Source of the DNA: Gemmatimonadota bacterium
Lineage (GTDB): Bacteria > Gemmatimonadota > Gemmatimonadetes > Longimicrobiales > Gaopeijiaceae
DNA: 64,000 nucleotides
Assembly (NCBI GenBank): GCA_039589315.1
Contig: JBDHHQ010000011.1
Coordinates: 22,112-86,111 of the forward strand
Direction of reading: 5' to 3'
This document shows positions 1-64,000 of this stretch, piece after piece. The notes under the pieces are model-generated. The model made no database searches. It was not told where the DNA came from and worked only from the letters and a program-made list of their open reading frames with translations. The translations under genes and the position numbers were made by a program. The stretch's first letter is position 1. Each line of letters begins with the position of its first letter.

Positions 1-677
1 GCGCTGCTTGCGGGGGAGATCCGGGTACATCTCGAGGATCTCCTCCGCGTGCAGGAATACGAGCTCCTCCGGGAGGCGGGGATAACGCGGATCGTCGAGA
101 GCCGGATATCTGGCGAACGCGTAGTCCTGGGCGCCCTTCAGCACCTTCCAGATCCGCTGTACCGTGTCCTCGAGGAACGCCAGATTCCTCTGGTCCGCCG
201 TGATGACCTTCTCCCAGTCCCACTGGTCCACGTACGAGTTGTGGTCGTGATCCAGGAAGTAGTCCTTGCGGATCGCCTTCATGTCGGTGTTGATCCCCTC
301 GCCCGGGGCGCAGTCGAACTGCTTCAGCGCCATCCGCTTCCACTTGGTGGCTGCCTGGACCACGCTGGCCCGAATCGGCTCCTCGAGACCCAGTCCGCGT
401 TGAACTCGACCGGTGAGCGCGACCCGTCCCGGTCCAGCATGTCGTTGACGCCGCTGTCCACGCGGACGATCAGCGGGACCTGGACCATCATGAGGTTGAG
501 CTCGCGGGCCAGGCCGTCCTCGATGTACCGCTTCACGTCGAAAAGGGCCTTCATCGTTTCCTTCTTGCCGAGGAGCGGTTCGTAGTCCGAAGGCAGGATC
601 TTGGCCACCTCCTCGTAGGTGCTCACGCCGGGTCCGGCGAGGTCGGCTTTCTTGTCGGCGATCGCGCTCATGGTCAT
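1..677 (-). pseudogene. asnA: Aspartate--ammonia ligase (AsnA-type asparagine synthetase); 1-bp frameshift near 398, runs off the window edge
   Basis: N-terminal frame MSAIADKKADLAGPG...LNLMMVQVPLIVRVDSGVNDMLDRDGSRSPVEFN continues after a one-base shift as GLGLEEPIRASVVQAATKWKRMALKQF...GEGINTDMKAIRKDYFLDHDHNSYVDQWDWEKVI, which carries AsnA hallmark motifs (KWKR, YVDQWDWEKVI). May be an intact gene with a sequencing indel. Confidence 0.85.
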
Positions 678-829
678 CACTCCGTGGTGGGTATCGAGCC
701 CGGCCGTGAGGCCCGGTCGCTCCGATCGAACGTCATGAAGTCGTACCCAAGGAGCCGCTCCAATTCTCATGGGGCGGTCCCCGTGAGTCCAGCTTGATAC
801 CTGTAATCACGGGAGCGGCCGTACCGCCG

Positions 830-890
830 TAAGGGCCTCGGACACCCACAAGGGGCCTCGGATCGCCGCAAGGACCTCGGACCCCGCCGC
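830..890. repeat. Three imperfect ~20-bp tandem units (core AAGG(G)GCCTCGGA)
   Basis: taagggcctcggacacccac / aaggggcctcggatcgccgc / aaggacctcggaccccgccgc. Confidence 0.6.
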
Positions 891-909
891 CGCCTCGCCC
901 GAACCAGCC

Positions 910-3132
910 TCACGGTGCCAGAAACCCCGGCCGCGGTATCCCAGTGGACCTGCGGCGCCCGATCAGAACGATCGGTACGTCGGTCTCGTGGGCGACCGCC
1001 AGCGGGAGCTCGCCGAGCAGCCGGTAGCCCCGACGCTGCCGCTGCATCCCCAGGATCACGAGGTCCGTGTCCGCTGCGCGCTGGATAATCGCCTCCAGCG
1101 GCCGATCCGCTTCGTCGATGGCGACCTCGTAGGGGCCGGCCGCCTCGTCCCGCGCGAGCCGCCGAAGATCGCGTTCGTACCGCCGTTGCGACTCGCGCGG
1201 AGCATTCGACGGAAGCGAGCCCAGGAACGTCAGCGACCGCTCCCGGGAGCGTGAGAGGCTCGCGATCAAGCGGGCGCGAAGGTGACTGTGGTCGCTTCGG
1301 CCGCCCAGCGGCACGAGCACCCGGCTGGCGTCGGCCATTCTCCAGCGATGAGGGGCCCGGAGAACGACGACGTCGGCGTCCAGATCGGCGATCAGGCCTT
1401 CCAACTTGGCCTCGACCCCGGGGCTCGTGAGGTTGGGGAGCCCGAGCAGCACGGTCTCACAGCGGTGCAGTCGCGCCACGCGCTCGATCTCCGGCCAGAC
1501 GTCAGGGGAGATCGTGAACAACGTCTCGGCCGCGAGAGAGGCCTGGAAGCTGCGTCGGAGCGACTCGCCCAGAATGCGCTCGGCGTCCTGGAGGGCAGGG
1601 TCGCGCTCGTCCAAAGAGTCGCTGAGCGTGCGAACGACGGACAGCAGCAGGATGCGGCCGACGCCGGGCGTGCGGAGTGTCGCCGCGACGTCGACCAGGC
1701 TCGCGGCGCTGGCCGGATTCGCGATGGGTACGAGGACCAGCGGGCTCCGACCCCGCAGACGCGCCAGGTCCGGATCCTTCGCCTCGGCAGAAGCGTCGGC
1801 CAGCCGCGCTCCGGACGCGAACATCGTGAGGTACAGGGCCACGCCGATCACCAGCCACAACACCACAACGCTCCCGGCCTGGGGCACGGCGAACGCCTGG
1901 AAGACCGCGAGACCCAGGCACAGCGCCGCGCCCAGCAGCGGCAGTGCGGGAGACTGCCCCTCGCCCGATCGATGTCCGGCCAGGATCGCCGCCCAGTGGA
2001 CCATGGCGAAGCTGATCAGAAAGATGAGGCTCGAGGCGGCCCCGGCCGCGGCCACGTTTCCCACGGCGATGGCGACCACCGCCACCATCACTCCGGTAAC
2101 CCCAACCGCGATGGCAGGCGTCCCGCTGGCTCCGCGCATCCGTCCGAGGCCATGCGGTAGCGTTCGGTCGCGTGCCATGGCGAACGCGACCCGGGAGGCG
2201 CCGAGGAGGTTGGCGCTCAGGGCGGAGGCCATGGAGAGGACTCCGGCCACGATCACGAGCCAGAAGCCCGTCGGTCCCAGGAACCTCTCGGCGGCCTCCG
2301 CGACGAGGCCCTCGGGATTGGCCCTCGCGGCCTCCGCGATCCCGCCCTCCGGCGCGCCCACCGTGGCCATGATGAACAGCAGCGGGAGGTAAATGGCCAG
2401 GGCGCACCCGAGAGACAGATACATGGCGCGGGGTACGTTCCGGGCAGGCTCCTTGACCTCGCCGCCCACGGCCGCGATCAGGTCGAAGCCCTGCAGGGCG
2501 ATGAACGTGTAGCCCATGGCCTGGAGCAAGCCGACCGGGCCCGACGGCAGGAACGGGCTCAACCGGCCCACCAGCTCGGGTGGTGAGTCGCTGAGCCAGG
2601 CCCAAGCGCCGGCGGCGAGCAGGACAGCGAACAGGACCACCTTGCCCACCGTCTCCACGTAGCCGCCACCTCGCGCCCGATACACCAGCGCTAGGGTATA
2701 GAGCGCCACGGCGGCCACCGCGATTCTGATCCGTACGGCCCCGACCTGCAGGGACTCCCGTGGGCTGCCCACCTCCTGGAACGCGCGTGCGACTCCTTCC
2801 GCCGCAAAGGCGGCAAAGCCCAGCGCGTAGAGGACGGCCGCCAACACCGAGGCGAACCACACCACCCAGCCCACCACGAAGGCGACCTCGATGGAGAGCA
2901 CCTTCTTCGCGTAGGTGTAGGTGCCCCCCGATTCTGGAAAGCGCCGAGCCAGGCGAGCGAAGCTCGCCACGGTGAGGAACGCCAGGGCGCCGTTGAGTCC
3001 GAAGGCCAGGATCGCCCCGGGGCCGGTGACCGCGAACGCCACGCCCGCGAGCGCGAGGATGCCGCCGCCGACGATGGCGCCGACGCCGAGCGCCGTAGCG
3101 CCGAAGAGGCCCAGGTGTCGTTCGTGTACCAT
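910..3132 (-). CDS. APC-family amino acid permease with C-terminal universal-stress-protein (USP)-like domains
   Basis: Likely start MVHERHLGLFGATALGVGAIVGGGI; GGTYTY motif, GFDLIAAVGGEVKEP, about 12 TM helices, then LVPIANP and VLVPLGG USP-type domains. Confidence 0.9.
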   Translation of the reverse strand: MVHERHLGLFGATALGVGAIVGGGILALAGVAFAVTGPGAILAFGLNGALAFLTVASFARLARRFPESGGTYTYAKKVLSIEVAFVVGWVVWFASVLAAVLYALGFAAFAAEGVARAFQEVGSPRESLQVGAVRIRIAVAAVALYTLALVYRARGGGYVETVGKVVLFAVLLAAGAWAWLSDSPPELVGRLSPFLPSGPVGLLQAMGYTFIALQGFDLIAAVGGEVKEPARNVPRAMYLSLGCALAIYLPLLFIMATVGAPEGGIAEAARANPEGLVAEAAERFLGPTGFWLVIVAGVLSMASALSANLLGASRVAFAMARDRTLPHGLGRMRGASGTPAIAVGVTGVMVAVVAIAVGNVAAAGAASSLIFLISFAMVHWAAILAGHRSGEGQSPALPLLGAALCLGLAVFQAFAVPQAGSVVVLWLVIGVALYLTMFASGARLADASAEAKDPDLARLRGRSPLVLVPIANPASAASLVDVAATLRTPGVGRILLLSVVRTLSDSLDERDPALQDAERILGESLRRSFQASLAAETLFTISPDVWPEIERVARLHRCETVLLGLPNLTSPGVEAKLEGLIADLDADVVVLRAPHRWRMADASRVLVPLGGRSDHSHLRARLIASLSRSRERSLTFLGSLPSNAPRESQRRYERDLRRLARDEAAGPYEVAIDEADRPLEAIIQRAADTDLVILGMQRQRRGYRLLGELPLAVAHETDVPIVLIGRRRSTGIPRPGFLAP

Positions 3133-3248
3133 CAGCGAGTCATTGGGGAACGGAGCTCGGTCGATTGGGGCGGATGTGCATGGTACCGGTCGGAAGCCGC
3201 GGTCGCATGCCCCGGCCGAGCACAACCGTGGCGCATCCTCCCGTGATT

Positions 3249-3398
3249 CGCCAGCGCTCCCCGGCAGTTGGCTGTCGGCATGCGCCAGCGCCGCTCGTCG
3301 GTCGGCCCTCGGCATGCGCCAGCGCGCTTGGCCTGCCCGCCTTGGAGATGCGCCAGCGCTCCTGGTCGGTCGGCTTTCGCGATGGGCCTGCGCTCCTC
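3249..3398. repeat. Degenerate 34-bp-period tandem repeat (5 units) between divergent genes
   Basis: Core CGCCAGCGC at 3249, 3283, 3317, 3351 and variant GGCCTGCGC at 3385; spacing exactly 34. Confidence 0.7.
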
Positions 3399-3516
3399 GT
3401 CCGTTTGCCCTCCCGGCGGGTCTGCTCGACATTCCGGTGGACCCGGCCGGATGACCGCCCGGCTCACCGAACGCGCCTCGCGACAGGCACTCGGGAGAGG
3501 GAGGGGGACAGGCCTC

Positions 3517-4797
3517 GTGGACTTCATCGCCATCCTGACGGTTACCTCGGCGTTCATCGTCTACGGGCTGATCAGCGGCAGGATCCGGGGGTCCATCTTC
3601 ACCGGGCCCATGCTGTTCACAGCAGCGGGGCTGCTCGCGGGCTCAGCGGTACTCGGCCTCGTGCCCGTGGACCTCGGCCACGAAGGGCTGCACACGCTGG
3701 CCGAGATCACGCTGATCCTGGTCCTCTTTTCGGACGCGGCGAGCATAGACCTCGAGCAGCTGCGTCGCGACCACGATCTGCCGGTACGCATGCTGCTGCT
3801 GGGTATGCCGTTGAGCATTGCCCTGGGGACCGCGGCGGCGGTTCTGTTCTTCACGGACTTCGGACCGTGGGAGGCAGCGCTGCTGGCTGCCATCCTCGCG
3901 CCCACCGACGCTGCGCTGGGACAGGCCGTGGTGACGAACCACACGGTCCCGGTGCGCATCCGACAAGCCCTCAACGTGGAGAGCGGCCTCAACGACGGCG
4001 TTGCCCTGCCGTTCGTGCTGATCTTCGCCAGCCTGGCCAGCGCCGGCGTGGCGAGCGCCAGTGCCGAAGCCGGGGATCCCGCCGACTGGCTGACGTTCGG
4101 GGTGATGCAGGTCGTGCTGGGCCCCCTGGCCGGTGCGCTGGTCGGTTACGCTGGCGCCAAGGCGATCGCGTTCTGCTACCGTAAGGGCTGGATGGCCACG
4201 AGCGCCGAGGGCATCGTGGCGCTCGCCCTGGCGTTCACGGCGTTCGGCTTCGCAGAGCTGGTGCACGGGAACGGCTTCATCGCGGCGTTCGTCGGAGGCC
4301 TCTTCTTCGGCAACACCCTCAAGCAGAAGTGCGAGTTCCTCTACGAGTTCACGGAAACCGAAGGCACGATCCTGGTCCTGGCCACCTTCATGGCGTTCGG
4401 GGGAGCCATGCTCCCGGAAGCGTGGAGCGATGTGACCGTAGCCCATCTGGGCTTCGCACTGGTGGCGCTGACCCTGGTCCGGATTCTGCCCGTGTGTCTG
4501 TCGCTTCTGGGCACGGGCCTGCGGCCCGTCACGTGGGGGTTCCTCGGTTGGTTCGGTCCCCGGGGACTGGCGTCGGTGCTCTTCGTTCTTCTGGTCCTCG
4601 AGCGAGTGGAGGTGCCCAACGAGGCGGGGATCTTCGCGGCCGTGGTCGTCACGGTGGCCCTCAGCATCGTGCTCCACGGGATAACCGCGGTACCCGCCGC
4701 TCGCCGGTACGCCGCGCTGACCCGGAAGATGGGGCCGTGCGAGGAGAACAAGCCGGTGAGCGAAGAGCCGTTCTCCGGGGTGATGCGCGGGCCCTGA
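3517..4797 (+). CDS. Cation:proton antiporter (CPA1/NhaP type)
   Basis: GTG start after a purine-rich RBS; LAPTDAALG, NVESGLNDG and WFGPRGLAS motifs; multiple TM helices. Confidence 0.9.
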   Translation: MDFIAILTVTSAFIVYGLISGRIRGSIFTGPMLFTAAGLLAGSAVLGLVPVDLGHEGLHTLAEITLILVLFSDAASIDLEQLRRDHDLPVRMLLLGMPLSIALGTAAAVLFFTDFGPWEAALLAAILAPTDAALGQAVVTNHTVPVRIRQALNVESGLNDGVALPFVLIFASLASAGVASASAEAGDPADWLTFGVMQVVLGPLAGALVGYAGAKAIAFCYRKGWMATSAEGIVALALAFTAFGFAELVHGNGFIAAFVGGLFFGNTLKQKCEFLYEFTETEGTILVLATFMAFGGAMLPEAWSDVTVAHLGFALVALTLVRILPVCLSLLGTGLRPVTWGFLGWFGPRGLASVLFVLLVLERVEVPNEAGIFAAVVVTVALSIVLHGITAVPAARRYAALTRKMGPCEENKPVSEEPFSGVMRGP

Positions 4798-4973
4798 GGC
4801 GGTGGGGCCGCCGAGTGTCCATACCTCGGCCGGCGGTCGTTTCTGTCGGGACCCGCGGACGTCCACCCGACAGACCACCCACCCCGAGCCGGCCGAAAAC
4901 CGTGCGTTGCAGCCTCGTGGCGAGCCCGGATAGGTTGATGTCTCCCGCTCCCCTCCCACCGTAGACGGCTGCC

Positions 4974-6479
4974 ATGGGTCCCCACTCGCTGCTCGGGTTT
5001 CGCCAGCGAACGCTGGCCCTGTCGATGGCCGCTGTGATGGCTGGAGCATGCGCCGAACGGCCGGCCCCTCGGCCTCCCAACATCGTCTTCATCATGGCGG
5101 ACGATCTCGGGTACGGTGAGCTCGGAGCCTACGGCCAGGCCAAGATCCGGACCCCGCACATCGACCGTCTAGCGGCGGAGGGGCTGCGGTTCACGCAGCA
5201 TTACTCCGGGAGTCCTGTCTGTGCGCCGTCCCGAGCAGTGCTCCTCACCGGGCTTCACACCGGCCACGCATACATCCGTGGCAACGACGAGATGGCGGAC
5301 CGCGGCGATGTCTGGCACGACTTGAGGCTGGAAGGCCAACGGCCGCTTCCGGAAGGCACGGTCACGGTGGCCGCGCTGCTCCAGGAGACCGGGTACGTGA
5401 CCGGTGCGATGGGCAAGTGGGGCCTGGGTGGACCGGGCAGCACGGGAGCGCCCAACAAGCAGGGATTCGACCGGTGGTACGGCTACCTCGGCCAACGGCT
5501 GGCGCACAACTACTACCCGGTGCATCTCTGGCGGGACAGCGTCGAGCACGTGCTGGAAGGGAACGACTACTTCCACCCCCACCAGGCGCTCCCCGAGACT
5601 GCGGATCCACGCGACCCGGCCTCATACGCGGCGTTTTCGGGCGAGCAGTACTCCCACGACCTCATCGCGGAGGAGGCGCTGCGCTTCATCAGGGACAGCC
5701 AGGACCAGCCCTTCTTCCTGTACGTACCGTTCACGATCCCGCACGTGGCTCTACAGGTGCCCGAGGACGCGCTGGCCGAGTACGACGGCGAGTTCGACGA
5801 GGATCCGTACGTTGGCCCCGTGGACGGCGCGATCAGCTATCTGCCCCACCCCAGGCCCCGCTCCGCCTACGCGGCCATGATCTCACGGATGGACCGCGAC
5901 GTGGGGCGGATCCTGGCCCTTCTGGTCGAGCTCGGCTTGGACGAGCAAACGATCGTGTTCTTCACCAGCGACAACGGTCCGAGCTGGGTCGGCGGTGCCG
6001 ATCCGGACTTCTTCGAGAGCCGGGGCCCGCTGCGCGGTCGCAAGGCGGAGCTCTGGGATGGGGGAATCCGGGTACCCATGGTGGTCCGTTGGCCCGGACG
6101 AATCGCTCCCGGGACCCTGACGGATCTTCTGTCCGCCTTCTGGGACGTGTTACCTACGTTGGTGGAGCTTGCCGGCGCGGCGACGCCCCCCGGGCTGGAT
6201 GGCCTGTCACTCGTCCCCACGTTACTGGGGGATGAGGAGGCACAGCGCCGTCACGAGTATCTCTACTGGGAGTTCAGGGGTGGGCAGGCGGTGCGATACG
6301 GCGACTGGAAGGGGATCCGATGGCCGGGGCGCAGCGACGTCGAGTTGTACGACCTGGCCACCGACATCGGTGAGTCGCACGATGTGGCCCGGGACCATCC
6401 CCGGGTCGTGGCGCGAATCGAGGAGATCATGAGGACCGCTCGCACCGAGTCGGAGCTGTTTCCACTGGAGCACCGCTAG
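4974..6479 (+). CDS. Arylsulfatase (formylglycine-dependent sulfatase), probable lipoprotein
   Basis: PNIVFIMADDLGYG, CAPSRAVLLTG (CxPxR), GKWGLG, FTSDNG; signal ending MAGAC; true start may be slightly downstream. Confidence 0.93.
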   Translation: MGPHSLLGFRQRTLALSMAAVMAGACAERPAPRPPNIVFIMADDLGYGELGAYGQAKIRTPHIDRLAAEGLRFTQHYSGSPVCAPSRAVLLTGLHTGHAYIRGNDEMADRGDVWHDLRLEGQRPLPEGTVTVAALLQETGYVTGAMGKWGLGGPGSTGAPNKQGFDRWYGYLGQRLAHNYYPVHLWRDSVEHVLEGNDYFHPHQALPETADPRDPASYAAFSGEQYSHDLIAEEALRFIRDSQDQPFFLYVPFTIPHVALQVPEDALAEYDGEFDEDPYVGPVDGAISYLPHPRPRSAYAAMISRMDRDVGRILALLVELGLDEQTIVFFTSDNGPSWVGGADPDFFESRGPLRGRKAELWDGGIRVPMVVRWPGRIAPGTLTDLLSAFWDVLPTLVELAGAATPPGLDGLSLVPTLLGDEEAQRRHEYLYWEFRGGQAVRYGDWKGIRWPGRSDVELYDLATDIGESHDVARDHPRVVARIEEIMRTARTESELFPLEHR

Positions 6480-6546
6480 CGGCGAACGGCCCCCGGGGAC
6501 CTGCCGTTCGCGCCTGCCCTCGGGCGCGGTCGGGTTGCCCTGAAGC

Positions 6547-6583
6547 GGAAGCCCGCCGAAGCATCGAGCTTCGACGGGCTTCC
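6547..6583. terminator. Stem-loop between convergent sulfatase and SusD genes
   Basis: GGAAGCCCGcCGAAGC-atcga-GCTTCGaCGGGCTTCC inverted repeat. Confidence 0.55.
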
Positions 6584-6684
6584 TGTCCTTCCTTGGCGCC
6601 AGCTGGCACTTGCCTGCCGGCGTCCGTCTCGAGCCTCCCGGTCGTCTCCGCTACCACGGCGATCTCCACGAGACCCGCGACCGC

Positions 6685-8025
6685 CTACTGCCTGGCCAGC
6701 TGCTCCGCCTCCGGAATGGGAAACTCGCTGTTGTGCCGGTGGTTGGCGTTGTCCAGCGGCAGCTCACTCAGCTTGTTGTAGCGGCGCATGTCGATCCAGC
6801 GGTGGCCCCCCTCGAACAGCAGCGAGAGCCACTTCTGGGTCAACAGCTCGTCCAGGATGTTCGAAGCGCTCAGGTCGTCCCTGGCCTCGAGGCCCCCGGA
6901 CTGGGTCCTGATCAGGTTGATGTCGGCTGCCGCGGCGGCCACGTTGCCCAACCCGATATTGGCCTCGGCCCGGAGCAGGATGAGCTCCTCGTTCTTGATG
7001 ATCGGGACGGAAGCGGACGCGTCGTTGTAGATCTTGAACGCCACGTCCGAGCTCACGCCCAGTCGCGTCCGCTCCTCGATGGGTCGCGTCTTGGCGTCGA
7101 CCCGGTCGTCGAGGTCACCGTTGGCCTTTCTGGGCGAATCCGAGATGAGGGACGGATGCGCCAGGATGTCGGGCGAGTCACCCGGGTCGAAGAGGTTGTT
7201 CCTCGTATCGCCCGAGCCGGTCCCGAACGTGTGATAGGCGCCCAGATCGAACGGCGCGTCAGCGTCCAGGAACGAGGCCTGCAGGGCGGTCAGTGCCTCG
7301 TTGAAGTTCCCTGTGTACACCGCTACTCGGGCCTTCAGCGCCCGGTTGAACTCGATGAAGGTGGAGGGCGTGTCGAAGCCCGCGAATCCCGAGTGGACCT
7401 GGAAGGGGAACGCGTCTCCACCGGCTTGGAGGTGCGAGCGTGCCTCGTCGAGTAGCCGCGCGACTTCGGCGAACACCGCGTTCTTGTCTTCGATGGGCGC
7501 CGGGTCGTCGGTGGGCGGACGATTCGTGTCCACGACGCCCCCGTTCACGTCCCGGGTGTTCACGACCCGCAGCAGGTCCAGGGCCTGCCACGTCCTGGCC
7601 CAGCCGCGGATCGCCTCCAGCTCGTCCTGATCCAGCCCCTGTACGGCGTCAAGCGCGTCGAGCAGGATGTTGGCGTTGCGGATGTTTTGGTATCGGCTGG
7701 TCCAGAGGTTGGCGCCGAACGCCGGGCTCCCGGGATCCAGCTCGCCCTCCAGCATCTCGGTGATGAAACGCGGGTCGGACCCGTCGAAGTTGTACGACTC
7801 GCGCCCGAGGATGCCCAGGAGCGAGGTATACCCGTTTCGGGTCCCCGCCTGGGCGCGTCCTCCGACCATCAGGCCCTGGGCGGCGGTGAAGACCCCGGCC
7901 GGTGTCGGGTTGGTGGCCAGGTCTTCGAGGCTCGGGTTGTTGAGGTCGGGGACCGTCAACTCGTCGGTACATCCTGCCAGGGCGAACGTCCCGAGCAGGA
8001 ACAGTGCCATCAAGGCCCTATGCAT
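6685..8025 (-). CDS. RagB/SusD-family outer-membrane lipoprotein
   Basis: Lipobox LAGC; EELILLRAEA, INLIR and LLFEGGHRWIDMRR motifs; directly after SusC; alternative start at 8067. Confidence 0.92.
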   Translation of the reverse strand: MHRALMALFLLGTFALAGCTDELTVPDLNNPSLEDLATNPTPAGVFTAAQGLMVGGRAQAGTRNGYTSLLGILGRESYNFDGSDPRFITEMLEGELDPGSPAFGANLWTSRYQNIRNANILLDALDAVQGLDQDELEAIRGWARTWQALDLLRVVNTRDVNGGVVDTNRPPTDDPAPIEDKNAVFAEVARLLDEARSHLQAGGDAFPFQVHSGFAGFDTPSTFIEFNRALKARVAVYTGNFNEALTALQASFLDADAPFDLGAYHTFGTGSGDTRNNLFDPGDSPDILAHPSLISDSPRKANGDLDDRVDAKTRPIEERTRLGVSSDVAFKIYNDASASVPIIKNEELILLRAEANIGLGNVAAAAADINLIRTQSGGLEARDDLSASNILDELLTQKWLSLLFEGGHRWIDMRRYNKLSELPLDNANHRHNSEFPIPEAEQLARQ

Positions 8026-8069
8026 GGTGACCTGCCTCGTCTGTCGGTTCTCAGTCTTGGGTCGCATGG

Positions 8070-11048
8070 CTAGAACCCCAGGTCGAAGCTGAGCCAGAAG
8101 CTACGGCTGGGTGGGAAGGGCGCGACGTCGATATTCCGGGCGACTGCCTGGTTGCCGAAGTTGCTCACCTCGGGATCCAGGCCCGAATAGCCGGTGAACA
8201 CCAGCAGGTTCCGTGCACCGAGTCGGATTTGGAAGTTGTCCAGCCAAGCGCCGAACCAGCCCTGTATCGTGTTCCGCGGGAATGTGTAGGTGAGGGCGAG
8301 CTCCCTCCATTTGAGGTAGGAGGCGTCCTCGAAGTATCCGCGACTGTCGCCGTTGAGCCAACGGCCCAGGCGCTGTGCGCCCAGCGGCCCTTCGATCATG
8401 GTGCCGTCGCCCAGGTCGAAGGCCTCCACCGACTCGTCATGGTCCACGTAGTTCTGACCGAAGTCGTACAACAGCTTGGTCAGGTTCACGACCGTGCCGC
8501 CCTGCTGCCAGTCGACGAGGGCGTAGATATTGAAGTTGCCGAAGCTGAAGTCGTTCACGAACGACCACTTGAAGTCCGGGTTGGCATTCCCGATGGCCCC
8601 GACGATCTGGCTGCCGTCCGGGTTCTTCCCGAGGTTGGTCACGATCTGCGTGGCAGACTCGCCTACCTCGATCTGGAAGCTGCCCAGTGACGTCCCGAAC
8701 CCACCGGTACGGAACGACGGGACCGGCAGCTCCTTGATCTCGCTGCGGTCGAGGAAGTAGGTCGTGCGGAAGATCCACTGGAAGCTCTGGGTGTTTACGA
8801 ACGTGGTCGCCAGCGCCGCCTCGATGCCCCGCACCTGCAGCTTGCCGCCGTTGAAGAACTCGGTGGTGAAGCCGCTCGACGGCGCGAGGGTCCTCTGGAG
8901 CAGAAGGTCCGAGATGTTCTTCTGGTAGGCCGTCAGCTCCAAGCTGGCCGAGCCGTCGAACCCGATCACGTCGATCCCGGCCTCGAACTCGCTCTGCCGC
9001 TCGGGCTTGAGCCCCTCGTCGCCGGTCTGACCGCCAACGATGATGCCGGGTATGCCCTGGACGTTCTGCGTCCCGTCCAACGGCGTGAACTTCTGACCGA
9101 ATAGGGGCCGGTTGCCGCTCTGGCCCCAGGCGCCGCGAATCTTGATCTCCTCGATCCCACCGGGGCTCAACACGAACCGGTAGGAGCTGGCTGCCTTGGG
9201 ATACCAGAACCACTGGCCGGGGTCGCCGTTCGCGGAGCTCTTGTCCGCCCGGAGTCCCGCCGACACGAGCAGCCGCTCGTCTGCCAGGAGCCAATCGCTT
9301 TGCGCGTACCCACCGATGTCCTTCACGAGAATTCGGGTCTGGCTCACGTCCTTCACCGTGCCGGCATCCACGTTCGGCTGGCCGGCGATCAGGTTCTGGC
9401 TCGTGATCCTGGCCACGTCCAGGTCGGCACGCTCGTACTGAAATCCTCCCGAGGTGGTCGCCGTGTACGAACTGCCCGTGTACGTGTGCACCAGGTTGGC
9501 GTCGATGTTGAGGTTCAGGTTGCTGCTGTTGGAAAGGAGCGACGTACCGATGAGACCGTCGTTCGGCTCGTATTGGAGCTCCGGCGGCGAGAACAGCGAG
9601 TTCTTCTGCGCGAAGTAGTCCACACCGGTATTGATCCGCGCCCGCAGCTGTTGGCTCGATGTATTGGCGATGTCGAACTGGAGGTTCGCCGCGGTGATGA
9701 ACCGCCACACGTCCTCGACATTGTCCAACAGATCCGATGTCTGCAGCGGGTTGCTTCGCTCGAACGGATTGTCGGGATAGGTGCCGTCCGCCTCCCGCTG
9801 TAGGCTGACGAAGTTGGGCGTGAACGGGAACACCATGTACCAGCTGGTCCCGGAGTTGTCGTTGTTGGTGAGCCCGCGCTCCGCCTCGGTGTGAATCACG
9901 TTGCTGTTCAGACGCAAGGTCCACGAGTTGAACAGCCGCTGCTCCAGATTCAGCCGGAAGGACTGCTTCTTGAAGCCGGTGTTCTTGACGATCCCCTCGT
10001 CGCTCTTCCAGAGGCCCGAGGCGAAGAAGCGCGTGTTCTGGGTCCCCCCGTTGACGCTGAACACGGTCTCTGACGACAGCGAGTTCCGGCCAGCCAGGAG
10101 CTCTTCGTTGTCGAACGTCTGGCCCTGATTCCAGAGGTCGACGCCGGACTGACCGAAGGCGTTCATCACGTCGTCTTCGGTCTGGAAGGTCCTGGACCCG
10201 AGCTTGTTCGAGAGGGAGAACATCCCGAACCGTTGTGACAGCCGGAAGTCGAGGTCACCCGGCGTGCCCCTCTTGGTCGTGATGATGACCACGCCGTTGG
10301 CGGCCTTGGACCCGTACGACGCCGCCGCAGATGCCCCCTTCAGGACCTCGATCCGCTCGATGTCTTCGGGGTTCAGGTCCACGATGCGGTTCACCAGCGC
10401 GTCCTGTGTGAGCGAGGGGTTGGAGCCCCCGCTCGCCAGCGTGATGGCGTTCTGGTTCGACGGGATCGCGGCGTTGCTCACGATCACGCCGTCCACCACG
10501 TACAGCGGCTCGGAGGCGCCGTTGATGGTGGAGGTACCGCGGAGTCGGACCTGCACGCCGCCGCCTGGAGCACCCGAGTTGGTCTCGATCAGGGCGCCGG
10601 CCACCTTGCCCGTGAGCTGCTTCTCGATGGTCTCGGCGGGCGCCCGCTCGAACTCCACCGATTCGACCGTGCCGACCGCGTTCGCGAGGTTTCGCTTCGA
10701 GATCGCCGTGGCTCGCCCGGTGACCACGATGCCCTCGACCAGAAGCAGGTCCGAGGCCATCGAGATCATGACGTTGCTCTCGCCCGCGCCGACGGTCATT
10801 TCGGCGGTTCTGTAGCCGATGAGCGTAACCCGCAGCTGGACTTCCCCGGTCGGAGACCGGACCTGGAAGTCGCCGTCGGCGTCGCTGATCGTTGCGAAGG
10901 CCGTACCGACCACCTGGACCACGGCGTCGGGCAGGCCCTGGCCCTGGTCGGCGGCCGTGACCTGGCCCGTGATTGCCCGCTCCTGCGCTTGGAGCGGAGC
11001 GCCCCAGAGGAGAGCGAGTGCCGCAATGAAGACTGGAGTACGCCTCAT
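8070..11048 (-). CDS. SusC/RagA-family TonB-dependent outer-membrane transporter
   Basis: Signal peptide, CarboxypepD_reg-like N-domain, PLYVVDG, IERIEVLKGASAAASYGSKAANGVVIITTKRG plug motif, YSGLDPEV, C-terminal F. Confidence 0.95.
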   Translation of the reverse strand: MRRTPVFIAALALLWGAPLQAQERAITGQVTAADQGQGLPDAVVQVVGTAFATISDADGDFQVRSPTGEVQLRVTLIGYRTAEMTVGAGESNVMISMASDLLLVEGIVVTGRATAISKRNLANAVGTVESVEFERAPAETIEKQLTGKVAGALIETNSGAPGGGVQVRLRGTSTINGASEPLYVVDGVIVSNAAIPSNQNAITLASGGSNPSLTQDALVNRIVDLNPEDIERIEVLKGASAAASYGSKAANGVVIITTKRGTPGDLDFRLSQRFGMFSLSNKLGSRTFQTEDDVMNAFGQSGVDLWNQGQTFDNEELLAGRNSLSSETVFSVNGGTQNTRFFASGLWKSDEGIVKNTGFKKQSFRLNLEQRLFNSWTLRLNSNVIHTEAERGLTNNDNSGTSWYMVFPFTPNFVSLQREADGTYPDNPFERSNPLQTSDLLDNVEDVWRFITAANLQFDIANTSSQQLRARINTGVDYFAQKNSLFSPPELQYEPNDGLIGTSLLSNSSNLNLNIDANLVHTYTGSSYTATTSGGFQYERADLDVARITSQNLIAGQPNVDAGTVKDVSQTRILVKDIGGYAQSDWLLADERLLVSAGLRADKSSANGDPGQWFWYPKAASSYRFVLSPGGIEEIKIRGAWGQSGNRPLFGQKFTPLDGTQNVQGIPGIIVGGQTGDEGLKPERQSEFEAGIDVIGFDGSASLELTAYQKNISDLLLQRTLAPSSGFTTEFFNGGKLQVRGIEAALATTFVNTQSFQWIFRTTYFLDRSEIKELPVPSFRTGGFGTSLGSFQIEVGESATQIVTNLGKNPDGSQIVGAIGNANPDFKWSFVNDFSFGNFNIYALVDWQQGGTVVNLTKLLYDFGQNYVDHDESVEAFDLGDGTMIEGPLGAQRLGRWLNGDSRGYFEDASYLKWRELALTYTFPRNTIQGWFGAWLDNFQIRLGARNLLVFTGYSGLDPEVSNFGNQAVARNIDVAPFPPSRSFWLSFDLGF

Positions 11049-11476
11049 GCTGCCTCCTTCGGCGGGTCGCCGATTGGTGAGGATCGGCCTGCGTCGGACG
11101 TGTTCTCAGGGGGGCATTCAACCTCGAACCATTCTTGCGAAACTGTAAGACTTCTGCAAGAAAAACCCGTAACTGGCGGCGCTTCAACGCGTTCGTCGTA
11201 GACGGGCGCGTGTGGGGTGCGGGCGGCCGGCACGCCCGACAGGGCTCGCGGGAGAGTAGTGGAGGGAGGGAGGGGCCTTGGCGCAGCCCGGCGAGCGTCC
11301 GCCGCGTCGCTCGGCTCAGGACATGGGTGGGGGGACGGGCCGGCGCCCGTCGGCGCATCTCAGGTGATTCGGCCCCGGGTCCAGGTGGGGAGTCCGGGCC
11401 AGTGCCCCCGGCCGTGACTTCGGGTGGGTCGGCCCTGGATCCGAGTGCGGACGCCCGGGCGTCGGGGGGATGGGGC

Positions 11477-12157
11477 CTATTCGGTGCCGGGCCACACCAG
11501 GCGGTATCCAATCCCGCGAACAGTCGCCACCATGCGGTCTTCGCCCCGCGCTTCCAGTTTCTTGCGGAGGTTGGCCACGTGGACGTCGACCACGCGCGTG
11601 CACGGGTCGAATCGTATGTCCCAAACCCGGTCCAGAAGCTCCCGCCGCGACACGGTCTCGCCGGGGCATTCCATCAGCGTCGACAGCAGGCGGCACTCCG
11701 TGTCCGTGAGCTTGATGGGGCGTTCTCCACGACGGGCCGTGCGCTCGGCTTCGTCCAGCTCCAGGTCGGCGAATCGCGTGACCCTGGCCCGACCCGGTCC
11801 GGAACGCCGCTTCAGCGCCCTCACCCGGGCCAGCAGCTCACTGAGCTCGAAGGGCTTGGTCAGGTAATCGTCTGCTCCGGCATCGAGACCCTTCACGATG
11901 TCTTCCGTCGAGCAGAGCGCGGTCAGCATCAGGATGGGTGTGGCGTCTCCGCGGGCACGGAGCTCCGAAGCCACTTCGAAGCCGCTCCTTCCGGGGAGCA
12001 TGATGTCAAGGATGATGACGTCGTAATCCCCGTCGTGCGCCATCGCCAGCCCGGTAGAGCCGCTTCTCGCGATGTCGGCGCCGTGTCCCTCTCGCTTGAG
12101 CCCTTTTTGGATAGCTCGAGCTACGGCGGGCTCGTCCTCGATGATCAGGAACTGCAT
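11477..12157 (-). CDS. OmpR/PhoB-family response regulator (no adjacent kinase)
   Basis: MQFLIIEDE, ILDIMLP phosphoacceptor, GADDYLTKPF, winged-helix VVDVHVANLRKKL...TVRGIGY. Confidence 0.93.
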   Translation of the reverse strand: MQFLIIEDEPAVARAIQKGLKREGHGADIARSGSTGLAMAHDGDYDVIILDIMLPGRSGFEVASELRARGDATPILMLTALCSTEDIVKGLDAGADDYLTKPFELSELLARVRALKRRSGPGRARVTRFADLELDEAERTARRGERPIKLTDTECRLLSTLMECPGETVSRRELLDRVWDIRFDPCTRVVDVHVANLRKKLEARGEDRMVATVRGIGYRLVWPGTE

Positions 12158-12744
12158 ATCTGGTTCGCTAACACCTCGTTGTCGGTTCCGCCATCTCCGC
12201 CGCAGTGCAACCGTCGAGTGTCGTGTCGCCACGGGAGACCCCCGCGTGGGCTTTCTTCCCACCGAAGAATGCGATCGACCGTGCAATCGAATTGATAAGA
12301 TCGCTTAACAATCAACACATGATGCGCACTGATTCCCCAACTTGTCGAGGCGTGAGGGGACTGAGTCCCCGTCCCGCCACAACTCGGGAGTGTTGGCGTG
12401 GCCATGGAACCCGCCGAAGCGTGAGCCCGACGCCGTGCTGAGCACGGCCTCGAACGAGCCCTTCACCATGGTCACGCCAACCTCGCGGGGGGAAGCTACA
12501 CGGGTCACGCCCTGGGGCTCCCCTGTTCCGTTGTTCCCGTTTTCCCTACCCCGGCCGTCCGCTTCACCCTCGAATCGCGGACTGGCTCCTGGGCAATCCT
12601 GACAGGCCCCGCGCTGTTCCGCCATCCGCCCGTCTCCCCACCGAGTCCGCGTCACCCCGCCGAGTTCCCGGGACTGGCGTAGAGCCACCGGCAGGGTCAT
12701 CCTGGGCAACGATCTGGCCTCGACCTCCCCCGTCCGGACCATCG

Positions 12745-13992
12745 ATGCAAGAATCCAGCGCGCTGATCACCAACGACGCCGTCGTTCTCGGCCTCCTGGC
12801 CGCGACCCTGGGTGTCATCTTCTGGACTGCCGCGAGCGACCGGCCATTCTTCCGGAAGTTCTACCGGTACGTGCCCGTCCTCCTGATCTGCTACTTCGTC
12901 CCGTCGCTCTACAACACCTTCGGGCTCGTCGACGCAGAACAATCACGCTTGTACTTCGTGGCGTCGCGCTATCTTCTGCCCGCCACCCTCGTGCTGCTCA
13001 CGCTCAGCATCGATCTCCAGGCCATCCTGCGCCTGGGCCCCAAGGCATTGATCATGTTCCTCACCGGGACGACGGGGATCATCCTGGGCGGGCCGTTGGC
13101 GATCCTGATCTTCTCGGTAGTGAACCCGGACGTCGTGGGCGGCGCAGGTCCTGACGCGGTCTGGCGTGGCCTCACGACGCTGGCGGGCAGCTGGATCGGA
13201 GGGGGGGCCAACCAGGCGGCCATGAAGGAGGTCTTCGAGGTCAGCGATCAGCTCTTCTCCGCCATGGTGGCGGTGGACGTGCTCATCGCGAACGCGTGGC
13301 TCGCGATCCTGCTCTACATGGCGGGTGAGTCGAAGCAGATCGACGCCCGCCTCGGCGCCGACACGACCGCCCTGGACGACCTCCAGCGCAGGGTGAGCGA
13401 GTTCCAGGAGAAGCACGCCCGGGTATCGTCCATGACCGACATCATGCTGATCATGGCGGTGGGGTTCGGGGTCACCGGCTTCTCCCACCTTCTGGCGGAC
13501 TGGATCGCGCCCTGGATCGGGCGAAGCGCCCCCCAGCTCGAGCGACTCAGCCTGGACAGCCAGTTCTTCTGGCTCGTGGTCATCGCCACCACGGTGGGGC
13601 TCGTCCTGTCGTTCACCCGGGCACGGGAGCTGGAGGGCGCCGGCGCCTCGAAGGTGGGGTCGGTAATGCTCTACATCCTGATCGCCACCATAGGCATGGG
13701 CATGGACATCGGGGCCGTCGTGGAGCGCCCGGCGCTGTTCGCGCTCGGGGCCGTGTGGATGGCCATCCACGCCGTGCTGCTGCTCGCGGTGGGCCGGGCA
13801 ATCAAGGCGCCCACCTTCTACCTGGCGGTGGGGAGCCAGGCCAACGTCGGTGGCGCCGCCTCGGCGCCGGTGGTGGCGTCGGCGTTCCACCCGACTCTGG
13901 CGCCGGTGGGCGTGCTCCTGGCCGTGCTGGGGTATGCGGTCGGCACCTATGGAGCGTGGCTGTGTGGGCAGCTCATGCGCATGGTGGCCTAG
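12745..13992 (+). CDS. DUF819-family membrane protein (putative transporter)
   Basis: About 12 TM helices; GSWIGGGANQAAM and GSQANVGGAASAPVVA motifs. Confidence 0.88.
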   Translation: MQESSALITNDAVVLGLLAATLGVIFWTAASDRPFFRKFYRYVPVLLICYFVPSLYNTFGLVDAEQSRLYFVASRYLLPATLVLLTLSIDLQAILRLGPKALIMFLTGTTGIILGGPLAILIFSVVNPDVVGGAGPDAVWRGLTTLAGSWIGGGANQAAMKEVFEVSDQLFSAMVAVDVLIANAWLAILLYMAGESKQIDARLGADTTALDDLQRRVSEFQEKHARVSSMTDIMLIMAVGFGVTGFSHLLADWIAPWIGRSAPQLERLSLDSQFFWLVVIATTVGLVLSFTRARELEGAGASKVGSVMLYILIATIGMGMDIGAVVERPALFALGAVWMAIHAVLLLAVGRAIKAPTFYLAVGSQANVGGAASAPVVASAFHPTLAPVGVLLAVLGYAVGTYGAWLCGQLMRMVA

Positions 13993-14126
13993 CTCCACGT
14001 CTTCCGGCCCGGCGCTTCGCCTGCAGCCCGAGCGCCATCCGCGCCTCCGTGCGGGGGGCAGTCGTGCCCTCGCGCCGCGCCCCGGAGCGGTCCGGTCAGC
14101 GCGACGACCTTCTGCGCGGGCTCCGC

Positions 14127-14303
14127 CTAGGGCAGGTCTCGTCTCGTGAGCTGCGGGAATGCCTTCTCGCACTCTTCGCAGTCCTTGCCGAGCTCCTGAC
14201 AGGGGACACCGTCTGCCTGAGCCTGCGCGCACGGTGGCCAGCCCTCGTCCAGCCATCTCGATTCGTGCGGTTCCTGCTGGTCTGCGCCACGTGGATCCTT
14301 CAT
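14127..14303 (-). CDS. Small 58-aa Cys-rich hypothetical protein
   Basis: MKDPRG...WPPCAQAQADGVPCQELGKDCEECEKAF; GGGGGTGA RBS 7 nt upstream; it is the tail of the shadow ORF 14127..16229. Confidence 0.55.
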   Translation of the reverse strand: MKDPRGADQQEPHESRWLDEGWPPCAQAQADGVPCQELGKDCEECEKAFPQLTRRDLP

Positions 14304-14699
14304 GGTGCTGTCACCCCCGGGCCAGCGAGTCGCCTGCCACCGATCACGATCCCGAGACATGAGGCGGCTCGGCCACCGATCGGGTGCCTGCCCGTACATA
14401 ATCGATTCGGCGGCCTCGCGGGATCGGACAATGCTTGAAAAGCGTGTGGGGCATTCTCCCCGAGGGGCCCGCCCGGAGCCCCGCCGGCGGGCGCTCCGCC
14501 CCGGCGTCTCGGGACGCGGACCGGTCGGAAGCTCGGGCGACCCGAACGAGATGAGGGCGGCGGGGGCGGGAGGTCGGACGAGCGGTAGGGATCTACCCCA
14601 CCGCAGACAGGGAGACTTTCCCGACCGAGGGTTCCTGCCTCGCGGCGGTAGTTTGGTCAGAGAAGCATAGTAGGCCTCCGCTCGAGCGCAGGAGGTCGG

Positions 14700-16958
14700 A
14701 TGATCGAAATCCGGATCCACGGCCGCGGTGGACAGGGCGGTGTCACGCTGGCCAAGCTCATCGCCACGGCCCGATTCCTGGAGGGGGACTCCGTCCAGGC
14801 GTTCGGCCTCTACGCCGCCGAGCGCTCCGGGGCGCCAGTGCAGGCGTTCTGCCGGTATGACGGCGAGCCCATCACCAACCGCAACCTGATCTACGAGCCG
14901 GACCACGTCGTAGTCCTGGATCCGACCCTGATCGGCCCCGGGATCCTGGGCGGGTTGAAGCCCGGTGGGTGGATCCTCCTGAACAGCGCCGACCCACCCG
15001 AGGCGTTCGCGGACCGCTTCGCCGAAAACCGGCTGGCTACGGTGGACGCCACGAAGATCGCTCGAGCCAACGGCCTGGGCACGCGGACCGTTCCCATCGT
15101 GAACACCGCCCTGGCGGGGGCGGTGGCGGGCGTGCTGGGCCTCCCCCTCGGGGAGATGGAAGCCGCCCTCGACCACCTTGGGTTCGGCGGGGGCAACCTG
15201 AGCGCCGCTCGGCAGGCGGCCGAGACGGTGCGGACGCTGGCGCCGCGGGGTGTGGCGTCGCTCCCTTCCGGCCCCCCCTCTACCGGAGCCCTCGTCCACG
15301 CTGAGCGCGGACACAGCTTCGTGGAAGGCGCGGGCGGAGACATGCCCAAGATCCACACGGGGGAGTGGTCCACCCAGCAGCCTGCCCGGCAACAGTTCGT
15401 GCCCCCGTGCAACCACGTTTGTCCCGCCGGCAACGACGTGCAGGGCTTCCTCCGGGCCCTGGCCGAGGACCGTCCGGACGACGCGCTGGCCATCCTGCTC
15501 GAAACAACCCCGTTCCCGTCGGTGTGCGGTCGCGTCTGTCCCGCTCCTTGCGTGGCGTCCTGCAACCGGATTCAGCTCGACGGGGCCGTGAACGTCCCTC
15601 AGCTCGAGCGACTCGCCGGGGACACCGGGCAGGCCACGGTGCAGCGGGCGTCCGAGCGGCGGGAGTCTGTCGCCGTCGTGGGATCGGGCCCGGGCGGATT
15701 GTCGGCCGCATACCATCTGGCCCGGCTGGGGTACCGTGTCACGGTCTACGAGGCTTCCGGCGAGGTCGGTGGCCTGCTGCGCACGGGCATCCCCGACTTC
15801 CGGCTGCCCAAGGCGGTGCTGGAACGGGAAGTCGAGAGAATCCTGGACCTGGGGGTGAGCGTCGAGACCGGAGCCCGGGTCGGCAGGCGGGAGCTCCTCG
15901 ATCTCACGCGGCGACACGACGCGGTTCTGGTGGCCACCGGGTTGCAGCAGCTCCGGGATCTGCGTCTCGGGCTCGGCGACGAACCCGGGGTGGAGCAGGG
16001 CATCGTCTTCCTGGACCGAGCGCGCCAGGGAGACGTTCGCGTGGACAATGAGGACGTGGTCGTCGTGGGCGGGGGGAACACCGCCATGGACGCCGCGCGC
16101 TCCGCTCTCCGTCTCGGGGCTGCCACGGTCCGGGTCGTGTACCGTCGCACCCGGAACGAGATGCCGGCCATCGTCGAGGAGATCGACGAGGCGCTCGAGG
16201 AGGGTGTCGTCATGGATCTCCTGACCCAACCCGTGGCGCTGGCGCGGGCCGCCGCGGGCAACGGGGTGCCTGCGCGGTACGTTATCACCTGCCGGCGAAT
16301 GGAGCTCGGGGAGCCCGACGAATCCGGGCGCCGGCGACCCGTGGAGGTGCCGGCATCCGACTTCGTCCTCGAGTGCGACCGCGTCATTCTCGCCCTGGGC
16401 CAGTCCCCCGACATCAGCGTCTTCCCCGAGGGCACCGAGGTCAGGGAGGGCGCGGCGCTACTCGGCCTCCTGGAGACTCCCGTGTTCGCGGTGGGCGACC
16501 TGGCCACCAACGACGGGACGGTGGCGGGTGCCATCGGGAGCGGACGCCGCACCGCCTTCCACGTCCACAACTCCATCGGGGGTGGGCACCTGGCACTGGA
16601 TGAGCATGCGGCGCGCCGGACCGACGTCGACGTATGGCAGGACGAGGTGATCCGGGCCGAGGCCCTGCGCCTCCACCTGTTCGAGCGGACGCCGGCTACG
16701 GCGGCGGCGACGCTGCCCATGGACGTGCGTCGCACGACGTTCGACGAGGTGCACATGGGCCTGGTCGACGCGGCCGAAGCCCGCCGCTGCCTCTCGTGCG
16801 GCGTGTGCAACGACTGCGACCTTTGCATCACGTATTGCCCGGAGGGGGTGCTGAAGCGGGTGGGCCGCGAGCTGGTCTTCGACCACGCCTACTGCAAGGG
16901 CTGCGGGATCTGCGTGACGGAGTGCCCCAGAAATGTCGTCTACATGAGCCACCTTTGA
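14700..16958 (+). CDS. Fused 2-oxoacid:acceptor oxidoreductase gamma subunit + GltD-like FAD/NAD(P) oxidoreductase + 2[4Fe-4S] delta-like domain
   Basis: MIEIRIHGRGGQG (gamma); PCNHVCP and CGRVCPAPCVASCNR (Fe-S); VVGSGPGG (FAD); GGGNTAMD...YRRT (NADP); CNDCDLCITYCP and CKGCGICVTECP; AGGAGG RBS. Confidence 0.9.
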   Translation: MIEIRIHGRGGQGGVTLAKLIATARFLEGDSVQAFGLYAAERSGAPVQAFCRYDGEPITNRNLIYEPDHVVVLDPTLIGPGILGGLKPGGWILLNSADPPEAFADRFAENRLATVDATKIARANGLGTRTVPIVNTALAGAVAGVLGLPLGEMEAALDHLGFGGGNLSAARQAAETVRTLAPRGVASLPSGPPSTGALVHAERGHSFVEGAGGDMPKIHTGEWSTQQPARQQFVPPCNHVCPAGNDVQGFLRALAEDRPDDALAILLETTPFPSVCGRVCPAPCVASCNRIQLDGAVNVPQLERLAGDTGQATVQRASERRESVAVVGSGPGGLSAAYHLARLGYRVTVYEASGEVGGLLRTGIPDFRLPKAVLEREVERILDLGVSVETGARVGRRELLDLTRRHDAVLVATGLQQLRDLRLGLGDEPGVEQGIVFLDRARQGDVRVDNEDVVVVGGGNTAMDAARSALRLGAATVRVVYRRTRNEMPAIVEEIDEALEEGVVMDLLTQPVALARAAAGNGVPARYVITCRRMELGEPDESGRRRPVEVPASDFVLECDRVILALGQSPDISVFPEGTEVREGAALLGLLETPVFAVGDLATNDGTVAGAIGSGRRTAFHVHNSIGGGHLALDEHAARRTDVDVWQDEVIRAEALRLHLFERTPATAAATLPMDVRRTTFDEVHMGLVDAAEARRCLSCGVCNDCDLCITYCPEGVLKRVGRELVFDHAYCKGCGICVTECPRNVVYMSHL

Positions 16959-16971
16959 CGAGGCAGAGGCC

Positions 16972-18198
16972 ATGGCCATCGAGCTCGTGACGGGAAACCA
17001 CGCGGCCGGCTATGCCCTGAGCACCGCCGGCGAGGCCAACCGCGGCGCCCGGGGAGCGGTGTGCGGCATCTATCCCATCACGCCCCAGACCGAGATCGTG
17101 GAGTACGCGGCCAGGTTCCCCTTCTCCAAGGGTCGGGTAGTGCCGGTCGAGAGCGAGCACAGCGCCATGGGCGTGTCCATCGGCGGCGCCGTCTCCGGTG
17201 CCCGCTCGTTCACCGCCAGCTCCTCCAACGGCCTGGCGTACATGCTGGAGAACGTCATGGTGGCCGGCTTCTACCGGCTCCCCATCGTGATGGTCGCCGT
17301 GAACCGTACGCTGGGGCCGCCCTGGAACATCTGGGCGGACCAGGGCGACACCCTGATGCTGCGGGACTTCCCGTGGATCCAGCTCTACTGCGAGACCAAC
17401 CAGGAGGTGCTGGACAGCGTACTGATGGCGTTCCGCCTGGCCGAGGACCACCGGATCCTGCTACCGGTGCTCGTGTGCCTGGACGCGTTCATCGTGTCGC
17501 ACACCCAGACCGAGACAGACCTGCCCGGGCAGGAGTTGGTGGACCGCTTCCTCCCCGATCTGGAGCTACCGCATCGCCTGCGGGCCGAGGACCCCCGCAC
17601 GCTGGGCGGCCTCTCGTGGCCCATAGAGTCCATGTCGCTCCGCATGGAGATCGACGAGGCGATGGCCCGTGTGCCACACGTCTTCCAGGAAGCCCGCACC
17701 GAGTTCCTGCAGGTCTTCGGCCGCGACCCCGGGGACGCGCTCCAGACCTTCGAGACGGAGGACGCCGAGCGGATTCTGGTGGCCACGACCTCGATCGCCA
17801 CGACCGCGCGAGAGGTGGTGCGAGCTCGCCGGCGCGCTGGCGAGAGGGTGGGTCTGGTCAAGCTCAAGATGTTCCGTCCGTTCCCCGAGGCCGCGCTGCG
17901 GGCCGCCTGCGCCGCGGCGGACAAGGTCGGCGTTCTGGACCGGAACTACGCGGCGGGCATGGGCGGCGTGTTCTGGCAGGACGTGCGCGCCGCCTGCCAG
18001 GGCCATCGGGACGACCTCATGGTGCAGGACTACCTGACCGGTGTCTGCGGCGGTGACGTGACGCCCGCCATGGTCGAGGAGACGCTCGACGACCTCACTG
18101 CGCGCACAGAGGCCGGGGCACCTCGGTGGATGGGAATCGCGGCCACGGCGGGCCCACCCGTAGGCATGGCGGCGGCGGCCGAGGAGGTGTCGGCATGA
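16972..18198 (+). CDS. porA: 2-oxoacid (pyruvate-type):acceptor oxidoreductase alpha subunit
   Basis: TGNHAAG, YPITPQT, VESEHSAM, FTASSSNGL, KMFRPFP. Confidence 0.9.
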   Translation: MAIELVTGNHAAGYALSTAGEANRGARGAVCGIYPITPQTEIVEYAARFPFSKGRVVPVESEHSAMGVSIGGAVSGARSFTASSSNGLAYMLENVMVAGFYRLPIVMVAVNRTLGPPWNIWADQGDTLMLRDFPWIQLYCETNQEVLDSVLMAFRLAEDHRILLPVLVCLDAFIVSHTQTETDLPGQELVDRFLPDLELPHRLRAEDPRTLGGLSWPIESMSLRMEIDEAMARVPHVFQEARTEFLQVFGRDPGDALQTFETEDAERILVATTSIATTAREVVRARRRAGERVGLVKLKMFRPFPEAALRAACAAADKVGVLDRNYAAGMGGVFWQDVRAACQGHRDDLMVQDYLTGVCGGDVTPAMVEETLDDLTARTEAGAPRWMGIAATAGPPVGMAAAAEEVSA

Positions 18199-19196
18199 GC
18201 GCAGCGGCGGCGAGCGCGAACGGAGGATCGGCTGTGTCCGGGCAGGCTACTGCCGGTGGCGCACCCGGTGGGTCGGTCGCGACCTCCGCGGCATCGGGCG
18301 GGACGCTCGAGGGCATCCCCTGCACGCCGGAGTGCCTGCTCCGGGCCGGCAACACCAACTGCGCCGGATGCGGGATGAGCGTCGGGCTCACCATGTTGGG
18401 CCGCGCGCTGGCCGACGCGGGCGAGACGTGCACGCTGGCCATACCGGCGTGCTGCGGCATCGTCACGGCCGGCGCGTTCCCGACGACCAGCTACGGCGTG
18501 CCCGTGGTCGCTACCACTTTCGCGTCGGCACCTGCGGTGGCGTCGGGCATCGCCAGCGTGCGGGACCTGAACGGCGAGACGGGGCAGGTGATCGCCTGGG
18601 CCGGCGACGGGGGCACCTACGACATCGGGCTCGCGACCCTGTCGGCCGCGGCCGAACGGAACGAGAACATCATCTACGTCTGCTACGACAACGAGATCTA
18701 CGGCAACACGGGCGGGCAGCGATCCTCGGCCACGCCCCCCGGGGCCCGGACTACCACCACGCCCGCCGGCAAGCGCGAGGAGAAGAAGGACATCCTGGCC
18801 ATCATGGCCGCCCACCGGGTTCCGTACGCCGCATCCCTCTCCATCGCCCACCCCGAGGACTTCGCACGGAAGATCCGCACGGCGCTTTCGGTCCATGGGA
18901 TGCGCTTCCTGCTCATGCACTCGCCCTGTCCCATGGGATGGAAGTCCGAGCCCGCCGATTCGCCAGAGCTCGTACGCCTGGCGGTGCGGAGCGGGCTCTT
19001 CCCCCTGTACGAGGTCGTGGACGGCGTGTCGTACCGGATCAACGTCGAGCCGGACTGGACCGATCCGGCCGAGTACTTCGCCCGCCAGCGACGCTTTCAG
19101 GACCACCAGGTCGATCTGGAGGCAACCCGGCGCGTCTGCCGGGAGCGGTTCGAGCGGCTGAGCACGATGGCGCGGGCGTTTCCGTTCCCGGACTGA
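18195..19196 (+). CDS. porB: 2-oxoacid (pyruvate-type):acceptor oxidoreductase beta subunit (TPP-binding)
   Basis: ATGA overlap with the alpha stop; CAGCG, AGDGGTYDIG, YDNEIYGNTGGQRS, SPCPMGW. Confidence 0.9.
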   Translation: MSAAAASANGGSAVSGQATAGGAPGGSVATSAASGGTLEGIPCTPECLLRAGNTNCAGCGMSVGLTMLGRALADAGETCTLAIPACCGIVTAGAFPTTSYGVPVVATTFASAPAVASGIASVRDLNGETGQVIAWAGDGGTYDIGLATLSAAAERNENIIYVCYDNEIYGNTGGQRSSATPPGARTTTTPAGKREEKKDILAIMAAHRVPYAASLSIAHPEDFARKIRTALSVHGMRFLLMHSPCPMGWKSEPADSPELVRLAVRSGLFPLYEVVDGVSYRINVEPDWTDPAEYFARQRRFQDHQVDLEATRRVCRERFERLSTMARAFPFPD

Positions 19197-19253
19197 GACG
19201 AGGCGGCCGCGGCGGAGTCGTCCAGGACCTTGGCGCCGGGCATGTCCCGGTCC

Positions 19254-20222
19254 CTATGGGCCCGGCTCGAACGGCATCTCCAGCTCTCCGGCGATGGCTC
19301 GTCGATATAGCGTCTCGTAGTTCTCGGCCATCACCTCCGCGCTGAACCGACGTTCGACGTGTGCCCGGCAGGCCGCCGGATCGATCTCGTCGAGGCGGTC
19401 GAGCGCCTCGACGAACGCGTCGTCCGAAGGGCACAGGAAGCCCACCGGATCGCCACGGGTCTCGAAGAGCTCGGGTTGGGATCCCCGGGGGGACGCCAGC
19501 ACAGGGCACCCCGCCGCCCAGGCTTCGGCCACCACCAGCCCGAAGGGCTCCTCCCACCGGATGGGAAACACGAGCGCGCGGGCACGTCTCAGGAGCTCGG
19601 CCTTCTTCCGGTCGTCCACGGGACCGACCGAGCGGATTCGCGGGCTCGGGTTGAAGCGCCAGCCGCCCGCGATCACGAGCCGACGACCGCTCACTCGGGC
19701 GATCTTCTCGGCTCTGTCGACGCCCTTGGATCGCCGTCCGGGGTCCCCCAGGAACAGCAGGAAGTCGTCCTTCTGCGGCTGATAGACGTAGTCCTGCAGC
19801 TCGATCCCGTTGTACACCCAGTGGCGTCCGCCCAGGCGCTCCATGTGGTTCCGGGACACGAAGGAATGGTGGGGGCCGTAGGTCCTGTCCTCGTTGCCGT
19901 GGATGGTGATGATGTGGGGCCGGGTGGTACGGGCGGCCAGGCCGAAGTGGAAGTGGACCACGTCCAGCCCGGTGGGGAGGTGTGCGTCGGCGTCGAAGGA
20001 GGGGTCGTCGAAGGCCTGTTGGACGATCTTCCTGGGGATGTGCTGGACGATCGCGCCGGTTCCTGCTCCGTGGCTGCCCGGCGGCGCCAGGAGGACCACA
20101 CTGTGTCCCCGGGAGACCAACGTCCGGGCGAGCCAGAGCACCACGCGCTCCGTGCCGCCGTACTTGCGAACCGGCAGCCGTTCGCGGTGGCAGAGCCCGA
20201 TGCGGAGGGGGGAGGCCGACAT
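19254..20222 (-). CDS. GT4-family glycosyltransferase
   Basis: YGGTERVV, KGVDRA and FPIRWEEPFGLVVAEA (E-x7-E) motifs. Confidence 0.9.
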   Translation of the reverse strand: MSASPLRIGLCHRERLPVRKYGGTERVVLWLARTLVSRGHSVVLLAPPGSHGAGTGAIVQHIPRKIVQQAFDDPSFDADAHLPTGLDVVHFHFGLAARTTRPHIITIHGNEDRTYGPHHSFVSRNHMERLGGRHWVYNGIELQDYVYQPQKDDFLLFLGDPGRRSKGVDRAEKIARVSGRRLVIAGGWRFNPSPRIRSVGPVDDRKKAELLRRARALVFPIRWEEPFGLVVAEAWAAGCPVLASPRGSQPELFETRGDPVGFLCPSDDAFVEALDRLDEIDPAACRAHVERRFSAEVMAENYETLYRRAIAGELEMPFEPGP

Positions 20223-20251
20223 GCGTGGAGTCTGGCCCCCGGGCCACCGGT

Positions 20252-20390
20252 GCGCCACCCGGCTGAGAGTGGCGCCCCACACGACCGGGTTCTGGCGCGC
20301 CACGCCGCTGACGAGTGGCGCGCCACACGACCGGGTCTTGGCCCGCCACCCGGCTTACGAGCGGCGCGCCACACGACCGGGTTCGGCACT
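20252..20390. repeat. Three 46-bp tandem units containing GCGCCAC...GTGGCGC hairpins (REP-like)
   Basis: ACGACCGGGT at 20281, 20327 and 20373; each unit contains CGCCAC-N-(G)TGGCG/CGGCG. Confidence 0.8.
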
Positions 20391-20414
20391 CCACCCCGCA
20401 AGCCTCCCGCGCGC

Positions 20415-21434
20415 TTACCGGGGGATGAACTCCTCGACCAGGTTGTACATGATGGTGTTGTCGATGCCACCGATCACGTAGAGGCGACCGCCGAGCGTGA
20501 CCGCCTTCGCTTGGGAGCGGCGCAACCGCGGCTCCGGGTACTCGTACCACTGGTCCGCCACCGGGTCCCACGCCACGTGGGTGGTCTGCTCCACGAAGTT
20601 GGCGTTCTGACCGCCCACGAAGTGGATGCGACCGTCCAGTACCGCGGTTGCCGGCCGATCGCGGACCCGCTTGTGTACGCCGACCTCAGCCCAGGATCCG
20701 TCGCTGGGACTCCGCACGAGCAGCTCGCCGGCCGGATTCGTGTCGAGCGTGGGACCCAGATTCCTGCGGCCGCCGGTCAGGTAGACGGACCCGGCGGCTT
20801 CGACGACGTCCGGCGAGATGCGCAGTTCGGGTCCCGGCTCCCGCGTCCAGGTGCCCGTCGTGGCGTCATACGCCAGGGCCCGCTCATCCGAAGATCCCCA
20901 GCCTCCCACGATCAGGATTCCACCTCCCGCTGTGGTCACGGCGAAGCTGTGTCGGCCCTCGGGCATCGGGGGCCGGGAGCTCCAGGAGTCGCTGTCCGGG
21001 TCGTACGCCCACAGGGACGGGAGTGCCAAAGCCCCTGCCGAAACACCGCCCACCGCGAAGAGGGTGTCGGCCACCACCACCAGACCGTGATTGGCGACCG
21101 GAGCCGGGAAGTCGTTGAGCGGATCCCACTTCCGGGCGGCTACGTCGTACCGGTAGACTCCGTCCACCACGAGCTCCTGAACGCCCTGCTGCGAGATCCC
21201 CGCCACCACCCAGAGGGCGCCCCGGTACGCAGCGACCCCGAACGCCCGGAGGGGGATCGGCAGGTCCGCCGTCCCCTGCCACTCTCCCGTGCCGGTCAGA
21301 AACTCGTTCACCGGCAGGTCTTCGGGCGGCGGTGGGGTGACGTCGGCGGACTCCGACGAGCACGCGGCAGTCAGAAGGCACATCAGGGAAACCAGCGCCG
21401 TCACTGCCGGCGAGCCATCAACCTCGGTCCGCAT
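20415..21434 (-). CDS. Kelch-repeat beta-propeller lipoprotein
   Basis: Lipobox TAAC; repeated GG...YD...W Kelch units (LFAVGG, ILIVGG, VYLTGG, IHFVGG, LYVIGG). Confidence 0.85.
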   Translation of the reverse strand: MRTEVDGSPAVTALVSLMCLLTAACSSESADVTPPPPEDLPVNEFLTGTGEWQGTADLPIPLRAFGVAAYRGALWVVAGISQQGVQELVVDGVYRYDVAARKWDPLNDFPAPVANHGLVVVADTLFAVGGVSAGALALPSLWAYDPDSDSWSSRPPMPEGRHSFAVTTAGGGILIVGGWGSSDERALAYDATTGTWTREPGPELRISPDVVEAAGSVYLTGGRRNLGPTLDTNPAGELLVRSPSDGSWAEVGVHKRVRDRPATAVLDGRIHFVGGQNANFVEQTTHVAWDPVADQWYEYPEPRLRRSQAKAVTLGGRLYVIGGIDNTIMYNLVEEFIPR

Positions 21435-21629
21435 GGCCAGGTCCTTTCCCGGGTCCCTTCCGTCCAGCCGTCACGAGAAGGGATACGCGAACCGCCTGAG
21501 AGCTTTACGGCCGAGGCCCGCCAAGACGCGCTTCCTCCGCGGCCGCTCGCAGAGCGGACTCCGACGAATGCCGGCTTCGGGCGCGCGACCGGACAGCGGG
21601 TGGGCGCCCGTGCGGCCACTCGGCAGGTG

Positions 21630-22508
21630 CTATCGCTTCCGGGTGGCCTCCATCCAGACCTCGATGCCGATCCCCAGGACCGTGAATCCGGACGTCTCGT
21701 CACCCTCGAAGTCGAAGTGCACGGGCCCCTCCTCGACGTCCACGACCTCGCCATCCTGCATGAAGCCGATGTAGAACGTGTTGGGCTCGTCCGAGCGGAC
21801 GAGCTCGAAGGCCCAGTCGCCGTCGTCCACGAGGCCCCGGAGCTTACCGTTGGCATCGATCAGCTCGAGCTCGAACTCCCAGGTTTGATCACCCTCTCCG
21901 AGAATGGTCAGCTCGTAGTCGCCCAGATACGGGGCGATCTCGTCGGGCGTGAAGGCCTCGGCCAGCTCGGTCCGATGGATCCCCACGTCGAGGGAGATGT
22001 ACGTGGTGCCCCAGTGCATGTGGAGGGTGGTGCCGTCTCGGCGCACCTCGGGGAAGTGGAAGGTGAGGACCTCCAGGTGCTCGCCTTCCTGCGGTGCCAC
22101 CGGCAACGAAAGCACGTACTCGTCTTCCGGCGGATGCTGTGTGTGGAAGCGGTCGGCCTTCGGGCTCAGGCGGAGCATCCACTCGCCGTCCTCCTCTGGC
22201 ACGAGCCAGACCGAGTACTTGCCGGCAGCCACGTCGTGACCGTCCAACGTGGCGTCCTTGGAAAACTCGAAGGTCGTGGCCCAGTTGGCCCCCGGGGTCC
22301 AGACCTCACTCCAGTGGATCACGCCACCGAAGATGTCGTCACGGCCACGCGTCTGTGGGCGTGCGTAGTCCACCACGATATCCGTCCCGTCGACGCGCTG
22401 GGAAACTCCGCCCCGCTCGCTGGCCCGCACCTGGGCGTCGGCCTGTGAGACGATCGAAATGAGGAGTACGAGGCCGGCGGCCAGACCGGCTGCGGGGGGG
22501 CGGTGCAT
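21630..22508 (-). CDS. DUF2911 domain secreted protein
   Basis: Signal peptide; VDYARPQTRGRDDIFGG, VWTPGANWATT, AGKYSVW. Confidence 0.88.
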   Translation of the reverse strand: MHRPPAAGLAAGLVLLISIVSQADAQVRASERGGVSQRVDGTDIVVDYARPQTRGRDDIFGGVIHWSEVWTPGANWATTFEFSKDATLDGHDVAAGKYSVWLVPEEDGEWMLRLSPKADRFHTQHPPEDEYVLSLPVAPQEGEHLEVLTFHFPEVRRDGTTLHMHWGTTYISLDVGIHRTELAEAFTPDEIAPYLGDYELTILGEGDQTWEFELELIDANGKLRGLVDDGDWAFELVRSDEPNTFYIGFMQDGEVVDVEEGPVHFDFEGDETSGFTVLGIGIEVWMEATRKR

Positions 22509-22588
22509 GGAACCTCCGGGGTGGGGGCGGACCGGGCCGGCTGGCAGCAGGTCGTAAGAGTGAGGAGCGGCCAGGGACGGGTCCGTGG

Positions 22589-23035
22589 TCAGGCGAAACG
22601 GGCGTCGATGGCCGTGCGGATCGCCTTCAGCTCCTTGCCCTTCTCATGCAGGCGGTACGCCTCTCGCGCCTGGCCCTTGCAGATGTCACAGAACTGGGCC
22701 ATGCCCTGCTCCTCGTAGCAGGTCAGGAGCGAGTAATAGCCGTCCAGCTCGGCGCATCCGCAGTGACAGCGAATGCCGTCCACGATCTCGGGGATCTCCC
22801 GGACCATGTCGTAGACCGGAGCCGCCGACGGGTTGGCCAAGCGGTCCGCGGTCAGGACCTTGGACGCGTCGATCCCGGGGCGCGGATCGGGGTGAGCGAA
22901 TGCGCCGCGTCCATGGGTGACCGGGCCGCAGTGGGTGGCGGAGTCGGCCATCGCCGAGCGGGCACCGGCGGCAACGGCGAGGAGGGCGCCAGGCAGTATG
23001 CCAAGAAAACGTCTACGGGTCTGAGTGTCCTGCAC
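22589..23035 (-). CDS. PCYCGC-motif family protein with twin-arginine signal
   Basis: GTG start then QTRRRFLG Tat motif; IRCHCGC...SLLTCY...FCDICKG. Confidence 0.75.
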   Translation of the reverse strand: MQDTQTRRRFLGILPGALLAVAAGARSAMADSATHCGPVTHGRGAFAHPDPRPGIDASKVLTADRLANPSAAPVYDMVREIPEIVDGIRCHCGCAELDGYYSLLTCYEEQGMAQFCDICKGQAREAYRLHEKGKELKAIRTAIDARFA

Positions 23036-23182
23036 GCGGTCCGTCTCGCTGGAAGATCGTTGAATCACCGCAGGCCGGCACGCGGAGCGCTCGACACGAA
23101 GGCCCACCGCTGTCGGGCTGCCTACCGACGTCACTAACTATCGTGCTTCAGCGGGGTCGATTTCAAGGGCGGTCGTCGGCTA

Positions 23183-23200
23183 CGGCCCCTTTCGGGGCCG
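23183..23200 (-). terminator. Short GC hairpin downstream of the ADH gene
   Basis: Minus strand CGGCCCC-GAAA-GGGGCCG. Confidence 0.4.
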
Positions 23201-23208
23201 CGGCTCAC

Positions 23209-24237
23209 TCACTCCACCCGAAGCACCTTGGCGCCGCGGATCTTCCGGTTCTTCAGCTCTAGAAGCGCCCGGTTCGCGTCTTCCAGGGCGAACTCCTCGA
23301 TCTCGGGCCGGAAGCCCGCCTCGGCGGCCAGGTCCAGGAACTCGCGCACGTCTCGCCGCGCGACGTTGGCCACGCTCTTGATCTCCTTCTCCATCCACAG
23401 GTGCTCAGGGTAGTCCAGCCCGAGCAACTGATCCTGGTCGTGGGACTCCTTGCGGATGGCGTTGATCACCAGGCGGCCCCCCGGGGCCAGGTTGCGCAGA
23501 CCTTCCACCACCGGCTTCCATACGGGCGTCGTGTCGATGATGGCGTGCAGGGGAGACGGTGCCGTGGCCGTGGTATCGCCGGCCCATGCCGCTCCGAGCT
23601 CCAGCGCGAACTCCCGTTCCTGGGGACTCCTGGCAAAGACGAAGACCTCGGTGTCGGGCATGCGGTGGCGCAGCATCTTCAGAACCAGGTGCCCGGATGC
23701 GCCAAACCCGGTAAGGCCCAGTCGCTCGCCTGCGGCGAGTCCGGTCAATCGGAGAGACCGATATCCGATCGCCCCCGCGCACAGGAGCGGCGCGGCCTCG
23801 GTATCGCTCAGCGCGTCCGGGATGGCGTGGGCAAAGGGCGCCGGGACCGTCATGAGCTCCGCGTAGCCACCGTTCACGTCCCGCCCGGTCGCGCGGAAGT
23901 CGGGGCAGAGGTTCTCCTCGCCTCGGCCGCAGTGCTCGCAGGTCCCGCACGCCGAGTGGATCCACGGCACGCCCACCCGGTCGCCGCGGGCCAGGCCGCT
24001 CACGTCGGCTCCCAGGGCTTCCACCACCCCCACGGCCTGATGTCCCAGGATCACGGGGAGGGAGGGCGGAGGCGTCCGACCCTCGATCTCGTCCAGCTCG
24101 GTGTGGCAGACGCCGCAGACGCGGACCCGCACGAGCACGTCGCCGGGACCGGGCGTGGGGTCGGGGACGTCGGCGAGGCGTAGTGGCCGCGGATTCTGCG
24201 CCACTGACCCCAGCGCCTCCAGGAGCATCGCCTTCAT
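23209..24237 (-). CDS. Zinc-dependent alcohol dehydrogenase family protein
   Basis: CGVCHTE, GHQAVG, CGTCEHC...ENLC structural Zn site, LLCAG, GFGASG. Confidence 0.93.
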   Translation of the reverse strand: MKAMLLEALGSVAQNPRPLRLADVPDPTPGPGDVLVRVRVCGVCHTELDEIEGRTPPPSLPVILGHQAVGVVEALGADVSGLARGDRVGVPWIHSACGTCEHCGRGEENLCPDFRATGRDVNGGYAELMTVPAPFAHAIPDALSDTEAAPLLCAGAIGYRSLRLTGLAAGERLGLTGFGASGHLVLKMLRHRMPDTEVFVFARSPQEREFALELGAAWAGDTTATAPSPLHAIIDTTPVWKPVVEGLRNLAPGGRLVINAIRKESHDQDQLLGLDYPEHLWMEKEIKSVANVARRDVREFLDLAAEAGFRPEIEEFALEDANRALLELKNRKIRGAKVLRVE

Positions 24238-24366
24238 TCGTGGGTCACGCCGATCGAGGTCCGGGTGGTGGGTGCGCCGGAGCCGGTGTGGGGCGTTCCA
24301 AGCAGAGCCTCACGACGGGGTGCAGTGGATCACGCTCTCCAGGAGGCGCGCTCACACCGGCCGATG

Positions 24367-24767
24367 TCACGCCTCAGAAGAACGGCGTTCACGCCAGGCG
24401 TCAACGCTCCACGTACCTCCGCCCCAGGCCCAGAGCAGCAGGAACATGAAGCAGAACAGCACTGGCGCCTCACCACGGTTCATGAGGGGCCAGATGGGGT
24501 TCCCCCAAGCATGCCGCCACCAGAAGATGACCGCCATGTGACCAGTGAGCAGGAATGCCACGGGTCGCGTGAAAAGGCCAATCGCCACCAGGGCCCCCCC
24601 GAAGAGCTCGATGATGCCAGCCGTCCAGAAGATCGTGAAGGCCTCGACCGGATTCTCCCGACCGAACCACGCGAACAGTTTCTGGCACCGTGTTGCCAGA
24701 GCTGGAAGCCTGCCACGAACCTCAGGGCGTTCAGAGCCAGCCGTTGAAAGGGTGTCGCGTCCTTCAT
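24367..24767 (-). pseudogene. DoxX-family membrane protein, 1-bp frameshift near 24684
   Basis: MKDATPFQRLALNALRFVAGFQLWQHGA then shifted QKLFAWFG...AGIIELFGGALVAIGLFTRPVAF...NRGE...GGGTWSVD; restoring one C (GCC CAG) joins the frames. Confidence 0.82.
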
Positions 24768-25039
24768 CCGAAGCTCTCCTCGCATGTGGTCTCGAACCAG
24801 CAGCTCCGGCGGGATGCCGCTCTCCACCTGTGACACCGACGGCCCTTCGAACGTTGGCCCCAGCGCGGGGAAGGCGCAGCGATCTCGCGACCAAGGCGGG
24901 AAAAGTGCAGGAGCCCGGCTCCAGGATCGCCAGCGACCAGGGCCGGCGCAATCCGAAAAGCGGCGCGTACGGCGTCGGAGAGATCCGAAAGGGGATCCCA
25001 CGGCACTGTCCATGGGTACACGAGGATTGCCGAGGTTGG

Positions 25040-25080
25040 AAATTAGGCTTACCGAAGTTTAAATTAAGGTTATCCTAAAA
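25040..25080. promoter_or_regulatory. Tandem DtxR/MntR/SirR-type operator boxes
   Basis: TTAGG-ctta-CCGAA (25043-25056) and TAAGG-ttat-CCTAA (25065-25078), 22 bp apart, in an AT island upstream of the DtxR-family gene. Confidence 0.8.
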
Positions 25081-25139
25081 ACCGGCCGATAACCCAGTGT
25101 GACCCAGATGTGCTCTCTTCCACGGGAGGCTAGCCAGCG

Positions 25140-26180
25140 ATGACCGATCCCCTGACCGCCTTGGCGTGGTTCGCGGTCGCTGTCGTGATCGTGGCTGTGG
25201 TCTTCTGGCCTCGACGCGGGGTGGTGGCGCGGTTGTCCCGCCTGCTGGGGATGACCGAGCGGGTCCATTTGGAGGACGCCCTGAAGCACCTGTACAACTG
25301 CGAGTACGCGACGCAGCCCGCGACGCTGGACAGCCTGGCGGGGGCGATCGGCGTTTCGCGAGGGCGAGCCGCTGAGCTCCTCAAGCGGCTGGAGGAATTG
25401 GAACTGGTCGACTCGGACGAAAGGGGTCCCGCCCTGTCCGAGGAAGGTCGTGCGTACGCGCTCCGCATCCTCCGCACGCACCGACTGTGGGAGCGCTACC
25501 TGGCTGATCGCACTGGTGTGCAGCCCACTGAATGGCACCGGGAGGCGGAGCGTCTCGAGCACACCCTGTCCGAAGACGAGACGGATCAGCTGGCCGCCAG
25601 TCTCGGCCATCCCGTCTTCGATCCCCACGGGGATCCAATCCCCACGCGTGACGGCCAGGTGCCGCCGCCGGCCGGCGTGCCCCTGACCGCGCTGAAGCCG
25701 GGCCAACTCGCCACGATCCTCCACCTGGAGGACGAGCCGTCGTCGATCTACGACCGGCTGCTCAGCGAGGGACTCAGCCCCCTGATGGTGGTGCGGGGTG
25801 TGGAGTCGCCCCGGGGGCAAGTCCGCGTGGAGACAGAGGGCCGGGAGCTGGTATTGGAGCCGGTGGTGGCCGGCAACGTGACCGTTCAGGTGTTGCCGCC
25901 CGAAGCCGATGCCGGCGGCTCCGCCGCCACCCTGGACGAGCTGGCGGCCGGAGAAGCCGCCATGGTCACGGGCATCTCGGCCGTGTGCCAGGGTCCTCAG
26001 CGACGCCGGCTCCTGGATCTGGGCGTCGTGCCGGGAACGACTGTCACGGCCGAGCTCCGGAGCGCGTCCGGTGATCCGGTGGCCTACCGGATCCGGGGAG
26101 CCCTGATCGGGCTCCGCCGTGAGCAGGCGTCCTGGATCCACGTCGATCGCAAGCCGGCGGGCGGGGAGGACGTGGCGTGA
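25140..26180 (+). CDS. DtxR/MntR-family metal-dependent regulator with N-terminal TM helix and two FeoA domains
   Basis: Hydrophobic N-terminus; [38 protein letters not shown]-terminal [13 protein letters not shown]...[16 protein letters not shown] (FeoA). Confidence 0.92.
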
Positions 26181-28432
26181 ATCCGGTGGCCGCCACGCCG
26201 TGTCGGGGCTGCAGCCAGCACCGGACCGAGAGCCTGGTCCAGCTGGGCCTGAGCCCCAGCCGGTGGGACTACCTGGTGGCGCTGGCCGGGAACCCCAACA
26301 CGGGCAAGAGCACCGTCTTCAACGCCCTGACCGGACTACGGCAGCACACGGGCAACTGGCCGGGCAAGACGGTGGTCCGCGCCGAGGGTGTCTTCGGCCA
26401 CGGCGACAAGAAGGTCAAGATCGTGGACCTCCCGGGGACCTACTCTCTCCAGGCCGGCAGCGCCGACGAGGAGGTGGCCCGGGACTTCATCCTGTTCGGC
26501 AGGCCCGACGTGACGGTGGTGGTGGTGGATGCCACCCGGCTCGAGCGGAATCTCAACCTGGTCATCCAGATCCTGGAGATCACCGACCGCGTGGTGGTGT
26601 GCCTGAACCTCATGGACGAGGCCCGCCGTCACGGTATCGCCGTCGACCCGGACAAGCTGTCGGAGCAGTTGGGCGTGCCGGTCGTGCCTGCAGTGGCCCG
26701 CCGCAAAGAGGGGATTCCCGAGCTGCTCGGCGCCATCGACGACGTGGCGTCGGGTCGTGTGCGGCCGACGCCGTACCGGATCGAAGACCAACCGCCCGAG
26801 GTGGAAAGCGCCGTGAGCGCCCTCGTTCCGACCATCGACGCGGCGTTTCCCGAGCTGCCGAACGGCCGCTGGGTCGCCCAGAGGCTGCTCAACGGGGATC
26901 GACGCGTAGAGGAGGCGGTGCGCACCGGCGAGGTGGGCTTTCTGCGCCCGGACGAGAGCTACGGGCCCCACGACGAGGAGGAGTTCGACGACGGTGGGGT
27001 GGCGGTGGCGGTGGCCAGCTCGGTGGGCCAGAGGGTGATCCGCAAAGCCAACCAGCTTCGCTGGACACTCCGCCCGGACTTCCACGACGCCATCATGGAG
27101 CGGATCTACGGCGTTGCCCAGGAGATCGCCAACCGCTCGATGTCGCGCGGCCTGAAGCGGGCCAAGTTCGATTTCGATCGGACGCTCGATGGATGGCTCA
27201 CGAGCCGGGTGCTGGGCTTCCCTCTGATGCTGGCGATCCTCACCGTTGTCTTCTGGCTCACCATCGCCGGGGCCAACGTGCCATCCCAGATGCTGGCGGT
27301 GCTGCTCATCGACAAGGTCCACCCGCTGCTCACCGGCTTCGGCGGCGCCATCGGGATGCCATGGTGGCTGTCCGGCTTCCTCTTCGACGGCGTGTGGCTG
27401 GCCACGGCTTGGGTGATCAGCGTCATGCTGCCACCCATGGCGATCTTCTTTCCGCTGTTCACGCTGCTCGAGGACTTCGGCTACTTGCCCAGGGTGGCGT
27501 TCAACCTGGACAGCCTGTTCCGCCGGGCGGGCGCCCACGGCAAGCAGGCCCTGACGATGTGCATGGGCTTCGGCTGCAATGCGGCCGGCGTGGTGGCCAC
27601 CCGGGTGATCGACAGCCCCAGGGAGCGGCTCATCGCCATCATCACCAACAACTTCTCGCTCTGTAACGGGCGCTGGCCCACGCAGATCCTGCTGGCCACC
27701 GTCTTCATCGGCGCTCTGGCTCCGGCGCATCTGGCGGGGCTCGTGTCGGCCAGCGCCGTGGTGGGCGTGGCTCTGCTGGGCATCTTCTTCATGTTCCTGG
27801 CTTCGTGGATGCTGTCCCGCACCGTCCTCAAGGGACAGGCCACCACGTTCAGCCTGGAGCTGCCGCCGTACCGTCCACCCCGCGTGCTCCAGACGCTCTA
27901 CACGTCCTTGATCGACCGCACGCTCATCGTGCTCTGGCGGGCCATAATCTTCGCGGCGCCCGCCGGGGCGGTGATCTGGCTGGTGTCCAACATCTCGTTC
28001 GGGGGCGCCAGCGTCGCCGAGCACATGATCGACTGGATGAACCCGTTCGGCCTGCTCATCGGGCTGAACGGCGTGATACTGCTGGCGTACATCGTGGCCA
28101 TTCCGGCCAACGAGATCGTGATCCCCACGGTGCTGATGCTCACGGTGCTGTCAGCGGGCATGACCGGGGTTGGAGGGGGAGCCGGTGTGATGTTCGAGCT
28201 GGACTCGGCATTCGCCATCGGCGGGATCCTGGCCGGCGCCGGCTGGACCCTGCTGACGGCCGTGAACCTGATGCTCTTCAGCCTGCTCCACAATCCGTGC
28301 TCCACCACGCTCTACACCATCTGGAAGGAGACGGGGAGCGCCAAGTGGACCACGGTTTCGGCCCTCCTGCCCCTGGCCATGGGATTCACGGTCACGTTCC
28401 TGGTGGCCCAGCTCTGGCGGCTGCTGGCGTAA
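26177..28432 (+). CDS. feoB: Ferrous iron (or Mn) transporter FeoB
   Basis: [27 protein letters not shown] GTPase motifs; [24 protein letters not shown] overlap with the regulator. Confidence 0.95.
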
Positions 28433-28524
28433 GCGCGGGCCATGATCAGCAACCCCGGAGAGCACGGACTCTCGGTCGGTGAACGACCCGACAGGACTCG
28501 GGGCCGATCAGTCACACGGTCCCT

Positions 28525-31449
28525 CTAAGGCCCGCCATTCACTCGAGCGAGTGCCGCCCGTCCAAACTCCACCATCGGCTGGAGCTCCACATCGGCGTCC
28601 GCCCACGCGTCGACGAAGTACCGAAAGGCCTGGGTGGCAAGTTGGAGGTCTCCGCGGGCTTCGTGAATCAACCCGAGCCGGTAGTGGGCGAGTGGGCTGT
28701 ACCATAACTGGCGGAAGTGGGGTTCCGACCGTTCGAGGTCCCCGAGCTCGAGGTAGATGTGGCCCAGCCAAGCGTTGGGATACCAATCCGCCTTGCGAAT
28801 GACGCTGCGCGGCCAGGGGCCGAGGTACCAGGAGGTCTGGTCCGCGCGGTCGAGGAGCTCGATCGCTGACCGAGAATCTCCACGCCTCCACGCCGCGTAG
28901 CCACGCATCTCGGAGACGGCTGCATCGAGCCGCCGGGCCACGGCTTCCTCTCCGCGCCGGCGCGCCTGGTCGGCGCGGGACTCGGCCTCGGTAATCGCTG
29001 CGGAGTGGACGTCCCAGCGTCCGAGGTCGGCGGCCACATAGCCCCGACAGGCGAGGAGGAAGTGGATGGGGCCGTCCTCGTCCTCCAGTGTGGTCAGCGC
29101 CGCCTCGAGTACGCCGTCCGGGACGGGGATTCCCCAGCCAAGGGCAACGGCGGGCAGACACGCTCTCGTGACGGGGGACACCCGCCCCTCGCCGAGGTAC
29201 TCGACCGCTCGTCCGAGATGCCCCCGTTTCCAGAGGCTCTCCAAAGCGAGGATGTCCGACACCGACCGCTGCCCGCTCGGATCCAGCCGCTCACGCAGCG
29301 ACAGGAGGACTCGCTCCCGCCCCTCCCAATCCTCTGGATGCTTGAGGTTGAGCTGGGCGACGGAAAGGACGTTCACGTCCACGCTATCCAATGGAGTCGC
29401 AGACGGGACGCCCCCCGGCCCGGCTCGGAAGGCCACGTCGAGCGCCAAGAGGCCGCCATGGTAGTACGGCGAGCCTGCGGAGACGCCGCCGTACTGCCCG
29501 AGACGGGCGGTGGCCAGGGCGCTGTCCCTATGGTGGTTGAAAGCGAGCTCGACCCCGTGGGGCTGATAGAGGGCGAAGGCAGGATCGAGCTCGGTAGCAC
29601 GGCGGAACGCCAGGTCAGCTTCTTCCGGCCCCGTCAGGGCACTGGTATGGAGATGGGCGTCACCGAGCAGGAACCAGGCTTCGGAGTCGTCGGGGTAGGC
29701 CCGCACGGCTTCCTCGAGCAGGTCCACGGCCTCCGGTCGCTGCTCCCCGGTGACGTGACGGGCACGGACAAGACCGGCTTCACGATCGGGCAGTCGATCC
29801 GCGTGCCTGAGCGCCATCTCGCGATGCCGTCTGGCCGCGGGGAACTGAATCCCCTGTCGCCACGCGTGGGCGCTGGCCAGGTGGTAGTGGGCCAACGCGA
29901 ACGTCGAATCCGCCTCGATGGCTCGCGTATAGGCCTCGATCGCCTCGTCGAAGGCGGCTTGTCTCGAGTGAAACTCGCCTTCCAGGTATGCTTTCAGCGC
30001 CGGAACCGAGCTCGTCGTGATGCTCGCGAGGTTCACCGGGGGGAGCTCGCCACCGCCTCGTTCCCGGATCACTCCGAGCACTTCGACGGCGAGGCGATCG
30101 GCGAGAACCAGCACGCTGTCGACCGCGCCCTCGACCTGTCGTTGACCCAGCGGGACGCGGTCGTCGACCGAATACACGTCCGCCGTGACTCGAGCCACCG
30201 GCCCGATCGCGACCACGGTTCCCAGGAGTGCGTACCGCGCGCCCATGTCCCCGGCGATGCTCAAGCTCGCGGTCTGGTCAAGGCGTCGGGTGTTTCGAGA
30301 CAGCTCGTCCCACCGAGCCATCACGGTCCGGCTGGGGATCGTTCGGAGACCGCCTGCGCCGTCCAGTCCGGTCGATAGGAGATTCACCAGACCTTCCCGC
30401 CACTCCTCCAGCCCGGCACCGGTGATCTCGAAGGGAAGGACGGCGATAGACGACGAGACGCCCGCCTCAGTGACTCCTGGGGAAGGGGTGGCTGCACGAC
30501 GATTCGAGATGAAGAGCCCGGCGAGCCCGGCCAGGACCGCAATCGTGACCACAGCGGCGACGCGCCGTGCAGCTTTGCTGGCCGGGCGGACCAGCTCCTC
30601 CTCCGTGATCTGCAGGGCGTCGTTCAGGGCCTGTCCGAGCGCGCGCGCGGTGCCGTAGCGGTCCGCCGGCACCTTGGCCAGCGCCTTCATCACGACCCCC
30701 TCGACGCTTGCGGGGATCGTCGCTCGCACGGTTCGCATGCTCGGCACCGGGTCCAGAGAGTGCCGGGCCATCACGGCCTGAGCGCTGGAGCCCGCGAACG
30801 GTGCGGCCCCCGTGAGCGCCTCGTACAAGACGCACCCCAGAGCGTAAACGTCGGACCGACCGTCCAGTCGGCGCTCTCCGGTGGCCTGCTCCGGGCTCAT
30901 GTAGGACGCCGTGCCCACCACAACTCCGGTCGCGGTCAGCTCGGTGCCACCGGCCTCGACGATGGCACGAGCGATGCCGAAGTCCGCAATCAGCGCGTGC
31001 CCATCGGAAAGGAGGATGTTCTCCGGTTTGATGTCTCGATGCACGACGCCCTTGTCGTGGGCGTAGCCCAGGCCGTCTGCGACCTCCCGGGCCATTGCGA
31101 TGGCATCTCCGACGTCGAGTTGTGCCTCCCGGTTCAACCGGTCACGTAGCGACTCACCGTCGACGTGGGGCATGACGAAGTAGAAGAACCCCCCCGCTTC
31201 GCCGGAGTCGTACAGGGGGAGGATGTGTGGATGGCTGAGCCCAGCGGCGATCTCGATCTCGTGCAGGAACCTCTCGGTGCCCAGGGCTTGTGCGACCTCC
31301 GGCCTCAGCACCTTCAGCGCGACGTCCCGGTTGTGCTTCAGATCCCTGGCGAGGTACACGATGGCGGTTGCACCCTGCCCCAGCTCACGCTCGAGGCGGT
31401 AGCGATCCACCAGATGCGACTGCATGCGATCGGCGATCTCTCCAGCCAT
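28525..31449 (-). CDS. Ser/Thr protein kinase with TM helix, SIAVLPF (TolB-N-like) domain and TPRs
   Basis: Start MAGEIADR; LGQGATAIVY, VALKVL, HRDIKPEN, DFG, YMSPEQ; TM; helical repeats. Confidence 0.9.
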   Translation of the reverse strand: MAGEIADRMQSHLVDRYRLERELGQGATAIVYLARDLKHNRDVALKVLRPEVAQALGTERFLHEIEIAAGLSHPHILPLYDSGEAGGFFYFVMPHVDGESLRDRLNREAQLDVGDAIAMAREVADGLGYAHDKGVVHRDIKPENILLSDGHALIADFGIARAIVEAGGTELTATGVVVGTASYMSPEQATGERRLDGRSDVYALGCVLYEALTGAAPFAGSSAQAVMARHSLDPVPSMRTVRATIPASVEGVVMKALAKVPADRYGTARALGQALNDALQITEEELVRPASKAARRVAAVVTIAVLAGLAGLFISNRRAATPSPGVTEAGVSSSIAVLPFEITGAGLEEWREGLVNLLSTGLDGAGGLRTIPSRTVMARWDELSRNTRRLDQTASLSIAGDMGARYALLGTVVAIGPVARVTADVYSVDDRVPLGQRQVEGAVDSVLVLADRLAVEVLGVIRERGGGELPPVNLASITTSSVPALKAYLEGEFHSRQAAFDEAIEAYTRAIEADSTFALAHYHLASAHAWRQGIQFPAARRHREMALRHADRLPDREAGLVRARHVTGEQRPEAVDLLEEAVRAYPDDSEAWFLLGDAHLHTSALTGPEEADLAFRRATELDPAFALYQPHGVELAFNHHRDSALATARLGQYGGVSAGSPYYHGGLLALDVAFRAGPGGVPSATPLDSVDVNVLSVAQLNLKHPEDWEGRERVLLSLRERLDPSGQRSVSDILALESLWKRGHLGRAVEYLGEGRVSPVTRACLPAVALGWGIPVPDGVLEAALTTLEDEDGPIHFLLACRGYVAADLGRWDVHSAAITEAESRADQARRRGEEAVARRLDAAVSEMRGYAAWRRGDSRSAIELLDRADQTSWYLGPWPRSVIRKADWYPNAWLGHIYLELGDLERSEPHFRQLWYSPLAHYRLGLIHEARGDLQLATQAFRYFVDAWADADVELQPMVEFGRAALARVNGGP

Positions 31450-31469
31450 CGCGAGTGCTCCCTGTCCGA

Positions 31470-34136
31470 CTAGTTCCCCACCCGCTCCTTCAGCTCTTCG
31501 AACCAGTTCTGTACCAGGATCACCTCGGGCGTCTCGACCTCGACCTGGCGGAGCATCACGAATCGCTGGTCGTCGGCCGTGACGTCGTAGAGGGTGTACT
31601 GCTCCTGCTCGATGATCAGGTACTCGGGTCCGATGTCGAAGAGGGCGATACGCTCTTGGACGCCGAATTCGGACCCGGAGCGAATCTGAGCCGCCACCAT
31701 GCGGCGCTGCCCGTCCACGTAGAAGAGCTCGGTACCGCTGTGTGCCCACTCGGGCATGACTCCTCCCGCCGAAGAGACCTGCCACTTGGCGCTCTCCGTG
31801 TCCGGGAAGGGCCTCACGTAGATCTCGTTCTGGCCCGTCTCGTCGGACTCGTACGCGAGCCACCGACCGTTGGGCGAGAGCGAGATGGCCTTTTCGTCGA
31901 AGGCGCTCTGGACGAGGGGCGAGGGGGCGCCCTCGGCACCCGGCGCCAAAGCCACGATGTCCCGGGCGCCGGCCGAGCCCAACAATCCACCCGTGCGGCC
32001 GATGATCCACCCGTCAGCGGACACCACGCCTTCCCAGATCGATTGCTCGGCATCGTCGAGGAGCAGCTGGGCCGAGCCCGTGCCGTCCGCACGCTTCGAG
32101 TAGAGGTCCGCGTTCCCGCCACGTTCCGAGAGGAACGTCACGGAGCGCCCGTCCGGGGTCCATCTGGGCCGGACGTCCTGCGCCGTGTCAGCGGTGAGGC
32201 GGGAGAGGGGACCCCTGGGAAGCTCCTTGATCCAGACGTCCTCGTCGGTCTCGCCGAGAATGCTGACGGCCATCCGCCGGCCATCCGGCGACAGGGCCAA
32301 CCCACGGTTGTTGCCACCCGGGTCGAAGGTCCATTCGGGATCCACCACGGCGCTGGCGCCGTCTCGGTCGACCCAAACGACCTGGTAGAGCGACGAGGCC
32401 GAGCCTGTGGCGTAAACCAACGTGCCATTCGTGGAGATCGCGAATGGCGACTGGAGCGTTGGGGCGTCGTAGGCGACGCCGGTCAGAGTCGGAATTGCCG
32501 GGCCTGTGAGCTCGAGGGACTCGGCATCGAAGGCCGCGGCGAGGAACTCGCCCTGTGGGCTCGCGAAGACCAGGTGCCCCGAGGCGGTGACGTGCGGCTG
32601 CGTGCCGCCCTGCGCCAGGGCTCGAACGTCGCTGGAGCCGAACTCGAACGCGTGGATCCCGGGACCGCCGGGCGCGTTGAGCGTGAAGATGACCCCGACC
32701 CCCGGGATCACGTGAGGATAGAGGTGGCGCGGGGCGCCGTCGGCGCTGGAGGTCACCACTTCAGTCGGTCCGCCGCCGGCCGGCGCGCGGCTCAACCCCC
32801 TGGCCATGTCCGAGTAGTAAATGAACCCGTCCGAGGCCCAGTGTATGCAGCAGAATGCCGAATCGGTGAGCGTTCGGGACACGCCCCCATCGAGGGAAAC
32901 GATGCGTATGGGCCTGGGTGGCGGGCTCCGGACCACATACGCCACTTCCTGGCCGTCGGGCGAGATCGAGGGGCCGACTCCGAATCCCGAACCTGGCAGC
33001 GGAGTCGCATCGAGCTCGTCCCACCGGCGGACCCAGAGCTGGCTCAGCTGGTCCTCGGCCGCGCCCTCGTAGATCAGGACCGACCCGTCGGGCGAGAGCG
33101 CCATCGTGCCATTGATCCCGCCCCGCTCCTGGGGCAGGAGGACAGACATGCGCATGGTAGGCGCCGGCTGCCCCGGTCGGAGCAGCGCCCACATGGACAT
33201 GGCCGCGAACGCCAACGTCGTCACCCCGAGACCCAGCGCCAGCCGCTTCCACGCGCCTGGATCAGCGGGGGCGGCGGCGCCGGCAGGCGCCCCATGCCGG
33301 AATCCAGGATCGGACAACGCGTCCGAGAATCCCTGTGCTGAGCCGAACCGGTCGGCGGGGATCTTCTCGAGTGCGCGGCGGATGGCGGCGTCGACGTTGG
33401 GGGGGATCGAGCGCCGGGCGACAGTGGGTTCCACCGGTGCACCGGAGATGATCTTCCCCAGCACCGCTTGCGCCGTGTTGCCGAGGAATGGCGGCTCGCC
33501 TACCAGCATCTCGTAGAGAACACATCCCACCGCGTAGATGTCGCTGGCCGGTCCCACGGGTTGGTCGCCGGTGGCCTGCTCGGGGCTCATGTAATACGGG
33601 GTCCCCAGGCTGAGGCCCGTCTCGGTCAGGCGACTGCCTCCCGCGGCGCCCACGGCGATGGCGATCCCGAAGTCCGCGACGACGGGTTGCCCGTCCTGAA
33701 GGAGTACGTTCGCGGGCTTGATGTCGCGGTGGATCACCCCCTGGCGGTGCGCATGATCCAACGCTTGAGCGACCGCGGCGGCGATCCGCACCGCCTCCTG
33801 GACCGGCAGCTGCTTTTCGCGGTTGAGGCGGTCGCGAAGCGTCTCTCCCTCCACGTACGGCATCACGTAGAAGAGGAAGGACCCGGCCTCGCCGGAGTCG
33901 TGCAGCGGAAGCACGTGAGGGTGCTGGAGGTTGGCGGTGGTCTTGATCTCGGCGATGAAGCGGTCCGCGCCGACGACCGCGGCCAGCTCCGGCTTCAGGA
34001 CCTTCAGCGCCACCCGTCGCTCGTGCTTGAGGTCCTGGGCGAGATAGACCGTGGCCATCCCGCCCTCGCCGAGCTCTCGCTCGATGACGTAGCGGCCCTC
34101 AAGGGCGGCGTTCAGGCGAGTGACGGGATCGGACAT
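31470..34136 (-). CDS. Ser/Thr protein kinase with TM helix and PD40/TolB-like beta-propeller
   Basis: LGEGGMATVY, HRDIKPAN, DFG, YMSPEQ; repeated SPDG/TPDG units. Confidence 0.93.
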   Translation of the reverse strand: MSDPVTRLNAALEGRYVIERELGEGGMATVYLAQDLKHERRVALKVLKPELAAVVGADRFIAEIKTTANLQHPHVLPLHDSGEAGSFLFYVMPYVEGETLRDRLNREKQLPVQEAVRIAAAVAQALDHAHRQGVIHRDIKPANVLLQDGQPVVADFGIAIAVGAAGGSRLTETGLSLGTPYYMSPEQATGDQPVGPASDIYAVGCVLYEMLVGEPPFLGNTAQAVLGKIISGAPVEPTVARRSIPPNVDAAIRRALEKIPADRFGSAQGFSDALSDPGFRHGAPAGAAAPADPGAWKRLALGLGVTTLAFAAMSMWALLRPGQPAPTMRMSVLLPQERGGINGTMALSPDGSVLIYEGAAEDQLSQLWVRRWDELDATPLPGSGFGVGPSISPDGQEVAYVVRSPPPRPIRIVSLDGGVSRTLTDSAFCCIHWASDGFIYYSDMARGLSRAPAGGGPTEVVTSSADGAPRHLYPHVIPGVGVIFTLNAPGGPGIHAFEFGSSDVRALAQGGTQPHVTASGHLVFASPQGEFLAAAFDAESLELTGPAIPTLTGVAYDAPTLQSPFAISTNGTLVYATGSASSLYQVVWVDRDGASAVVDPEWTFDPGGNNRGLALSPDGRRMAVSILGETDEDVWIKELPRGPLSRLTADTAQDVRPRWTPDGRSVTFLSERGGNADLYSKRADGTGSAQLLLDDAEQSIWEGVVSADGWIIGRTGGLLGSAGARDIVALAPGAEGAPSPLVQSAFDEKAISLSPNGRWLAYESDETGQNEIYVRPFPDTESAKWQVSSAGGVMPEWAHSGTELFYVDGQRRMVAAQIRSGSEFGVQERIALFDIGPEYLIIEQEQYTLYDVTADDQRFVMLRQVEVETPEVILVQNWFEELKERVGN

Positions 34137-34399
34137 GGGGTTTCGCTAGGGCTATTGCCGGCTCGAGGTTGGCAACGAACCCTTGAAACGTAGGGACGAC
34201 AACCGGGAGGAGGCCAGCTTCGTCTTGGGATACTCATTCCAGGGCGCTCGAAGGCATTATGGACATCGGGCTCAGGCGCGAGCGGACGAGTGTGCACCAT
34301 CCGGACTCGGTGTCCGAGGCCGTGCGGGATTCGGTGCCCGCGCCGGGACCCTGTGAGACCACGTAATGGCCAGGTAGACTGCAAGCAACCATCAACTGG

Positions 34400-35527
34400 G
34401 TGGACCCCGTGACTCTTCTCGTGCTCACCGTCGTCACCGTCCTGGTCGTATCGGCCTTCTGCTCCCTGAGCGAAGCGGCCCTCTACGCGGTGCGGCTACC
34501 CTATGTCCGTGGACTGGCCGAGTCGGGAAGCCGGGCCGGAAGGGTGCTGAAGAACTTCAAGGAGAACATGGGACGCCCCATCACCGCCATCCTGGTGGTG
34601 AACACGGTGTCCAACACGGCGGGCGCGGCGGTGTCGGGCGCTTTGGCTGCCGTCGTATTCGGCGGGCGACGCCCGTCCATCGTGATCTTCTCCGTTGTCT
34701 TCACCCTCGCCGTTCTGTTCCTCTCGGAGATCATCCCCAAGATCGTCGGGGTCTCCCACAGCCGTCAGGTGGCGAGGGCGATCGCGATTCCGTGGAAGGC
34801 GGCGATCACGCTCATGGGACCGGTGGTTCTCGCGGTCCACCAGCTGACTCGAATCCTGACCCCTGCGACGGCCCATCCCAGGGCGCCCGAGGAAGAGGTG
34901 GAGCAGCTCGCCATGATCAGCGCCGAGGAGGGCAGCATCCTGGAGCTGGAGGCCGCCCTGGTACGGCGGGTGCTCAAGCTGAACGAGGTGCGGGTCCGAG
35001 ACATCATGACGCCTCGCACCGTGGTTCAGCGCTTTCCCCAGGACATCACGGTCAAGGAGGCGGCGGCTCAGGTGGGGGACTGGGTCTTCTCGCGCATCCC
35101 GCTCCACGACCCCGACGACCCGGAGCGTTGGACCGGTTTCGTCCGGAGTCAGGATATCCTCGTTCACCTGGCCCGGGACCGCTTCGAGACCCTGCTGGAA
35201 GACATCGCCCGGCCGCTACACCAGGTGCCCGAGGCCAGGCCCGTGCACAGGGTCCTGGCCGATTTCCTGGCGCGACGAGCCCACATCTTCGGGGTGGTGG
35301 ACGAGTTCGGCGCCAGCGACGGCGTCATCACCCTGGAGGACGTGATCGAGACGCTGTTGGGCAGCGAGATCGTCGACGAGGTGGACGAGTTCGCCGACCT
35401 CCGTGCCATCGCCAAGCTGCGGGCCCGCCGGTTGAGCAAGATCAGGGAGCAGGGGGAGTCGAGGGCGAGGCGCGGTCGGGGCAGCAACGGGGAGGGCAGC
35501 GGCGAGGGTTCGGGAGGTCCGAGCTAG
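34400..35527 (+). CDS. CNNM (DUF21) + CBS-pair membrane protein (CorB/hemolysin-like)
   Basis: SAFCSLSEAAL, ILVVNT, SEIIPK, DIMTPR, FSRIP, VVDEFG...GVITLEDVIE. Confidence 0.92.
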   Translation: MDPVTLLVLTVVTVLVVSAFCSLSEAALYAVRLPYVRGLAESGSRAGRVLKNFKENMGRPITAILVVNTVSNTAGAAVSGALAAVVFGGRRPSIVIFSVVFTLAVLFLSEIIPKIVGVSHSRQVARAIAIPWKAAITLMGPVVLAVHQLTRILTPATAHPRAPEEEVEQLAMISAEEGSILELEAALVRRVLKLNEVRVRDIMTPRTVVQRFPQDITVKEAAAQVGDWVFSRIPLHDPDDPERWTGFVRSQDILVHLARDRFETLLEDIARPLHQVPEARPVHRVLADFLARRAHIFGVVDEFGASDGVITLEDVIETLLGSEIVDEVDEFADLRAIAKLRARRLSKIREQGESRARRGRGSNGEGSGEGSGGPS

Positions 35528-35712
35528 CCTCTCCCTCCTGGATGGCGGGCGCGGCGCCGTCGGACGCCTGGTGGCCGCACTCCCCTCAGGGTGTCGGGGG
35601 CTTACGCGGGCACGGTCAGGAGTCCGTTGATGCCTCGGAACCCGTGGACGGCAGCCCCGTGATGACTCTACTCTCCCGCCCTCATCCCGACTCCCTGCTT
35701 CCGGACCTCGCC

Positions 35713-37599
35713 ATGATCAGGTTCCCCGTGCGGTCTCGATTCTCTCCCCTCATCGCCCTCCTCGCACTCGCACCGCCCTCATCGGGGGCCGCACAGCTCG
35801 AGGTCACCGAGGCGTCCATCACCGAGCTCCAGGCGGCCATGACCTCCGGCGAGACGACCTCGGCCGAGATCACCACGGCATACCTGGCGCGGATCCGTGC
35901 CTACGACCAGGCCGGCGCAGAGCTCAACGCGATGATCCGCCTCAATCCGAACGCACTCGCGGAGGCGGAAGCGCTGGACCGGGAACGCGCGGCGCGGGGG
36001 CCCAGAGGCCCGCTCCACGGCGTCCCGATCATTCTGAAGGACAACTACGATCTGGCCGGAATGCCCTCGACGGCGGCTTCGCTGGGACTCGCGGGCCTCA
36101 TGCCGCCCGACGACGCGTTCCAGGTGAAGAAGCTCCGGGAGGCCGGGGCCGTGTTCATCGGCAAGTCGAACCTCCACGAGCTGGCGTCCGGGATCAGCAC
36201 GATCGCGTCGCTGGGCGGCCAGACGCTGAATCCCTACGACCTGTCCCGAAACCCCGGCGGCTCGAGCGGTGGCACGGGGGCGGCCATCGCGGCCAGCTTC
36301 GCCGCCGTCGGTTGGGGCAGCGACACCTGTGGCTCGATCCGGATTCCGTCCTCGCACAACAACCTGGTGGGGCTGAGGCCCACAAAGGGTCTCTCGAGCA
36401 TCGACGGGATCGTGCCGCTCTCCCACACTCAGGACACCGGGGGACCGCTGGCACGCACGGTGAGGGACCTGGCCATCGCCCTCGACGCCACGATCGGTCC
36501 GGACCCGGCTGACCCGGCGACACGCGCCCTCGAGGGGAGAGCGCTCCCGGTATTCTCCGACGCGCTGGATGAGCGAGCCCTCGACGGTGCGCGCATCGGG
36601 ATCCTGGAGCAGCTGTTCGGGGGCGGAGGGGCCGAGACCGCGGCGGCCGACGTGGTTCGTGCCGCGATCGGGGAGATGGTCGAGCTCGGCGCGGACACCG
36701 TGACCGTGGAGATCGCGGAGTTGGATAGCCTGACGGCTCGAACGGGCGTGATCAGTCACGAGTTCGTGGCGGACCTGGCCGACTATCTGGCCGGAGTACC
36801 CGATGCCCCGGTCGAGTCGCTACACGAGTTGATGGAGCAGGGCCTGATCCACGAGGCGCTCATCCCCAGAATGCGCGCCCGCACGAGTGGCGAAGCGCTG
36901 GACCCCGAGGCCTACCGGGAGGCCCTTTCCCGGCGAGGGCCCCTGGCGGACACCCTGGTGGCGCTGATGGACCGTCACGAGCTGGACGCTCTCGTGTATC
37001 CGACGATCCGCCTGATCCCGTCAACCAACCCGGACCCGCAACGTGGGTCGAACTGTCAGCTCGCGGCGGCGAGCGGCCTGCCCGCAATCAGCGTCCCGTC
37101 CGGATTCACGGAAGGTGGCTTGCCGATCGGTGCGGAGCTGCTGGGACGCTCGTTCGACGATGCGCGACTGGTGGCGCTGGCCTACGCCTTCGAGCAGGGC
37201 ACGGATCACCGACGGCCGGCACCGAGCACGCCGCCACTCGTGGGCGGTGCCGCTCCACCGCCCGTGTCTCTCGACCTTCACGCGACCGGGGAGGGCGCCG
37301 CGGAAGCGCGTGGCCAACTCGTCTTCGACCCGGTGCGGGGCACGCTCGCGTACGACATCACGGTGTCCGGGGTCGATCCGGCGGACCTGTTCGCAGTGGC
37401 GCTGCGGTCCACCGACAACGAGGGCCAGGAGATGGTGGTGCGGCGCGTCTCGGGGCCGGAGGTCACCACGCCGCGCGGCACGCTCACGCTCACGCCAGCC
37501 AACAGGTCGAGGCTGGAGCGGGGCGAGCTCTACCTCGACGTCTTCACGCGCGACCGTCCCTTCGGTGCCGCACGGGCCAGCCTGCGGCTACCCCGCTGA
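35713..37599 (+). CDS. Secreted amidase-signature enzyme with C-terminal CHRD-like domain
   Basis: Signal peptide MIRFPVRS...; LHGVPIILKD, GGSSGG, GSDTCGSIRIPS; C-terminal GTLAYDITVSG...GELYLDVFT...FGAARA. Confidence 0.88.
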   Translation: MIRFPVRSRFSPLIALLALAPPSSGAAQLEVTEASITELQAAMTSGETTSAEITTAYLARIRAYDQAGAELNAMIRLNPNALAEAEALDRERAARGPRGPLHGVPIILKDNYDLAGMPSTAASLGLAGLMPPDDAFQVKKLREAGAVFIGKSNLHELASGISTIASLGGQTLNPYDLSRNPGGSSGGTGAAIAASFAAVGWGSDTCGSIRIPSSHNNLVGLRPTKGLSSIDGIVPLSHTQDTGGPLARTVRDLAIALDATIGPDPADPATRALEGRALPVFSDALDERALDGARIGILEQLFGGGGAETAAADVVRAAIGEMVELGADTVTVEIAELDSLTARTGVISHEFVADLADYLAGVPDAPVESLHELMEQGLIHEALIPRMRARTSGEALDPEAYREALSRRGPLADTLVALMDRHELDALVYPTIRLIPSTNPDPQRGSNCQLAAASGLPAISVPSGFTEGGLPIGAELLGRSFDDARLVALAYAFEQGTDHRRPAPSTPPLVGGAAPPPVSLDLHATGEGAAEARGQLVFDPVRGTLAYDITVSGVDPADLFAVALRSTDNEGQEMVVRRVSGPEVTTPRGTLTLTPANRSRLERGELYLDVFTRDRPFGAARASLRLPR

Positions 37600-37653
37600 C
37601 GACCGGGGTGGCAGGCATCCGGAACGAGAGCCGCTCTCGATCCCCGAAGCCCG

Positions 37654-37842
37654 TCAGTTCTGGAGCTCTACCGGGTCCTCCCCTGGAGCGTCTACCACCT
37701 GGTAGAACGTGCCGTCCGACTGGTCCTCCACCTCCTCGAAGAAGACCATGTCGAACTGGTAGTATGTGACGCCGCCCTCTTCGAGGGTGGTGGAGCCCTC
37801 CGGAAGTGCGACTGCGAGAACCACACAGCTGAGTCGTCTCAT
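37654..37842 (-). pseudogene. Probable internally deleted remnant of a secreted DUF6515-like protein
   Basis: GGAGGG RBS; signal-like MRRLSCVVLAVA joined directly to LPEGSTTLEEGGVTYYQFDMVFF...YQVVDAP; family assignment from memory. Confidence 0.45.
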
Positions 37843-37936
37843 CGCCCTCCGCCGCCGATCATGTTCCGTGGACGCGAGGCGCCGTCGTTGCCGCCCGCCA
37901 CGCCTTCGAGAGGTGCCAATGCACGGGAACGACTCG

Positions 37937-37953
37937 TGCAGGGCGTGTGCCAG
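37937..37953 (-). promoter_or_regulatory. Candidate sigma-54 (-24/-12) promoter
   Basis: Minus strand CTGGCAC-ACGCC-CTGCA (GG-N10-GC), about 95 nt upstream of the 37842 start. Confidence 0.5.
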
Positions 37954-38127
37954 AGCAGACTACGCGTGGATGTGAGGAACCCCTCGAAGTTGGTCGGGCA
38001 AGGTCCTCAAGACACTGCGGCGCAGATGGTGGCCTGCATCACGAGGTGGCGAGGGCGATCGAGGTCTTCGAGGGTCGCTTGGCTCCTCTGGTTCGCCGGT
38101 CGCTGCAAACGCTTTGTTGTCGTGACC

Positions 38128-38553
38128 CTACGGCGTGACCTGATCCTCCGGAATGCACGCTCCGAATGCGACGAACCCCGTGCCATCGTCGGTGATGGTC
38201 AGAGACATGTCGAGGTCCTCATCCGAAAGGACCATGCTCCAACCCCGACCGCCCTCGGCTCCCGAGAGAATCGTCTTCCCGTCCTGGCGCGCCACCGCAC
38301 CGACGCGCGTCTGCTCGCCGCGTCTGGACTCGGGAGCCAGGAGAGTGATGACGCCGGCTTCGACGTCCACATGGATGAACGTAGGAGGTGGCGGGTCCCG
38401 AAGGGGCGGCTGGCAGTTGAGCGAGTCGTCGCACTCGAGCCCGCTCACAACGGAGCAGACGAGGGGAGCGGTCTGTGCGGTGGCGGCCGAGGCGGCCACC
38501 GCGAGGATCACGAGCGAGAGACACGAGCCTCTGACGCTGCTTGCGTTCGTCAT
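38128..38553 (-). CDS. Secreted hypothetical protein with four Cys (probable disulfides)
   Basis: Signal peptide ending ATA-Q; LVC...LEC...LNC and C-terminal GFVAFGAC. Confidence 0.75.
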   Translation of the reverse strand: MTNASSVRGSCLSLVILAVAASAATAQTAPLVCSVVSGLECDDSLNCQPPLRDPPPPTFIHVDVEAGVITLLAPESRRGEQTRVGAVARQDGKTILSGAEGGRGWSMVLSDEDLDMSLTITDDGTGFVAFGACIPEDQVTP

Positions 38554-38573
38554 CTTCGTCGGTCCCGGTCGGT

Positions 38574-39095
38574 TCAGGTTACGGTGTACCCACGAGCCTG
38601 CATGCAGCCCACCCAAGCACGGTCCCACCGCTGGAAGTTCGAGTTGAATTCGTCGACTGCGGCTTGGGCTTGCGCCTGAGCATCCGCCTGGGCTCTCCTC
38701 GACCGACTGCCCCCGATCAGGCCCCCCGCCACAGCGCCGATGGCGGCACCCTTTCCCGCGTCTCCAGCAATCGCGCCGATGGCCAAGCCACCAAGGGCGC
38801 CACCCGCGGCACCCCGTACGCCGCCGCCGGCAGCGGCGTCGGCCTGCTCAGCCGCGACGTAGCCTGCCTCCACGAGCGCTTGGTGGGCCACGTAGGGATC
38901 CCAGCCGCCCGTGTTGTCGCTGGCCCACCAGTAACACTCGAGCTGATCGCGCTGCTGGGTGTCCACATCCTGTCCCTCGGCGGGGTAGACCATCCGCTGC
39001 GCGGGATTGGTGCCCGGGGGCAATGGGCGATCCTGTCCCTGGGCGGCCAGGGGCGCCGCGACGAGCGCCAGCACGGATATCGCTACCCATCTCAT
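38574..39095 (-). CDS. Glycine-zipper (YMGG-like) secreted protein
   Basis: Signal peptide; YPAEGQ...QQRDQLECY; GAAGGALGGLAIGAIAGDAGKGAAIGA; CMQARGYTV. Confidence 0.85.
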   Translation of the reverse strand: MRWVAISVLALVAAPLAAQGQDRPLPPGTNPAQRMVYPAEGQDVDTQQRDQLECYWWASDNTGGWDPYVAHQALVEAGYVAAEQADAAAGGGVRGAAGGALGGLAIGAIAGDAGKGAAIGAVAGGLIGGSRSRRAQADAQAQAQAAVDEFNSNFQRWDRAWVGCMQARGYTVT

Positions 39096-39365
39096 TGAAT
39101 GAGCTCCTTCTTCCGGTGAGACCCAGATGAAACGGACGAACCGAGAGCCGGATCGGCCGATCGGTCGCGATCCGAGGCTGAGGACTCAGAATAACCAAGT
39201 AACCCATCCTCGCCAACGCGTGGCGCGCAGGACGGCCAGACCGATCGGTGCTCGCCTTGCCCGTGCGCCCACCCCGAGATCATCTTCGCGCCCCGTTCGT
39301 CGTTCCACCCGTTTCGAACCCGGGAGCCTGGTCGGCCGACCCGTTGCCCGGGCAGAGGTACAAAC

Positions 39366-39809
39366 GTGAATTCGCTGACTATCTATGCAGCCGGCGAGAT
39401 CCACTCCGACTGGCGGCAGCGCCTCCGTGACCAGTTGGCCGCCCTCGGCGTGGAGGCCACGGTCATTGGCCCACAGGAAATACATGACCGGTCGGATTCG
39501 GTGGGCGAGGACATCCTGGGCGAGCAACCGGGGCCGCGCTACCGGGACCTCATGGGCGCCCGGGTGAACACGCTCCGCACGAGGATTCTCATGCGTCGCG
39601 CCGATCTGGTCGTCGCCTACTTCGGGCAGAAGTACCGCCAGTGGAATACGGCCACCGACGCGGGGGCGGCCTTGGCAGCCGACGTGCCGTTGGTGCTGGT
39701 CCGGGAGCCCGACCTGGTCCACGCCCTCAAGGAGCTGGACGCGCTGGCGACGCTGACCGTCGAGAACCTGGAGCAGGCCGCCCAGGCCATCGCCTACGTG
39801 TTCGAGTAG
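39366..39809 (+). CDS. YtoQ-family protein (nucleoside 2-deoxyribosyltransferase-like fold)
   Basis: IYAAGEIHSDWR, FGQKYRQWN, HALKE motifs. Confidence 0.88.
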   Translation: MNSLTIYAAGEIHSDWRQRLRDQLAALGVEATVIGPQEIHDRSDSVGEDILGEQPGPRYRDLMGARVNTLRTRILMRRADLVVAYFGQKYRQWNTATDAGAALAADVPLVLVREPDLVHALKELDALATLTVENLEQAAQAIAYVFE

Positions 39810-39884
39810 CTCGCCACGGAGTTCTTCAGCCCTGAGTGGGCAGCGGCGTGGCTGGATCCGGCCCGAGCCCCACCGTTACGACAA

Positions 39885-39928
39885 GGAAACCCCGGGAGGC
39901 CGGACTGACCGACCTCCCGGGGCTTTCC
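39885..39928. terminator. Stem-loop between convergent genes
   Basis: GGAAACCCCGGGAGG...CCTCCCGGGGCTTTCC. Confidence 0.65.
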
Positions 39929-39951
39929 GTCTAGGCGGGACTCTCCGAGCC

Positions 39952-40521
39952 CTACTGTTTCGGCTGCTGTGACGGCGGATCCTCACCCAGCGCCTCAGCG
40001 ATCGCCTCTTCCTCGAAACGCTCCAGCACGTCGTCACGATCGCGGTCCGTCAGTAGCGGCGAGTCGGCCAGCCGTTGGGCCCGGGAAGCGAAGGCACGCT
40101 GATCCCGCGTCTTCCCGGCCTTGCCCGCGACCCACGCCGCATCGGTGTAGATGTGAGCCGCCCGGATGACGTCCCCTGCGGCCAACGCGTGCTGCGCGGC
40201 TCCCACGAGGTCCCTCATGGCGGCGGCGTGATCGCGAAGGTAGTAGGAGAGGCGGCCTGCATAGACCAAGTCCTCCACTGCTTCGGGATCACCGTCTTCT
40301 CGGAGGTTGGCTGCCGCCCGGTACAGCGACGCAGCATAGTCCCACCGATGTCTCTGTTCACTGAGATCCTGGGCCTCGGATTCGAGGCTGGCTGCCCGGG
40401 CTTCCCGGGCGGACGTGCCCTGCGCGGTTTGGGCCTGCGCCGGTGCTGTGTCGATTCCCAGAGCCGCGAGCGCGGCAATGACCACCACGCCACCCATCTT
40501 CGTTCCCCTCATCGTCCACAC
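39952..40521 (-). CDS. Secreted alpha-helical (TPR-like) hypothetical protein
   Basis: Signal peptide ending AQA; helical repeats AASLYRAAA...AAHIYTDAAWVA; start could be 40512. Confidence 0.7.
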   Translation of the reverse strand: MWTMRGTKMGGVVVIAALAALGIDTAPAQAQTAQGTSAREARAASLESEAQDLSEQRHRWDYAASLYRAAANLREDGDPEAVEDLVYAGRLSYYLRDHAAAMRDLVGAAQHALAAGDVIRAAHIYTDAAWVAGKAGKTRDQRAFASRAQRLADSPLLTDRDRDDVLERFEEEAIAEALGEDPPSQQPKQ

Positions 40522-40704
40522 TCCCCCATCACACGCACGAAGTCGAGCGACCCCCGGTCACCCGGACGACCCCCTGGCCGTCATGTATATAGACGCGTGT
40601 GAGCCCTCTCAGGTTGCAGATCAGACGGAAACAATTGTGTCACGAGGTGGCACAACGGCTGCTAACTCTCCATTTGACAGGTGGTTGAGGAGATACGGTC
40701 CTGC

Positions 40705-42984
40705 TCATGAGCCTCCGTCCGCCTGCGCCGGTCGGTTGCCCAGTCGCCGGATGAAGAAGTCTGCCGTGGCCCGGTACGCCGTGACCCAGTTCCGATGAAG
40801 GAGGAATCCGTGGACTTCGTCCGGGAAGACGAGCTCCTCCGTCTCGACGCCTCGAGCGCGAAGCCGCTCCACGAGCTTCACGGTCTCGTTGAAGTTCACG
40901 TTGCGGTCGTCGTCGCCGTGGATCATCAAAACCGGTGAGCGCCAGTCGTCCACCCAAGCCAGGGGTGACGCCTCGAACGCCGTGCGCGCTACTTCGGGAC
41001 GGTGCTCGGGGACGTAGTGGGGCACGAAGTTCTGGATGCCCGTGTTCCAGTCGTGAACCCCGTGGAAGTCGACGCCCGCAGCGAACAGGTTCGAGGCCTT
41101 GGCGAGGCCCATGGCCGTCAGGTATCCGCCGTAGGAGCCGCCCCAGAGGCCGATGCGGGCCGGGTCGACGTCGCCCCGGCCCTTCAGGTACAGACCTGCG
41201 GCCAGGACGTCGTTCACCTCCGCACCTCCGGATGCCCCGTAGTTGGGAGCCTCCCGGAACTCCATCCCGTAGCCGATGCCGCTCCGGTAGTTCACCGACA
41301 GCACGATGAACCCGCGGCTCGCCAGGTACTGGTTCATGGCGTAGGCGTTGTGGTAGTAGCCCCGGTGGTGGAACGCCAGAAGCATCTGGCGGCGAGATCC
41401 CCCATGGAGGAACAGCAGCGCGGGCCGCCGTTCACCGGGCTGGAGGTCGGTGGGCAGGAACAGCTGCCCGTGTATGGTCAGGCCGTCGGTGCTGGAGTAC
41501 GTGACCTGCTCCGGAGTGACCAGCCGGTCCGACGGGAAGTCGTCGGGTAGCTCGGCGGAGCCGGGCACCGCCGGGCTGTCACCTCCTGCGAGTACTCGAG
41601 TCATGGCCGGCTCGGTGGGCCCCGACCCCAGGTAGGCCACTGTGCCGCTTTCCGCGGTCGCGACGGGCGACCACTCCACGCCGGTCCCCGAGGTGACGGG
41701 CCCGGGGCGTCCTCCGCCGACCGGCACACGCCAGATGTGCTGTCGGTCGATGTCGCCTTGGTTGGACGAGAACAGCACCTCGGTACGATCAGGGCTCAAG
41801 GAGACGAACTGGACCTCGAAGTCGCCCGGCGTGAGGAAGGCGGCCTGACCCCCGCGCGCGGGCACCGAGTACAGGTGGGTCCAGCCGTCCTTCTCCCACG
41901 GAAAGACAAGGCGGTCCCCGGCGCCCCACATGAGCTGGTTGTCCGCCGATATGCTCCGGAACACGCTTCCCGGTCCCTCGTCGCCGCGCCACACCTCCCG
42001 TCCCCGGCCGGTCTCGGCGTCTGCGACGCGAATGGACCAGGGGTGGCCGGAGCGGCGGGGGAAGAAGGGTAGGGCGTCCTGGACGTTGGGGGTCCGGATG
42101 AACGCGACGGAGCGTGAGTCGGGGGACCAGACGGGCGAGCCGTCTTCGTCGATACTGGCGTCGAGGTAACGGACCTCGTCGGCCTCGATGTCGTAGACGC
42201 CCACGAACGCGTGGTCTCCGCGGCCGGTAACGAAGGCCATCATGGTGCCGTCGGGTGACCACTCGGCGGTGCTCACGCCCCGCCGCAGCTCGAACAGCTG
42301 CGCGGACTCCACCGCCGGGTCCGAGGCACCGGTGTCGTCCTGTGCGCCGGCAACCCCCGATCCGCCTCGAGCCTCCGGGCCCGGAGCGCCCCCGCCGGAG
42401 GCGGCCTGCCCACCACCCTCATCTTCGCCAGCGCTCTGAGTCGCCGAGCTTCCCGGCAGCTCGGCCAACTGGTCGAGGGCCGCCGTCCAGACCTGTCCCT
42501 CCTTGATGAACGCGACGGTCGTGCCGTCCGGCGAGATTCTCGGCCGCGCGCCCGCGGAGATCAGCACGGGCTCTCCGCCGTCCAACCCCACCGTCCACAC
42601 GGCCCGCTCCGCCCCCTCGGCGTCCCACGCCGGGTTGGGGACGTCGCCTGCCCGGTTGGGCGCGCCGCCCCGGACGTACACGAGCCGATTCGCGTCGGGC
42701 GTCCACTGGAGGTCGCCCACCTCCTGGCCGTCGTCCCGGTCGTAGGTCGTGAGCGGGCGCCCCTCCCAGCCCGGCCCTTCGGCCAACCAGACGTTCCGCC
42801 GGCCCTCGGCGTTCTGCACCCATGCGATGGCGTCCCCCACGGGCGCTGCCACCAGGGCGGTGGGGAACGGAGACGACATCACCTGCTCGATCGTGAACGA
42901 CTCCTGGGCGTGAGCACCCGCTGGCAGCAGCGCGGTCGTGGCCACGATGGCAGCGAAGACGAAGTGACGAAGAGCAAGGAACAT
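40705..42984 (-). CDS. S9 (prolyl oligopeptidase/DPP-like) serine peptidase with PD40 propeller
   Basis: Signal peptide MFLALRHF...AHA; GGSYGG nucleophile, HGDDDRNV (Asp), PDEVHGF (His). Confidence 0.92.
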   Translation of the reverse strand: MFLALRHFVFAAIVATTALLPAGAHAQESFTIEQVMSSPFPTALVAAPVGDAIAWVQNAEGRRNVWLAEGPGWEGRPLTTYDRDDGQEVGDLQWTPDANRLVYVRGGAPNRAGDVPNPAWDAEGAERAVWTVGLDGGEPVLISAGARPRISPDGTTVAFIKEGQVWTAALDQLAELPGSSATQSAGEDEGGGQAASGGGAPGPEARGGSGVAGAQDDTGASDPAVESAQLFELRRGVSTAEWSPDGTMMAFVTGRGDHAFVGVYDIEADEVRYLDASIDEDGSPVWSPDSRSVAFIRTPNVQDALPFFPRRSGHPWSIRVADAETGRGREVWRGDEGPGSVFRSISADNQLMWGAGDRLVFPWEKDGWTHLYSVPARGGQAAFLTPGDFEVQFVSLSPDRTEVLFSSNQGDIDRQHIWRVPVGGGRPGPVTSGTGVEWSPVATAESGTVAYLGSGPTEPAMTRVLAGGDSPAVPGSAELPDDFPSDRLVTPEQVTYSSTDGLTIHGQLFLPTDLQPGERRPALLFLHGGSRRQMLLAFHHRGYYHNAYAMNQYLASRGFIVLSVNYRSGIGYGMEFREAPNYGASGGAEVNDVLAAGLYLKGRGDVDPARIGLWGGSYGGYLTAMGLAKASNLFAAGVDFHGVHDWNTGIQNFVPHYVPEHRPEVARTAFEASPLAWVDDWRSPVLMIHGDDDRNVNFNETVKLVERLRARGVETEELVFPDEVHGFLLHRNWVTAYRATADFFIRRLGNRPAQADGGS

Positions 42985-43208
42985 CCAGGACCTCCGGGAT
43001 GGGCGGGCTGTCGGGCTCCTGGGATTGTGCTGCGAGCCGAGATGGGGCGCCAGGGCCCGGCCGGAGCGCCCCCTGGCGAGGCAGGCTTCGGTCCCGTCCG
43101 CCGGCCTTGCCCGAGGGACCTGGCCGGTCGGCGATCCACGTTGCCATCGCCGTTCCGTCACACCACGTTGACCGCCCATCGCACACCGTGACCAACAGGA
43201 GCCCACGA

Positions 43209-46094
43209 ATGCGCATCCCGACCAGCGCGTACGTTCTCGCGATCGCAGCCCTGGCGTCCCCGATAGCCCCGACCGCGACCGCCGAGGCCCAGTCCCTCGA
43301 CGAGCTGTTCCAGGACCTGGAGTGGCGGAACATCGGCCCAGCAAACATGGCCGGTCGCGTCACCGACATCGAGGCCGTCGACGCCAGCTTCGCCACGGTC
43401 TTCGTGGCCGCGGCGTCGGGCGGTGTCTGGAAGTCCACCAACGCCGGCACCACCTGGGAAGCCATCTTCGAGGACTACGGCACCGGGAACATTGGCGACA
43501 TCGCCGTCTTCCAGCCAAACCCGGACATCGTGTGGGTCGGCACGGGCGAGTCCTGCACCCGGAACTCCGCGGGCTGGGGCGACGGTGTCTACAGGTCCAC
43601 GGACGGGGGTGAGACGTTCGAGAACGTGGGCCTCGAGGATACCCATCACATCGGGGAGGTCATCACGCATCCCAGCGATCCGGACGTCGCCTACGTGGCC
43701 GCCCAGGGGCACCTCTGGGGTCACTCCGGGGATCGGGGCCTGTTCAAAACCGTCGACGGTGGGGAGAGGTGGACCAAGCTCACCAACGGTCTGCCCGATG
43801 ACGACCGCACGGGGGCCACGGACATCGTCATGGACCCGCGGGATCCCAACGTTCTCTTCGTGGCATCCTGGGAGCGCCTTCGCCAGCCGCACCGCTTCGA
43901 CTCCGGGGGGCCCAACGGGGGCATCTTCAAGAGCACGGACGGCGGTGAAAGCTGGACGAAGCTGACGAACGGACTCCCGGAAGGGGAGACCGGCAAGATC
44001 GGCCTCGCCCTTCACCGGGCCAATCCGGACATCGTCATGGCCATCGTCGAGCACGGCTACCAGCCCGAGGAGCGCGTGGACGGGGAGCCCAATCCCGAGT
44101 ACGCCGACATGTCCCAGCTGGGCACCGGCATCTACCGTTCGGAGAACGGCGGACAGAGCTGGACCTACGTCAACCGGTACAACAACCGGCCCTTCTACTA
44201 CAGCCACATCTGGATGGACCCGGCCAACGACCAGCGGGTCTACGTCCTGTCCGGCTCGGCCCAGGTCTCCGAGGACGGCGGCCGGACCTTCGATCGGCAG
44301 CTGGAGGGCATCTCCGGGGATTTCCACGCCCTTTGGATCAATCCCGACAACCCCGAGATCTTCTACGTGGGGAACGACAAGGGCTCGTACGTGACGTACG
44401 ACCAGGGTCACAGCTTCATCATGTACGACAACATGGACCTGGGTCAGTTCTACGCGGTCACCGTGGACATGCGGGATCCCTACTGGGTGTACGGCGGGCT
44501 CCAGGACAACGGGAACTGGGGCGGGCCGTCGAACAGCCGGGACTGGAACGGCGTCCTCGCGGACCACTGGTTCAAGTTCCACAGCGGCGACGGCTTCCAC
44601 ACCACGCCGGATCCCAACGACTGGCGAACGGTCTACACCGAGAGCCAGGGCGGGAACATCCGGAGGCGTGACGCCGTCTTCCGGCAGCAGGGCCACAGCA
44701 TCACGCCAAACCGCGCCAACATTCTGAACCTGGCGGACCACTACCCCGAGGTGGCGAGCCAGCCCTTGGAGACCGAGGACACAGGGTCACAGTTTCAGCA
44801 GGCGAACGAGCTGCCCAGGGAGCACTTCCGCTTCAACTGGAGCTCGCCGCTGATCCTGTCGCCCCACGACAGCAAGACGATCTATTTCGGCGGGAATCAC
44901 GTGTTCAAGAGCACGGATCAGGGAGCCACCTGGTGGATCGTGAGCCCGGATCTCTCGACTGTTGCCGAGAACCCGGAGTTGGCCGAGGAAGAGAGCGGTG
45001 GGCTCACCCGGGACGTCACGCAGGCCGAGACCCACGCCACCGCCATCACCATTGCCGAGTCCCCCGTCGTACCGGGGCTGATCTGGGTGGGGACCGACGA
45101 CGGCAACGTCCAGATCACGCGGGATGGCGGAGCGACCTGGACGAACGTCCGCGCGAACGTCCCGGACGTGCCCGCGGGCCTGTGGGTCAGCAGAGTCGAG
45201 GCGTCCCGCTACGCCGAGGGGACGGCGTACGTCACCTTCGACGGGCACCGGAGCGACAACTTCGACCCTTGGGTCTTCCGGACGCGGGACTACGGTGCCA
45301 CATGGGAGAGCATCTCGTCGGATCTGCCGACGGGGCATTCGGTCTACGTCATCGAGGAGGATCCCAAGAACCCGAACCTGCTCTTCGTGGGCACCGAGTT
45401 CGGAGCGTTCGCCACCGTGGACGGCGGGGCGCATTGGTCCCCCTTGAAGAACGGCCTGCCTACCGTGTCCGTCCACGATCTGGTGGTGCACCCGAGGGAC
45501 GGGGACCTGGTGGCGGCTACCCACGGTCGCAGTGTCTGGATCCTGGACGACATCACGGCGCTGCAGCAGTTGGCCGGCGGCATGCCCCGGGGCGCCCACC
45601 TCTTCCAGCCACGGGTCGCCACGCAGTGGAACGGCATCAGCCGGGGCGCCACGAGAGGCCACAAGCTGTTCCAGGGGAAGAACCCGCTGACCATCCGCCA
45701 CCGGGAGCCCGGGAACTCGCCGGACGAGCTCGAGTCGTCCGCGGCGATCCACTACCTGCTGCCCTCGGGAGTCGGTTCGGCGACGCTCGAGGTGTCGGCC
45801 ATGGACGGGTCTGCGTCCCACAAGGCCGAGCTTGCCGCCGAGGCCGGGATCCACCGGTACTACTGGGACATGCGCTACGACCCGACGGAGGAGCAGTTGC
45901 GGACCCACGAAGCCAGGCTGGAGCGAGCGCGCCAACGATTCGGCGGGCAGATCCCGGCCTTCTTCGAGCAGCAGCCCGCTCAGGGTACGCTGGTAGGGCC
46001 CGGCACGTACCTGGTGAGGCTCACCGTAGACGGCGTGGCGCACGAGGGGACCGTGACCGTTCGGCCGGACCCCGGCGTGAGCTGGGTGCGCTGA
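43209..46094 (+). CDS. BNR/Asp-box (VPS10/sortilin-like) beta-propeller secreted protein
   Basis: WRNIGPANMAGRVTDI, many S/T-x-DGG-x-T/SW Asp-boxes, GGLQDNG, ATHGRS, PGTYLVRL. Confidence 0.9.
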   Translation: MRIPTSAYVLAIAALASPIAPTATAEAQSLDELFQDLEWRNIGPANMAGRVTDIEAVDASFATVFVAAASGGVWKSTNAGTTWEAIFEDYGTGNIGDIAVFQPNPDIVWVGTGESCTRNSAGWGDGVYRSTDGGETFENVGLEDTHHIGEVITHPSDPDVAYVAAQGHLWGHSGDRGLFKTVDGGERWTKLTNGLPDDDRTGATDIVMDPRDPNVLFVASWERLRQPHRFDSGGPNGGIFKSTDGGESWTKLTNGLPEGETGKIGLALHRANPDIVMAIVEHGYQPEERVDGEPNPEYADMSQLGTGIYRSENGGQSWTYVNRYNNRPFYYSHIWMDPANDQRVYVLSGSAQVSEDGGRTFDRQLEGISGDFHALWINPDNPEIFYVGNDKGSYVTYDQGHSFIMYDNMDLGQFYAVTVDMRDPYWVYGGLQDNGNWGGPSNSRDWNGVLADHWFKFHSGDGFHTTPDPNDWRTVYTESQGGNIRRRDAVFRQQGHSITPNRANILNLADHYPEVASQPLETEDTGSQFQQANELPREHFRFNWSSPLILSPHDSKTIYFGGNHVFKSTDQGATWWIVSPDLSTVAENPELAEEESGGLTRDVTQAETHATAITIAESPVVPGLIWVGTDDGNVQITRDGGATWTNVRANVPDVPAGLWVSRVEASRYAEGTAYVTFDGHRSDNFDPWVFRTRDYGATWESISSDLPTGHSVYVIEEDPKNPNLLFVGTEFGAFATVDGGAHWSPLKNGLPTVSVHDLVVHPRDGDLVAATHGRSVWILDDITALQQLAGGMPRGAHLFQPRVATQWNGISRGATRGHKLFQGKNPLTIRHREPGNSPDELESSAAIHYLLPSGVGSATLEVSAMDGSASHKAELAAEAGIHRYYWDMRYDPTEEQLRTHEARLERARQRFGGQIPAFFEQQPAQGTLVGPGTYLVRLTVDGVAHEGTVTVRPDPGVSWVR

Positions 46095-46226
46095 ACGCGG
46101 CCGGACAGGGGTGGCGGACGGGTTGCGGGGGCTGAGCGGGGTCGTCCGGGCTCGGAGCGGACGGACCGGCTCAACCGGCCAAGGGGCCGTCCACCCTGAG
46201 CGCCTGAGCTGTGGGCTGAACGCGTC

Positions 46227-48923
46227 CTACTCGGCGTTGAGCACCCGGACCGGGTCGATCCGTGCGGTCCGCCGGGCCGGCCACCAGGACGCCGCAGCGC
46301 CGGCGAACAGGACGAGCCCCACGACCGCCAGGAACGTGCGGACATCCCAGGCCCCGATGCCGAACAGCATCTCCTCGAGCGCCCGAGCGGCGGGCAGCGC
46401 GACCAGCAGCCCGATCGTCGTCCCCGTAAGCGCCAATGCGAACCCGCCTCGCGTGGTCTTCGCGACCAGGGCCGCGGGGCTCGCTCCTAGAGCCAGTCGT
46501 ACGCCCATCTCGGGAACGCGCTGAGATACCGCGAACGCGACGGTCCCGGTGACACCGAGCACGGCGAGGAGCCCGGAAAGTGCCGCCAGTGCCCCGATCA
46601 GCACGGTGCGGAACCGTGGCTGCGCCATGGAGCGATCGACGGCGTCGCTGACCACCATGGCATGTCGAATCGGTACCCTGGGATCGGTGTCCCAGACCGC
46701 TCGGCGTGCTTGATCGAGGATGCTCGATGGATCCCCCGCCGCTCCGATGAGGAAGTCGACGCTCTCCTGCCAGGTGAGCATCATCGGGGTGTAGAGCTTC
46801 GGGACCGGGGCTTGAGCGGCGCTCGTGTGGTGCACGTCCGAGACCACGCCCACCACAGTCAGCCAACGGAGGTCCTCGGGATCGCTCCCACGTCCGACCC
46901 TCTTTCCGACCGGGCTCTCGCCGGGCCACAGGACCTGCGCGGCTCCTTCACTCACGATCGCCACCGCTCGCCCCGGGCTCAGATCCGCGGGCGTGAAGGC
47001 TCGTCCGGCCTTCAGGGGGATGCCGAGAAGTCGATAATAGCCCCCGGACACCGAGGAAAGCTCCACGTTGAACTCCGGTAGCTCCCCGGTGCCTCGCTCG
47101 ACATAGGCGCTTCCCGATGACACCGAACCGCCGAACGGTGTCTCGGTCGTCATGGCGACGCCGACCACGCCCCCGATGGCCTCGATGCGTCTCCGGAGCT
47201 CGTCCGCGAACGCGGCCTTGCTGTCCCGGTCCGGGTACCGGGCGGCCGGGAGCGCCACCTGCAGACTGGCTACGTGATCATGGCGGAAGCCCACGTCTAC
47301 GCGGTTGAGGCGCCAGAATGAGTTGGCCAGCAGCCCGGCTCCCGTGAGCAGGACGAACGCCACAGCGACCTCTGCCACGACGAGGGCGCCGCGCACCCGG
47401 CCGGGGCCGCGGCCCCCGCCCAGGTCCCGGAGACCCTCCTTCATCCCGTGGGCGGGGTCAATATGCGCGGCAAGCAGGGCCGGGAGGGAGCCGGCGAGCA
47501 GCGCCGTCACGACGGTCAGCGTGGCAGAGAACGCCAGCACCGTTCGGTTCAGCGAGATCTCGTCCGTCCGAGGTATCCCCGTCGGAAGGAGATTGAGGAC
47601 CGGCTCGTGTGCGACGAAGGCCAGCGCCACACCCAGCGCGCCCCCCAAGCCGACGAGCACGGCGGTCTCGGCGAACAAGCCGGTGACGAGCCGCAGGGTG
47701 CCGGCGCCCAGCGCCGTCCTGACAGCGAGCTCTCGCCTGCGTCGCAAGCCCGACACGAAGAGGAGGTTCGCGACGTTGCCACAGGCGATGGCGAGCACGA
47801 GGGCGACCGACGCCAGCAACACGAGGAGCGTCTGGCGCACATCCCCCACGACCTCGGCGAGGCGGGACTCGACTCTCGTGCCGCGCCCGTTCGGAAGGGG
47901 CTCACCGCGGTCACGGTGGATCTGGGCCTGGAGCCCCTCGAGCTCGCGGACAACGGTCTCCGCGTCCACCCGGGGACGGACCCTCGCGATGGCGCTCATG
48001 AATTGCGTGTCGATCTCGCGTGCGCGGAGCTCGTCGTCGAAGGTGACCCACACGCCGTTTCCCGCGGAGGGGAAGTAGAACGACGCGGGCATCACGCCGA
48101 CGATCTCATACGGCGTGTCGTCGAAGCGGATGACGCGCCCGACCACGTTGGGATCGCCGCCGAAGCGCCGCTGCCAGAAGCCGTGGCTCAGAACCACCAC
48201 GGGCGGGGCGCCCATCTCGTCTTCGGCAGGAAGCGGCAGGCGGCCCAGCTCCGGCAGCACACCCAGCGCCGGCAACACGCCGGCGGTGACGTGGATTCCG
48301 TGGACGACCTCCGGCTCGCCGTCGGGCGTGTACGTGAATTGCCCGTTGGCGTAGGCCCCGAAGCCCTCGAAGACCGTGTTCCGGTCACGCCACCCCTCGA
48401 AGATGGGGTAGGACAGGGGGAACCGAGCCGCGAACGCACGAAGTTGCGGTGAAGGGGAGTCGAGCCACTCGCCGTGGGTCTGGTAGACATTCACGATCCC
48501 ATCGGGCTCGGCGTAGGGCAGGGGGCGCAGCAGGACGCCGTTCACCACGCTGAAGACGACGGTGGTGATGCCGATGGAGAAGGCCAGCGTCAGCACGACG
48601 ACCGCGGCGAGGGCAGGTCGGGCACGGAGGCTCCTGAAGGCGCTGCTGAGCGCGTGGCTCGGGGAGGCCCAGATCGCTCCTCGTCTGCCACTTTGGACCG
48701 GTTCTGCCAGTCCTCGCGCTTCGCGGCGAAGGGCCCGGTAGCGCAGCGTCAGCACCTGTCGCCAATACCAGAGCCTCGGTGAGGGTCCGCCTGCCTGGGC
48801 TGCCGCCCGACGTCGGAATCGCTCCTCCAGATCACCCTCGATCGCCTCGCGGAGGGCCTCGGGGAGCAGCCAGCTCAGAAGCAGACGCGCCGCGACAGGC
48901 GGTCGCGGGCCATCAGGCGCCAC
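46227..48923 (-). CDS. Duplicated orphan ABC permease (ADOP, MacB/FtsX-like) with N-terminal prefix domain
   Basis: EAIEGDLEE...WYWRQ prefix; LLRPLPY, IACGNVANL, RRRELAVRTALGA, EMGVRLALGA, WWPARR; GTG start overlaps the padR stop. Confidence 0.9.
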   Translation of the reverse strand: MAPDGPRPPVAARLLLSWLLPEALREAIEGDLEERFRRRAAAQAGGPSPRLWYWRQVLTLRYRALRREARGLAEPVQSGRRGAIWASPSHALSSAFRSLRARPALAAVVVLTLAFSIGITTVVFSVVNGVLLRPLPYAEPDGIVNVYQTHGEWLDSPSPQLRAFAARFPLSYPIFEGWRDRNTVFEGFGAYANGQFTYTPDGEPEVVHGIHVTAGVLPALGVLPELGRLPLPAEDEMGAPPVVVLSHGFWQRRFGGDPNVVGRVIRFDDTPYEIVGVMPASFYFPSAGNGVWVTFDDELRAREIDTQFMSAIARVRPRVDAETVVRELEGLQAQIHRDRGEPLPNGRGTRVESRLAEVVGDVRQTLLVLLASVALVLAIACGNVANLLFVSGLRRRRELAVRTALGAGTLRLVTGLFAETAVLVGLGGALGVALAFVAHEPVLNLLPTGIPRTDEISLNRTVLAFSATLTVVTALLAGSLPALLAAHIDPAHGMKEGLRDLGGGRGPGRVRGALVVAEVAVAFVLLTGAGLLANSFWRLNRVDVGFRHDHVASLQVALPAARYPDRDSKAAFADELRRRIEAIGGVVGVAMTTETPFGGSVSSGSAYVERGTGELPEFNVELSSVSGGYYRLLGIPLKAGRAFTPADLSPGRAVAIVSEGAAQVLWPGESPVGKRVGRGSDPEDLRWLTVVGVVSDVHHTSAAQAPVPKLYTPMMLTWQESVDFLIGAAGDPSSILDQARRAVWDTDPRVPIRHAMVVSDAVDRSMAQPRFRTVLIGALAALSGLLAVLGVTGTVAFAVSQRVPEMGVRLALGASPAALVAKTTRGGFALALTGTTIGLLVALPAARALEEMLFGIGAWDVRTFLAVVGLVLFAGAAASWWPARRTARIDPVRVLNAE

Positions 48924-49287
48924 GAGTGGCCACGCTCCGGTCAAGGACGCCCTCGAGGCCAGTCCACATGCGAATGAGGCGGTCCCTCGACTCTTGCAGC
49001 GCCTCGATTCCCGAGGGCTCGACGCGGAAGAACCGCTTGGCCTTGCCGCCGCGCTCCTCGGTCGGTTGGCCCATGCGCGACGACACCAGGCCCTTCTTCT
49101 CCAGTCGCGTCAGCGTGATGTAGACGGAGGACAGGGACGCGCTCCGCTCCGCGCGCGCTTCGAGCTGTTCGAGGATCTGCCCGCCGTACGCATCGTTTCC
49201 GAGCTGCAGAACGGACAGAAGGGCCAGTTGCTCGAATTCGCCGAGGCGGTCTCTGGTGGAATTCGGGGGTTCTTTGCTGGAGGACAT
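48913..49287 (-). CDS. PadR-family transcriptional regulator
   Basis: LGEFEQLALL, AYGGQI, SVYITLTRLEKKGLV, ERGGKAKRFF. Confidence 0.92.
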   Translation of the reverse strand: MSSSKEPPNSTRDRLGEFEQLALLSVLQLGNDAYGGQILEQLEARAERSASLSSVYITLTRLEKKGLVSSRMGQPTEERGGKAKRFFRVEPSGIEALQESRDRLIRMWTGLEGVLDRSVATRGA

Positions 49288-49396
49288 CGTGTCCCCGCTG
49301 GTAGGGGGGGATCTTTCTCGGAGGGATGGGATCGAGCCCGCTGTCACAGGGTGCTCACCTGGCTCGTCCCCCGGACCGACTCGTCTACCGATCAGC

Positions 49397-49424
49397 CTTA
49401 CATTGTTAATATTAACATTATAAG
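49397..49424. promoter_or_regulatory. AT-rich 28-bp palindrome, candidate PadR operator
   Basis: CTTACATTGTTAAT|ATTAACATTATAAG with perfect 14-bp core TGTTAATATTAACA, about 110 bp upstream of padR. Confidence 0.65.
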
Positions 49425-49603
49425 TAAAATCAGCCGGTGGCGCCAGGTGGTTGGTTCAATGGTAGGAGCCCGAGTGCCGGGATTCGATCTCGGTCCCTTC
49501 GGCTCAGTCGTGTTGCGGCCACACCGGTTGCGGTCCGATTGCGCGTTCCTGGACGGCGGGACAGGTTCACCGCCCGACACGTCTGAACCAGGAGGCCGAC
49601 GCC

Positions 49604-51274
49604 ATGTCAGATGCACCGCGTGAGTCCATTCGCTTCTCGCGCAGGGACTTCCTCGCCATGACCGCCGCCGGGGGAGCGGTGGCCGCCGCCGGGTCCCTGG
49701 CTTGTGCGCCGAGCGACGGTGACGCGGGCGCGGCTGGCGCCGGCGAGGCACCCCAGGTCCCCGCCTTCATCCTGGACGAAATCGAGATCACCCAGCTGCA
49801 GGAGGGCATGGCCTCGGGTCAGTGGTCATCCCGGCAGATCACCCAACTCTACCTGGAGCGCATCGAGGAGATCGACCGGAACGGCCCCCGCCTCCGGTCC
49901 GTGATCGAGACCAACCCCGATGCGCTGACCATCGCGGAGGAGCTGGACACCGAACGCAGGGCCGGCACGGTCCGGGGGCCCCTGCACGGGATCCCGATCC
50001 TGGTGAAGGACAACGTGGCCACCAACGACCGGATGACCACCACGGCGGGCTCGGCGGCGCTGACGGGCTCGATCCCGTCGGCGGACGCGTGGGTGGCGGC
50101 CCGCCTGAAGGCTGCAGGGGCGATCGTGCTGGGGAAGGCCAACCTGAGCGAGTGGGCCAACTTCCGCTCGACCCGCTCCAGCTCGGGGTGGAGCGGCCGG
50201 GGAGGGCAGTGCAAGAACCCCTACGTGCTCGACCGCAACCCGTGCGGCTCGAGCTCCGGCTCGGGCGCGGCCGCGTCCGCCAGCCTGTGCGCCGGCGCCA
50301 TCGGCACCGAGACGAACGGGTCGATCGTATGTCCGTCGTCAGCCAACGGATTGGTGGGGGTGAAGCCCACCGTGGGGTTGGTCAGCCGGTCCCGGATCAT
50401 CCCCATCGCCCACAGCCAGGACACGGCAGGTCCCATGTGCCGAACGGTGCGGGACGCGGCCCTCGTCCTCGGCGCGCTCACGGGCGTGGACCCTGAGGAC
50501 GCCGCCACCACTGCGAGCCAGGGCCGATCGCACACCGACTACACTCAGTTCCTGGATGCCGACGGGCTGCGGGGCGCGCGCATTGGAGTGGCCCGGGGCT
50601 ACTTCGGCTTCCACCCGGAGGTGGACGACGCCATGGAGGCGGCCATCGAGGCCATGGCGGCGGCCGGCGCCACGATCGTGGACGAAGCCGACATCGAGAC
50701 GCGCCAGGAGATCGGCCGTCACTCGTTTCAAGTGCTCCTCTACGAGTTCAAGGCCGACCTGAATGCCTACCTGGAAGCGTTGGGACCCGACGCGCCCGTG
50801 AAGTCGCTGGAAGAGATCATCGCGTACAACGAGGCGAACGCCAGCGCCGAGATGCCCTTCTTCGGCCAGGAGATCATGCTCGACGCCCAGGAGAAGGGTC
50901 CCCTGACGGAGACCGAGTACCTGGAGGCCCTGGAGACGTCGAAGCGGCTGGCGGGCCCCGAAGGCATCGACAGGGTCATGGAGGCGCACCAGCTCGACGC
51001 CATCGTGGCGCCGACGGGTGGACCGGCCTGGAAGATCGACCTGATCAATGGCGACCATTTCGGGGGCGGCAGCTCCACCCCAGCCGCGGTCGCCGGCCAT
51101 GCGAACATCACGCTGCCGGTCGGGAACGTTCGGGGGCTGCCCGTGGGCATCTCGTTCTTCGCGGGGGCGTGGACCGAACCGACCCTCTTCCGGCTCGCCT
51201 ACGCCTTCGAGCAGGCGACGGGCCATCGGATCGCCCCGACGTTCATCCCGACGTTGGATCTGCCGAACGCGTAA
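49604..51274 (+). CDS. Amidase-signature enzyme with Tat/lipoprotein signal
   Basis: SRRDFL Tat motif, SLAC; LHGIPILVKDN, GKANLSEWAN, CGSSSGS, GTETNGSI; AGGAGG RBS. Confidence 0.93.
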   Translation: MSDAPRESIRFSRRDFLAMTAAGGAVAAAGSLACAPSDGDAGAAGAGEAPQVPAFILDEIEITQLQEGMASGQWSSRQITQLYLERIEEIDRNGPRLRSVIETNPDALTIAEELDTERRAGTVRGPLHGIPILVKDNVATNDRMTTTAGSAALTGSIPSADAWVAARLKAAGAIVLGKANLSEWANFRSTRSSSGWSGRGGQCKNPYVLDRNPCGSSSGSGAAASASLCAGAIGTETNGSIVCPSSANGLVGVKPTVGLVSRSRIIPIAHSQDTAGPMCRTVRDAALVLGALTGVDPEDAATTASQGRSHTDYTQFLDADGLRGARIGVARGYFGFHPEVDDAMEAAIEAMAAAGATIVDEADIETRQEIGRHSFQVLLYEFKADLNAYLEALGPDAPVKSLEEIIAYNEANASAEMPFFGQEIMLDAQEKGPLTETEYLEALETSKRLAGPEGIDRVMEAHQLDAIVAPTGGPAWKIDLINGDHFGGGSSTPAAVAGHANITLPVGNVRGLPVGISFFAGAWTEPTLFRLAYAFEQATGHRIAPTFIPTLDLPNA

Positions 51275-51284
51275 CGGGCCCGGC

Positions 51285-51749
51285 TCAGAGCGTGGGGTCC
51301 ACCGGCTCGAGGAAGGGGAACCGGTGGAAGTCGGTGTCCCGGCTGTAGATCACCTTCAGCCCGTGCTCTCTCATCAGAACGGCAGTGTGGGCATCGTGGA
51401 CAATGTTGCCGGCCAGGTGTGGCAACTCACCGAATACCTCATCCACGACCGAGGCGTGCCGCGGCGTCTCGACCAGGACATCCAATCCGGGAGAGGCGAG
51501 CATTGCTCGAACGAAGGACCACGCCTCTCCGGCGACCCAGGGCCGGATGAGCACGGCGGGATGAGTGGTCACACGGACGAATCCGTACAGGATTCCCCAG
51601 GTCACATACCAAGCGGACGCACGGCGCCGCCATTCCTCCAGGCGACTGCGAGACCGGTCGTGGAACGCGGAGCTCGCGTCGGCCGCATAGACGAGAATGT
51701 TGGTGTCGACGACTTTGGATGGGAGGGTCAACACCCGCGAGTCGGCCAT
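51285..51749 (-). CDS. VapC-family PIN-domain protein (orphan, possibly inactive)
   Basis: VVDTNILVYA, GNIVHDAH, SRDTDF; start uncertain. Confidence 0.8.
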   Translation of the reverse strand: MADSRVLTLPSKVVDTNILVYAADASSAFHDRSRSRLEEWRRRASAWYVTWGILYGFVRVTTHPAVLIRPWVAGEAWSFVRAMLASPGLDVLVETPRHASVVDEVFGELPHLAGNIVHDAHTAVLMREHGLKVIYSRDTDFHRFPFLEPVDPTL

Positions 51750-52056
51750 GCCCGCCGCCTGGGCCGCACGCTCACGTTGTGGCTGAAACTCACTCCCCTG
51801 CAGACCGGCCTTGCTGCCCAGGCCCCTAACGCTTCCGACGGCTCGGCTGGGGAGGCGTCGACCTGCCCGCACGTCGCTCTCGGACCCAGATGGGTCGTAC
51901 TCGCGGGCGCGGGCGCCCGCTTCCGAGGCGCCACGACCGAGCCTCAGGTGTCGGTGCGCGGCGTTTTCGGCTTCTAGTGTGGTGCTGCAGAGGTCAGGTA
52001 GCTACCGACGGGGCCGATGCGCCCGAGCCGGCAAGGCGCGGAGAAGGTCCCGACCC

Positions 52057-54354
52057 TCAGAAGATCTGCCCCAGGAAGAAGTACCACGAGCCCGAGCCGC
52101 CGTCGGCCAACCCGTACGCGGTGTAGATCGGGCCCACCAACGTGTCGAATCCCAGGAACACGCTGGCCGAGAACCGCAGGTTGTCGGTGGCGATCTCGTC
52201 CGTCGTTCTCCAGGCGTTCCCGGTTTCGAGGCTTCCGCCCAGCCGAAACCCGCCGACGGGGGCGAGCCCACGGGGTTGGCTGATCAACCGGTGGTAGACC
52301 AATGCGCCGAAGCCCAGATAGTCGCCGGTGATCTGCCGGCGCTGCAGGCCGGACAGGGATAGGAAGCCGCCGAGCTCGAACCGCTCGTATGCGGGGAGGC
52401 CGGTGCCGAAGCTCGTGCCTGCGCGGGCAGTCAGCACGACCGAGTTTCGCCCCCGGGTGAACGCCGGTGAGACGGCGACTCTCAGCTTCTGGAACGCCAC
52501 GTCACCTCCCAGAAACTCGTTCGCCAGCTTGGCGTCCACGACCGCGGCAAAGCCCTTGCCCGGAAACCTGGGGTTGTCGATCTCGTCGACGGCGAAGCGC
52601 GTGATTACGCTGGCGACGTCGTCCTCGATCGTGGGGAGATCGGACGATCCGACCGTGGGCGCCGCCTTGACGTGCTCCCAGGAGAGGCCCGCCTCGAGCT
52701 GGCCCCACAGGCCCAGGCGACTGCCGCCCGTGAGCCGTCCACCGGCGGACTTGGTGCGGTACTGAGCGATGGCCGCGTCTCCCTCGAAAACGGGGTCGAG
52801 CCGACTCGAGTACTCACCTCCGAGCAGCCCGAAGAGCGCCAGCCGGTCGTCCAGCGGCTGATACCACTCCGCAGCGAGGCGCCGGGTCTCACCGAGCTGG
52901 ACCTCCGCCCGGATCTCGCCTCCCCTACGGTTCAGCCTGGTCGCCGTGAACCGCGTGAGAGTGTTGAACGTGCTCAGGCTCTCGATGTTGTCGCGGATGG
53001 CAAGGCCGAAGCGGAAGTAGTTGGGGCCCCAGGGCTTCTCCTGCGGTCGGACCAGGATCCCGGTTTCGGCTCCTCTGTGGAGAAGCTCGAAGTCGACCTT
53101 CTGGAACTCGCCGACACCCTGCAGCACCGTGAGCCGCTCCCGAAGCTCCCCGAGCGGCACGGTCTCACCGGCCTCGAGGTCGAGGAGACCTTCCACGACG
53201 GCGTCGGAGAGCCTCGTCTCATTGTCGATCTCCACGAAGTCGACGCGGACGGACCGTTCGCGAGGAATGATACGGTGCGTGTACGGTTCGTACGCCTGCG
53301 GCGTGAGGCTGAGGTTTCGTAGGGCGGCCTCCGCTCCCCGCGCGGCCTCCAGCCCGATGGGGACCGCGGCCATGATCTGGTCGAAGCTCGCCACGCCGAT
53401 GTCCCCGAGGTCGGGTCGGATCAAGATGTCGGAGGGTCCGAGCTCCCCGCGGGAGCGTTCCGAGTTGGCCTGAACAACGAGCGTGGTCACCTGCAACGCG
53501 ACGCCCGGGGCGCTCCGCAAGTTCTCCCGCGGCGCGAGTGGAGAGCCCACGTCGATTGCGATCACGACATCGGCCCCCATCTCCCGCACCACGTCCACAG
53601 GGATGTTGCGCAGTATCCCGCCGTCGACCAACAGCCGTCCGTCTATCTCGATGGGCTCGAATGCCCCGGGCATGGCCATGGAAGCCAGGATCGCCCGGGA
53701 CAGCCTGCCTTCGCTCAGCACGACGAGGTCGCCCGTGACCAAGTCGGCCGCGATGCTCCGGAAGGGGACAGGTAGTCGATCGAAGTCCCGGACCTCGGCC
53801 ACGGGCAGCGTCACGGCCTTGACGAGCAGGTTGAGGCCGTGTCCGCCGATCAAGCTTGCGGGCAACCGGAAGCTCTCTCCGTCGAACCCGATTTCGATGT
53901 CCATGAGAGAGCTGCGGCTGTCCTGCTTTCTCCGGAACGTCAGGTCCCGTCGGGGCGGAGCGCCTCGGAACAGCTCGTTCCAGTTGATCTCGCCCAGGAG
54001 CTCTTCGATCTCGTCGAGGGACATGCCCGAGGCGTACGCCCCGCCGATGATGGCGCCCATGGAGGTCCCGGCGACGTAGTCCACAGGTACCCGGAGTTCC
54101 TCGAGGACCCGCAGCACGCCGATGTGGGCGCCGCCGCGGGCTCCCCCACCTCCCAGGACGACTCCGACCTTGGGTCGGTCGGCGGTTTGTGACTTAGCTG
54201 GGGTCGGGAGGACGGCGACGCTCGCCGAGGCGAGGGCGAGGGTCAGGAGAACGGATGATGGGATCGGGGCGCCGGCCCTGGAGGGGCGGGGAAGTTCCGG
54301 CCCGGACGACGGTCGCACGCTCATGGTCTGGCGCGGCACGGATCGGCCGCTCAT
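52057..54354 (-). CDS. Patatin-like phospholipase with POTRA and Omp85-type barrel (PlpD/type Vd-like)
   Basis: GGGGARG, GTSMG, DGG; C-terminal beta strands FELGGFLSLSG...YFFLGQIF; start uncertain. Confidence 0.9.
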   Translation of the reverse strand: MSGRSVPRQTMSVRPSSGPELPRPSRAGAPIPSSVLLTLALASASVAVLPTPAKSQTADRPKVGVVLGGGGARGGAHIGVLRVLEELRVPVDYVAGTSMGAIIGGAYASGMSLDEIEELLGEINWNELFRGAPPRRDLTFRRKQDSRSSLMDIEIGFDGESFRLPASLIGGHGLNLLVKAVTLPVAEVRDFDRLPVPFRSIAADLVTGDLVVLSEGRLSRAILASMAMPGAFEPIEIDGRLLVDGGILRNIPVDVVREMGADVVIAIDVGSPLAPRENLRSAPGVALQVTTLVVQANSERSRGELGPSDILIRPDLGDIGVASFDQIMAAVPIGLEAARGAEAALRNLSLTPQAYEPYTHRIIPRERSVRVDFVEIDNETRLSDAVVEGLLDLEAGETVPLGELRERLTVLQGVGEFQKVDFELLHRGAETGILVRPQEKPWGPNYFRFGLAIRDNIESLSTFNTLTRFTATRLNRRGGEIRAEVQLGETRRLAAEWYQPLDDRLALFGLLGGEYSSRLDPVFEGDAAIAQYRTKSAGGRLTGGSRLGLWGQLEAGLSWEHVKAAPTVGSSDLPTIEDDVASVITRFAVDEIDNPRFPGKGFAAVVDAKLANEFLGGDVAFQKLRVAVSPAFTRGRNSVVLTARAGTSFGTGLPAYERFELGGFLSLSGLQRRQITGDYLGFGALVYHRLISQPRGLAPVGGFRLGGSLETGNAWRTTDEIATDNLRFSASVFLGFDTLVGPIYTAYGLADGGSGSWYFFLGQIF

Positions 54355-54557
54355 CCCCCTTTAGCCGTGTCACTTTCCTGATAGCCGAGGCTGCTCGAGG
54401 GTGGTATGGTGCTTGTGGTGGGGCGGGCGCGCCAGACCCCGGCGCGGTCGCCCCTCCCGCTCTTGTTGATCGCGCCGGATCGGGCTCGGGAGCCCTTGAC
54501 CTCGATGCGACGCACGGCTCGGACCGATCACCTGGGTCCGGGAAGGGAGACGCCCCC

Positions 54558-55847
54558 ATGAGCTCGAAGGCCCTCGTTCGCGGATTCTTCGTCGTCCTGG
54601 TGCTCGCCATCCTGGCGGTCGGGTCCTACACGGTGGGACGCGCCGACGAGCGGCGGGGCGCCGACTCGCCCCTGGTCGCCGTAGCGGCGGCCCAATCCCA
54701 AGAGCCCCTCATCAGCCCGACCGGGGTTCGTGTGGCCCGGGAGGCCTACTTCCCCAACTCGGAGGAGCTGGGCCCGGACGAGATGCGGGTCATCTCGTGC
54801 GGCACCGGCATGCCGACGGGCCGCGAGTCCCAGGCCGCGGCGTGCTTCCTGGTGGAGTTGGGGAACGGCGACAAGTTCATCTTCGACTCCGGCACGGGGT
54901 CGCACGTCCGCATCGCCAGCATGGAGATCCCCTACGACTTCCTGGACAAGATCTTCCTCAGCCACCTGCACACCGACCACTTCGGCGACTTCGCCGCTTA
55001 CTACATCGGTGGATGGGTGGCCGGTCGCACGGTGCCACTCCGCGTCTGGGGGCCCAGCGGTTCCGCGCCGGACCTGGGGACGGACTACGCCCTGAACCGT
55101 TGGCGGGAAGCGCTCAATTGGGACATCACCAATCGGCGGGGCCGCCTGCCAGCCAGTGGCGGTGAGCTCCAGATCACGGAGTTCGACTACAAGGGTGAGA
55201 ACCACGTCGTCTACCAGGAGAACGGCGTCACCATTCGCGCCTGGCCCGCCATCCACGGGATTGACGGGTCGGTCAGCTACCGCCTCGAATGGAACGGCCT
55301 GAGCTTCGTGTTCGGCGGCGACACGTATCCCAATCAGTGGTTCGTCGAGTACGCCCAGGGCGCCGATCTTGTGGTCCACGAGGCCATGATGGCGGTGGAA
55401 GACTACATCCGGAAGTTCAAGTTCCCACCCGGGCTGGCCCTGGAGATCGGAGTGAACATCCACACGTCGCCCGAGTCGTTCGGCAAAGTCATGAGTCTGG
55501 TGCAGCCGCGCATGGCGGTGGCCTACCATTTCTTCAATGACTTCGACACCCGGGAAAGGATCGGTCTGGGGATCCGGAGCACCTACGACGGGCCGCTCAC
55601 CATGGCCACCGACTACATGGTCTGGAACGTGACCCGAGACGCCCTCGAGGTTCGGGAGGTCCATTTCAACCCGGACGTCTGGCCGCCGCCAGCTGCCTAC
55701 CCGAAACCCGACATCGACCAGGCCGGGATGGTGTTCGTGTCGGACGAGATCAACTCTCGGCGTCTACCTGAGGCGGCCGACGTTGATCAGGCGATCTACG
55801 ACCGGATCAACGCCCAGTACGGAACGAACTTCCGGCTGGGTCGCTGA
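54558..55847 (+). CDS. Exported MBL-fold metallo-hydrolase (RNase Z/AtsA-like subgroup)
   Basis: GGGAGA RBS; N-terminal signal/TM; CGTGMP, FDSGTG, SHLHTDH, FGGDT, VHE, YHF. Confidence 0.88.
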   Translation: MSSKALVRGFFVVLVLAILAVGSYTVGRADERRGADSPLVAVAAAQSQEPLISPTGVRVAREAYFPNSEELGPDEMRVISCGTGMPTGRESQAAACFLVELGNGDKFIFDSGTGSHVRIASMEIPYDFLDKIFLSHLHTDHFGDFAAYYIGGWVAGRTVPLRVWGPSGSAPDLGTDYALNRWREALNWDITNRRGRLPASGGELQITEFDYKGENHVVYQENGVTIRAWPAIHGIDGSVSYRLEWNGLSFVFGGDTYPNQWFVEYAQGADLVVHEAMMAVEDYIRKFKFPPGLALEIGVNIHTSPESFGKVMSLVQPRMAVAYHFFNDFDTRERIGLGIRSTYDGPLTMATDYMVWNVTRDALEVREVHFNPDVWPPPAAYPKPDIDQAGMVFVSDEINSRRLPEAADVDQAIYDRINAQYGTNFRLGR

Positions 55848-55871
55848 GCGGGCCGACCTGCAATTCGTTCG

Positions 55872-55908
55872 ACCGCCCGGGGGCCGTGGGCTCCCGGGCG
55901 GTTCTTTC
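55872..55908 (+). terminator. Intrinsic terminator after the MBL hydrolase
   Basis: ACCGCCCGGGGGCC-gtg-GGCTCCCGGGCGGT followed by TCTTTC. Confidence 0.65.
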
Positions 55909-56026
55909 GTCCGGACCGGCGGATCCTGTTGTCCGAAGGGCCCCCCGGCCCCGTCCACAGTCGACCCGGCGGGCGGACCCGGTTCCGCCCGTTGCCCGTC
56001 CGCGACGACTTCGGGTAAGATCCCGC

Positions 56027-57814
56027 ATGCGCCTCACGTGGATTCTCAGAGCCGCGCGTTGGTGGCGCGGCTTTTTCGTCGCCGGCCTCGGCGTCGCCGC
56101 CGCGTTCATCCCGTCGTCCCTTCACTCCGACGCCATCGTGGTCACGCGGGCCATGCTGGCGTCGACCATCGCCGAGATCTCCGTCGAGCCCGATTCGGTG
56201 ATCGTCGATCTGGAGATCGGCGCGGACCAGATGCCGGCGTTCCGGAACCTCATGCCCGACGAGGTCCATGAGCGTCTGGGCTTCGCACCCCGCGACTGGG
56301 CGGACCGCCTGGCGACCTTCTTCACGGAGGACCTGGTGATTCGGGAGATCGGCGAGGCTCCCCTCGTCGGGCGGCTGACGGCCCTCGAGATCCGCAACCG
56401 GATCCGAAGGGACGAGATCACGGGGGAGCCCCTCCCGGTGCCCCCGGACGAAGCCGAGCGGGTGGTCTTCGCGCGGCTCGTCTACGGCACCAGCGGACGG
56501 CCCCCGGCGCTGAGCTTCACGCCCCCCGGCGTCGAGGGTGAGGGAGAGTTGGCCGATCTAGGCTTCGTCGTCTACCACCGGAGCCTGCCCGTGAACGACT
56601 TCCGCTACCTGGGCGTGCGAGAGACTCTCGACCTGGACTGGGAGGATCCCTGGTTCTCCCGGTTCCGTAACCGGAACCTCTGGCGCCAGTACGACGCCCC
56701 CATCTCGGCCTTCCTCTACATCGAGCCGTACGAGGTGCGGAAGGAGATCGTGCTGAGACCCAGGGACCTCCAGGAGTGGGCCGATCTGGGCCTCGGGGGC
56801 ATGGACACGCTGCGGGTCGAGGACCAGGAGGACTTGAAGCAGCGGGTCGTCGAGTTCCTGGCGGAGCGGAACCCAGTGACCATCGACGGAGAGGAACGGG
56901 CCGGACAACTGGACCGGATCCACTTCATCTACCGGAACCTGCGGACCAGCGGTGTCATCGATCCGCCCCGGGACGTGGACCTGGTCTCCGCGACACTCGG
57001 TGTGATCTGGGTCTATCCGGTGGATGGACTTCCTGACGAAGTAGCCATGCGCTGGGAGCTGTTCAGTGACCGGATGCCCCGAGTACCCGCGGCGGCCACG
57101 GACGAAGCTGGGGGATTGCCCTACTACCTGAGCCCCGGCGACGACGTGCTTCGCTGGCGGAACTTCCTGACCAACCCCACGATCCCGGGCCTCGTGGAGG
57201 TCGAGCAGCCACCGAGGGGAGCCTTGCTGTGGCTCGTCCTCGGCGGCGTGGCAGCACTGGCCTTCACCTACCTTACCCTGCGGTACGGCGTCGCGGCCGT
57301 GCGCCAAGGCCCGGTGCCCACCTGGGCGGTCGCCGGCGCTGTGGTGACCTTCGGGCTGGCGGCGGTTCTGCTGCCCCGAGGGCTGGGCACGACGCGCCTG
57401 ACCGAGGACGAGACGGCCAAGGTGTTGTCGGGCATTCTGTTGAACGTGTACCGCTCCTTCGACTTCCGGGAAGAGGAGCGGATCTACGACATGCTCGCCA
57501 ACAGCGCCGCCGGAGATCTGCTCACGGACATCTACCTGGAGACACGGCGCAGCCTGGAGCTCGAGAACCAGGGCGGGGCCCGGGCCAAGGTCAAGGAGGT
57601 CGACGTGCTGGACGCCACGTACGACCGGTTTGGCGGGGGTTTCGTCTCCCGGGCCACCTGGAACGTGGCCGGATCCGTCGGGCACTGGGGTCACATCCAC
57701 CGGCGCATAAACCAGTACGTGGCGGAGTTCACGGTCGAGGAGATCGACGGCGTGTGGAAGATCACCTCGCTGGAGATCCTGGAAGAGTCCCGGCTTCCCG
57801 GGTCCACGGTCTGA
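56027..57814 (+). CDS. Hypothetical exported/membrane protein with C-terminal GHWGHIH motif
   Basis: Signal-like N-terminus, large soluble region, two TM helices, C-terminal domain WNVAGSVGHWGHIHRRINQY; typical codon usage. Confidence 0.8.
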   Translation: MRLTWILRAARWWRGFFVAGLGVAAAFIPSSLHSDAIVVTRAMLASTIAEISVEPDSVIVDLEIGADQMPAFRNLMPDEVHERLGFAPRDWADRLATFFTEDLVIREIGEAPLVGRLTALEIRNRIRRDEITGEPLPVPPDEAERVVFARLVYGTSGRPPALSFTPPGVEGEGELADLGFVVYHRSLPVNDFRYLGVRETLDLDWEDPWFSRFRNRNLWRQYDAPISAFLYIEPYEVRKEIVLRPRDLQEWADLGLGGMDTLRVEDQEDLKQRVVEFLAERNPVTIDGEERAGQLDRIHFIYRNLRTSGVIDPPRDVDLVSATLGVIWVYPVDGLPDEVAMRWELFSDRMPRVPAAATDEAGGLPYYLSPGDDVLRWRNFLTNPTIPGLVEVEQPPRGALLWLVLGGVAALAFTYLTLRYGVAAVRQGPVPTWAVAGAVVTFGLAAVLLPRGLGTTRLTEDETAKVLSGILLNVYRSFDFREEERIYDMLANSAAGDLLTDIYLETRRSLELENQGGARAKVKEVDVLDATYDRFGGGFVSRATWNVAGSVGHWGHIHRRINQYVAEFTVEEIDGVWKITSLEILEESRLPGSTV

Positions 57815-57973
57815 CGTGTCTCGCCAGCGGCCAGGGCTCCAGGGCCCCGGAGTCCACCGTCCGATCGGGCTGCGGCGGGAGGCAGGGCACACAGCCGTAG
57901 CGCGGGCCTCTCGAGCCGTCGGCCCGGTGGCGATCCCCGAGCCCACCCGGCTCACGGCAGCCGGGGCGACGCC

Positions 57974-58741
57974 GTGATCCAGGTCGAGGGCCTCGAGTTC
58001 GCCTACGGCGAAGGCGACTTCCGACTACGCGTGCCGGCGCTGAACGTCCCGGAGGGCGAGAACACCGCCTTCATCGGGCCGAGCGGATCGGGGAAGACCA
58101 CGCTGCTGAACCTGATCGCCGGGATCTCCGTGCCCGCGGCCGGCAGCATTCGGACCCATGGCGTAGAGGTCACCGGTCTCTCGGACTCGGCACGGCGGAG
58201 CTTTCGCATCTCGAACGTGGGTCTGGTGTTCCAGGAGTTCGAGCTGCTCGAGTACCTGACCGTCCAGGACAACATCCTGCTGCCCTTCAGGATCAACCCG
58301 TCGTTGCGCCTCGACCGTGAGGTTCGCGAGCGGGCGGTTGAGCTCGCGTCCCAGGTGGGCATCCAGGACAAGCTGTCGCGCAATCCCCACCGGCTCTCCC
58401 AGGGTGAGCGCCAGCGGGTGGCCGTCTGCCGGGCGCTGCTACCCCAGCCGGGGCTGCTCCTGGCCGACGAGCCCACGGGCAACCTGGACCCCCTGAACAA
58501 GGACCGGGTGCTGGACATCCTATTCCAGCAGGTCGAGGCGACCGGCACGACCCTTGTGGCGGTCACCCACGACCACGAGCTCCTGCCCCGGTTCGAGCGG
58601 GTGGTGGACTTCAAGAGCTTCGAGGCGGTCCCGTCGCCAACGGGCCAGGACGAGGACGCGCGGACCACCGGTCCGAGCGAGGCCTCGGAGAGACTTCCGT
58701 CTGGACGCGTCGCGCGGCCGGATCAGGACCGCGGGCCCTGA
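57974..58741 (+). CDS. ABC transporter ATP-binding protein (LolD/MacB-like)
   Basis: GPSGSGKT, LSQGERQRVA, LLADEPTGNLD, VTHD. Confidence 0.93.
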   Translation: MIQVEGLEFAYGEGDFRLRVPALNVPEGENTAFIGPSGSGKTTLLNLIAGISVPAAGSIRTHGVEVTGLSDSARRSFRISNVGLVFQEFELLEYLTVQDNILLPFRINPSLRLDREVRERAVELASQVGIQDKLSRNPHRLSQGERQRVAVCRALLPQPGLLLADEPTGNLDPLNKDRVLDILFQQVEATGTTLVAVTHDHELLPRFERVVDFKSFEAVPSPTGQDEDARTTGPSEASERLPSGRVARPDQDRGP

Positions 58742-59919
58742 TGCAGTCCTTCTATCTCGCCTGGCGCTATCTGGCGTATCACCGCCTGAAGACCGCGATC
58801 CTGGTGACGGCGGTCACGCTCATCGTCTACCTGCCCGTAGGCCTCCGCGTCCTCGTCGACCAGAGCTCCGAGCAGCTCACCGCCCGGGCCGACGCCACTC
58901 CTTTGCTCGTCGGAGCCCGGGGAAGCCCGCTCGAGCTGGTGCTCAACTCGCTCTACTTCGGCTCGGACGTGCCGGCGCAGACCCGGTACGCGGCGGTCGC
59001 CGAGATCCGGGAATCGGGCCTGGCCCTGCCGATCCCCTTGTACACGCGGTTCAACGCCCGCGGCTACCCCATCGTGGGGTCGTCCCTCGAGTACCTGGCG
59101 TTCCGCGAGCTTCGCGTCGAGCAGGGACGTTCGCTGGCCATGCTGGGGGAGTGCCTGGTGGGCGCCCGGGTGGCGGCGGCGTTGGGCGTGGGGCCAGGCG
59201 ATTACGTCATCTCGTCTCCCGAAAGCGTGTTCGACCTCGCCGGGGTGTACCCCCTGCGCATGCGTGTGGCAGGGGTCCTGGGGTTCAGTGACAGCCCCGA
59301 CGACGACGCCATCTTCGTGGATCTGAAGACGGCGTGGGTGATCGCCGGCCTGGGGCACGGCCACCAGGACCTGAGTCAGCCGGAGGCCGTCGGTCAGGTG
59401 TTGTCGCGGGAGGGGAACGAGGTCGTGGCCAACGCCTCGGTACAGCAGTTCAACGAGGTCACCGAGGGCAATATCGACAGCTTCCACTTCCACGGGGACC
59501 TTTCGGACTATCCGCTGACCGCCGTGGTCGTGGTGCCTCCGGACGAACGTGCCTCCGCCCTGTTGCAGGGCCGCTATCAATCGGACGAGCAAGCGGTCCA
59601 GATCGTCAGGCCCCGGGAGGTCATGGACGAGCTGCTCGGGACCATCCTCACCGTGCAGAAGTTCGTGGTTGCGGGCGCCGTGATCGTGGGAGGGGCGACC
59701 CTGGCATCCGTGATCCTGGTCTTTCTGTTGTCCCTCCGGTTGCGAGCCCGGGAACGGCAGACGCTATTCAAGATCGGCGGATCCCGTGCCTCGGTCGGGC
59801 TGATCATGGGTTCCGAGATCCTGGCGGTGCTGATCATCGGTGTGGTGTCGGCCGGAGTCCTGACGATGTTGACGAGCCGGTTCGCCTCCGCGGCGATCCG
59901 GGCGCTCATCGGCCTCTGA
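58741..59919 (+). CDS. ABC permease (FtsX/MacB/LolC-like, type VII)
   Basis: One N-terminal TM, large periplasmic domain with GHGHQD and FHFHGD, C-terminal TMs with LRARERQTLFKIGGSR; TGATG coupling. Confidence 0.88.
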   Translation: MQSFYLAWRYLAYHRLKTAILVTAVTLIVYLPVGLRVLVDQSSEQLTARADATPLLVGARGSPLELVLNSLYFGSDVPAQTRYAAVAEIRESGLALPIPLYTRFNARGYPIVGSSLEYLAFRELRVEQGRSLAMLGECLVGARVAAALGVGPGDYVISSPESVFDLAGVYPLRMRVAGVLGFSDSPDDDAIFVDLKTAWVIAGLGHGHQDLSQPEAVGQVLSREGNEVVANASVQQFNEVTEGNIDSFHFHGDLSDYPLTAVVVVPPDERASALLQGRYQSDEQAVQIVRPREVMDELLGTILTVQKFVVAGAVIVGGATLASVILVFLLSLRLRARERQTLFKIGGSRASVGLIMGSEILAVLIIGVVSAGVLTMLTSRFASAAIRALIGL

Positions 59920-59935
59920 GCGGGAGGAGCTCACG

Positions 59936-60883
59936 ATGCGTGTGCAGGGATGCTGGGCGGGAGTCGTCTTGTTGGGCGTCGCGTGCGGGGGAGCAGAGGA
60001 GGCGGCGCCCGGGAGCTCGGCCGCTACTGTGTCGGCGGAGGATCCGAGTGCGACGGTTCCCGTCGTCTACGTGGTCAACTACCCGCTGGCGTACATGGCC
60101 GAGCGGGTGGGGAACGGGCGGGTGCAGGTCGAGTTTCCCGCGCCCGACGACCTGGACCCGGCCATGTGGTCTCCGGGACCCGAGATCGTCACCGCCTTCC
60201 AGGCAGCTGACCTGATTCTCCTGAACGGCGCCGGCTACGCCGGCTGGGTGAGCCGGGTCAGCCTGCCGGAGGGCAAGCTGGTGGACACGTCCGCCGGCTT
60301 CGCCGATCGGTACCTCACCGTGGACGAGGCGGTGACCCACAGCCACGGACCCGAGGGCGAGCACTCCCACGAGGCGACCGCCTTCACGACGTGGCTCGAT
60401 CCGACGTTGGCGCTGGAGCAGGCCCGGGCCGTCCACGCCGCCTTGGTCGACCACTGGCCCGAGAACCGGACGGCTTTCGACGAGGGGCTCGAGGCACTGG
60501 AGGCCGACCTCACGGCCCTGGACGCGCAGCAAGCGCAGCTCACCGCGAATGCGGGGGAGCAGCCCATCATGGCCTCCCATCCGGTCTATCAGTACCTCGC
60601 GGGACGGTACGGGCTGAACCTGCGGAGCGTGCACTTCGAGCCAGGCGAGATGCCGGACGTCGCGGGGTGGCGACAGTTGGCCGACATCCTGTCCGAGCAC
60701 CCGGCCGAGTGGATGCTGTGGGAGGGAGAGCCGCAGCCGGGGGTGCGGGACCGGCTCCGGGAGATGGGGGTCGAGAGCGTCGTGTACGATCCAGCCGGCA
60801 ACAGGCCGGAAGAAGGGGACTACCTGACGGTCATGGGTGCCAACGCAGAGAACCTGCGCACGGTGTTCGGGTCGGGTACGTAG
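59936..60883 (+). CDS. ZnuA/TroA-fold metal-binding lipoprotein (atypical ligands)
   Basis: Lipobox GVAC; ADLILLNGAG, HSHGPEGEHSH loop, TWLDP, SHPVYQYLAGRYGL, DYLTVM. Confidence 0.87.
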   Translation: MRVQGCWAGVVLLGVACGGAEEAAPGSSAATVSAEDPSATVPVVYVVNYPLAYMAERVGNGRVQVEFPAPDDLDPAMWSPGPEIVTAFQAADLILLNGAGYAGWVSRVSLPEGKLVDTSAGFADRYLTVDEAVTHSHGPEGEHSHEATAFTTWLDPTLALEQARAVHAALVDHWPENRTAFDEGLEALEADLTALDAQQAQLTANAGEQPIMASHPVYQYLAGRYGLNLRSVHFEPGEMPDVAGWRQLADILSEHPAEWMLWEGEPQPGVRDRLREMGVESVVYDPAGNRPEEGDYLTVMGANAENLRTVFGSGT

Positions 60884-60899
60884 CTGAGCGAGGGTGCGC

Positions 60900-61697
60900 C
60901 TACCCGGTCATCCGCTCGCGGATCGCCGCGCGCACCTCCTCGGGCAACTCCACGTCGCCCAGCGCGTGACACACGTCGGACGCCAGGTCCAGCGTTGCGA
61001 ACGTCGATTGGCAGCGCTCGCACAGGTGCTCGGGCGGGATGGGGAACTCCACTCCCCGGTCCATGGCCTCCTGCTTGGCCCAGAGCAGGTCCAGGCAGCC
61101 CTCGCTCGGCGGACCGGCCTGATGGCTCGGTCGTTGGGGCAGGGGCCGCGTCAGCTCCTTCCTCATGAGCAGTCGGGCCCGGTGCAGGCGCGTCTTCACC
61201 GTGGCTGGCTTCACGCCGAGAACGGCCGCCACCTCGTCGATGGACACGTCTTCCATCTCCTTCAGGACCACTGGTAGGCGGAAGTCCAAAGGCAGCGTGT
61301 CGATGGCCCGGCGCACGGCGGCGATGACTTCGCTGCGCTGCGTCCATTCCAGCGGCGTATCCCCGTCGGCCGGAATGTCCACGACGGTGGTCTCGCCCGA
61401 GGGCAGGAGCTGTTCCAGCGGCTTCATGTGCCGGGGCTCCCCGGCTCGACGCCTCTCCAACCGCTGACAGGCCCGGGACGCGATCGTGTAGAGCCACGTG
61501 GACGGCTTGGACCGCCCGTCGAACCCGTCCCAGCTCTTCAAGGCCCGCACGAAGGTCTCCTGCACCAGGTCCTCGGCTCTCTCGGGGTCGGCGCACAGGC
61601 GCAAGCCCAGCCCATAGATCTGGTCTCCGTGCTTCTCGAGTAGCACGGAAATCGCCTTCTCGGCCGGCTGCTGTGTCAGCTCTGTCGTGTCGCTCAC
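60900..61697 (-). CDS. ECF sigma-70 factor with Cys/His-rich C-terminal extension
   Basis: AEDLVQETF, STWLYTIA (region 2); EVAAVLGVKPATVKTRLHRAR (region 4); tail GCLDLL...EHLCERC...DVC; start uncertain (61697-61793). Confidence 0.9.
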   Translation of the reverse strand: MSDTTELTQQPAEKAISVLLEKHGDQIYGLGLRLCADPERAEDLVQETFVRALKSWDGFDGRSKPSTWLYTIASRACQRLERRRAGEPRHMKPLEQLLPSGETTVVDIPADGDTPLEWTQRSEVIAAVRRAIDTLPLDFRLPVVLKEMEDVSIDEVAAVLGVKPATVKTRLHRARLLMRKELTRPLPQRPSHQAGPPSEGCLDLLWAKQEAMDRGVEFPIPPEHLCERCQSTFATLDLASDVCHALGDVELPEEVRAAIRERMTG

Positions 61698-61838
61698 GAT
61701 GCCGTCGGGATGGTCTCGGGACGCTCTCACGGGGGCGTAGGGACTCCGAAAGCTGGCACTCCCGTCGATGATCGGCCAGGCCTCGGGGAGCACTCCGCTC
61801 GTGTCTCCTGCGTGGCTTGCACGAGGCCCTCCGCATCA

Positions 61839-61868
61839 GGAACCTCCCTAGGCCTGCGTGGCACCAAA
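61839..61868 (+). promoter_or_regulatory. Candidate ECF promoter, copy 1
   Basis: GGAACCTC-cctaggcctg-CGTG-GCAC-CAAA, about 65 nt before ATG 61934. Confidence 0.6.
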
Positions 61869-61933
61869 GGGATGGAGTGACAGAAGCCCAGCAGCCCCAT
61901 GGATCACGGGCTTCGGGAGAAAGGCAGAATGCC

Positions 61934-62433
61934 ATGAAGCGGAAGGGACGACTTGGGGAGGGCAGCGCGATCACCCTGGCGATCGCCATCTTCGCCGCAC
62001 AGGCGTGCGGGAGCGACGAGGGCCCCACCAACGCGGTCGTGACGGATCGAGAGCTCGCCGTCGTCATGACGGCCGCCATCCAGGACGAATACCACGCCGA
62101 AGAGGTCTATCTGAAGGTCCTGAACGACTTCGGAGACGTGCTTCCGTTCCTCAATATCGTAGTGGCCGAGGTGCGCCACTGACGTCCATCGGGGGGCTGT
62201 TCGAAAACCGCGGATGGGTCGTGCCCGTCAGCGACTGGAGCGGCGACAACGTACCTGGATTCGCCACCCTGGCTCAGGCCTGCGCGGCAGGTGTCGACGC
62301 AGAGCTCGCCAACATCGCCCTCTACGACGAGCTGCTGAAGGGCGACCTCCCAGCCGACGTGCGGCGCGTGTTCGAGAACGTCCGGGCAGCGTCGCTCAAC
62401 AGCCATCTGCCGGCCTTCGAGCGGTGCCGCTAG
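61934..62433 (+). pseudogene. Ferritin-like (DUF2202-like) lipoprotein, 1-bp frameshift at ~62180
   Basis: AQAC lipobox; IQDEYHAEEVY...PFLNIVVAEVRH* continues in the -1 frame as TSIGGLF...AELANIALY...SLNSHLPAFERC. Confidence 0.8.
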
Positions 62434-62580
62434 GTGGGAAAGGAGAGATGAGGGCGAACCTCGGCTCTCGTCGCGGGAGCCGGGCGCCCCATCGGTCCCG
62501 AGGACAATCAGAGGCCGAGAACGGCGACTGATCGAAGCGAACGCGAGAGAACCGCATTGCATGCGAGAAAGAGCCCGAAG

Positions 62581-63111
62581 ATGAGAATCATGATCAGGCG
62601 GACATTCAGCTCCACGGCGCCAATCGCCGCTCTGCTGTTGGCGGCGTGTGGCGGAGAGAAAGGCCCTGACGCTGCAGGGGCCGAGGCGGCCGTCGAAGCG
62701 GCCCGCGAGGCGGCTCCGGTCTCCACCGCCGTATCCTCCGGGGCCGTCGGGGGCGGAGAGGCCGAGCTGCTCGTCCGGGGTGAGACCCTCTTCAACCAGG
62801 TCTGCACGGCGTGCCACACGCTGCAGCCGCCCCCCAATCTGGCTCCACCCATGATGGGGATCTCCGGACACTACCACGACCAGTTCGCCGAGCGCGACGA
62901 GGCCGTGGCTTGGATGGTGGCCTACATCCAGAGCCCGGATCCCGCCAACTCGAAGCTGAGCGAGGAGGCGTTCGAACGCTTCGGCACGATGGCGCCCCTG
63001 CCGCTGCCGGAGGAGGACCTGCGGGCGGTCATGACCTGGGTCTGGGAGATGTACGATCCCGAGCAGGACCCCCGGCCGGCCTGGGAGCGGTCGAGCGATG
63101 GGGGGCCGTAA
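62581..63111 (+). CDS. Monohaem cytochrome c lipoprotein
   Basis: LAAC lipobox, CTACH, APPM, FGTMAPL (distal Met candidate); start 62581 or 62590. Confidence 0.87.
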   Translation: MRIMIRRTFSSTAPIAALLLAACGGEKGPDAAGAEAAVEAAREAAPVSTAVSSGAVGGGEAELLVRGETLFNQVCTACHTLQPPPNLAPPMMGISGHYHDQFAERDEAVAWMVAYIQSPDPANSKLSEEAFERFGTMAPLPLPEEDLRAVMTWVWEMYDPEQDPRPAWERSSDGGP

Positions 63112-63733
63112 GCGGTCGCCACGGCTCCGGATCGGCCTGTTCCTGGGTCTGGGAGCGTTCCTGGCGGCGACACCGGGCTGCCGCGTCGACAGAGGAGTCG
63201 GGGAGCGCCTGTCGGAGGAGGAGCGCGCTCGTGCAGTGGCCGTCGGGAGGCCTGCCGCGGCGGCCCTGGCAACCGGCCTCGTTACGGAGCTGACGCGGGC
63301 GCTGGAGGAGCAGGGTCCCGAAAGAGCCGTGGAGGTCTGCTCAACGGAGGCTCTCCGACTCACCGAACAGATTGCCCACGACCTGAGCCCGGGGATGGAG
63401 CTCAAGCGGGTGTCGTTCCGGAACCGCAATCCGCAGAACGCTCCCGACGCTCTCGAGGCCGCTGCGCTCCGGTATTTCCAGGAGCTGTCGGAGCAGGGTG
63501 ACTCCCTCCCCCAGGAGTGGGTGCAGGCGGACGGAGTGGGCGGATCCCGGTACTACAAGCCGCTGTTCGTGGCCGACTTCTGCGTCCAGTGCCACGGCAG
63601 CCCCGAGCAGATCTCTCCCGCGGTTCAGGAGATCTTGGCCGAGCGGTACCCGGACGACGAGGCCTTGGGCTACGCCGAAGGCGATTTCCGGGGACTGATC
63701 CGGGTGTCCGTGCCGGCGGAGGTGGCGCGCTGA
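63098..63733 (+). CDS. DUF3365 (Tll0287-like) c-type haem lipoprotein
   Basis: PGC lipobox, AVEVC, KRVSFRNRNPQNAPD, RYYKPL, CVQCHG, YPDDEALGYAEGDFRG. Confidence 0.9.
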   Translation: MGGRKRSPRLRIGLFLGLGAFLAATPGCRVDRGVGERLSEEERARAVAVGRPAAAALATGLVTELTRALEEQGPERAVEVCSTEALRLTEQIAHDLSPGMELKRVSFRNRNPQNAPDALEAAALRYFQELSEQGDSLPQEWVQADGVGGSRYYKPLFVADFCVQCHGSPEQISPAVQEILAERYPDDEALGYAEGDFRGLIRVSVPAEVAR

Positions 63734-63911
63734 CGAGCTCGGCCCCGAAAGGGCGTCCGGCGGTCGTGGCGCCTGTCGGCTGCGGGCCGCCAGCGGGCGG
63801 CGCACCAGTCGTCCGATCGTCAACGCCCTGTGTGGACCGCTATCACACGCCACGAGAAACGGTCGGCCGGCACGGCCAGGGCCCGGCCACGGGGGCCTCT
63901 GCAAGTCCGCG

Positions 63912-63941
63912 GGAACCTCGGCGCCCACCCGTGTCACTCAA
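63912..63941 (+). promoter_or_regulatory. Candidate ECF promoter, copy 2 (for the gene starting just beyond the window)
   Basis: GGAACCTC-ggcgcccacc-CGTG-TCAC-TCAA, followed by an AGGAGG RBS at the window end. Confidence 0.6.
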
Positions 63942-64000
63942 CATCCAGCGGCAGGACTCGTACGCGGCAGTCCCGTGCAGTGAACCACCCAGGAGGACAC

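Follow-up and report, generated by a model that had tools for sequence, protein, structure and literature searches.

A candidate one-component ECF sigma factor with a fused zinc anti-sigma-like domain and a predicted sulfur-handling regulon in Gemmatimonadota

The window analysed here, a 64,000-nucleotide stretch of a Gemmatimonadota genome, carries near its end a reverse-strand gene for an ECF sigma factor with a fused tail (60900..61697; Pfam Sigma70_r2 and r4_2). The protein has 265 amino acids if begun at the likely start, GTG 61697, while the longest open reading frame begins at 61793; residue numbers follow P0001, whose first codon is at 61700. Pfam places sigma2 and sigma4 domains in the protein and no sigma3, the domain composition of an ECF sigma factor, and the TIGR02937 score is 83.4 against a cut-off of 42.9. 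Two family-specific cysteines, Cys36 and Cys78, lie in sigma2 and are present in 52/53 and 48/53 fused rows of the alignment, with cysteine in only 3 and 6 unfused ECF rows. As the preliminary description of this DNA had proposed, the sigma factor bears a long extension after region 4, here measured at about 80 residues, and no anti-sigma gene adjoins it: its neighbour, which ends at 60883, is convergent and ZnuA-like. The metal-sensing role suggested in the same description gained nothing from this neighbour, which recurs in 0/30 and 0/80 loci, and we rejected a link to metal uptake through ZnuA/ABC genes on this lack of synteny. Scanning for sigma-70 promoters and terminators gave no signal above chance. 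Among the sequencing runs listed as holding this DNA there was no RNA run, and one run held it at a low share.

The extension forms a predicted soluble zinc anti-sigma (ZAS)-like domain with three long helices (60903..61139, reverse strand), assigned by conservation, hhalign and a complex model. Its sequence runs C202-LDLL...H225-L-C227-E-R-C230...C244 (C202 codon, 61097-61095) and follows the conserved pattern C-x24-CxxC-x13-C, with helices predicted at residues 200-215, 228-248 and 254-265; it has no hydrophobic segment, the 19-residue Kyte-Doolittle mean peaking at 0.84. C202, C227, C230 and C244 are present in 120, 120, 120 and 119 of 120 homologues, a set gathered by tail similarity and hence biased toward cysteine conservation; among distant representatives covering each position the counts are 109/111, 125/135, 134/135 and 122/132, and C244 is replaced by Phe in 5/27 genome-derived tails. 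His225 is kept in only 42/120 homologues and falls outside the five commonest residues at its position among 133 distant homologues. The conservation check proposed in the preliminary description therefore upholds the four cysteines and fails for the histidine, and the compressed HxCxxC motif described there does not exist family-wide.

Comparison with anti-sigma proteins points to a common origin. The tail profile aligned with 69 ZAS domains in hhalign (86%, E 4.8e-6, 45 columns), and a profile search reached a zf-HC2 anti-sigma protein (E 6e-4). Separate ZAS proteins of the related sigmas L008, L023 and L043 have the same CxxC-x13-C spacing, and the tail also has the upstream cysteine that ZAS domains carry about 25 residues ahead of CxxC (C202-x24-C227). 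The ZAS hallmark HxxxCxxC is absent from the tail, where the infrequent histidine sits at -2 instead. Pfam zf-HC2 (PF13490) matched 0/22 tails, comparison with one single ZAS sequence gave only 1.9%, and neither PDB sequences nor Foldseek searches of the PDB yielded a significant match, with no anti-sigma among the Foldseek results; it is hhalign and the complex model that support a structural likeness of tail and ZAS. On this evidence we read the tail as a diverged zinc anti-sigma domain, which supports the earlier picture of a one-component sigma factor whose fused cysteine tail is conserved, and gives that tail an ancestry.

Modelling of the tail with the sigma core gave a complex score of 0.74, compared with 0.00 for the best of 3 controls; the mark used for this score is reached by 116/157 solved pairs and 2/215 mismatched pairs. 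Model runs agreed in at least 93% of contacts with partner pLDDT of at least 85, and the zinc placed in the model carries no score. Tail helix IV is predicted to lie over sigma2.1/2.2, where sigma binds core, while helices I and III would cover the surface of sigma4 that recognises the -35 element. Class I anti-sigma factors have a four-helix fold in which helix 4 binds sigma2.1/2.2 and helices 1 and 3 bind sigma4 (PMC7406223), and the predicted interface comprises these same two surfaces, although tail helix 2 is shrunk to a turn, unlike in the four-helix fold. The model docks the tail on sigma2 and sigma4 in the manner of a class I anti-sigma factor. Because similar complexes have already been solved, the model speaks for likeness and not for binding; the full-length model reached a pTM of 0.60, and cis docking is therefore not read from it.

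Divergent from the sigma gene are three forward-strand reading units. The first is a DUF2202-like ferritin-fold gene split into a 5′ half ending in a premature stop (61934..62182) and a 3′ half in the -1 frame (62179..62433): frame 1 meets TGA at 62180-62182 directly after EVRH. Both halves form a single open reading frame in homologues L128 and L195, with a weak DUF2202 match in the intact L128 protein (E 3e-5), and a contig of sequencing run X1 crosses the break gap-free. The gene, initially described as encoding a ferritin-like protein, is likely a frameshifted pseudogene. A mono-haem CxxCH cytochrome c (62581..63111, PF00034) and a stand-alone Tll0287/DUF3365 haem protein (63098..63733, PF11845, E 2e-24) follow, both as first described, the latter with the AVEVC cysteine and also CVQCH. 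All three products had been called lipoproteins; the cytochrome has a textbook LAAC lipobox, while AQAC and TPGC in the other two are atypical of the lipobox consensus.

Sigma loci share the motif GGAACC-N14-TG(T/G)C(A/T)C, extended to GGAACC-N14-TG(T/G)C(A/T)C(C/T)(A/C)A, with two copies in the window. Predicted target promoter 1 (61839..61867, forward strand, GGAACC ... TGGCACCAA) scores 27.5 bits against a matrix from whose training set the window was left out, and lies 67 nt upstream of the haem genes. Predicted target promoter 2 (63912..63940, forward strand, GGAACC ... TGTCACTCA) has the genome's top score, 29.5 bits, and precedes a dioxygenase-rhodanese and SulP pair just past the window. 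The motif, which was built from the test loci themselves, with related loci not independent, occurs in 57/110 sigma loci against 2 matches in 73 control loci; its exact pattern is found in 15/23 sigma-bearing genomes and 13/377 others, with a reversed control pattern in 19/400 genomes. All 7 of 7 distal sites outside the training set are followed, at a distance of about 35-105 nt, by SQR-like, PhsA-like, OsmC or DUF302 genes, DUF302 accounting for 4 of the 7, all in one genus. YeeE (13 sites) and TolC/RND (11) are the commonest motif-bearing neighbours, joined by dioxygenase-rhodanese, YgaP and NrfCD genes. Within the window no motif precedes the sigma gene itself, which therefore gives no sign of autoregulation. 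Weaker sites in the genome, on C49 (20.6 bits) and C143 (21.9 bits), are not clearly before any gene. From these distributions we infer that the motif is the promoter read by the sigma factor; a second, unfused sigma/ZAS pair about 4 kb beyond the window, with its sigma gene at C29:4613-4038, may read it as well.

In L137, too, the motif stands immediately ahead of the orthologous cytochrome gene, and together with its position 67 nt upstream here this makes the ferritin-like, cytochrome and DUF3365 genes likely sigma targets in this genome. They do not define the output of the family. Synteny with haem and ferritin genes, whose absence would by the preliminary description's own account refute its reading, was wanting across 108 sigma loci (Tll0287 0, cytochrome c 1, DUF2202 ferritin-like 5), so that its claim of sigma control over this module is likely to hold only locally. 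Tll0287 was found in only 6/23 sigma-bearing genomes, and the motif preceded it at 0/7 loci from these six.

What lies beyond promoter 2 becomes visible through the assembly. Contigs C11 and C29 overlap by exactly 114 bp, as contigs of this assembly usually do, and across this overlap the ribosome-binding site at 63991..64000 (forward strand) is followed at the next base by the ATG of an MBL-rhodanese gene (G000:C29:115-1560) and then by SulP, to C29:3549, as called from open reading frames, Pfam and NCBIfam. The module had been thought self-contained within 60900..64000; it runs on past the window. The MBL-rhodanese product matches PDB 3tp9 (E 9e-115) and is CstB-like in Pfam and in alignment with 3tp9 and 3r2u, having MBL and rhodanese domains, HIHADF, the GSACGK cysteine and the C-terminal rhodanese cysteine. 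We take 3tp9 and 3r2u to be CstB proteins and presume the roles of the aligned residues on that footing.

Persulfide dioxygenase-rhodanese, YeeE/YedE, SulP, TauE, YgaP and NrfCD genes are conserved neighbours of the sigma factor across the family. Sulfur-handling genes occur in 32/66 sigma loci of at least 5 kb against 1/70 control ECF loci, with neighbour profiles built from the test loci, control loci drawn from other taxa and related loci not independent; the single control match, L008, is HTH-MBL on inspection and not a dioxygenase-rhodanese, and is still counted. Among the matches listed for the first locus set (80 loci) 6 were fused members, and the others became controls. Grouped at 70% identity, 19/32 sigma groups have sulfur-handling genes nearby, including Planctomycetota loci (TauE in L003 and L007, YeeE in L006), and 13/32 do not, among them a 17-locus group downstream of rpoD. 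Other frequent neighbours are RND/TolC (11-13 of 108 loci) and USP (9). On C6 the genome has a second SQR/YeeE/dioxygenase-rhodanese cluster, which contains an ArsR-family gene and no motif of at least 8 bits. These gene families are listed among the targets of known reactive-sulfur (RSS) sensors (PMC13467558), and gene content indicates that the conserved output of the family is cytoplasmic and membrane sulfur handling.

A fused soluble ZAS as such is already known: ECF270s2 has a soluble ZAS at +1, fused to sigma in 60% (Casas-Pastor et al. 2021, PMC7826278, Supplementary Text S2). The sigma factor here, compared by description, likewise has a soluble fused ZAS-like domain, and its nearest unfused relative in a quick tree is the Nitrospirales sigma L008 with a separate soluble ZAS, Nitrospirae being listed in ECF270. 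As described, ECF270 lacks a conserved context and promoter and lists no Gemmatimonadota or Acidobacteriota members, whereas the clade here is near-universally fused, has lost the His ligand, and conserves both motif and sulfur context; the word "rhodanese" has 0 occurrences in the ECF group text. The soluble ZAS redox switches SigR-RsrA and SigH-RshA (ECF12) and RpoE-ChrR (ECF11) share the cysteine spacing, the predicted class I dual interface and thioredoxin among likely targets. Unlike them, the system here is one polypeptide rather than two, has four cysteines without the HxxxCxxC histidine, has no motif before the sigma gene, and places sulfur handling centrally among its targets.

Other groups combine a fused extension with the absence of a separate anti-sigma. 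In CorE/CorE2 (ECF44/ECF238) and the Cys-rich ECF287/ECF288 activity depends on a cysteine extension of about 20 aa, and CorE also has CxC in its linker, unlike the helical tail here, an anti-sigma-like fold of about 80 aa that is predicted to be inhibitory and has no conserved linker cysteine. ECF29 resembles the present family in its soluble, cysteine-containing extension and its similar predicted promoter (GGGAACCT / CATCCAAT), and the best NCBIfam model for the sigma factor, PRK11922, may be equivalent to ECF29. Its score of 119.7 is under the cut-off of 204 and the match ends at residue 187, ahead of the tail; ECF29 extensions are about 30 aa with RCE/D, absent here, where an 80-aa tail carries four cysteines and CERC(Q/R). 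The fused zinc finger and transmembrane helices of ECF48/52/53 find no counterpart, the tail lacking any hydrophobic segment. In target genes the closest parallels are the RSS sensors CstR (CsoR family), SqrR/BigR (ArsR family) and FisR, which control SQR, persulfide dioxygenase, sulfurtransferases, TauE and YeeE/YedE (PMC13467558, PMC9774590); those sensors are repressors or a sigma54 activator, and the passages on sensors in these two reviews name no ECF sigma among them.

We lean toward a one-component, thiol-switched regulator of reactive-sulfur stress with its own fused anti-sigma. The four-cysteine tail would bind zinc and fold back as the protein's own anti-sigma domain, covering sigma2.1/2.2 and sigma4 and keeping sigma silent. 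Persulfide or polysulfide would oxidise the tail cysteines and release sigma, which would then activate the extended-motif promoters of sulfide and persulfide detoxification genes. The regulon here would comprise the (broken) ferritin-like, cytochrome c and Tll0287 genes, the dioxygenase-rhodanese and SulP pair, and a thioredoxin encoded far from them, through which the switch could be reset.

The same architecture could instead respond to thiol/disulfide or peroxide stress in general, as SigR-RsrA does, the sulfur genes then making up a single branch of the regulon; we regard this possibility as real if unlikely. ZAS domains are established oxidant sensors (PMC8999054), and the motif stands ahead of thioredoxin (G000 C17:57821 and L165), OsmC (G171) and a peroxiredoxin-like gene (L271); however, YeeE and TolC/RND are the commonest genes with the motif, thioredoxin is near sigma in only 2/108 loci, and persulfides are also cleared by thioredoxin and peroxiredoxin (PMC9774590). 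Far less credible is a CorE-like, metal-activated sigma factor that would sense Cu, Zn or Cd through its cysteine tail and be inactive without it. Cysteine-rich C-terminal extensions do sense metals in CorE and CorE2 (PMC8999054), RND/TolC efflux genes recur near the family and a ZnuA-like gene adjoins sigma here, but the tail is too long, helical and ZAS-like for a cysteine-rich domain of about 20 aa, the linker CxC is not conserved, ZnuA is not syntenic, and copper ATPase and multicopper oxidase are absent from the part of the called neighbour proteins that was scanned (92 + 29). Least probable is the initial proposal, in which the sigma factor specifically serves a periplasmic module of ferritin, cytochrome and DUF3365 proteins for electron transfer or detoxification. 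The motif does stand immediately ahead of such genes here, at the L137 cytochrome and at the L128 DUF2202 gene, and stand-alone DUF3365 proteins have redox properties (bioRxiv 10.64898/2026.02.01.703092), but the genes are rare in the family, Tll0287 does not follow the motif in the other sigma-bearing genomes that have it, and the leading gene of the module carries a frameshift here. For the family the proposal has failed, and what is left of it is an accessory branch confined to this lineage.

For the reactive-sulfur reading, a broader corollary has in our judgement an even chance of being right: that this ECF clade (Gemmatimonadota, Acidobacteriota, Planctomycetota) is a fourth primary reactive-sulfur sensor class beside CsoR, ArsR and Fis, a His-less Cys4 ZAS in cis, possibly helped by the sigma2 cysteine pair, replacing ArsR-type repressors over SQR, dioxygenase, YeeE and TauE genes. 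In the openly accessible literature searched, largely at the level of abstracts, no ECF sigma was presented as sensing persulfide. The dedicated persulfide sensors known so far work as repressors or, in one type, as a sigma54 activator, and an ECF sigma factor with an on-board anti-sigma would, if true, follow a different logic: single-protein positive control, reversible without proteolysis or partner re-association. A defined motif and two predicted natural promoters in the window make a direct assay possible in a laboratory host. The candidate regulon ties in uncharacterised DUF302, DUF2202, stand-alone DUF3365 and YgaP-like proteins, and offers a handle on the sulfur physiology of mostly uncultured phyla.

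The ECF sigma factor at 60900–61697 (minus strand) carries, after region 4, a soluble tail of about 80 residues with the cysteine pattern C-x24-CxxC-x13-C. Residues 170–266 matched 123 proteins, 120 of them listed, and in an alignment of this query with 119 of the matches listed (self-match excluded) C202, C227 and C230 were each present in 120/120 sequences and C244 in 119/120, the exception being one truncated sequence. In a distant set of 136 representatives from 142 matches, the six weakest excluded, rows covering each site retained C202 in 109/111, C227 in 125/135, C230 in 134/135 and C244 in 122/132, and a sigma core precedes the tail in 77 of the 83 representatives having at least 60 upstream residues; because both sets were gathered by tail similarity, this conservation is partly built in. 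The fused cysteine tail proposed in the preliminary description is borne out, and the histidine of its proposed HxCxxC motif is not, H225 occurring in only 42/120 sequences of the query-plus-119 alignment. Phe replaces the fourth cysteine in one subclade (5/27; loci L111, L113, L118, L120 and L121), which lies beside USP, ParA/Mrp-like, TonB-C and radical SAM genes, carries several copies of the family promoter motif, and may sense another signal. In one 745-aa protein, P0155, a TolC-like domain is attached to the sigma with its tail, through either a fusion or a mis-call.

The tail gave no recognised match in Pfam, PDB sequences or Foldseek. A tail profile search reached a zf-HC2 anti-sigma, and the profile aligned with 69 zinc anti-sigma (ZAS) domains (hhalign 86%, E 4.8e-6). 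In a quick tree of 152 sigma cores, one clade (SH-aLRT 96) holds all 73 fused rows together with three tail-less paralogues; the nearest rows outside it are a Nitrospirales sigma, whose soluble ZAS is a separate protein, and a second sigma of the source genome. The tail-less paralogues (L119, L203, L205) lie divergently beside a fused sigma and nest within the fused clade, which suggests duplication followed by tail loss. The second sigma (contig C29, 4613–4038, minus strand; L211), about 4 kb past the window, is 36% identical to the fused sigma and has the same RRRAGEP linker; its zf-HC2 anti-sigma is a separate soluble protein (about 4050–3788, minus strand), making the pair an unfused counterpart close to the fused sigma, and a YgaP-like gene lies nearby at 5509–5682. 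A two-chain model of core and tail scored 0.74 versus 0.00 for the best control, a value reached by 116/157 solved pairs and 2/215 mismatched pairs, with contacts agreeing at 93% or more and partner pLDDT of at least 85. The predicted interface sets tail helix IV over sigma2.1/2.2 and helices I and III over sigma4, surfaces that class I anti-sigma domains are described as binding (PMC7406223). Since similar complexes are already solved, the model conveys likeness to class I complexes and not binding; docking in cis is more than the full-length prediction (pTM 0.60) can establish.

A promoter motif seeded from homologous loci, window excluded, converged on GGAACCt-N12-cgtGtCaCnnA and was found in 57/110 loci versus 2 matches in 73 control loci, mostly just 5′ of neighbouring genes. 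Two sites fall in the window, one at 61839 scoring 27.5 bits and one at 63912 scoring 29.5 bits; the region upstream of the sigma gene, read on its strand, has none. The second site led to the contig continuation: the window's contig (C11) and C29 overlap by 114 bp, an MBL–rhodanese gene (persulfide dioxygenase type) opens at the next base, and SulP follows. A third site in this genome lies upstream of thioredoxin on C17. The exact pattern occurred in 15/23 sigma-bearing genomes of the host's class versus 13/377 others, and a reversed control pattern in 19/400 genomes of the class. Sites near the sigma are circular evidence; seven distal sites lie outside the training set, and all seven stand about 35–105 nt 5′ of SQR-like, PhsA-like, OsmC or DUF302 genes, the SQR and PhsA labels being best matches below cut-off and four sites coming from one genus. 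This genome also has an SQR/YeeE/dioxygenase cluster on another contig (L228; C6, 103376–107957) that lacks the ECF motif; it comprises a regulator of the ArsR family, an SQR-like gene, a pair of YeeE/YedE genes and another MBL–rhodanese.

The tail is present in 24/401 genomes of the host's class, in Acidobacteriota and Planctomycetota records, and in 207 stretches of metagenome sequence, of which 80 were retained. Neighbours across 108 loci include dioxygenase–rhodanese (21), two YeeE types (17 and 15), YgaP (9), SulP (7), TauE (4) and NrfCD (4), besides TolC (13), RND (11) and USP (9). At least one sulfur gene occurred in 32/66 loci of 5 kb or more versus 1/70 other ECF loci, with neighbour profiles built from the test loci themselves and controls drawn from other taxa. 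Counted by sigma group, 19/32 groups have a sulfur gene near the sigma and the other 13 have none. In one group of 17 loci (L143–L174) the fused sigma sits directly 3′ of rpsU–dnaG–rpoD-like genes and 5′ of a pterin-4a dehydratase, and neither the motif nor any sulfur gene is found close by, which would place its targets elsewhere.

Building on the established fusion, cysteine pattern, ZAS homology, and motif and gene associations, we favour, with moderate confidence, a switch in which the tail would bind zinc, cover the sigma through the modelled anti-sigma-like interface and inhibit it in cis, until modification of the cysteines, with reactive sulfur as the putative signal, releases it. That the tail is instead a general thiol stress switch is a less probable alternative. 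Metal sensing we regard as improbable. Elsewhere in the window, a plus-strand row at 55886–60883 may form an atypical ABC module for metal handling: it encodes, in order, a 642-aa protein (no Pfam or NCBIfam match), a LolD-like ATPase of the ABC type, a permease-like protein of 392 aa (no match) and a ZnuA-like protein. The row follows a secreted-looking MBL-fold hydrolase at 54255–55847 (plus strand; NCBIfam NF041257, GntH family, 456 versus cut-off 333).

The remaining alternative, a sigma dedicated to the divergent haem genes, was the original proposal, and we consider it improbable as well. The plus-strand row of ferritin-like, cytochrome c and Tll0287/DUF3365 genes opposite the minus-strand sigma is present, and the ferritin-like gene is broken by a stop at 62180–62182 and continues in the −1 frame; both halves fall within one ORF in L128 and L195. 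A 268-bp contig from the public run X1 (depth 2.8, and perhaps not independent of the source) spans 61958–62225 with two substitutions and no gap, so the frameshift is probably genuine. L137 is the closest relative, and there the orthologous cytochrome gene and dioxygenase–rhodanese each have the motif upstream, which makes the haem branch a real, lineage-level part of the predicted regulon; synteny with these genes is not general, with Tll0287 in 0, cytochrome in 1 and DUF2202 in 5 of the 108 loci. In L267–L270 and L273, stand-alone Tll0287 genes repeatedly occur immediately 5′ of an aminotransferase-like gene and beside prepilin-type genes, a context unrelated to the fused sigma.

The tail lacks the HxxxCxxC motif of zf-HC2 domains, and the sigma lacks the defining features of ECF238, ECF29 and ECF48/52/53. 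The text of PMC7826278 records a fused soluble ZAS in ECF270s2 and describes neither a promoter nor a gene context as conserved there; the fused soluble ZAS is common to both, and the sigma is a possible member of that subgroup. The sensor passages of two reviews on reactive sulfur species (PMC9774590, PMC13467558) list CsoR, ArsR and Fis, with no ECF among them. The arrangement resembles SigR–RsrA with both parts on one chain, and the fused sigma is a real feature.
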